Source: a virus
Lineage: Duplodnaviria; Heunggongvirae; Uroviricota; Caudoviricetes
Length of the DNA: 8,825 nt
IMG/VR virus record: IMGVR_UViG_2693429621_000011
Reading direction: 5' to 3' (one strand)
The translations under genes and the position numbers were made by a program. The notes below the pieces were generated by a model, which saw nothing but the letters and a program-made list of their open reading frames with translations, did no database searches and was not told the DNA's origin. How positions within the stretch are numbered: the first letter of the stretch is position 1; each line of letters begins with the position of its first letter. This document shows, piece after piece, positions 1 through 8,825 of this stretch.

Positions 1-12
1 CCCCGAAAAAGA

Positions 13-66
13 GCCAGTCAGTTGCTTAACTGACTGGCATTACGGCACATTGTCGGCGTTTTTTTT
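13..66 (+). terminator. Putative rho-independent terminator of the upstream gene: 11-bp perfect stem GCCAGTCAGTT/AACTGACTGGC (13-23 / 28-38), a second short GC segment, then an 8-T run at 59-66
   Basis: Inverted repeat and T-tract read directly from the sequence; lies just upstream of ycaL. Confidence 0.4.
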
Positions 67-164
67 CGGACCTTGTGAGTCATTTTGATTAATGGTAGCG
101 TCGCTTGTCAATGTAAGTTGTTGATACATAATATTTATATATGATTAATCAACGGATGATTCAC

Positions 165-929
165 ATGAAGAATACTAAATTACTGCTGGCGATTGCGACC
201 TCTGCAGCATTACTGACAGGGTGTCAAAATACCCACGGTATTGATACCAATATGGCTATCAGCTCCGGTTTAAATGCCTATAAAGCAGCAACATTAAGCG
301 ATGCCGATGCAAAAGCGATTGCCAATCAGGGCTGTGCCGAAATGGACAGCGGCAATCAAGTCGCAAGTAAATCCAGCAAGTACGGTAAACGTCTGGCAAA
401 AATCGCCAAAGCATTGGGTAACAATATTAATGGCACGCCGGTCAACTATAAGGTTTATATGACCAGCGACGTCAACGCATGGGCGATGGCGAACGGCTGT
501 GTCCGTGTCTACAGTGGCCTGATGGACATGATGAATGACAACGAAATTGAAGGTGTTCTGGGCCATGAACTGGGCCACGTCGCGTTGGGTCACTCGCTGG
601 CTGAAATGAAAGCTTCTTATGCGATCGTTGCCGCACGCGATGCCATTTCAGCTACCAGCGGTGTGGCTTCCCAGCTTTCCCGCTCACAATTGGGTGATAT
701 CGCAGAAGGCGCTATTAATGCTAAATACTCCCGTGATAAAGAGTCCGAAGCAGATGATTTCTCCTTTGATCTGTTGAAGAAACGTGGCATCAGCACCCAG
801 GGGCTGGTTGGCAGCTTTGAAAAACTGGCTAGTCTGGATGGCGGTCGCACCCAGTCCATGTTTGACTCTCACCCACCATCAACAGAGCGTGCGCAACACA
901 TCCGTGATCGTATCGCCTCTGGTAAGTAA
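165..929 (+). CDS. ycaL: M48-family zinc metalloprotease lipoprotein YcaL (254 aa)
   Basis: ORF 141..929; likely start is the internal ATG at 165 (MKNTKLLLAIATSAALLTGCQN = lipoprotein signal with lipobox LTGC); HExxH zinc motif GHELGHVALGH; position immediately upstream of cmk-rpsA as in E. coli. Confidence 0.85.
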   Translation: MKNTKLLLAIATSAALLTGCQNTHGIDTNMAISSGLNAYKAATLSDADAKAIANQGCAEMDSGNQVASKSSKYGKRLAKIAKALGNNINGTPVNYKVYMTSDVNAWAMANGCVRVYSGLMDMMNDNEIEGVLGHELGHVALGHSLAEMKASYAIVAARDAISATSGVASQLSRSQLGDIAEGAINAKYSRDKESEADDFSFDLLKKRGISTQGLVGSFEKLASLDGGRTQSMFDSHPPSTERAQHIRDRIASGK

Positions 930-945
930 ATCATTGTCATCTTTC

Positions 946-966
946 GGGCTGGTCTTCTGCCAGCCC
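946..966 (+). terminator. Possible ycaL terminator hairpin GGGCTGG-tcttctg-CCAGCCC (no strong T-tract)
   Basis: 7-bp GC-rich inverted repeat 17 bp after the ycaL stop. Confidence 0.3.
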
Positions 967-1101
967 GCTATAATTGCGCAATAAATCCCCATCTGAATAC
1001 AGACAAAACTGGTTTTTGCACACAACGTTAACGATTTGTGGCGTCGGCGCGTATAATGCGCGCGGTTATGTTAACGGTACGCCTGTTTTAAGGAGATAAA
1101 G

Positions 1102-1785
1102 ATGACGGCAATTGCCCCGGTTATTACCATTGATGGCCCAAGCGGTGCAGGGAAAGGCACCTTGTGTAAGGCTATGGCGGAAGCATTGCAATGGCATCTG
1201 CTGGATTCGGGTGCAATTTATCGCGTACTGGCGTTGGCGGCATTACATCACCATGTTGATGTTGCGTCAGAAGATGCGCTGGTACCGCTGGCATCCCATC
1301 TGGATGTACGTTTTGTGTCAACCAATGGCAATCTGGAAGTGATCCTCGAAGGGGAAGATGTCAGCGGCGAAATTCGTACTCAGGAAGTGGCGAATGCAGC
1401 TTCACAAGTCGCGGCATTCCCACGCGTTCGTGAAGCATTATTGCGTCGCCAACGCGCGTTTCGCGAATTACCAGGCCTGATTGCCGATGGCCGCGACATG
1501 GGAACGGTGGTATTCCCTGATGCGCCAGTGAAAATTTTCCTTGACGCCTCCTCGGAAGAACGTGCGCATCGCCGCATGCTACAGTTGCAGGAGAAGGGCT
1601 TTAGTGTTAACTTTGAGCGCCTTTTGGCCGAGATCAAAGAACGCGACGACCGCGATCGTAACCGAGCGGTAGCGCCACTGGTTCCGGCATCCGATGCTTT
1701 AGTGTTGGATTCCACCACCTTAAGCATTGAGCAAGTGATTGAAAAAGCGCTACAATACGCGCGCCAGAAATTGGCTCTCGCATAA
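1102..1785 (+). CDS. cmk: Cytidylate kinase (CMP kinase), 227 aa
   Basis: P-loop GPSGAGKGT near N-terminus; length and context (upstream of rpsA) match E. coli cmk; SD AAGGAG 6 nt upstream of ATG. Confidence 0.95.
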
Positions 1786-1895
1786 GCGACCGAATTTGCA
1801 GTACCCCCGTTGCAATGGAATGACAGCGGGTATGTTAAACAACCCCATCCGGCATGGAGCCAGGTGGACGTTAAATATAAACCTGAAGATTAAAC

Positions 1896-3569
1896 ATGAC
1901 TGAATCTTTTGCTCAACTCTTTGAAGAGTCCTTAAAAGAAATCGAAACCCGCCCGGGTTCTATCGTTCGTGGCGTTGTTGTTGCTATCGACAAAGACGTA
2001 GTACTGGTTGACGCTGGTCTGAAATCTGAGTCCGCCATCCCGGCTGAGCAGTTCAAAAACGCCCAGGGCGAGCTGGAAATCCAGGTAGGTGACGAAGTTG
2101 ACGTTGCTCTGGACGCAGTAGAAGACGGCTTCGGTGAAACTCTGCTGTCCCGTGAGAAAGCTAAACGTCACGAAGCCTGGATCACGCTGGAAAAAGCTTA
2201 CGAAGATGCTGAAACTGTTACCGGTGTTATCAACGGCAAAGTTAAGGGCGGCTTCACTGTTGAGCTGAACGGTATTCGTGCGTTCCTGCCAGGTTCTCTG
2301 GTAGACGTTCGTCCGGTGCGTGACACTCTGCACCTGGAAGGCAAAGAGCTTGAATTTAAAGTAATCAAGCTGGATCAGAAGCGCAACAACGTTGTTGTTT
2401 CTCGTCGTGCCGTTATCGAATCCGAAAACAGCGCAGAGCGCGATCAGCTGCTGGAAAACCTGCAGGAAGGCATGGAAGTTAAAGGTATCGTTAAGAACCT
2501 CACTGACTACGGTGCATTCGTTGATCTGGGCGGCGTTGACGGCCTGCTGCACATCACTGACATGGCCTGGAAACGCGTTAAGCATCCGAGCGAAATCGTC
2601 AACGTGGGCGACGAAATCACTGTTAAAGTGCTGAAGTTCGACCGCGAACGTACCCGTGTATCCCTGGGCCTGAAACAGCTGGGCGAAGATCCGTGGGTAG
2701 CTATCGCTAAACGTTATCCGGAAGGTACCAAACTGACTGGTCGCGTGACCAACCTGACTGACTACGGCTGCTTCGTTGAAATCGAAGAAGGCGTTGAAGG
2801 TCTGGTACACGTTTCCGAAATGGATTGGACCAACAAAAACATCCACCCGTCCAAAGTTGTTAACGTTGGCGATGTAGTGGAAGTTATGGTTCTGGATATC
2901 GACGAAGAACGTCGTCGTATCTCCCTGGGTCTGAAACAGTGCAAAGCTAACCCGTGGCAGCAGTTCGCGGAAACCCACAACAAGGGCGACCGTGTTGAAG
3001 GTAAAATCAAGTCTATCACTGACTTCGGTATCTTCATCGGCCTGGACGGCGGCATCGACGGCCTGGTTCACCTGTCTGACATCTCCTGGAACGTTGCAGG
3101 CGAAGAAGCAGTTCGTGAATACAAAAAAGGCGACGAAATCGCTGCAGTTGTTCTGCAGGTTGACGCAGAACGTGAACGTATCTCCCTGGGCGTTAAACAG
3201 CTCGCAGAAGATCCGTTCAACAACTGGGTTGCTCTGAACAAGAAAGGCGCTATCGTAACCGGTAAAGTAACTGCAGTTGACGCTAAAGGCGCAACCGTAG
3301 AACTGGCTGACGGCGTTGAAGGTTACCTGCGTGCTTCTGAAGCATCTCGTGACCGCGTTGAAGACGCTACCTTGGTTCTGAGCGTTGGCGACGAAGTTGA
3401 AGCTAAATTCACCGGCGTTGATCGTAAAAACCGCGCAATCAGCCTGTCTGTTCGTGCGAAAGACGAAGCTGACGAGAAAGATGCAATCGCAACTGTTAAC
3501 AAACAGGAAGATGCAAACTTCTCCAACAACGCAATGGCTGAAGCTTTCAAAGCAGCTAAAGGCGAGTAA
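1896..3569 (+). CDS. rpsA: 30S ribosomal protein S1, 557 aa
   Basis: Repeated S1-domain modules (GxV..G.V...TD.G.FV.L..GV.GL.H.S..), highly biased codon usage, acidic C-terminus; canonical position between cmk and ihfB. Confidence 0.97.
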
Positions 3570-3579
3570 TTCTCTGACT

Positions 3580-3613
3580 CTTCGGGATTTTTATTCCGAA
3601 GTTTGTTGAGTTT
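3580..3613 (+). terminator. Weak rpsA terminator/attenuator: stem CTTCGG/CCGAAG with 10-nt loop followed by TTTGTTGAGTTT
   Basis: Inverted repeat 3580-3585/3596-3601 directly after the rpsA stop codon. Confidence 0.35.
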
Positions 3614-3615
3614 AC

Positions 3616-3644
3616 TTGACAGATTGCAGGTTTCGTCCTGTAAT
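3616..3644 (+). promoter_or_regulatory. Sigma70-type promoter for ihfB: -35 TTGACA (3616-3621), 17-bp spacer, -10 TGTAAT (3639-3644); GC hairpin GGGCGGC/GCCGCCC follows in the leader
   Basis: Near-consensus hexamers with ideal spacing ~85 bp upstream of the ihfB ATG. Confidence 0.5.
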
Positions 3645-3728
3645 CAAGCACTAAGGGCGGCTACGGCCGCCCTTAATCAATGCAGCAACAGCAGCCGCTT
3701 AATTTGCCTTTAAGGAACCGGAGGAATC

Positions 3729-4013
3729 ATGACCAAGTCAGAATTGATAGAAAGACTTGCCACCCAGCAATCGCACATTCCCGCCAAGACGGTTGAAGAT
3801 GCAGTAAAAGAGATGCTGGAGCATATGGCCTCGACTCTTGCGCAGGGCGAGCGTATTGAAATCCGCGGTTTCGGCAGTTTCTCTTTGCACTACCGCGCAC
3901 CACGTACCGGACGTAATCCGAAGACTGGCGATAAAGTAGAACTGGAAGGAAAATACGTTCCTCACTTTAAACCTGGTAAAGAACTGCGCGATCGCGCCAA
4001 TATTTACGGTTAA
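3729..4013 (+). CDS. ihfB: Integration host factor subunit beta, 94 aa
   Basis: HU/IHF family sequence ([11 protein letters not shown]...[14 protein letters not shown]...), SD GGAGG 5 nt upstream; conserved position after rpsA. Confidence 0.95.
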
Positions 4014-4040
4014 GTTTTTACTCAAACTTGAACGCGAGAA

Positions 4041-4064
4041 AAGCACCTGTCGGGTGCTTTTTTC
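4041..4064 (+). terminator. Rho-independent terminator of ihfB: stem GCACC/GGTGC (4043-4047 / 4053-4057) flanked by A/T extension, then TTTTTT
   Basis: Hairpin plus T-run 27 bp after the ihfB stop. Confidence 0.6.
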
Positions 4065-4219
4065 ATTTCTCTAATCAGGAACTGGAAGCTGCCTCGCAGA
4101 GTTTTGAGCAGTTTTCACCCTCTCGTTAAATTCTTCTGAATGTGCCTCGGGGAACGCAAAATTCCCACCAGACAACCGCTCAACAAAGTTGCACACTTTC
4201 CATAAACAGGGAGGAGTGC

Positions 4220-5335
4220 ATGAAAATAACGACAGTCGACGTATGCATAATTTGCGGAATTTTTCCGTTGCTGATTTTGCCCCAATTGCCTGGGACATTA
4301 GCCCTTGCGTTTCTGACTCTCTTCGCCTGCGTACTGGCATTTATACCTGTTAAAACCGTCCGTTATATCGCGCTGACGTTGCTGTTTTTCGTTTGGGGCA
4401 TATTATCAGCAAAGCAAATTTTGTGGGCAGGAGAAACCTTAACTGGCGCGACGCAGGATGCAATTGTTGAGATCACTGCTACTGACGGCATGACCACTCA
4501 TTACGGTCAAATTACTTATCTACAAGGTCGACGTATATTCCCTGCGCCAGGCCTTGTGCTGTATGGCGAATATCTTCCGCAAGCGGTTTGTGCCGGACAA
4601 CTGTGGTCAATGAAACTCAAAGTTCGTGCCGTTCATGGTCAACTTAATGATGGCGGCTTTGATAGCCAGCGTTATGCCATTGCCCAGCATCAGCCGCTCA
4701 CCGGCCGCTTTCTGCAGGCAAGTCTTATTGAACCGAATTGTAGCCTGCGTGCACAGTATCTGGCGTCACTACAAACAACGCTGCAACCCTATCCGTGGAA
4801 TGCGGTTATTCTTGGTTTAGGTATGGGGGAACGGTTATCCGTCCCCAAAGAAATCAAAAATATCATGCGCGATACTGGAACGGCGCATTTAATGGCGATA
4901 TCGGGATTGCACATCGCTTTTGCGGTGTTGCTGGCTGCCGGACTCATTCGCAGTGGACAAATTTTTCTGCCTGGGCGCTGGATCCACTGGCAAATACCAT
5001 TAATTGGTGGGATCTGCTGTGCTGCTTTTTATGCCTGGTTGACGGGAATGCAACCTCCTGCATTGCGTACCGTGGTGGCGCTTGCTACGTGGGGAATGCT
5101 TAAGTTAAGTGGGCGACAGTGGAGTGGCTGGGATGTATGGATATGTTGTCTGGCGGCAATTTTGCTGATGGATCCTGTTGCCATTCTCTCGCAAAGTTTA
5201 TGGCTCTCTGCCGCTGCGGTCGCGGCACTGATTTTTTGGTATCAGTGGTTTCCCTGTCCTGAGTGGCAACTTGAGATAGCCGCAGAAGTCCACCAGCGAA
5301 TCGCCCTCGCGTTTTATCACCAGAGCTTCTTCTGA
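4220..5335 (+). CDS. ycaI: ComEC-family inner-membrane protein YcaI, N-terminal ~370 codons only; reading frame ends prematurely where foreign DNA begins (probable disrupted gene or pseudogene fragment)
   Basis: ORF 4142..5335; likely start is ATG 4220 with SD GGGAGGAG upstream (MKITTVDVCIICGIFPLLIL...); multiple hydrophobic helices; full-length E. coli YcaI is about twice this length; its last ~20 codons overlap the 3' end of the opposite-strand primase-like gene. Confidence 0.7.
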   Translation: MKITTVDVCIICGIFPLLILPQLPGTLALAFLTLFACVLAFIPVKTVRYIALTLLFFVWGILSAKQILWAGETLTGATQDAIVEITATDGMTTHYGQITYLQGRRIFPAPGLVLYGEYLPQAVCAGQLWSMKLKVRAVHGQLNDGGFDSQRYAIAQHQPLTGRFLQASLIEPNCSLRAQYLASLQTTLQPYPWNAVILGLGMGERLSVPKEIKNIMRDTGTAHLMAISGLHIAFAVLLAAGLIRSGQIFLPGRWIHWQIPLIGGICCAAFYAWLTGMQPPALRTVVALATWGMLKLSGRQWSGWDVWICCLAAILLMDPVAILSQSLWLSAAAVAALIFWYQWFPCPEWQLEIAAEVHQRIALAFYHQSFF

Positions 5336-6793
5336 TTTCTGCTGCTCATACAGCAGGCGTTTAGCTTCGTCCTGGTCAGAAAAACGAGTAAGCAGGTGGC
5401 GAATCACAACCGCCAGCTCTCCTTCTATTTTTTCTGCCAGCATGGGGTCGCGTTCGTTCTCCGGTACAACTTCCGAAAAATTGAATATCACCCGACGACG
5501 TGAGATCCCCCCGCTGCGGTCACTGAATGACATGGCGTTATTGTTAACCGCCAGCACTACTGCCGGAATACGCGTTGAGTAGGGGGCTTTGTGTTTCGGG
5601 TCAATTGCCACCTTGTCACCGCCTGTAATGGCCTTAATCCCTGCCCCATCACCAGCGTAGCGGGTCATATCCGGCATGATAATCAGCGAAAAGCCAACCA
5701 CTAACGCGCGTTCCCTTGCATCTTCCAGCGCCTTCATGCTTGCCGATACTGTGTTGGCCTTACCCGCCAGCATGGTGCAAATCTCCGCCATCACGCTTTT
5801 ACCACTTCCCCCTGGACCTGTTACCTCAATGAATAACTGCCAGTCGTACCGGTTCGCCAGCACCATGAATAATACAGCCAGTACGCGATCCGCCTTGCGG
5901 TCATTCTCAGCCACCGAACGGCGTAACCACTTCCAGAAATTCGGCGCATGTGTTGCCAGCGTTTCCCCCTCTGCTGGTGGGCTGAAAGGTAATTCACTGG
6001 CAATTAACAACCAGTCGTTTTTGTTATGCTCCCGAAAATTACCTGTTCTGGTATCAAATACCCCGTTACTGAATCCAATCAGGTTACGGGCTGTATTCCC
6101 CATTACAGGCAAACTTAACTTCATGGTATCGACCGCCGATTTAATGGCGTTCTGCGAATAGCTGATCTCCGCATCAATGAAAATCTGTGCCATAGCTCGC
6201 TGTAATTCTTTATCCTGTACTGGCTCCCATACAACGCCGTTGTAATGGTGAACAGTGTCAGAGTCAGCATGAATCGCCAGTTCACCGCCATAATGTGCCA
6301 GGAGAACTTCGCCGCGTTGACTTGCTCCCATCTGGTTAAGCGCCAGTGATGAAGCGTTATCGTCTTTTACCCGCTCTTTTTTCTTTACAGGCAGTTCAAC
6401 TACCTTTTTCTTTTCCGCCTGCTCTGCCCGTTCACGTTCCAGATATTCGCGCCAGTTCTCCCGTTTCTGGCTGTGCATTCCTTCAGGGTAATAATCAGCA
6501 TCCCTGACACCTGCCGCTGCCAGTTTCTGCCCGATGGTATTAACAAGCCCCGGACGCAATAACCCCGCCTGGTAGAGACGCACCCGATAGCGTCCGTCCG
6601 GTACGATTTGCAGCTTATCCAGTTCGGCAAGTTGTTGTTCTCCAAGCCAGACAGGAGGCACGCTGTCGCCAGCCAGTCGCCCGTCCTGTTCCTGCCACTG
6701 CTTCGCATGTGCCCACGCATCATTACCCGCAAAAATGATGACTTCCGTCATTTTGTCACGCGGCTGGTGTTTTAAATTTGGCGCTTTTTTCAT
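5198..6793 (-). CDS. Phage/plasmid primase-helicase-like replication protein (D5-N-like region plus P4-type primase C-terminal NTPase domain, Walker A GPGGSGKS), ~531 aa
   Basis: ORF 5198..6808; likely start is ATG at 6793-6791 (SD GGAGAG ~7 nt upstream) overlapping the stop of the upstream gene as ATGA; Walker A motif TGPGGSGKS and downstream hydrophobic strand LVVGFSLIIMPD typical of SF3/P4-alpha-type NTPases; the last ~27 codons read antisense through ycaI-derived sequence. Confidence 0.75.
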   Translation of the reverse strand: MKKAPNLKHQPRDKMTEVIIFAGNDAWAHAKQWQEQDGRLAGDSVPPVWLGEQQLAELDKLQIVPDGRYRVRLYQAGLLRPGLVNTIGQKLAAAGVRDADYYPEGMHSQKRENWREYLERERAEQAEKKKVVELPVKKKERVKDDNASSLALNQMGASQRGEVLLAHYGGELAIHADSDTVHHYNGVVWEPVQDKELQRAMAQIFIDAEISYSQNAIKSAVDTMKLSLPVMGNTARNLIGFSNGVFDTRTGNFREHNKNDWLLIASELPFSPPAEGETLATHAPNFWKWLRRSVAENDRKADRVLAVLFMVLANRYDWQLFIEVTGPGGSGKSVMAEICTMLAGKANTVSASMKALEDARERALVVGFSLIIMPDMTRYAGDGAGIKAITGGDKVAIDPKHKAPYSTRIPAVVLAVNNNAMSFSDRSGGISRRRVIFNFSEVVPENERDPMLAEKIEGELAVVIRHLLTRFSDQDEAKRLLYEQQKSEEALVIKREGDSLVDFCGYLKLPLRTGKPLIPKNQCRDRSGREP

Positions 6794-7089
6794 TTCTGCT
6801 CTCTCCACGCGGCAATCATGTTTTTCAGTTCCTGTAGTTTTTTATCAACATCCATACATGACACATGGTTATTTCTGGAAAGCGGGATTTCCCGCCTGAA
6901 TCTGCTAATAAAGATCTCCACGTTCAGCGAACTATGAAATGAATAGCCATCACGAATAAAATACACACGGTCAAACATCAGTTCTTTTACCGTTACTCTG
7001 TTACCGTTCTTATCCAGATAAATAGCGCCGGGGATAATTTTGGGGTGTGCATAACCGCTGGCAGTCAAGCCAGATAAATACGTTCTCAT
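6790..7089 (-). CDS. Hypothetical protein, 99 aa, second gene of the leftward operon
   Basis: ORF with ATG start 6 nt after the stop of the upstream 106-aa gene; its TGA stop overlaps the ATG of the primase-like gene (ATGA coupling); no recognisable motif. Confidence 0.55.
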   Translation of the reverse strand: MRTYLSGLTASGYAHPKIIPGAIYLDKNGNRVTVKELMFDRVYFIRDGYSFHSSLNVEIFISRFRREIPLSRNNHVSCMDVDKKLQELKNMIAAWREQK

Positions 7090-7095
7090 GATTAT

Positions 7096-7416
7096 TTATC
7101 TCAGATTTGAATCAGTATTCGCTTTCTCTATGGCATTTAATGCATCTGTGGCATTTTCAATGGTGCACCGTAACGAAATATCAAACTGCCCAAGCATTGC
7201 CAGTAACAAGCCAATATTACCCATGTCAATGCGCATAGCCTTTTCGTCATATTCCTCATTTTCTGACGCATGCCACATCAGGCTACCAATTGACGCAACA
7301 GCCATTGATATATTGTCAGTAGCCCCATCCGCAGCGGAATAAACCTTTTTAGCAATATCATGCTCACAGTTAAAATGCGGATTAATCAGGTACTGGTAAT
7401 TGGTCATGTCAGGCAT
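7096..7416 (-). CDS. Hypothetical protein, 106 aa, first long gene of the leftward operon
   Basis: ORF 7096..7458; best start is ATG 7416-7414 preceded by a perfect SD AGGAGG with 6-nt spacer; acidic small protein; no recognisable motif. Confidence 0.6.
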   Translation of the reverse strand: MPDMTNYQYLINPHFNCEHDIAKKVYSAADGATDNISMAVASIGSLMWHASENEEYDEKAMRIDMGNIGLLLAMLGQFDISLRCTIENATDALNAIEKANTDSNLR

Positions 7417-7606
7417 GGCACACCTCCTGACGAATACGGGCGGCGAATACAGCAACACAACCTGACGGGCAACGGTTACGCGCTTCGCGTTCCGTCCAGG
7501 CGGTTACGTGGATGATTTGAGATTCTCCGGCACTCAGGGCCAGAAAACGCCACACAAAGGCCGTTTGTGTGTGTACAAGGTGTGGTATATGATTTACGGC
7601 AACCAT
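7409..7606 (-). CDS. Candidate small leader ORF (65 aa) in the operon leader; ends 5 nt inside the start of the 106-aa gene
   Basis: ATG 7606-7604 preceded by SD GAGGAG with 5-nt spacer; stop TGA 7411-7409 overlaps the ATG at 7416-7414 of the next gene (ATGCCTGA); contains the hairpin at 7551-7571; an antisense ORF with SD-like sequence also exists, so the call is tentative. Confidence 0.3.
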   Translation of the reverse strand: MVAVNHIPHLVHTQTAFVWRFLALSAGESQIIHVTAWTEREARNRCPSGCVAVFAARIRQEVCHA

Positions 7607-7708
7607 AACGGCTCCTCGTTTACGTTGTTGGTTAGAAGCCCTGCGAGTGGTAACGACACTTGCGGGGCTTCGTCGTTTCAATTGCTGAATTGCATGTATC
7701 AGCACTTG

Positions 7709-7763
7709 TGGTATTCACATTACATTTAGGTGAATACCATTTCAAGTCTTTTTTGGTATTCAC
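7709..7763. promoter_or_regulatory. Candidate operator array / RNA switch: 10-bp motif TGGTATTCAC at 7709-7718 and 7754-7763 (direct) and its exact reverse complement GTGAATACCA at 7730-7739; overlaps a putative leftward promoter (-35 TTGAAA, 17-bp spacer, -10 TAATGT on the minus strand)
   Basis: Three exact 10-mers within 55 bp of the divergent intergenic region between the leftward replication operon and the rightward RHH gene. Confidence 0.5.
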
Positions 7764-7806
7764 TTTTGTATTACACTGCATCCCGTTATTAATGGGAGGT
7801 GCAAAC

Positions 7807-8112
7807 ATGTCCAGGAGTTCTGTTAACAATAAGTCACAGCAACTGAATGCCAGATTTCCACATGAAGTAGTGAGTGGCATTGAGGCATCCCTACAGCCAG
7901 GGGAAACTAAAGCGAATTTTATAGTTACGGCTGTACGCGGTGAGATCGCCAGGCGCCAGGCAGAAGGAAGTGGAGAAAATCCCCTTGTGTCTTCACTGGA
8001 TGCCCTAGCTAATGTCGAACAAATCGGCATCAAGGCAGCGGAGGAAATCGGGCAGCTTATCACCGTTGCACGCGAAGAACTCCAGCGCCGCAAGGCCAAA
8101 GAATCAGAATAA
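7807..8112 (+). CDS. Putative ribbon-helix-helix DNA-binding regulator (resembles YlcI/YnfO-like prophage proteins), 101 aa
   Basis: ORF 7660..8112; best start is ATG 7807 with SD GGGAGGTG 7 nt upstream; N-terminal pattern NARFPHEVVSGIEASL...ANFIVTAVRGEIARR fits a beta-strand/helix/helix (RHH) DNA-binding fold; acidic C-terminal tail. Confidence 0.6.
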   Translation: MSRSSVNNKSQQLNARFPHEVVSGIEASLQPGETKANFIVTAVRGEIARRQAEGSGENPLVSSLDALANVEQIGIKAAEEIGQLITVAREELQRRKAKESE

Positions 8113-8169
8113 TCACTATCAGCGCCGTGGTGTGAGGAACTCCGGCGCATTGCTTTACAGGCGCACACA

Positions 8170-8346
8170 ATGACCAACGAAGAATCAACCAAAAAAACAT
8201 CACCTGCACGAAAAAGACGACGCAGAAAGAAAGAGCATGAATCAGAACGATTCGCGCCGTGTTCTTTTGCCCTTGAGAAGTACCTTAAAGAATACTCATC
8301 AAAGGAGAGAGCTTCGCAGTTATGGCAACGCACTGAAACAGACTGA
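8170..8346 (+). CDS. Possible small basic protein (58 aa); the frame is ambiguous, with an alternative 50-aa ORF in the +1 frame at 8237..8389
   Basis: ATG at 8170 with Arg/Lys-rich N-terminus (KKTSPARKRRRRKK); no convincing SD; below the length cutoff of the supplied ORF track. Confidence 0.2.
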   Translation: MTNEESTKKTSPARKRRRRKKEHESERFAPCSFALEKYLKEYSSKERASQLWQRTETD

Positions 8347-8410
8347 TAGCATTGCCCACCAGCCTGATAGCGGCTATCATTGACATGCTTATGTTTAGTG
8401 TTTCCAAACT

Positions 8411-8438
8411 GGCGACCGCCCCAGGTCGCCTTTGTTTT
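8411..8438 (+). terminator. Rho-independent terminator: stem GGCGACC/GGTCGCC (8411-8417 / 8424-8430), loop GCCCCA, then TTTGTTTT
   Basis: Perfect 7-bp GC-rich stem followed by a T-run; ends the rightward RHH transcription unit just before the convergent alpA-like gene. Confidence 0.65.
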
Positions 8439-8457
8439 ATGTGTCATATGCTCCCCT

Positions 8458-8667
8458 TTACACTGCCTTACCTGAATTAATGCGATCCCGGCTTTTAACC
8501 CATTCCATAACCTCGGACAGCAGCCACCCTACAGAACGACCGCCCAGATTAAGACGTGACGGAAAGCGCCCTTTTTTCTCCAGTTCGTAACGTGTAGTGC
8601 GGCACACTCCAGTTAACTTACGACATTCATCCTCACGGATTACGCGATCTTCATTTATTTCACGCAT
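8458..8667 (-). CDS. alpA: AlpA-family prophage transcriptional regulator / excisionase-like helix-turn-helix protein, ~69 aa
   Basis: ORF 8458..8754 begins with a GTG that abuts its own SD-like AAGAGG, so the internal ATG at 8667 is preferred; core VIREDECRKLTGVCRTTRYELEKKGRFPSRLNLGGRSVGWLLSEVMEWV matches the AlpA/Vis-type pattern (..TG.SR.T.Y.....G.FP....LG.R.VGW...E...W). Confidence 0.65.
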   Translation of the reverse strand: MREINEDRVIREDECRKLTGVCRTTRYELEKKGRFPSRLNLGGRSVGWLLSEVMEWVKSRDRINSGKAV

Positions 8668-8825
8668 ACAAAAACCTACATAAAAATTACGTATATAAAC
8701 TTTTCTCTTAGCTGTAGATATATGAGATCGGATATTACTTAGATTCTTTTTCACCTCTTAAATTAAAAACACAACCATGCTGGTAATGACTCCAACTTAT
8801 TGATAGTGTTTTATGTTCAGATAAT

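Follow-up and report, generated by a model that had tools for sequence, protein, structure and literature searches.

In Gram-negative PICIs AlpA serves as the master activator (PMC6092414, PMC11773190), and specialists have already noted that the zone separating alpA from the replication genes is variable (PMC10111431). RgdR (ECs1581) of EHEC O157:H7, encoded by the PICI EcCIEDL933, is a small basic protein that binds DNA weakly and non-specifically and alters host transcription, with LEE expression raised and motility lowered (PMC3378721, PMC10877973). Among the natural variants tested, LEE activation depended on the RGD motif at residues 20-22 of RgdR, and one change at residue 20 (R20C, found naturally in ED1a) suffices to abolish this activity (PMC3378721). 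A further described arrangement is the left operon of satellite P4, which comprises orf88, the 'cI'/Icd-like ORF, epsilon, orf151, orf106 and alpha.

The stretch of 8,825 nucleotides analysed here (the window) carries a block that is very probably the early/replication operon of a Gram-negative PICI or capsid-forming PICI (cf-PICI), kept as a defective remnant. The element itself is ordinary, a mobile-element remnant that derives from a familiar type of E. coli phage satellite, and its likeness to P4, on which an earlier note had focused, reflects real synteny and shared ancestry.

The leftward operon and its relatives

The operon lies on the minus strand and consists of genes for a 65-aa Icd-like protein (7409-7606), a 106-aa protein (7096-7416, from an ATG) and a 99-aa DUF4222 protein (6790-7089), followed by a 531-aa ORF from ATG (5198-6793) that represents a truncated satellite replicase ('pri'). 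The earlier note had recognised the last three as an operon, and their coordinates and spacing are borne out by the minus-strand ORFs and by the sequence itself, in which 6 nt (7090-7095) separate the TAA of the 106-aa gene from the ATG of the 99-aa gene and an ATGA overlap (6790-6793) joins the stop of the latter to the replicase start. It had missed, however, the Icd-like gene, which heads the operon as its fourth member, shares 8 nt with the 106-aa gene and matches both NCBIfam phage_ICD_like (NF033153; 1.1e-17, 63.8 bits against a cut-off of 25) and phrog_1743 (5.6e-23), relatives being annotated at the same length. The pair of small genes (6790-7416) is found in 474 of 5426 complete E. 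coli genomes at 94-99.8% identity, annotated as CDSs and in the same order, and wherever it occurs the succession icd-like, 106 aa, DUF4222, replicase is constant (39 of 40 sampled rows read icd-like, hypothetical, DUF4222, replicase). Conservation of the trio in related islands, proposed beforehand as a check, is thus confirmed. Pairwise dN/dS was 0.17-0.46 for the small genes in most comparisons, one pair giving 0.81 from 4 differences, and 0.04-0.13 for the replicase. This conservation in E. coli, the dN/dS values and the homologues of the 106-aa family elsewhere identify the trio as real genes and not chance ORFs.

Complete relatives, in which the small proteins are 96-100% identical to those of the window and the replicase 98-99.6% identical over aa 1-507, include a cf-PICI in tqsA of strain 10153 (106-aa protein 99% identical), PICIs located in the clpS-cspD interval, a helper-embedded PICI carried by an Stx1 prophage and a circular copy of 10.8 kb that was assembled as a plasmid (pZ1323HEC0475-3). 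Intact relatives run in the order int, alpA, divergent ylcI, leftward icd-like/106-aa/DUF4222/replicase, AT-rich iteron origin, SSB/PerC and capsid or packaging genes, the integrase adjoining alpA in all of them. The window shares alpA, a divergent ylcI, an icd-like gene, small genes and a replicase with E. coli PICIs and cf-PICIs (EcCIEDL933 = OI-51/CP-933C, EcCICFT073, EcCIED1a, the strain 10153 cf-PICI and pZ1323HEC0475-3), but differs from them in having no replicase C-terminus, origin, SSB/PerC or late genes and in carrying IS1 upstream of alpA. EcCIEDL933 likewise has a DUF4222 gene (that of RgdR) that adjoins the replicase gene on its upstream side and overlaps it by 4 nt, whereas the replicase of this island is of the DUF927 type, the 106 family is absent and three other small genes accompany RgdR. 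The replicase of vB_KppS-Ant is 75% identical to that of the window and its small genes are different, neither of the window's small proteins being present. Satellites of Serratia, Pantoea and Raoultella and from metagenomes carry an Icd-like gene, the 106 family, phrog_6610 or others, and then a D5/SF3, DUF927 or AAA_25 replicase. The interval from icd to the replicase is a variable slot, filled with different small genes in each satellite and by epsilon in P4.

The 99-aa protein had been thought to bear no recognisable motif, a view overturned by its matches to Pfam DUF4222 (7.4e-17; 61.1 bits against a gathering cut-off of 27) and phrog_285 and by its similarity to RgdR of EcCIEDL933 (31% identity, E 1e-12), the DUF4222 protein described in PMC3378721. 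It is a divergent member of the RgdR (DUF4222) family, and its gene is identical in DNA to that of strain 10153. Like RgdR, it has 99 aa and is encoded directly upstream of a satellite replicase with a 4-nt overlap, but the alignment places PGA where RgdR has RGD (residues 20-22); with this difference and an identity of only 31%, the regulatory activity of RgdR is not transferable to the window protein. A structure model was unusable (pLDDT 46.5).

For the 106-aa protein the same impression held, as searches of Pfam, NCBIfam and PADLOC gave no match; it does match phrog_15327 (7e-71). In a set of 1.84 billion proteins the family is represented by just 15 clusters (43 clusters by profile search); homologues from other Enterobacterales genera are 25-48% identical. 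It spans at least five named genera (Escherichia, Pantoea, Raoultella, Serratia and Kluyvera), and Erwinia and Klebsiella contribute additional members. A tblastn search of 50,697 phage records returned zero matches for either small protein, and the 106-aa family is small, uncharacterised and satellite-restricted. The AF2 model of the protein (pLDDT 84.9) predicts a helical hairpin (helices 19-51 and 58-105) with no fold or PDB match and no significant match in the viral fold library (E <= 0.001), and the predicted fold is uninformative on role. Since its family travels with three unrelated replicase families (D5/SF3, DUF927 and AAA_25), the target of the 106-aa protein is most likely a host or helper protein and not the replicase.

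Control region, AlpA and the comparison with P4

A divergent control region (7607-7806) separates the icd-like gene from a plus-strand gene for a 101-aa YlcI/YnfO-family protein (7807-8112; NCBIfam YlcI_YnfO_N, 3.1e-16), an arrangement that recurs in most of the related loci examined. The region holds three perfect 10-mers (TGGTATTCAC/GTGAATACCA) at 7709-7763, a count reached by 0 of 200 shuffles, and a leader hairpin at 7635-7671 that is conserved in 9 elements with compensatory change in only 2 pairs. In three related elements the repeat sequence changes together with the ylcI allele, the CTTGA(A/C) motif remaining constant. The intergenic region showed no sigma-70 consensus on its minus strand. 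The operon promoter and its control by AlpA or YlcI are putative, with the YlcI/YnfO-family protein as a candidate regulator of the operon. Downstream of ylcI lie a 58-aa ORF on the plus strand (8170-8346; phrog_21027, 7.8e-13), which is an annotated CDS in locus L001 and hypothetical in relatives, and on the minus strand the gene for a 69-aa AlpA-family regulator (8458-8667; Pfam Phage_AlpA, 2.1e-16), the type of regulator by which Gram-negative PICIs and cf-PICIs are recognised.

The proposal of a P4-like layout proved sound, in that the locus shares its synteny with the P4 left operon and is in part homologous to it. AlpA (43% identical to P4 Orf88), the Icd-like protein (which shares phrog_1743 with the C-terminal part of the P4 'cI' ORF) and the D5_N and SF3 region of the replicase (aa 145-521, 50% identical to aa 320-702, the helicase part, of P4 alpha) follow in the same order, and in each element the gene that comes next to the Icd-like ORF starts within it, overlapping by 8 nt. 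A C-terminal Pox_D5 is common to P4 alpha and the replicases of intact relatives. Unlike P4, the window has no homologues of epsilon, orf151 or orf106, neither small protein being related to any of the three (BLASTP and hhalign with epsilon were negative), and it has no zinc-ribbon/Toprim primase and no seqA-type targets; no window protein matches Pfam Derepression (PF25738). C4/CI RNA, isrK and c4-a1b1 were all detected in P4, and none was found at E <= 1 in window positions 5000-8825. The genes sid, delta and psu are absent from the window and, by annotation, from the complete relatives examined. The element is a PICI or cf-PICI and not a P4-type satellite: its relatives carry capsid/packaging modules (ClpP/MCP or HK97-type head modules), with no annotated sid, delta or psu in those examined, and C4/CI RNA is lacking.

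The truncated replicase and the breakpoints

The replicase matches Pfam D5_N (1.3e-13) and DUF5906 (9e-11), indicating an SF3 helicase with a P-loop, as well as phrog_864 (4e-159); co-oriented with alpA and downstream of it, it is a truncated copy of the AlpA-associated 'pri' of the Pox_D5/D5_N/DUF927 class. Its residues 1-507 agree at 505 of 507 positions (99.6%) with the 605-aa replicase of the strain 10153 cf-PICI. The N-terminal region free of catalytic motifs, previously put at about 100 aa, is indeed there and forms a satellite-specific domain from aa 1 to about 135-145, with no Pfam match and no similarity to the primase region of P4 alpha (hhalign probability 0.3%); nor does the replicase match Zn_Ribbon_Prim or Toprim in Pfam, both of which P4 alpha has. 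The P-loop gene of about 531 aa reported in the earlier note does exist as an ORF but is not intact. After codon 507 the gene joins antisense ycaI, which makes up its last 24 codons (5198-5272), and what reads as a '531-aa primase' is an artefact, a fusion created by this rearrangement. The truncation removes the last 98 residues of the intact protein and is the reason why its DNA-binding Pox_D5 domain (aa 496-591) is missing.

On the left the operon abuts host DNA, the 5' part of ycaI (4142-5271, plus strand; ComEC family, Pfam Competence and DUF4131), cut at about 5271; up to this position, and not beyond, the window is 99.7% identical to E. coli ycaI. The ycaI match stops at 5271 and the replicase match starts at 5269-5272, the two sides of the junction (5269-5272) having at most 3 nt in common. 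Immediately beyond the replicase gene of an intact relative (L026), a stretch of 33-36% GC contains 10 iterons (GGTGAACAGT), of which the window has one chance-level match only: the iteron origin region was lost at the ycaI junction. On the right, an IS1 terminal inverted repeat (8782-8825) begins 115 bp upstream of alpA and runs past the window end; similarity to related islands stops at 8781, and thousands of plasmids carry IS1A/IS1B ends that match 8764-8825. The integrase and the integration site lie outside the window, which ends within this IS1 copy at 8825. No late zone (a capsid homologue or a full capsid/portal/terminase set) is present left of 5271, where the DNA is that of the host, and the window therefore holds a remnant and not a complete member; SSB/PerC and every late gene are missing as well. 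The four small genes of the window are still intact. On the strength of its sequence, the module is unable to replicate, and IS1 parts alpA from anything upstream.

Alternatively, the ycaI::replicase junction, and hence the truncation, could be an assembly or scaffolding chimera and no real rearrangement. Such an origin could explain why the junction is carried by 0 of 5426 complete E. coli genomes and why two loci are joined with so few bases in common. The second, independent disruption by IS1 at 8782 nevertheless fits an IS-rich, rearranged genome, and the gene orientations, read against the gene order of relatives, fit a simple inversion between an island at the clpS/cspD site and ycaI; we regard a chimera as rather unlikely.

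Proposed working and rival readings of the small genes

Drawing on published PICI biology (AlpA, pri and ori; PMC6092414, PMC10111431, PMC11773190), we propose that a helper phage would turn on AlpA and that transcription of the operon would start from the operator-bearing ylcI/icd intergenic region, the first product being the Icd-like protein, which takes its name from a cell-division inhibitor. In an intact element the SF3 replicase, a homologue of P4 alpha, would bind the downstream iterons through its C-terminal Pox_D5 and satellite replication would start; as no primase domain is recognisable, priming would probably be borrowed from the host or the helper.

For the two small proteins, the earlier note had suggested a P4-type operon in which one of them, like epsilon, acts as an anti-repressor and frees a resident helper prophage from repression. 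The P4-syntenic order (orf88/alpA, Icd-like ORF, small genes, alpha-like helicase), the overlap of the 106-aa gene with the Icd-like ORF, which equals that of epsilon, and the satellite restriction of the 106 family all agree with this, yet it is very unlikely: there is no sequence or profile similarity to P4 epsilon, no PF25738 and no significant viral-library fold match, hallmarks of P4 are missing (C4/CI RNA, isrK/seqA and Toprim/zinc-ribbon, with no annotated sid, delta or psu in relatives), and known PICIs are induced by helpers and are not inducers of them (PMC6092414). The small proteins could instead serve the replicase as dedicated accessory factors, for instance as a loader, an origin-binding partner or a primase recruiter, in which case the 6-nt gap and the ATGA overlap would mirror a physical complex; the DUF4222 gene that precedes the replicase without an intervening gene in the window as in EcCIEDL933, the weak DNA binding of RgdR (PMC3378721) and a replicase without a primase domain, for which a partner is conceivable, speak in favour. 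Replicase-specific partners would, however, be expected to co-vary with the replicase, and the 106 family is spread over D5/SF3, DUF927 and AAA_25 replicases, DUF4222 over D5/SF3 and DUF927, and vB_KppS-Ant has neither small protein beside its closely related replicase, all of which renders such a role unlikely. Anti-phage defence or counter-defence cargo, also raised before, would suit satellites, which according to PMC10085698 and PMC13612085 often carry defence genes, and would suit a slot whose contents vary among elements; but PADLOC matched no defence family, the genes sit within the early/replication operon and not in a separate accessory region, and proteins of about 100 aa bear no enzymatic motif, so that we hold this to be highly improbable.

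We entertain, with considerable doubt, a broader idea: that the icd-replicase interval is a conserved exchangeable slot, common to P4-like and PICI satellites, for small proteins that manipulate helper or host, with the 106-aa hairpin as a non-homologous functional analogue of epsilon, or as another factor that targets helper or host and is needed for PICI induction, and RgdR-type DUF4222 proteins modulating silencing in parallel. The analogy with epsilon comes from the same position and overlap geometry, from the presence of the 106-aa family in satellites and from its absence from the phage records. RgdR-type DUF4222 proteins might be native satellite modulators of nucleoid-associated silencing; the phenotypes published for RgdR (LEE up, motility down, more Congo-red binding) would in our view be similar to those of H-NS loss.

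For annotation, the locus is best taken as a decayed PICI fragment, and neither as a P4-like element nor as an active replicon. The points concerning the RgdR slot and the 106-aa protein are of modest value and will not surprise specialists. The 106-aa family, coupled to Icd across genera, is a reasonable knock-out candidate in tractable EcCI systems, and members of the family of the virulence regulator RgdR regularly fill the slot that precedes the replicase gene in PICIs, which ties an EHEC virulence regulator to satellite biology.

Layout of the operon and its control region

The three minus-strand genes singled out in the earlier note encode a 106-aa protein (7096-7416; counted from the ATG), a 99-aa protein (6790-7089) and a replicase, the 'pri' product of related elements (5198-6793; 531 aa counted from the ATG). 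ORF calls and direct reading of the sequence agree with the coordinates and spacings proposed there: the TAA stop of the 106-aa gene is followed by 6 bases and the ATG of the 99-aa gene, and the latter meets the replicase gene in an ATGA stop/start overlap. Overlooked in that note, a fourth gene precedes the trio, encoding a 65-aa Icd-like protein (7409-7606; NCBIfam phage_ICD_like, 1.1e-17; phrog_1743), and its final 8 nt, stop codon included, also form the beginning of the 106-aa gene (ATGCCTGA). The neighbourhood is conserved: of 5426 complete E. coli genomes, 474 contain the 627 bp that span both small genes (identity 94-99.8%), and the annotated order Icd-like, hypothetical, DUF4222, replicase recurs in 39 of 40 sampled rows from genomes with the pair. 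In pairwise comparisons, most dN/dS values for the small genes fall at 0.17-0.46 (a single pair at 0.81 rests on 4 differences) and those for the replicase at 0.04-0.13, and homologues of the 106-aa protein are present in other genera at 25-48% identity. Conservation, dN/dS and distant homologues show that all three ORFs are real genes.

Upstream lie a YlcI/YnfO-family gene (7807-8112, plus strand), a 58-aa ORF (8170-8346, plus strand) and a gene for an AlpA-family regulator (8458-8667, minus strand; Pfam, 2.1e-16). A GC-rich hairpin with a T-run (8411-8430) separates the convergent 58-aa ORF and alpA; it is likely the terminator of the ylcI unit, and alpA and the icd operon would therefore be separate transcription units. 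Within the divergent ylcI/icd intergenic region, at 7709-7763, TGGTATTCAC/GTGAATACCA occurs three times without a mismatch, the middle copy inverted relative to the outer two. Across three related elements the sequence of the repeats varies along with the ylcI allele and the CTTGA(A/C) between the repeats is invariant; the repeats look like an operator/promoter set, for which the YlcI-family protein is a candidate cognate repressor. The icd leader can form a hairpin with 15-bp arms (7635-7671 on the minus-strand transcript; GAAGCCCCGCAAGTG...CACTCGCAGGGCTTC). Related hairpins occupy the same position in nine phage-inducible chromosomal islands (PICIs) from E. coli, Serratia and a Klebsiella-derived capsid-forming PICI (cf-PICI), where it is mainly the sequence that is conserved (compensatory change in just 2 pairs, fold z-score of -2.1), and the hairpin matched no Rfam family, the P4 C4/CI RNA included.

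A defective copy of a PICI module

In every complete relative a tyrosine integrase gene and alpA come first and this block comes next, after which the late modules differ. In islands at the clpS/cspD site the late module is a ClpP-protease/major-capsid fusion, while E. coli strain 10153 has a cf-PICI in tqsA with a full HK97-type head, portal, connector, HNH and terminase set, its DUF4222 gene identical to that of the window and its 106-aa protein differing by one residue. In O157:H7 strain 146N4 (NZ_CP076237.1, 6000-16200 of the extracted locus L015), a satellite bearing the module interrupts the large-terminase gene of an Stx1a-encoding prophage; it is a helper-embedded PICI of the type described in PMC10111431. 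A further relative, a circle of 10,790 bp that was assembled as a 'plasmid', is an entire island. These relatives are the Gram-negative PICIs and cf-PICIs of PMC6092414, bioRxiv 10.1101/2022.09.08.507074 and PMC10111431, whose conserved, essential genes are int, alpA and pri; in them the helper induces the activator AlpA, and the origin is located downstream of pri.

The copy in the window is truncated. Residues 1-507 of its replicase match a 605-aa replicase at 505 of 507 positions, satellite DNA similarity ends at 5269-5272, and the host gene ycaI (ComEC family) matches from the left at 99.7% identity up to 5271; the last 24 codons of the 531-aa ORF are therefore antisense ycaI, and the ORF is not an intact gene. 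Missing from it is the Pox_D5 domain (aa 496-591), C-terminal in the intact replicase. In a complete relative the replicase gene is directly followed by a stretch of 33-36% GC with ten GGTGAACAGT iterons in both orientations, which has the make-up of a typical origin, and a search of the window for these iterons gave a single match, at chance level.

At the junction, ycaI (4142-5271) breaks off after ~377 codons and is fused in antisense, head-to-tail, to the replicase gene, the two sharing no more than 3 nt; among 5426 complete E. coli genomes, 0 have this arrangement. An inversion between an island at the clpS/cspD site and ycaI would be consistent with the orientations of the genes; alternatively, the junction may have arisen by a deletion or as an assembly chimera. 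On the alpA side, similarity to related islands ends at 8781, and 8782-8825 is an IS1 terminal inverted repeat (GGTAATGACTCCAACTTATTGATAGTG...), which begins 115 bp upstream of the alpA start, continues past the window end and parts alpA from its upstream sequence (the integrase in relatives). This IS1 end suggests an IS-rich, Shigella-like or otherwise rearranged genome. The satellite portion thus amounts to ~3.5 kb (5272-8781), lying between the rearrangement and IS1. Taken together, the window operon represents a known satellite module in defective form, and its novelty is accordingly low.

Replicase and small proteins

Residues 145-521 of the replicase are 50% identical to residues 320-702 of P4 alpha, a region comprising the D5_N and SF3 helicase parts. 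Whereas the first 300 residues of P4 alpha form a zinc ribbon and a Toprim primase, the window protein has in their place a ~135-aa domain without a family match, in keeping with the lack of primase motifs that the earlier note had pointed out. By tblastn (E <= 1e-4) this domain was found in five phage-database records: the cf-PICI vB_KppS-Ant, two Pasteurella PICIs, a 3.2-kb unannotated Salmonella record and the 106.5-kb Klebsiella phage P12620-1, where it heads a hypothetical protein. We considered that it might be a degenerate Toprim, its 'IIFAGNDA' resembling the P4 'EGYATA'. However, Pfam gave no match even at E <= 1, comparing its profile with that of the P4 alpha primase region yielded a probability of 0.3%, the alignment showed no conserved acidic catalytic residues and a PDB profile search was empty. 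As these tests gave no support, the label 'primase' is not backed by a catalytic domain, and priming would probably be supplied in trans.

The 99-aa protein, taken as unknown in the earlier note, carries a DUF4222 domain (7.4e-17). Within this family only RgdR (ECs1581, 99 aa) has been studied. Encoded on O-island 51/CP-933C of EHEC O157:H7, it activates the LEE1 promoter, represses motility, raises Congo-red binding and shows weak, non-specific binding to DNA (PMC3378721, PMC10877973). In EDL933, rgdR (18743-19042 of locus L019) lies in the 15-kb cf-PICI EcCIEDL933 between roxA and phoQ, directly upstream of the replicase gene with a 4-nt overlap, as in the window; the replicase beside it is a DUF927 protein. 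Neither the two RgdR papers (PMC3378721, PMC10877973) nor two PICI papers (PMC6092414, PMC10111431) link RgdR to the PICI replication module. By sequence, the window protein is a divergent DUF4222 member in the same slot as RgdR; because the two are only 31% identical (E 1e-12) and the RGD tripeptide is replaced by PGA, RgdR activity cannot be assumed for it. Its structural model, built with only near-identical homologues as input, reached a pLDDT of 46.5, too low to be of use.

The 106-aa protein matched nothing in Pfam, NCBIfam or PADLOC, nor, by tblastn, any of 50,697 phage records, and its sole family match is a PHROG that has no assigned function. When 1.84 billion representatives were searched exhaustively, 15 matched, three of them long repeat proteins (TPR-like and others, 1200-1650 aa) that we rejected as repeat-summed chance matches, and a profile search defined a family of 43 clusters from Escherichia, Kluyvera, Erwinia and Klebsiella. 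Several members (P0075, P0077, P0081 and P0083) are named 'ubiquinol-cytochrome C reductase' in NCBI/UniRef, a name without support from sequence, model or gene context. In the AlphaFold model, which is confident (pLDDT 84.9), long helices at 19-51 and 58-105 form a pair, and the invariant residues G44, L46, M47, Y56 and G69 surround the turn. Fold and sequence searches against viral models (BFVD) and the PDB gave nothing significant, the fold searches returning generic helical hairpins alone (E > 0.1). The setting of the gene is consistent across 15 loci (Escherichia, Pantoea, Raoultella, Serratia and metagenomes). In every case an Icd-like ORF is found upstream of it (directly, with the 8-nt overlap, in the E. 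coli loci and in locus L005), an integrase accompanies it in 14, and between it and a replicase of the D5/SF3, DUF927 or AAA_25 type come one to three small genes.

Relation to P4 and an exchangeable slot

The layout had been likened to the epsilon-orf-alpha operon of P4, a parallel that holds for the scaffold but not for the small genes. AlpA is 43% identical to P4 Orf88, the Icd-like domain is common to both elements (both matching phrog_1743) and followed in both by an 8-nt overlap, and the helicase part of P4 alpha is homologous to the window replicase, whereas the small genes between icd and the replicase are unrelated to P4 epsilon, orf151 and orf106. An Rfam scan detected the C4/CI RNA and its targets in P4 and not in 5000-8825 of the window (E <= 1) or three related PICI loci, and sid, delta and psu are annotated in none of the relatives examined. 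The resemblance is real, part of the operon being of common ancestry; the gene arrangement first described is confirmed and its interpretation partly supported.

As to what the small genes do, a defence role, also raised at first, found no support, none of the PADLOC defence families being matched. Homology of the 106-aa family to epsilon was ruled out by BLASTP and hhalign against P4 epsilon, and we consider unlikely the more novel reading, in which the protein takes the place of epsilon without being homologous to it, or is some other factor directed at the helper or host. Since the family is carried with three unrelated replicase families, we infer that a host or helper component is a more likely target than the replicase itself.

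The region between icd and the replicase holds epsilon, orf151 and orf106 in P4, the 106-aa family and DUF4222 in the window element, the 106-aa family and phrog_6610 in Serratia, three other small genes and RgdR in EcCIEDL933, and two others in vB_KppS-Ant. For Gram-negative PICIs, PMC10111431 had already placed a dynamic zone between the integration zone and the replication zone. P4-like and PICI satellites are better described as sharing a scaffold of alpA, icd-like and helicase-replicase genes with a variable slot.

Follow-up and report, generated by a model that had tools for sequence, protein, structure and literature searches.

The window, the whole stretch of 8,825 nucleotides analysed here, consists in its left part of the E. 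coli housekeeping genes ycaL, cmk, rpsA, ihfB and ycaI, followed by a 3.5-kb fragment of a mobile island (5269-8781; all coordinates are those of the window) that is cut by ycaI on the left and by an IS end on the right. The minus strand of the fragment carries genes for a D5_N/DUF5906 primase, a DUF4222 protein and a 106-aa protein, together with a 65-codon ORF. A gene of the YlcI/YnfO family and a 58-aa ORF diverge from them on the plus strand, and next to these lies an AlpA-type gene on the minus strand. Profile searches detected the AlpA-type product (59.9 bits), the primase and the DUF4222 protein. The 106-aa gene gave no profile match in searches of NCBIfam and Pfam, and BLASTP gave no alignment of its product to P4 ORF106, to which it is thus unrelated.

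The integrase and late genes are absent from this truncated copy. An intact relative, L093 of E. coli SCEC020022, sits in the portal gene of a lambdoid prophage and has int, capsid and terS; its gene order is int, HTH, BRO, YlcI/YnfO, icd-like, 106 aa, DUF4222, primase, SSB, capsid, decoration and small terminase. Judged from its sequence, this type of element belongs to the helper-embedded group of the Gram-negative PICIs, which PMC10111431 treats along with capsid-encoding ones; the succession int, alpA/HTH, Bro zone, (icd), DUF4222, primase, SSB and late genes of such islands is the one seen in L093. As a class they are defined by int, alpA, a primase/replication module and late genes within about 10-20 kb. 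The window shares AlpA, DUF4222 and the D5_N/DUF5906 primase with these islands and differs from them in being a 3.5-kb fragment only, so that its copy may be non-functional. The features of the region at the head of the minus-strand operon are the following.

7096-7416, minus strand: 106-aa gene, predicted to be coupled to icd, with no family match
7409-7606, minus strand: icd/kil-like gene of 65 aa (NF033153, phage_ICD_like), heading the early (replication) operon
7551-7571, minus strand: hairpin inside icd, in the segment encoding HTQTAFVW, unsupported as an element
7565-7570, plus strand: weak candidate antisense -35, TTGTGT, 17 nt ahead of the -10
7588-7593, plus strand: candidate antisense -10, TATGAT, inside icd codons 5-7 (Asn-His-Ile)
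7600-7682, plus strand: predicted cis-antisense RNA of ~80 nt, its 5' part over the icd start codon and Shine-Dalgarno sequence, its 3' part made of a hairpin and a U-rich tail
7612-7617, minus strand: Shine-Dalgarno sequence GAGGAG of icd, 5 nt ahead of the ATG (7606-7604), read from the sequence
7635-7671, plus strand: predicted terminator hairpin with a 7-nt loop and a stem of 15 bp, two of them G.U, at -27.9 kcal/mol
7672-7682, plus strand: U-rich terminator tail GUCGUUUCAAU, weaker here than in most relatives
7709-7763: operator TGGTATTCAC in three perfect copies (7709-7718, plus; 7730-7739, minus; 7754-7763, plus) over the divergent promoters
7717-7745, minus strand: predicted leftward early promoter, with -35 TTGAAA (7745-7740), a 17-nt spacer and -10 TAATGT (7722-7717)
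7807-8112, plus strand: YlcI/YnfO-family gene of 101 aa (NF041551, 60.3 bits for a cut-off of 30)

The 65-codon ORF, for which a role as coupled leader peptide had been considered in the first-pass annotation, matches the NCBIfam model NF033153 ("host cell division inhibitor Icd-like protein") with 64.8 bits for a cut-off of 25, over profile positions 1-48 of 48, and its homologues in public genomes bear the same name, given by PGAP. It is by these matches a gene of the Icd/Kil family rather than a leader peptide. That the protein of the window inhibits division or is otherwise harmful is predicted from the family name, which is an annotation. The Kil protein of P4 reaches 73.9 bits with the same model; pairwise BLASTP of the window Icd against P4 Kil gave no alignment, so their relatedness is at profile level only. 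The P4 left operon, proposed early on as a term of comparison, is an apt one, since P4 has its CI RNA upstream of an Icd-like Kil, in the order promoter, seqA, CI RNA, icd-like gene (kil/eta), further genes and primase. Kil is presented in PMC10111431 and PMC4825925 as a cell-killing product controlled by the CI RNA. Products of the Icd/Kil type are known from P1 and P4 as inhibitors of division or killing proteins.

The start and end of icd are as first described: its ATG at 7606 is preceded by GAGGAG (7617-7612) with a 5-nt spacer, and its stop region overlaps the ATG of the next gene (7416) by 8 nt (ATGCCTGA), an overlap also kept in relatives. A 98-aa extended form of the ORF (7705-7409) was considered as a possible Ash protein; Pfam finds no Ash domain in it, so the hairpin at 7635-7671 is not part of a translated Ash region. 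Annotation pipelines at times stretch the icd ORF, or place "ash family" ORFs, over apparent RNA genes.

icd is the first gene after the early promoter at 7745-7717, whose predicted start near 7710 gives a 5' UTR of about 105 nt. The distance first noted from the leftward promoter, whose -10 lies at 7722-7717, to the 106-aa gene is correct at about 300 nt; as an untranslated leader it does not hold, because 198 nt of it are the icd gene. A motif TTGACR or TTGAAA, followed after 16-18 nt by TAnnnT and ending 97-111 nt ahead of the ATG, is present in 36 of 43 distinct upstream regions, and this promoter position is conserved among them although the operators are unrelated. Together with the three operator copies, the conserved promoter bears out the early proposal of a leftward operon under an operator-controlled promoter. 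The divergent YlcI/YnfO-family gene likely encodes the protein repressor of the module.

For comparison, 80 IMG/VR loci, two genome loci and nine contigs encoding relatives were gathered. The two genome loci are all that a scan of genome contigs yielded, because that collection holds one genome per species; one of them (L003) belongs to a type with a C4 RNA, described below, and was dropped from the hairpin alignment. A hairpin stands at the position of 7635-7671 in almost all of the gathered loci, in 19 distinct sequence versions. Its arms in the window are 15 nt each, longer than first described. The alignment, named A2, holds 34 distinct variants and 13 pairs, of which 441 cells were scored. 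Paired cells make up 98.9%, a figure that falls to 38-56% once the partner column is shifted by 1-3 positions, and two pairs show compensatory changes between A-U and C-G and between G-C and C-G, in 12 sequences each.

The cells that depart from Watson-Crick pairing tell the two strands apart. There are 69 of them: read on the plus strand they are 64 G.U pairs and 5 mismatches; read on the minus, icd-sense strand they are 69 mismatches and no G.U. The G.U states are spread over at least 6 different pairs. In the window itself the stem folds with -18.5 kcal/mol and two mismatches on the minus strand, and the 90-nt fold is more stable in the antisense orientation for every one of 29 variants, with a mean advantage of 8.4 kcal/mol. 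Five further hairpins from outside the test set have the same plus-strand preference. The ten nucleotides after the stem hold a family mean of 5.4 U on the plus strand vs 1.0 on the icd-sense side; in the window, the tail GUCGUUUCAA has 4 U in these 10 nt, and a stricter terminator scan did not call the site.

The polarity of the G.U pairs and the U-rich tail on the plus strand identify the repeat, as far as sequence can, as the intrinsic terminator of a plus-strand transcript. As all genes to its left are on the minus strand, a transcript ending there must be antisense to the operon. The inverted repeat first recorded at this place is thus real, conserved and above chance, and its attribution to a minus-strand leader RNA fails, all 69 departures from Watson-Crick pairing being mismatches there. 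Leader covariance across homologues, suggested at the start as a check, likewise gives conservation (34 variants, 98.9% paired) and speaks against selection on the minus strand.

A plus-strand RNA that ends at ~7682 and starts at or before 7604 spans both the icd ATG (7604-7606) and its Shine-Dalgarno sequence (7612-7617). The start of the predicted RNA was deduced from the position of the -10 hexamer. Over 7600-7682 it folds with a minimum free energy of -38 kcal/mol (z = -5.31; 0 of 200 shuffles equally stable). The sense promoter is located upstream of the hairpin, so the icd mRNA holds the full complement of the predicted RNA. The 5' part of this RNA exists in four unrelated versions, each complementary to its own Shine-Dalgarno region, and just ahead of the terminator UGGUUAGA is invariant in all variants. 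A 5' stem AACCA/UGGUU, considered as a conserved part, belongs to the main type and is absent from loci L084-86.

The candidate -10 is TATGAT or TATGCT at a fixed site in 19 of 19 coding haplotypes, 18 of which have no other TANNNT within their first 60 nt, a conservation to be read with the coding constraint and close kinship that confound it, 25 of the first 40 alignment columns being invariant anyway. The hexamer is kept in three N-terminal contexts (MVAVNH, MAGTQH and M(R/L)NH) and also in the diverged loci L084-86 and L094. Its -11 A occupies the third base of the His codon, a synonymous position, and the Asn/Gln-His codons behind the hexamer are missing from the icd genes of the C4-type loci (proteins MATTP...). 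The -35 TTGTGT is a poor match, invariant in the main haplotypes; L084-86, whose Icd N-terminus is two codons shorter, do not have it and carry TGnTATGAT, an extended -10, in its place. Another promoter-like site of the plus strand, at 7349-7376, could yield a longer antisense transcript. The candidate -10 also overlaps the octamer 7581-7588, which had been recorded as a partial operator copy.

A covariance model of the predicted RNA, R1, finds it in the window at 7598-7688 (plus strand) with 94.5 bits and matches copies not used in training in L067, L047, L093 and L094. L067 is a remnant of the module in which icd is broken and the hexamer and hairpin are still kept. A blastn search of the module against a phage collection gave no match; tblastn of the collection gave one satellite-like record, which was taken as a test case, and three partial matches in a plasmid search had no extra value. 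The induced satellite vB_KppS-Ant, with an Icd 59% identical, has an R1 match of 54 bits, and its locus shows a sense promoter, a hairpin favouring the antisense strand and TATGCT, once more 10 nt before the complement of the start codon.

We consider it probable, with some reserve, that the region forms the control segment at the start of the early operon of a Gram-negative PICI-type satellite, with a gene for a cis-antisense RNA of ~80 nt placed opposite icd. What the sequences support outright are the gene family, the conservation of the hairpin, its strand polarity, the absence of C4, the conserved promoter-like hexamers and the geometry of these parts; synthesis of the RNA, repression of icd by it and a harmful nature of this Icd are what we infer. 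The operator-controlled leftward promoter, starting near 7710, would produce an mRNA with a 5' UTR of ~105 nt and icd as its first gene, whose translation would be coupled to that of the 106-aa, DUF4222 and primase genes that follow. A plus-strand promoter (TTGTGT, 17 nt, TATGAT) within the first icd codons would start the antisense RNA near 7600, and transcription would head towards the early promoter, 110 bp away, and halt about 30 nt short of it at the terminator 7635-7671. Pairing of this RNA with the icd initiation region would block ribosome binding, and expression of the downstream replication genes could be lowered too, via the 8-nt overlap or by polarity. Leaky expression of a harmful Icd would in this way be kept off while the island is repressed.

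An alternative of rather low probability, which nevertheless shares the best-supported fact, the strand polarity, is that the terminator merely guards the region of operators, promoter and repressor gene by halting stray plus-strand transcription, with no dedicated RNA. Its place, some 30 nt short of the early promoter and operators, suits this role, the evidence for an antisense promoter is at the level of consensus, and the site at 7349-7376 could be another source of transcripts. Yet a terminator under selection implies plus-strand transcription in a place where all genes to the left are on the minus strand. The -10-like hexamer is moreover held at a fixed distance in diverged lineages, the remnant L067 retains hexamer and hairpin with a broken icd, and any transcript ending there overlaps the icd ribosome-binding site.

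That the RNA acts in trans, as an sRNA of Hfq type on mRNAs of the host or of a helper phage, its overlap with icd being incidental, appears improbable. A hairpin with a U-rich tail is the typical architecture of an Hfq-binding sRNA, and the invariant UGGUUAGA is conserved beyond what pairing in cis needs; island-encoded trans-acting sRNAs exist in pathogenic E. coli, according to PMC5286369. The four unrelated versions of the 5' part, always complementary to the Shine-Dalgarno sequence of their own locus, are however expected if the RNA is cis-antisense, and would not be expected if it had a conserved seed. Action in trans is also compatible with the cis-antisense explanation, the two being non-exclusive.

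Structures of the minus-strand leader were the object of the first-pass annotation, either as a cis-acting attenuator or 5' stabilising hairpin or as a processed CI-like RNA. Such sense-strand models we regard as very improbable; the strand test, itself a comparison of sequences, essentially excludes them. The imperfect sense hairpin of -18.5 kcal/mol, a 5' UTR fold with z = -3.3, an operon layout parallel to that of P4 and the calling of 7551-7571 by a simple terminator scan speak in their favour. The 69 cells that are mismatched on the minus strand and the missing U-tail (1.0 U in 10 nt) of the conserved repeat weigh against them. As for 7551-7571, the 8-bp hairpin CACACAAA/TTTGTGTG and its tail GCGTTTTCTG are present on the minus strand as described; their reading as terminator-like founders on a stability at chance level (-9.9 kcal/mol, z = -0.06, equally good folding in 83 of 200 shuffles). 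The scan that called it found 3 terminator-like sites in the region vs 1.8 +/- 1.3 expected. The hairpin lies within a translated-looking ORF, is missing in L084-86 and in the icd genes of C4-type loci, and was rejected as an attenuator on these grounds.

The octamer TGTGGTAT at 7581-7588 is identical to 7707-7714, a repeat expected 0.2 times by chance. It differs from the 10-bp operator core at 4 positions and is unchanged in loci that carry unrelated operators, which rules it out as the partial operator copy for which it had been taken.

A processed RNA of the P4 CI kind finds no trace in the leader. Rfam (15), searched with the whole window at gathering threshold, matched no family. A permissive search of 7350-7850 (E <= 10) gave none of C4 (RF01695, gathering threshold 45 bits), isrK (RF01394) and c4-a1b1 (RF03163); it returned only spurious miRNA and snoRNA matches, caused by the operator palindromes. 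The same models applied to P4 as a control scored 74.9 bits for C4, which is the CI RNA, and, in the seqA region with the same-strand target repeats, 60.8 for isrK and 44.1 for c4-a1b1, and C4 was found at 77.7-78.7 bits in the sister islands L003 and L087-92. With these controls positive, membership of the window in the C4/CI family was rejected. The early idea of a regulatory RNA at this place survives in another form, as a predicted cis-antisense RNA of the opposite strand; the strand polarity and the lack of a C4 match all but exclude a processed piece of the leader.

Very improbable as well is an element acting as DNA, such as a palindromic protein site or a single-stranded hairpin (e.g., a priming or packaging signal): inverted repeats beside operators often bind proteins, palindromic sites also change symmetrically and single-stranded hairpins tolerate G.T, but the stem and loop occur in 19 different sequences with variable loop length, recognition of the duplex is excluded by the asymmetry between the strands, the T-rich tract directly following the stem marks an intrinsic terminator, and the hairpin versions associate freely with at least 10 unrelated operator/repressor types, so that no co-varying binding protein is apparent.

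The distribution of the two kinds of RNA speaks for the cis-antisense reading. C4-type loci (L003, L087-92 and P4, with the MATTP form of icd in the sister loci) have isrK and C4 upstream and lack both the divergent gene and an R1 match; R1 searches of P4 and the C4-type loci were negative. Antisense-type loci, with the "N/Q-H" form of icd, have the predicted antisense module, a divergent small gene with operators, which is found at this place in all of them and in no C4-type locus, and no C4 upstream. Among the loci compared, the C4 module and the predicted antisense module are mutually exclusive in sequence. Megablast blocks stop exactly at the 5' edge of the hairpin, showing that icd and hairpin travel together while the repressor/operator sets are swapped. 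Of 5,426 complete E. coli genomes, 823 (about 15%) carry the module, O157:H7 among them. The RefSeq records have no RNA feature annotated at this locus, and a literature search found no description of this antisense RNA. PMC10111431 reports C4/isrK matches in "several" PICIs and no antisense RNA.

Among known systems, the CI RNA of P4 and the C4 RNA of P1 and P7, acting on kil/eta in P4 and on icd-ant in P1, occupy the operon position of the predicted RNA, as does the C4 version in sister PICIs. They are, and the predicted RNA would be, small RNAs acting on the initiation region of a first gene of Icd/Kil type and thereby on downstream replication or antirepressor genes. They differ in that CI and C4 are cut from the leader of the same strand and pair by short loops, whereas the predicted RNA would come from the opposite strand, be fully complementary and have its own promoter and terminator, and the C4 model does not match it; an operon of the window's type is moreover accompanied by operators and a divergent gene, probably for a protein repressor, which C4-type loci lack.

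In mode of action the predicted RNA would resemble other examples. The sar RNA of P22 immI is a short cis-antisense RNA over the ant ribosome-binding site that has its own terminator and represses translation. Here too the promoter would face a strong regulated promoter in an immunity region, and the RNA would cover the ribosome-binding site of the next gene; the target of sar is ant, an antirepressor gene, and not icd, P22 is a phage and not a satellite, and there is no similarity of sequence or model, the Rfam scan having matched no family here. In type I toxin-antitoxin pairs such as SymR/SymE and Sok/hok, a constitutive short antisense RNA covers the 5' end of the toxin gene. The likeness lies in a small, potentially harmful protein whose start region would be under a short antisense RNA with a hairpin and U-tail. 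The differences are that Icd-like proteins are not membrane peptides and that icd heads a long repressor-controlled operon instead of forming a two-gene cassette. By analogy, then, the predicted RNA stands where the CI RNA stands in P4 and the C4 RNA in P1, and would act like P22 sar or a type I antitoxin.

As a kind of mechanism, the control of ribosome-binding sites by cis-antisense RNAs is already known from phage immunity regions. The wider proposal, to which we give even chances, is that of a widespread, unannotated family of cis-antisense immunity RNAs of ~80 nt in Gram-negative PICIs, which would replace CI/C4 at the same Icd/Kil gene and form with Icd a safety catch on satellite replication resembling type I toxin-antitoxin pairs. 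Satellites of the PICI and P4-like kinds are very common in enterobacteria, and the silencing of their replication operons is poorly known beyond the CI RNA of P4. In the replacement reading, an immunity based on RNA only would have switched to a protein repressor combined with an antisense RNA. If the predicted RNA is real, there would be two interchangeable RNA solutions for one toxic first gene, one processed from the same strand and the other antisense from the opposite strand, both recombining with many repressor/operator sets. An unannotated sRNA gene would be added to hundreds of sequenced E. coli genomes, O157:H7 included, and these islands would lend themselves to simple tests of how antisense control works when coupled to convergent promoters.

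The satellite island is present in the window as a 3.5-kb fragment only. At its left end primase homology begins at 5269, immediately adjoining ycaI (comEC-like), which is truncated here; a single long minus-strand ORF (5198-6808) runs through both genes. This ycaI/primase junction is absent from all 5,426 complete E. coli genomes. Island homology ends on the right at 8781, and the final 44 nt of the window, presumably an IS1 terminal inverted repeat, form a high-copy repeat with a median of 7 places per genome.

Outside the antisense module, a predicted ~80-nt RNA that covers the start of the Icd/Kil-like gene icd, the window has two further plus-strand signals:

7349-7376, plus strand: promoter-like site TTAGCA-16-TAAAAT (9/12 matches), within the 106-aa gene
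8411-8430, plus strand: strong terminator-like site, GGCGACCGCCCCAGGTCGCC then TTTGTTTTAT, downstream of a 58-aa ORF

The first could drive an antisense transcript of ~300 nt that spans icd completely and stops at the terminator of the shorter RNA. The second is probably the end of the rightward operon of the YlcI/YnfO gene, just ahead of the convergent AlpA-type gene. Directly 5' of the antisense terminator stem lies the octamer TGGTTAGA (7628-7635, plus strand; TCTAACCA in the mRNA), which is invariant or almost so in every variant, both in the window and at all related loci, while the SD region flanking it occurs in four unrelated versions. The octamer may be a site for Hfq or an RNase, or it may pair with the AUGGUU start region.

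In the vB_KppS-Ant satellite (LR881103.1, locus 1700-2674) a 324-aa "hypothetical protein" is annotated on the icd strand. This ORF spans the start of the divergent repressor gene, the promoter/operator region and the hairpin, then icd; it is probably an over-extended call, the true gene being likely an icd of ~61 aa starting at ~2487. One related island (L071, 616-682) carries the Rfam int-alpA RNA motif (RF02996; 55.2 bits), which was not found in the window.

Several immunity-type modules are stacked in some islands (L067, 560-2261; L047, 1674-2933; the C4-type loci L090-L092, 1359-1924). L067 has, in order, the remnant of an antisense module whose icd is broken, a complete antisense module with icd, and a C4 RNA, the same-strand regulatory RNA of P1 and P4, which sits within a 169-aa Ash + Icd-like ORF. 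In L090-L092 icd is flanked by two C4 copies, one on its upstream and one on its downstream side.

In phage P4 the former "cI" ORF (8168-8584, minus strand) matches Pfam PF10554 "Phage_ASH" over residues 22-85. Since this matching stretch is a translation across the CI RNA gene (C4 match 8420-8507), the PF10554 protein family seems to derive at least in part from the translation of an RNA gene. The "ash family protein" labels beside icd-like genes may be markers of C4 RNAs.

Follow-up and report, generated by a model that had tools for sequence, protein, structure and literature searches.

The immI region of phage P22 holds two ribbon-helix-helix (RHH) repressors, Mnt and Arc, with their operators Omnt and Oarc, the divergent promoters Pant and Pmnt and the antisense RNA sar. 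Other RHH proteins, such as the omega repressor of pSM19035 and CopG of pMV158, bind arrays of short repeats. [quoted passage not shown] It is required for the induction of EcCICFT073, its overexpression alone sets off replication, and the existence of a repressor in this group was called unclear (PMC6092414). The AlpA of Pseudomonas is a processive antiterminator (PMC9371919). A later survey found the genes of Gram-negative PICIs to be mostly unidirectional and mentioned only Bro-type proteins and immunity RNAs in the zone of interest here (PMC10111431). The YlcI/YnfO family is listed only as 'prophage-associated protein' (PMC13612085). Our literature searches on PICI with ribbon-helix-helix, EcCICFT073 with repressor, and cf-PICI AlpA with repressor found nothing further.

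We analysed a DNA stretch of 8,825 nt (the window), in which a short motif is repeated three times between a small YlcI/YnfO-family gene and a divergent operon that runs from icd to a primase gene. We suggest, at a probability of about 0.72, that the repeats are operators for a YlcI/YnfO-family repressor that silences the icd-primase operon. Read in this way, the locus is a repressor-operator system of an ordinary kind that is undescribed in Gram-negative PICIs, EcCICFT073 included.

The island and its gene context

Gram-negative PICIs are recognised by int, alpA and a P4-family primase gene in conserved order and by a size of about 10-16 kb. The satellite part of the window is a remnant of such an island, with alpA and a truncated P4-family primase gene present and int outside the window. 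Its features are as follows.

5198-6808, minus strand: P4-family primase gene, truncated at its 3' end
6790-7089, minus strand: DUF4222 gene
7096-7416, minus strand: ORF, its start overlapped by the Icd-like gene
7409-7606, minus strand: Icd-like gene, the first gene of the icd-primase operon
7807-8112, plus strand: YlcI/YnfO-family gene, 101 aa (NCBIfam NF041551, E 1.3e-16)
8170-8346, plus strand: ORF of 58 codons (orf58)
8411-8430, plus strand: terminator-like hairpin with a T-run on the plus strand only, at the end of the ylcI-orf58 unit
8458-8754, minus strand: AlpA-family gene (Pfam PF05930, E 2e-16), likely true start 8667

The alpA gene is convergent with ylcI and has the same orientation as the icd-primase operon. 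In the annotated E. coli relatives the gene order is int - alpA - (variable) - ylcI > < icd - small ORFs - DUF4222 - primase. One relative (L001) has capsid, head-decoration and small-terminase (terS) genes after the primase and, to judge by this order, has the layout of a capsid-forming PICI. The same PICI gene layout is found next to roxA in E. coli CFT073, and we take this island, from its position, to be the model EcCICFT073.

The left 5.3 kb of the window is presumably E. coli-type chromosome, as we recognised ycaL, cmk, rpsA, ihfB and a truncated ycaI among the ORF translations, and positions 4900-5269 were matched in every one of 5426 complete E. coli genomes by search. At about 5265-5272 the truncated ycaI (ORF to 5335) abuts the primase gene that is cut at its 3' end. 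This junction, near 5269, was covered in 0 of the 5426 genomes, which leaves either a remnant island or a contig that has been rearranged or is a chimera. At the other edge, homology to related islands ends at 8781, and the last 44 nt (8782-8825) match a multicopy element that occurs in a median of 6 places per genome, plasmids included; its sequence, GGTAATGACTCCAACTTATTGATAGTG..., is presumably an IS1 terminus. Lying just upstream of alpA, this element probably cuts off the alpA promoter and int.

Elsewhere in the window, the short sequence CTGATAGC occurs at 8343-8350 and 8364-8371, and the second copy forms the palindrome TGATAGC-G-GCTATCA with an inverted GCTATCA at 8373-8379. A related sequence, CTATCAGC, lies just past the ylcI stop codon (8116-8123). 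The cluster overlaps a promoter-like site at 8352-8380 found by a promoter scan, and it may hold candidate sites for another regulator, perhaps AlpA.

Repeated sites in the divergent control region

An earlier note on this DNA had pointed to a 10-bp motif present three times with its middle copy inverted, and this was confirmed. The motif TGGTATTCAC is found at 7709-7718 and 7754-7763 on the plus strand; the copy between them, at 7730-7739, is its exact reverse complement, GTGAATACCA. Copies 1 and 2 do form a perfect inverted repeat with an 11-bp spacer, and 14 bp separate copies 2 and 3. The distance of about 45-100 bp that had been given from the gene labelled RHH agrees with our measurement, in which the nearest end of the triplet is 44 bp and its far start 98 bp upstream of the ATG at 7807. 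Over all 8825 bp of the window the motif had no further exact copy, nor were near copies (at most 2 mismatches) enriched elsewhere (12 found vs 6.7 expected). In 300 dinucleotide-preserving shuffles of the whole window, a 9-mer or 10-mer that occurs thrice within 70 bp on either strand was never obtained (0/300), and such 8-mers were obtained in 7/300. The triplet is real and not a product of chance.

When the locus was compared with its relatives, the repeat unit proved to be 11 bp long. The elements of the control region are listed below.

7565-7684, plus strand: candidate cis-antisense RNA unit, with -35 TTGTGT at 7565-7570, -10 TATGAT at 7588-7593, terminator stem at 7635-7671 and a T-rich tail
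7640-7930 (approximate), no strand: type-specific cassette with the 5' leader, the sites, both putative promoters and ylcI codons 1 to about 41
7679-7708, minus strand: hairpin at the 5' end of the putative leftward transcript, arms 7679-7688 and 7699-7708
7708-7718, no strand: O1, GTGGTATTCAC, containing copy 1; overlaps the last 2 bp of the putative leftward -10 and the putative start site
7717-7745, minus strand: putative leftward promoter P_left, -35 TTGAAA at 7745-7740, 17-nt spacer, -10 TAATGT at 7722-7717
7730-7740, no strand: O2, GTGAATACCAT, containing the inverted copy 2; sits in the putative leftward -35/-10 spacer
7753-7763, no strand: O3, TTGGTATTCAC, containing copy 3; upstream of the putative leftward -35, in the spacer/-35 area of the putative rightward promoter
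7766-7776, no strand: possible degenerate O4, TTGTATTACAC, which equals GTATTCAC with a 1-nt insertion; overlaps the putative rightward -10
7769-7777, plus strand: putative rightward -10 for ylcI (TATTAC or TACACT), aligned to TATACT of the relatives

The hexamers of P_left are present as the earlier note had quoted them, TTGAAA and TAATGT with 17 bp between them on the minus strand, and the repeats overlap them. They give 8 of 12 consensus matches in the window; a consensus promoter scan of the window called neither the leftward nor the rightward proposed promoter, with P_left below its threshold. The -35 is conserved across all types, because in an alignment with one sequence per type the best conserved element of the control region was the near-invariant plus-strand TCAAG/TCAAT, which is the minus-strand -35 TTGAC/TTGAA. 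The conserved plus-strand TATACT is presumably the -10 of the regulator's own promoter. In the window, transcript starts are predicted at about 7709-7711 for the leftward and about 7783 for the rightward promoter.

The comparison covered nine E. coli loci with annotation, 73 loci from IMG/VR that have a 24-nt leader pattern in common and were gathered by an exact-pattern scan of viral contigs, the CFT073 island and four loci fetched later through new protein variants. A distant blastn search with 7350-8250 against the phage collection gave no match. The distance from the icd ATG to the regulator ATG was about 190-215 bp in all YlcI-type loci. The left part of the control region, with the icd SD and a stem-loop, was conserved, and the remainder fell into discrete types, each with its own 9-13-bp motif repeated 2-5 times (about 90 related loci). 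An automatic 9-mer motif finder mis-assigned one locus (L009) and missed a short core in another (L088), both of which were corrected by inspection. The motifs are as follows.

Type A (window): TGGTATTCAC
Type B: GGTGTGTTTCATG
Type C: GGTGTCAGCCAC, three direct copies
Type D: TGTGCGCACA
Type E: GTGAATCGCAC
Type F: GGTGTTGAACAC
Type G: GGTGTAAGACAC
Type H: AGGTGACTTGCAC
Type I: GTGAGATA(T)ACA, five copies
EcCICFT073 (presumed, CFT073 island): GTGTGGCCCAC twice, direct, and CTGTCCCCCAC
L086: TGAATCACA, four copies

Most of the motifs have the 11-bp form GTG-N5-CAC with a type-specific centre, of which 15 exact instances were found in 12 control regions (0.16 expected; maximum 2 in 1000 shuffles). 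The sites occupy fixed slots that are 22-25 bp apart. Slot 1 holds a type-specific site in all related types and always lies over the edge of the putative leftward -10 and the expected start, and slot 2, conserved in all types, always fills the putative leftward -35/-10 spacer. Slot 3 is between the two putative promoters and is also occupied in types I and L086. Slot 4 follows directly after TATACT in types B, C, D, E, G and CFT073, and relatives have a good CTG-N5-CAC site in it. The window has perfect cores in slots 1, 2 and 3 and a degenerate copy in slot 4, and the centres of O1, O2 and O3 are 22-23 bp, or about two helical turns, apart. Types C, E and I and EcCICFT073 have sites in direct orientation. 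All four of the later-fetched loci had type-specific repeats in the same slots. In the control region of a Serratia-like metagenome locus (L091, 1051-1201), two repeated motifs alternate: slots 1 and 3 have GTGAAAACAA, and GTGTTGCACAC fills slots 2 and 4.

Covariation with the regulator and alternative readings

We classed the motif and the nearby genes in 63 loci and measured their agreement by the ARI, with the results below.

Regulator, N-terminal 45 residues: ARI 1.0 (0.96 before the automatic mis-assignment of L009 was corrected)
Regulator, C-terminal part: ARI 0.0
AlpA: ARI 0.20-0.35
Integrase: ARI 0.37
Primase: ARI 0.27, with 4 motif types in one allele class
DUF4222: ARI 0.61
Icd: ARI 0.02
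Leader stem-loop: ARI 0.48

The specificity of the sites follows the putative DNA-reading part of the regulator (1.0 for the N-terminus, 0.0 for the C-terminus), with the caveat that this part is physically linked to the sites. AlpA, the integrase, the primase, DUF4222 and Icd were rejected as the specificity factor, since alleles of each are common to different motif types. The ORF at 8170-8346 was also rejected, because, as seen by eye, near-identical versions of its product come after regulators that differ in type. For the Icd-like protein the matches were PHROGs 1743 and 6196, both annotated 'transcriptional repressor'; from its alleles, which do not covary with the motif, we consider that it is not the site-specific factor. 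In pairwise alignments, the window and the type-B loci were at least 85% identical on both sides and unrelated over about 7640-7930, and this suggests that the unit of exchange consists of the sites together with the N-terminal domain. Finer correspondences were seen between types. Types A and E have KSQQLNARFPH and the half-site GTGAAT in common, type G and a Klebsiella locus (L089) have KSQS(V/L)TARI and GTGTAAG..CAC in common, and the putative beta-strand is nearly the only difference between the proteins of types B and I, whose sites are unrelated.

The N-terminal domain of YlcI (residues about 9-52) is Arc/Mnt-like in appearance and is followed by a long helix (residues 59-100). It is plausible that this domain is an RHH. 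Searches of YlcI against PDB chains, by single sequence and by profile, gave only insignificant, non-RHH hits, and an AF2 model of the whole protein reached a mediocre pLDDT of 74.5 and had no Foldseek match in the PDB. An hhalign comparison of the YlcI profile with a single Arc sequence placed the two in the right register at a probability of only 5%.

In about 30 loci, a second family of small proteins (about 57-63 aa, MSTPLEKRSPPYQMRLPEDF...) replaces ylcI in the same slot, which is equivalent to 7700-8112 of the window; examples are L013, L020, L028, L030, L037, L038 and L077. The start of the gene overlaps the putative leftward -35 (ATGTCAA). Each subtype comes with palindromic sites of its own, such as two copies of GGTAATTACC, in the putative leftward spacer and at +1. 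The family matches PHROG 228, 'Arc-like repressor' (E 1.5e-6); its only PDB match, Mnt, was not significant (E 0.64), and against the YlcI family hhalign gave a probability of 75% (E 2.5e-5).

These results point to the operator of an autoregulated repressor, as the earlier note had proposed, in that the motif class tracks the N-terminal domain and four new protein variants fit the layout. We propose that dimers of the YlcI-family protein would bind O1 and O2 on the same face of the DNA, flanking the -10 of P_left. With O2 in the -35/-10 spacer and O1 over the -10 edge and start, the bound protein would exclude RNA polymerase and thus silence the icd-DUF4222-primase (replication) operon of the PICI. 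Binding at O3 and at the degenerate O4 in the rightward promoter could limit the synthesis of the repressor by negative autoregulation. The long C-terminal helix of the 101-aa forms of YlcI could join the dimers, as in Mnt. Operators and DNA-binding domain would be swapped together among islands as an 'immunity' cassette. It is speculative that induction bypasses this lock, with AlpA-dependent transcripts from the co-oriented alpA reading through ylcI in antisense into the operon; on this path, the hairpin at 8411-8430 has its T-run only on the plus strand.

It is possible, but unlikely, that these are real protein sites for some other type-specific factor, perhaps a protein of the helper phage or one that the cassette encodes without annotation. 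Linkage alone could yield the covariation with the regulator, binding by YlcI being our proposal, and L091 carries two different motifs in one control region, which is unexplained by a simple model of one protein and one site. However, the swapped cassette contains no other conserved ORF, the alleles of AlpA, integrase, primase, DUF4222 and Icd each occur with several motif types, and a host factor cannot account for at least 14 different motifs in one species. In addition, the sites change again where an unrelated Arc-like gene replaces ylcI.

The earlier note had also seen an attenuator-like choice in the triplet, since in RNA copy 2 can pair with copy 1 or with copy 3. That the repeats are an RNA attenuator, in which the hairpin that forms would determine whether transcription terminates, has a very small probability. 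The window repeats do fold as thermodynamically real hairpins, at -19.3 kcal/mol on the plus strand (z -4.3) and -16.7 on the minus strand (z -3.9), a property of both strands that follows from the inverted orientation of the repeats. Types C, E and EcCICFT073 have direct repeats (as does type I), and their corresponding stretches of 96 nt folded no better than shuffles (z -0.24 to +0.65). The folding seen in the window was not conserved in these relatives, which suggests that the hairpin potential is a by-product of site orientation. The T-rich runs after each pairing are present on the plus strand, but they are explained by the -35 TTGAAA and by an A/T-rich tract between the divergent promoters, both conserved in all types. 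On the minus strand, the sense strand of the operon, there was no U-run after either hairpin. Copies 2 and 3 are upstream of the putative leftward start and all three copies are upstream of the putative rightward start. The attenuator reading is not supported.

Two other structures in this region may concern RNA. The hairpin at 7679-7708 would fit a start site within O1 and perhaps a role in stabilising the mRNA. An analogous type-specific inverted repeat was seen by eye just beyond slot 1 in several types, for example CACCTTGATAATCTCAAGGTG in CFT073. The plus-strand unit at 7565-7684 looks like a candidate cis-antisense RNA of about 80 nt that would cover the icd SD and AUG. Its 15-bp stem (7635-7671), which belongs to the conserved stem-loop, was more stable on the plus strand in 25/25 variants, where 1-6 G-U pairs correspond to A-C mismatches on the minus strand, and the T-rich tail is also on the plus strand. 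About 45 nt upstream of the stem, TATG(A/C)T was invariant in 30 sequence variants despite a differing icd N-terminus, and TTGTGT lies 17 nt further upstream. No Rfam family matched this candidate.

Less probable still is RNA immunity of the P4/P1 type, a likeness also drawn by the earlier note, in which the repeats would be seqA/seqC-like targets or a seqB-like part of a processed CI/C4 RNA. The operon opens with an Icd-like gene, a feature shared with the c4-icd-ant unit of P1, and some relatives carry C4, isrK or c4-a1b1 RNAs. Such immunity RNAs have been noted in some Gram-negative PICIs (PMC10111431), which also counts in favour of this reading. However, an Rfam scan that detected these three families in relatives found none of them in the window, even at E <= 10, and gave only chance miRNA-like hairpin matches on the repeats (gathering score for the window; E <= 10 over 7350-8250). 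Where such RNAs were placed in relatives, they lay downstream of icd and in no case within the region between icd and the regulator gene. The leader stem-loop is independent of motif type (ARI 0.48), the window and type C having the same one, and the motif class follows a protein domain. Moreover, the types with direct repeats have no complementarity at all. The likeness to P4 immunity was accordingly abandoned. The RNA matches in relatives are at L003 1252-1340, L011 2747-2935, L020 2766-3429, L030 803-988 and L038 2780-2965; where their position was located (L003 and L030), they were downstream of the first icd gene. To judge by these matches, the RNA-carrying islands have, beside the protein/operator module, an RNA immunity module of the P1/P4 type that is missing from the window.

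The P4 alpha protein binds repeated octamers at ori and crr. That the sites are replication-origin iterons bound by the primase/initiator, for which their shortness, their spacing of about two turns and the nearby P4-family primase gene would speak, has next to no probability, because the motif does not follow the primase alleles (ARI 0.27, 4 motif types in one allele class), the sites overlap promoter hexamers and the PICI ori was reported downstream of pri (PMC10111431).

Comparison with described repressor systems

We conclude that the control region is not a member of the P4/P1 RNA-immunity systems, not an attenuator and not a set of iterons. The repressor-operator reading defines a candidate protein of about 60-100 aa, exact sites in the window and in the presumed EcCICFT073, and natural orthogonal repressor/operator pairs. 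If true, it explains the silent replication operon, predicts cross-immunity groups among co-resident islands and offers compact orthogonal parts for synthetic circuits. If the binding fails, a perfectly covarying cassette still needs explaining. A wider and more doubtful version is that the YlcI/YnfO mini-proteins and their Arc-like replacements are unrecognised master repressors of Gram-negative PICIs, EcCICFT073 too, with well over a dozen cassette specificities. On this tentative version they would act together with the antisense RNA of about 80 nt, and induction would occur by read-through of an AlpA-loaded, termination-resistant polymerase and not by inactivation of the repressor.

The CI and c4 RNA immunity of P4 and P1 resembles our locus in that a satellite or prophage controls an operon that starts with icd-like genes, but the window has no such RNA and its repeats track a protein domain, not an RNA. 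The Stl/Rpr repressors of Gram-positive PICIs (PMC6092414) occupy the same position, between the integration and replication modules, and have a divergent control region, a presumed role in silencing the island and many allelic specificities. In contrast, the Stl repressors are large, have an HTH and are relieved by proteins of the helper phage, whereas here an Arc-like protein of about 60-100 aa would be involved, its gene points toward alpA, and induction in the Gram-negative group needs the activator AlpA.

The omega and CopG proteins offer a parallel, as the short repeated units that their dimers bind may be direct or inverted, and a comparable tolerance would explain why the orientation of the sites differs between types in our islands. 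The units differ, since contiguous 7-bp heptads are used there and 11-bp units with a centre spacing of 22-25 bp here, and the proteins are unrelated in sequence to YlcI.

A likeness in arrangement may be drawn to P22 immI and to the exchange of immunity in lambdoid phages. As in immI, a small repressor gene is divergent from the operon that it would control, autoregulation would act through the shared control region, and the putative operators occupy the start site and the space between -35 and -10. Mnt has a C-terminal helical segment for oligomerisation added to an N-terminal RHH domain, a build that the 101-aa forms of YlcI would share. P22 also has sar, a short antisense RNA that covers the ribosome-binding site of the gene under control, and the candidate antisense RNA at icd would be its counterpart. 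The two systems differ in that no sequence homology is detectable between them at standard thresholds, that an antirepressor is controlled in P22 and a satellite replication module here, and that a single operator of 17-21 bp is used in P22, whereas three or four separate 11-bp sites at a two-turn spacing are present here. Finally, the islands have many interchangeable specificities, and in the exchange of putative operators and DNA-binding domain as a cassette they would resemble the immunity regions of lambdoid phages.

Follow-up and report, generated by a model that had tools for sequence, protein, structure and literature searches.

A probable repressor cassette convergent with alpA in a phage-satellite island lies antisense to a long open reading frame

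Which element represses the phage-inducible chromosomal islands (PICIs) of Gram-negative bacteria is the question raised by the locus described here. Induction of these islands proceeds through the activator AlpA, the only regulator known for them, and their global repressor has been called 'unclear' (PMC6092414); a literature search returned no described repressor for a Gram-negative PICI. The window analyzed in this work is a stretch of 8,825 nucleotides from the viral record IMGVR_UViG_2693429621_000011, in which a rightward ribbon-helix-helix (RHH) gene had been predicted to form, together with a small open reading frame (ORF), a unit convergent on alpA. This orientation was borne out by the position of alpA, a member of the activator/excisionase family (Pfam Phage_AlpA, E=2e-16), at 8458-8754 on the minus strand, where it is the upstream neighbour of the region under study.

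Family profiles identified a characteristic PICI gene set in the window, encompassing alpA, an Icd-like gene, and DUF4222 and D5_N/DUF5906 primase genes. The arrangement of EcCICFT073-type PICIs (int, alpA and then a co-oriented operon with DUF4222 and primase genes) is preserved in the order seen in CFT073, with int lying beyond the window end. The first gene of the leftward replication operon encodes a 67-aa Icd/Kil-like protein (7409-7612, minus strand, ATG at 7612; NF033153, E=1e-17), is preceded by a GAGGAG Shine-Dalgarno (SD) sequence at 7626-7621 and has homologues annotated by PGAP as genes of 198-207 nt. We regard the window as probably carrying the regulatory region of an EcCICFT073-type PICI, a judgement that extends to the whole explanation developed below, including the RHH repressor, the small downstream gene (orf58) and a long minus-strand frame resembling P4 eta. 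The primase gene of this island is truncated at ~5270, and hence the RHH-orf58 module may be out of use in the source strain. A 901-bp region of the locus was matched in 1306 of 5426 complete E. coli genomes, in agreement with a wide distribution of Gram-negative PICIs. All parts of the architecture are also present in the model Gram-negative island EcCICFT073, for which the literature search found no mention of it; the locus tags of the EcCICFT073 cassette, among them C_RS30120 for the RHH gene, apparently stem from a later re-annotation. PADLOC returned no match for five island proteins.

The RHH gene (7807-8112, plus strand) runs from an ATG at 7807 to a TAA at 8110-8112 and encodes a protein of 101 aa. 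The strong SD sequence attributed to it is readily read in the sequence as GGGAGG (7794-7799), 7 nt before the ATG. Variability by codon position across its alleles (0.13/0.07/0.50) is a signature of plus-strand coding. The protein has an Arc-like domain at its N-terminus (residues ~8-52), along with an HhH-like insertion of 42 aa and a basic tail, and it belongs to the YlcI/YnfO family, with residues 9-50 scoring 60.3 bits against NF041551 (cut-off 30, E=1.3e-16). It also matches phrog_6522 (E=2e-46), and a further RHH allele, L172, matches DUF3950 (E=1.6e-6).

A possible relatedness to Arc was suggested by an hhalign pairing of QLNARFP with the Arc strand QFNLRWP (P=4e-4, at a probability of only 35%), the two proteins having in common the beta-strand motif Q-x-N-x-R-(F/W)-P. 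Pfam matches of the protein or its alleles to Arc, RHH_5, HicB and PSK_trans_fac were all below threshold. An AlphaFold2 (AF2) monomer model predicted helices at 19-28 and 35-52, separated by G32-E33-T34 where RHH proteins have a G-x-S/T cap ahead of helix B, and placed residues 8-14 in a low-confidence helix instead of a strand. Since this monomer model lacks the strand, a Foldseek search with it against the PDB gave nothing usable. Comparison of the RHH profile with PDB sequences yielded only a weak HhH-type match, to Hef, and tblastn of the protein against GenBank phages gave no match. Four database proteins that appeared to be RHH fusions (P0025, P0130, P0141 and P0143) were rejected as upstream over-extensions or frameshift products.

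The original prediction had named the RHH protein as the best candidate for a repressor acting on repeats at 7709-7763, and the comparative data make it a good one. The repeats constitute three putative operators: O1 (TGGTATTCAC, 7709-7718), O2 (the inverted form GTGAATACCA, 7730-7739) and O3 (TGGTATTCAC, 7754-7763). These three exact copies compare with 0.41 expected by chance with up to one mismatch, and were matched by no shuffle. A candidate leftward promoter (7717-7745, minus strand) consists of a -35 element TTGAAA at 7745-7740, a 17-nt spacer and a -10 element TAATGT at 7722-7717. O1 covers its -10 and start region, and O2 occupies the spacer directly after its -35. O3 lies just upstream of the candidate -10 of the RHH promoter (TACACT, 7772-7777), which was placed by eye and by alignment with the TATACT of other alleles. 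The -10 of the leftward promoter is weak in the window, and the promoter fell below the threshold of a consensus scan. The pattern TTGA(C/A)N-N16-18-TANNNT nonetheless recurs at this position in 24 of the 26 unique upstream regions, and in those 24 regions an operator follows directly after the TTGA(C/A)N element. Between these operators and the Icd-like start lies a G+C-rich hairpin with a T-rich tail (inverted repeat I1, 7635-7680, plus strand), and the plus-strand fold of 7635-7671 was the more stable one in all 56 unique variants (138 G.U pairs). A plus-strand RNA of ~80 nt may possibly end here, at ~7680.

Across relatives, each RHH N-terminal type is accompanied by an 8-mer of its own, present in 2-4 copies within the 150 nt upstream of the gene, chiefly around -100, -75 and -30 relative to the RHH ATG. 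The full type-specific repeat measures 8-10 bp, and in other alleles it takes the same position as O1. Alleles L059 and L157 share one sequence from GMESVKLDGES to the end; what sets them apart is the N-terminal arm and strand, together with the operator (GAAACACA versus GAATCACA). The RHH N-terminus thus co-varies with the type-specific repeat. This co-variation, together with the placement of the repeat after the leftward -35, fits an allele-specific, self-regulating repressor of the replication operon. We infer that the RHH protein binds these repeats and represses transcription, and the RHH and orf58 genes probably constitute the repressor cassette of a phage-satellite island.

The entire cassette lies opposite a 271-aa ORF on the minus strand (7632-8447), which spans the RHH gene, the spacer and orf58 in antisense and had been missed in the original prediction. 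Its ATG at 8447 is preceded by GGGGAG and located 10 nt after the alpA stop; its own stop (7634-7632) is followed after 20 nt by the Icd-like ATG (7612), which is not in frame here. In EcCICFT073 the long ORF (428 aa) starts 53 nt after the alpA stop and the Icd-like domain is in frame with it, and with other alpA types the start lies 14 or ~57 nt after the stop. In Yersinia the long ORF overlaps the preceding 172-aa gene in an ATGA stop-start arrangement, which, together with the 10-nt distance to alpA in the window, suggests translational coupling. The eta-like ORF is open in all 74 variants carrying both RHH and orf58, in seven other genera and across unrelated RHH alleles. It is also open in 141 unique haplotypes, 84 of which have it fused in frame to the Icd-like domain. 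Every relative examined thus keeps this frame open. Translation of the ORF may be what is needed, as argued by analogy with P4 only, where eta translation reportedly prevents Rho-dependent termination; indirectly, this would fit a frame that stays open while its protein sequence is not conserved.

The minus-strand ORF could alternatively be a coding shadow of the plus strand, or an Eta/Bro-type fossil with no present function, leaving the cassette as a plain divergent repressor unit. The frame at issue shares wobble positions with the plus-strand genes, and this antisense frame is the most prone to long shadow ORFs. Moreover, the probability of an open frame given the RHH protein sequence ranges from 0.14 to 0.86 per allele. 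Outside the Icd-like end, and so opposite the cassette, no protein-family match was found, and PGAP often labels the ORF as a pseudogene. Against this reading, synonymous resampling put the joint probability of an open minus frame over 11 RHH clusters at ~1e-5, and in nearly all unique sequences the frame is open also where the plus strand is non-coding. In the operator region upstream of the RHH gene it has 0.18 stops, compared with 3.6 and 4.1 in the other minus frames. Over all non-coding stretches it has 0 to 0.18, compared with 0.56-3.8 in the other minus frames for the spacer and the stretch after orf58, and the 99 nt following orf58 contain no stop in this frame in 44 unique sequences. 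Added to the recurrent placement of its start close to where the upstream gene stops, its persistence across unrelated alleles and genera and the frequent Icd-like fusion, these data make a shadow or fossil unlikely.

Downstream of the RHH gene, the predicted 58-aa ORF with an Arg/Lys-rich N-terminus is present at 8170-8346 (plus strand), in a region for which the original prediction called for a check of reading-frame conservation. The ATG is kept and the ORF is intact in all 89 unique haplotypes, with indels occurring in multiples of 3. The frame always starts 57 nt after the RHH gene, behind very different or unrelated RHH alleles of 43 to 106 aa, and the suggestion that the two genes form a pair is therefore upheld in the form of a conserved two-gene cassette. 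Within the 57-nt gap, a conserved plus-strand stem-loop (8121-8147) folds with a minimum free energy of ~-18 kcal/mol in the main haplotypes; its variation is too small for covariation to be demonstrable. Read-through of the RHH stop into an in-frame orf58 was considered and rejected, the spacer containing an in-frame stop in 26 loci.

It is conceivable that orf58 is untranslated, and that constraints on the minus-strand ORF, or on some RNA or DNA element, account for its conservation. The wobble-sharing minus frame is open opposite orf58 in all haplotypes, and both the N-terminal part (dN/dS 0.58) and the tail, which lacks periodicity, are poorly constrained. In addition, the SD sequence is weak in the window (AGG, 8 nt upstream), and some database homologues frameshift at their variable C-termini into another small ORF, described below. 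The substitution pattern of the core (8233-8295) nevertheless runs opposite to what minus-strand constraint would produce, with Fitch changes of 16/2/38 by codon position, and its dN/dS amounts to ~0.09 when read in the plus frame and to 0.26 in the minus frame. The main haplotype carries AGGA 7 nt before the invariably kept ATG. Homologues with ~45% identity preserve the motif ER(F/Y)xPCxFALE(K/Q)FLK with conservative replacements, and the divergent homologues P0147 and P0150 retain the core, the surroundings of the latter showing the same gene arrangement. An untranslated orf58 is accordingly improbable, and, judged from these codon-level patterns, orf58 is a real gene.

The product of orf58 matches phrog_21027 (E=8e-13). 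Its best Pfam match (E=0.048) reached 13 bits against a cut-off of 27, and no match was obtained in NCBIfam, in PADLOC, in a profile search of PDB sequences or by tblastn against GenBank phages. The family profile matches only 11 clusters at 50% identity, and all homologues with a source name are from Escherichia/Shigella. The AF2 model (mean pLDDT 72) predicts a disordered basic N-terminus followed by one long helix (29-57), a single element too simple for a fold search. As a guess at its role, the protein is most likely an accessory modulator binding nucleic acid or a protein partner.

The second small ORF of the original prediction, given as 50 aa at 8237-8389, in fact extends over 8237-8383 (48 aa, plus strand). 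It was rejected as a gene even though it is open in most haplotypes, given a non-coding substitution pattern in which variability peaks at the second codon position. The terminator placed at 8411-8438, in turn, was recovered by a terminator scan as a plus-strand site at 8411-8440, with a stem-loop at 8411-8430 followed by TTTGTTTTAT, and would end the RHH-orf58 transcript. It falls inside the first codons of the minus-strand ORF, and in the L001 variant the stem is retained through a G.U pair with a different loop.

The pairing of the two genes had initially been taken to suggest a toxin-antitoxin-like system, and the cassette could be construed as an autoregulated type II toxin-antitoxin or addiction pair with orf58 as the toxin and the RHH protein as the antitoxin. 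As in type II systems with RHH antitoxins (ParD, CcdA, RelB and CopG-like), the RHH gene precedes a small partner, the pairing is conserved and autoregulation is probable; RHH alleles also give weak, sub-threshold matches to the antitoxin families PSK_trans_fac (E=0.018) and HicB (E=0.0035). The partner, however, belongs to no known toxin family in Pfam, NCBIfam, PADLOC or PDB, and is predicted to consist of a disordered basic arm and a single helix. It is, furthermore, dispensable in other genera, the RHH gene being found without orf58 in Klebsiella, Yersinia, Pectobacterium, Dickeya, Proteus, Morganella and Citrobacter, so that the two genes are not jointly inherited. The fixed 57-nt gap with its hairpin replaces the overlap usual in such pairs, the operators lie on the promoter of another operon, that for replication, and not only on that of the cassette, and the cassette sits nearly always within islands, in 1689 chromosomal places as opposed to 3 on plasmids. 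These observations speak against the toxin-antitoxin reading, which we deem very unlikely, and the orf58 product is most likely not a toxin. That only the minus-strand ORF is real, as an Eta/Bro-network protein with the RHH gene and orf58 as spurious antisense ORFs, would agree with PGAP annotating only a minus-strand 247-aa protein in O157:H7 strains, in a variant without a YlcI-type RHH match, but is scarcely credible in view of the RHH family HMM score, the conservation of the second plus-frame codon position in the RHH gene and the orf58 core, the co-variation of RHH type and operator, the strong SD sequence of the RHH gene and the plus-strand terminator of the unit.

Taken together, we find it reasonably probable that the locus combines an RHH repressor and an accessory orf58 in a cassette placed antisense within an eta-like ORF. 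In the mechanism that we propose, the RHH protein would be the allele-specific, Arc-like repressor of the island, binding O1-O3. From O1 and O2, over the -10 and spacer, it would shut the leftward promoter of the operon with the Icd/Kil-like, DUF4222 and primase genes, and from O3 it would regulate its own synthesis. The orf58 gene would be co-transcribed with the RHH gene up to the terminator at 8411-8440. Leftward transcripts from the alpA promoter would need gapless translation if they are to avoid termination by Rho, as has been reported for P4 eta. Transcription driven by AlpA would thereby circumvent RHH repression and run into that of RHH and orf58, and such collisions might establish a two-state switch. 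More tentatively, Enterobacterales satellites at large may use both strands of this ~800-bp region, the plus strand for an allele-specific, Arc-like repressor (with the basic protein in Escherichia/Shigella) and the minus strand as a translatable one, unconstrained in protein sequence, that lets AlpA-driven transcripts escape Rho. The two convergent units could then be the missing switch of Gram-negative PICIs, with the RHH protein as the counterpart of Stl.

The presence of the cassette in EcCICFT073 provides a concrete candidate repressor with its operators and promoter targets, amenable to testing with existing strains. Allele-specific RHH-operator pairs, if confirmed, would account for immunity groups among co-resident islands. 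Likewise, selection acting on translation itself would have a clear natural example in a frame that stays open for 200 to 500 codons opposite two real genes and encodes no conserved protein beyond its Icd-like end. The overlapping minus-strand frame is also a source of conflicting RefSeq annotations.

The components of the locus have counterparts in several known systems. The window protein passes the family HMM of YlcI/YnfO (NF041551; Pfam DUF3950), known from the E. coli prophages DLP12 and Qin; the literature search found no function for this family, and the operator co-variation described here offers a testable one. In the Gram-positive PICIs (SaPIs), the gene of the Stl/Rpr master repressor is likewise transcribed against the operon for excision and replication, and the intervening promoter region carries its operators, an arrangement that parallels the role proposed here for the RHH gene. 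Stl proteins are much larger than the window RHH protein and are not known to be ribbon-helix-helix proteins, and they differ also in being inactivated by helper-phage proteins.

The layout of the minus strand resembles that of P4 eta/kil, in which a long ORF follows directly upon an alpA/vis homologue and has the Kil/Icd-like peptide as its 3' end, ahead of the primase operon. In P4 this ORF (8812..8168) comes after ORF88, and no genes antisense to eta are known. As in P4, the long ORF of the window adjoins the stop of the alpA/vis homologue; unlike P4, where the 3' part of the ORF contains kil in frame, it stops 20 nt short of the Icd-like ATG. BLASTP gave no alignment between the Icd-like protein and the old 137-aa P4 'cI' ORF, the 3' end of which is read as kil, and the link between the two thus rests on family profiles only. 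The P4 immunity factor is the CI RNA, whereas the window offers a protein repressor candidate with allele-specific operators. No CI-type RNA was found in the window, either within the long ORF or elsewhere, and an Rfam scan of the whole window (E<=1) gave no C4 or isrK match and nothing in the region. The requirement for translation proposed above draws on the finding that translation of eta prevents termination in P4 (PMC10111431).

A close parallel for the plus strand is the immI region of P22, with its small RHH repressors Arc and Mnt, which bear an N-terminal strand and act on short repeated operators over opposed promoters. The Arc strand motif recurs in the window protein, in a match that is sub-threshold, and, as in P22, the RHH gene would share its transcript with the gene that follows it. 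In P22 this downstream gene encodes the 300-aa antirepressor Ant, in place of the 58-aa basic protein of the window. The window further differs in the HhH-like insertion of its long RHH allele and in the location of its cassette, antisense inside another ORF.

The open reading frame at 7807-8112 on the plus strand is a real gene, preceded, as originally predicted, by a strong Shine-Dalgarno site (GGGAGG). Its 101-aa RHH product scored 60 bits against NCBIfam YlcI_YnfO_N (cut-off 30) and matched phrog_6522 (E=2e-46), and the variability per codon position among E. coli homologues (0.13/0.07/0.50) is a plus-strand coding signature. A profile of 16 diverse RHH alleles aligned with P22 Arc from the N-terminal arm through the strand to helix A, placing QLNARFP opposite the base-contacting QFNLRWP of Arc. 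The profile also aligned with a second class of RHH alleles, ending in RGIEPKG, for which sub-threshold Pfam Arc and HicB matches were obtained. The AF2 monomer presents helices at residues 19-28 and 35-52 and lacks the strand, and Foldseek searches with this monomer returned no match, so that an Arc-like fold is probable, but not proven. The 101-aa form corresponds to a 59-aa form into which 42 aa have been inserted between RRQ and RRKAKE; this segment (7960-8085, residues 52-93) bears a weak likeness to a helix-hairpin-helix motif (PDB 1x2i, Hef, E=0.019). The longest ORF in this frame starts at TTG 7660 (7660-8112, 150 aa), and a 173-aa database protein (P0025) lengthens the N-terminus in the same manner. 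This additional N-terminus would be encoded by operator sequence and is probably spurious; ATG 7807 is favoured as the start by PGAP and by the Shine-Dalgarno site.

Two overlapping small ORFs had been proposed downstream of the RHH gene, of which one stands. About 190 related loci were collected for comparison. The 58-aa ORF with an Arg/Lys-rich N-terminus (orf58, 8170-8346, plus strand) is present as described and is a gene: 89/89 unique haplotypes retain its start codon (ATG) and an unbroken frame of 57-67 codons, and indels within it are multiples of three. Constraint is concentrated in a core at 8233-8295 (EHESERFAPCSFALEKYLKEY), with 16/2/38 Fitch changes per codon position and a dN/dS of 0.09; it is weak in the Arg/Lys-rich part (dN/dS 0.58), and the C-terminal tail shows no codon periodicity, with frameshifts in a few database members. 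The second ORF, reported as 50 aa at 8237-8389, in fact spans 8237-8383 on the plus strand (48 aa) and was rejected as a gene because codon position 2 would vary more than the other two. Relatives of orf58 make up only 11 clusters among 1.8 billion cluster representatives (50% identity). Its best protein match is from Shigella sonnei (98% identity), and no match was found in Pfam, NCBIfam, PADLOC, PDB or GenBank phages. Divergent members retain ER(F/Y)xPCxFALE(K/Q)FLK, one of them lying 57 nt behind a 59-aa RHH gene. The AF2 model of orf58 consists of a disordered basic arm and a single long helix.

The gap between the RHH gene and orf58 is exactly 57 nt, in the same frame, behind RHH alleles of 43, 57, 59, 65, 101, 103 and 106 aa, and contains a conserved stem-loop (about -18 kcal/mol). 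Read-through fusion of the two genes is unlikely, since 26 loci carry an in-frame stop in the spacer; most haplotypes present AGGA 7 nt upstream of the orf58 ATG, reduced to AGG in the window. The unit ends at a plus-strand terminator (8411-8440), as anticipated. The original prediction had read an RHH gene followed by a small partner as a toxin-antitoxin-like pair, and this reading is not supported: the spacer, with its stem-loop, has a fixed length, orf58 has no database match, and Klebsiella, Yersinia, Pectobacterium, Dickeya, Proteus, Morganella and Citrobacter have the RHH gene but no orf58 beside it. The cassette is duplicated, in tandem or in part, in some islands (L017 1706-2957, L192 2501-3625): these have a second truncated RHH gene and an orf58-like gene, or only the latter, with no RHH gene called upstream.

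Positions 1-5270 are Escherichia/Shigella chromosome (ycaL, cmk, rpsA, ihfB and truncated ycaI). The remainder is a satellite island on the minus strand, whose genes are, from right to left, alpA (8754..8458), an Icd/Kil-like gene (7612..7409), a 120-aa ORF (7096-7458) without any family match, a DUF4222 gene and a D5_N/DUF5906 primase gene. The slot of the 120-aa ORF holds various small genes that differ between islands. At the junction near 5270 (5198-5335), ycaI (comEC-like) is fused directly to the truncated primase gene. No complete E. coli genome spans this junction, each matching one side or the other only, indicating that the island is truncated there; its distal part was probably lost by deletion.

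The repeat TGGTATTCAC occurs upstream of the RHH gene at 7709 and 7754, and inverted at 7730, defining candidate operators O1 (7709-7718), O3 (7754-7763) and O2 (7730-7739), respectively. Every RHH N-terminal type is paired with a motif of 8-10 bp that is particular to it and is present in 2-4 copies within 150 nt upstream of the gene, the commonest positions being around -100, -75 and -30 relative to the RHH ATG; examples are GAAACACA, GTAAGACA, GTCAGCCA, GGATTCCA and GAATCACA, the window's own being GGTATTCA. Two RHH alleles share everything from GMESVKLDGES on, whereas their N-terminal arms, strands and candidate operators are different; the pair acts as a natural domain swap. A leftward promoter pattern, TTGA(C/A)N-N16-18-TANNNT, lies at the same position in 24/26 unique upstream regions, with the type-specific motif directly 3' of the -35 element. 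The candidate in the window (minus strand) comprises TTGAAA (7745-7740), a 17-nt spacer and TAATGT (7722-7717); O2 falls in the spacer, O1 covers the -10 and start region, and O3 adjoins the candidate RHH promoter. We infer that the RHH protein binds these repeats, and this geometry predicts that it would repress the operon from the Icd-like gene to the primase gene while regulating its own expression. Its proposed role as the element repressor acting at 7709-7763 is well supported by the allele comparison, and would be allele-specific.

A G+C-rich hairpin with a T-rich tail lies at 7635-7680 and is a structure of the plus strand. The plus-strand fold is the more stable in 56/56 unique variants (mean -23.8 vs -17.2 kcal/mol), with 138 G.U pairs over this set, and the hairpin may end an RNA of about 80 nt antisense to the Shine-Dalgarno site and ATG of the Icd-like gene. 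A possible promoter for this RNA was noted by eye (TTGTGT 7565-7570, 17-nt spacer, TATGAT 7588-7593).

Overall, the module is real, and a conserved antisense reading frame adds a layer that makes the region more interesting than first reported. This 271-aa minus-strand ORF (8447..7632) spans the entire cassette, from orf58 across the spacer to the RHH gene, and shares wobble positions with both plus-strand frames. It is open in 74/74 RHH+orf58 variants and in 141/141 unique haplotypes, continuing in frame into the Icd/Kil-like domain in 84 of the latter, and is 186 to 516 codons long on contigs that include it in full. The frame is also open across plus-strand non-coding stretches: the 150 nt preceding the RHH gene contain 0.18 stops in this frame vs 3.6 and 4.1 in the other two minus frames, and none occur in the spacer or in the 99 nt that follow orf58. 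When synonymous codons were resampled with the RHH protein sequences kept, the joint probability of this openness over 11 allele clusters was about 1e-5, and the frame is likewise free of stops across the RHH gene of seven other genera. Its start adjoins the stop codon of the gene before it: in the window it lies 10 nt past alpA, behind GGGGAG, and in Yersinia start and stop overlap as ATGA. Family matches are restricted to the Icd-like end, besides weak Bro-N/antirepressor-like N-terminal matches in one locus (L015), and over the orf58 core the constraint sits on the plus frame. The ORF begins MKIEY(T/A)PERG in the commonest alpA type (L034/L121) and MNTGYSPEQG, after a short hairpin, in L142; given this likeness, its first residues may be conserved as protein in some lineages. 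Public annotation of the region is inconsistent (L001 4379-4828, L002 4033-4776, L021 1581-2138, L188 2101-3387): depending on the genome, the ORF appears as a 247-aa or 428-aa protein, as an 'Icd-like' or 'hypothetical' pseudogene, or not at all, and the RHH and orf58 genes are at times left unannotated.

The layout of the window mirrors that of phage P4: ORF88, the P4 homologue of alpA, precedes eta, whose 3' end contains the nested gene kil. Forti et al. (1999) reportedly found that eta translation prevents Rho-dependent termination of transcripts begun upstream. By analogy, we infer that the alpA read-through transcript may be selected for translatability. Prevention of termination by eta translation is described for P4 (PMC10111431), and Pseudomonas AlpA is a processive antiterminator (PMC7969949, PMC9371919), an activity that may be relevant to passage through the 8411-8430 hairpin. 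The model island EcCICFT073 presents the order alpA-like gene, orf58 homologue (C_RS30800), 59-aa YlcI/YnfO gene (C_RS30120) and Icd-like gene (C_RS30125), together with an ORF of 428 aa, which begins 53 nt downstream of alpA and runs antisense through both small genes to an Icd-like end. The small-gene locus tags apparently stem from later re-annotation, and the founding paper of Gram-negative PICIs does not mention these genes and terms the global repressor 'unclear' (PMC6092414); the same zone has been described only as Bro-network genes and immunity RNAs (PMC10111431). As judged from sequence, the region would combine an Arc/Mnt-type immunity region with the eta/kil layout of P4.
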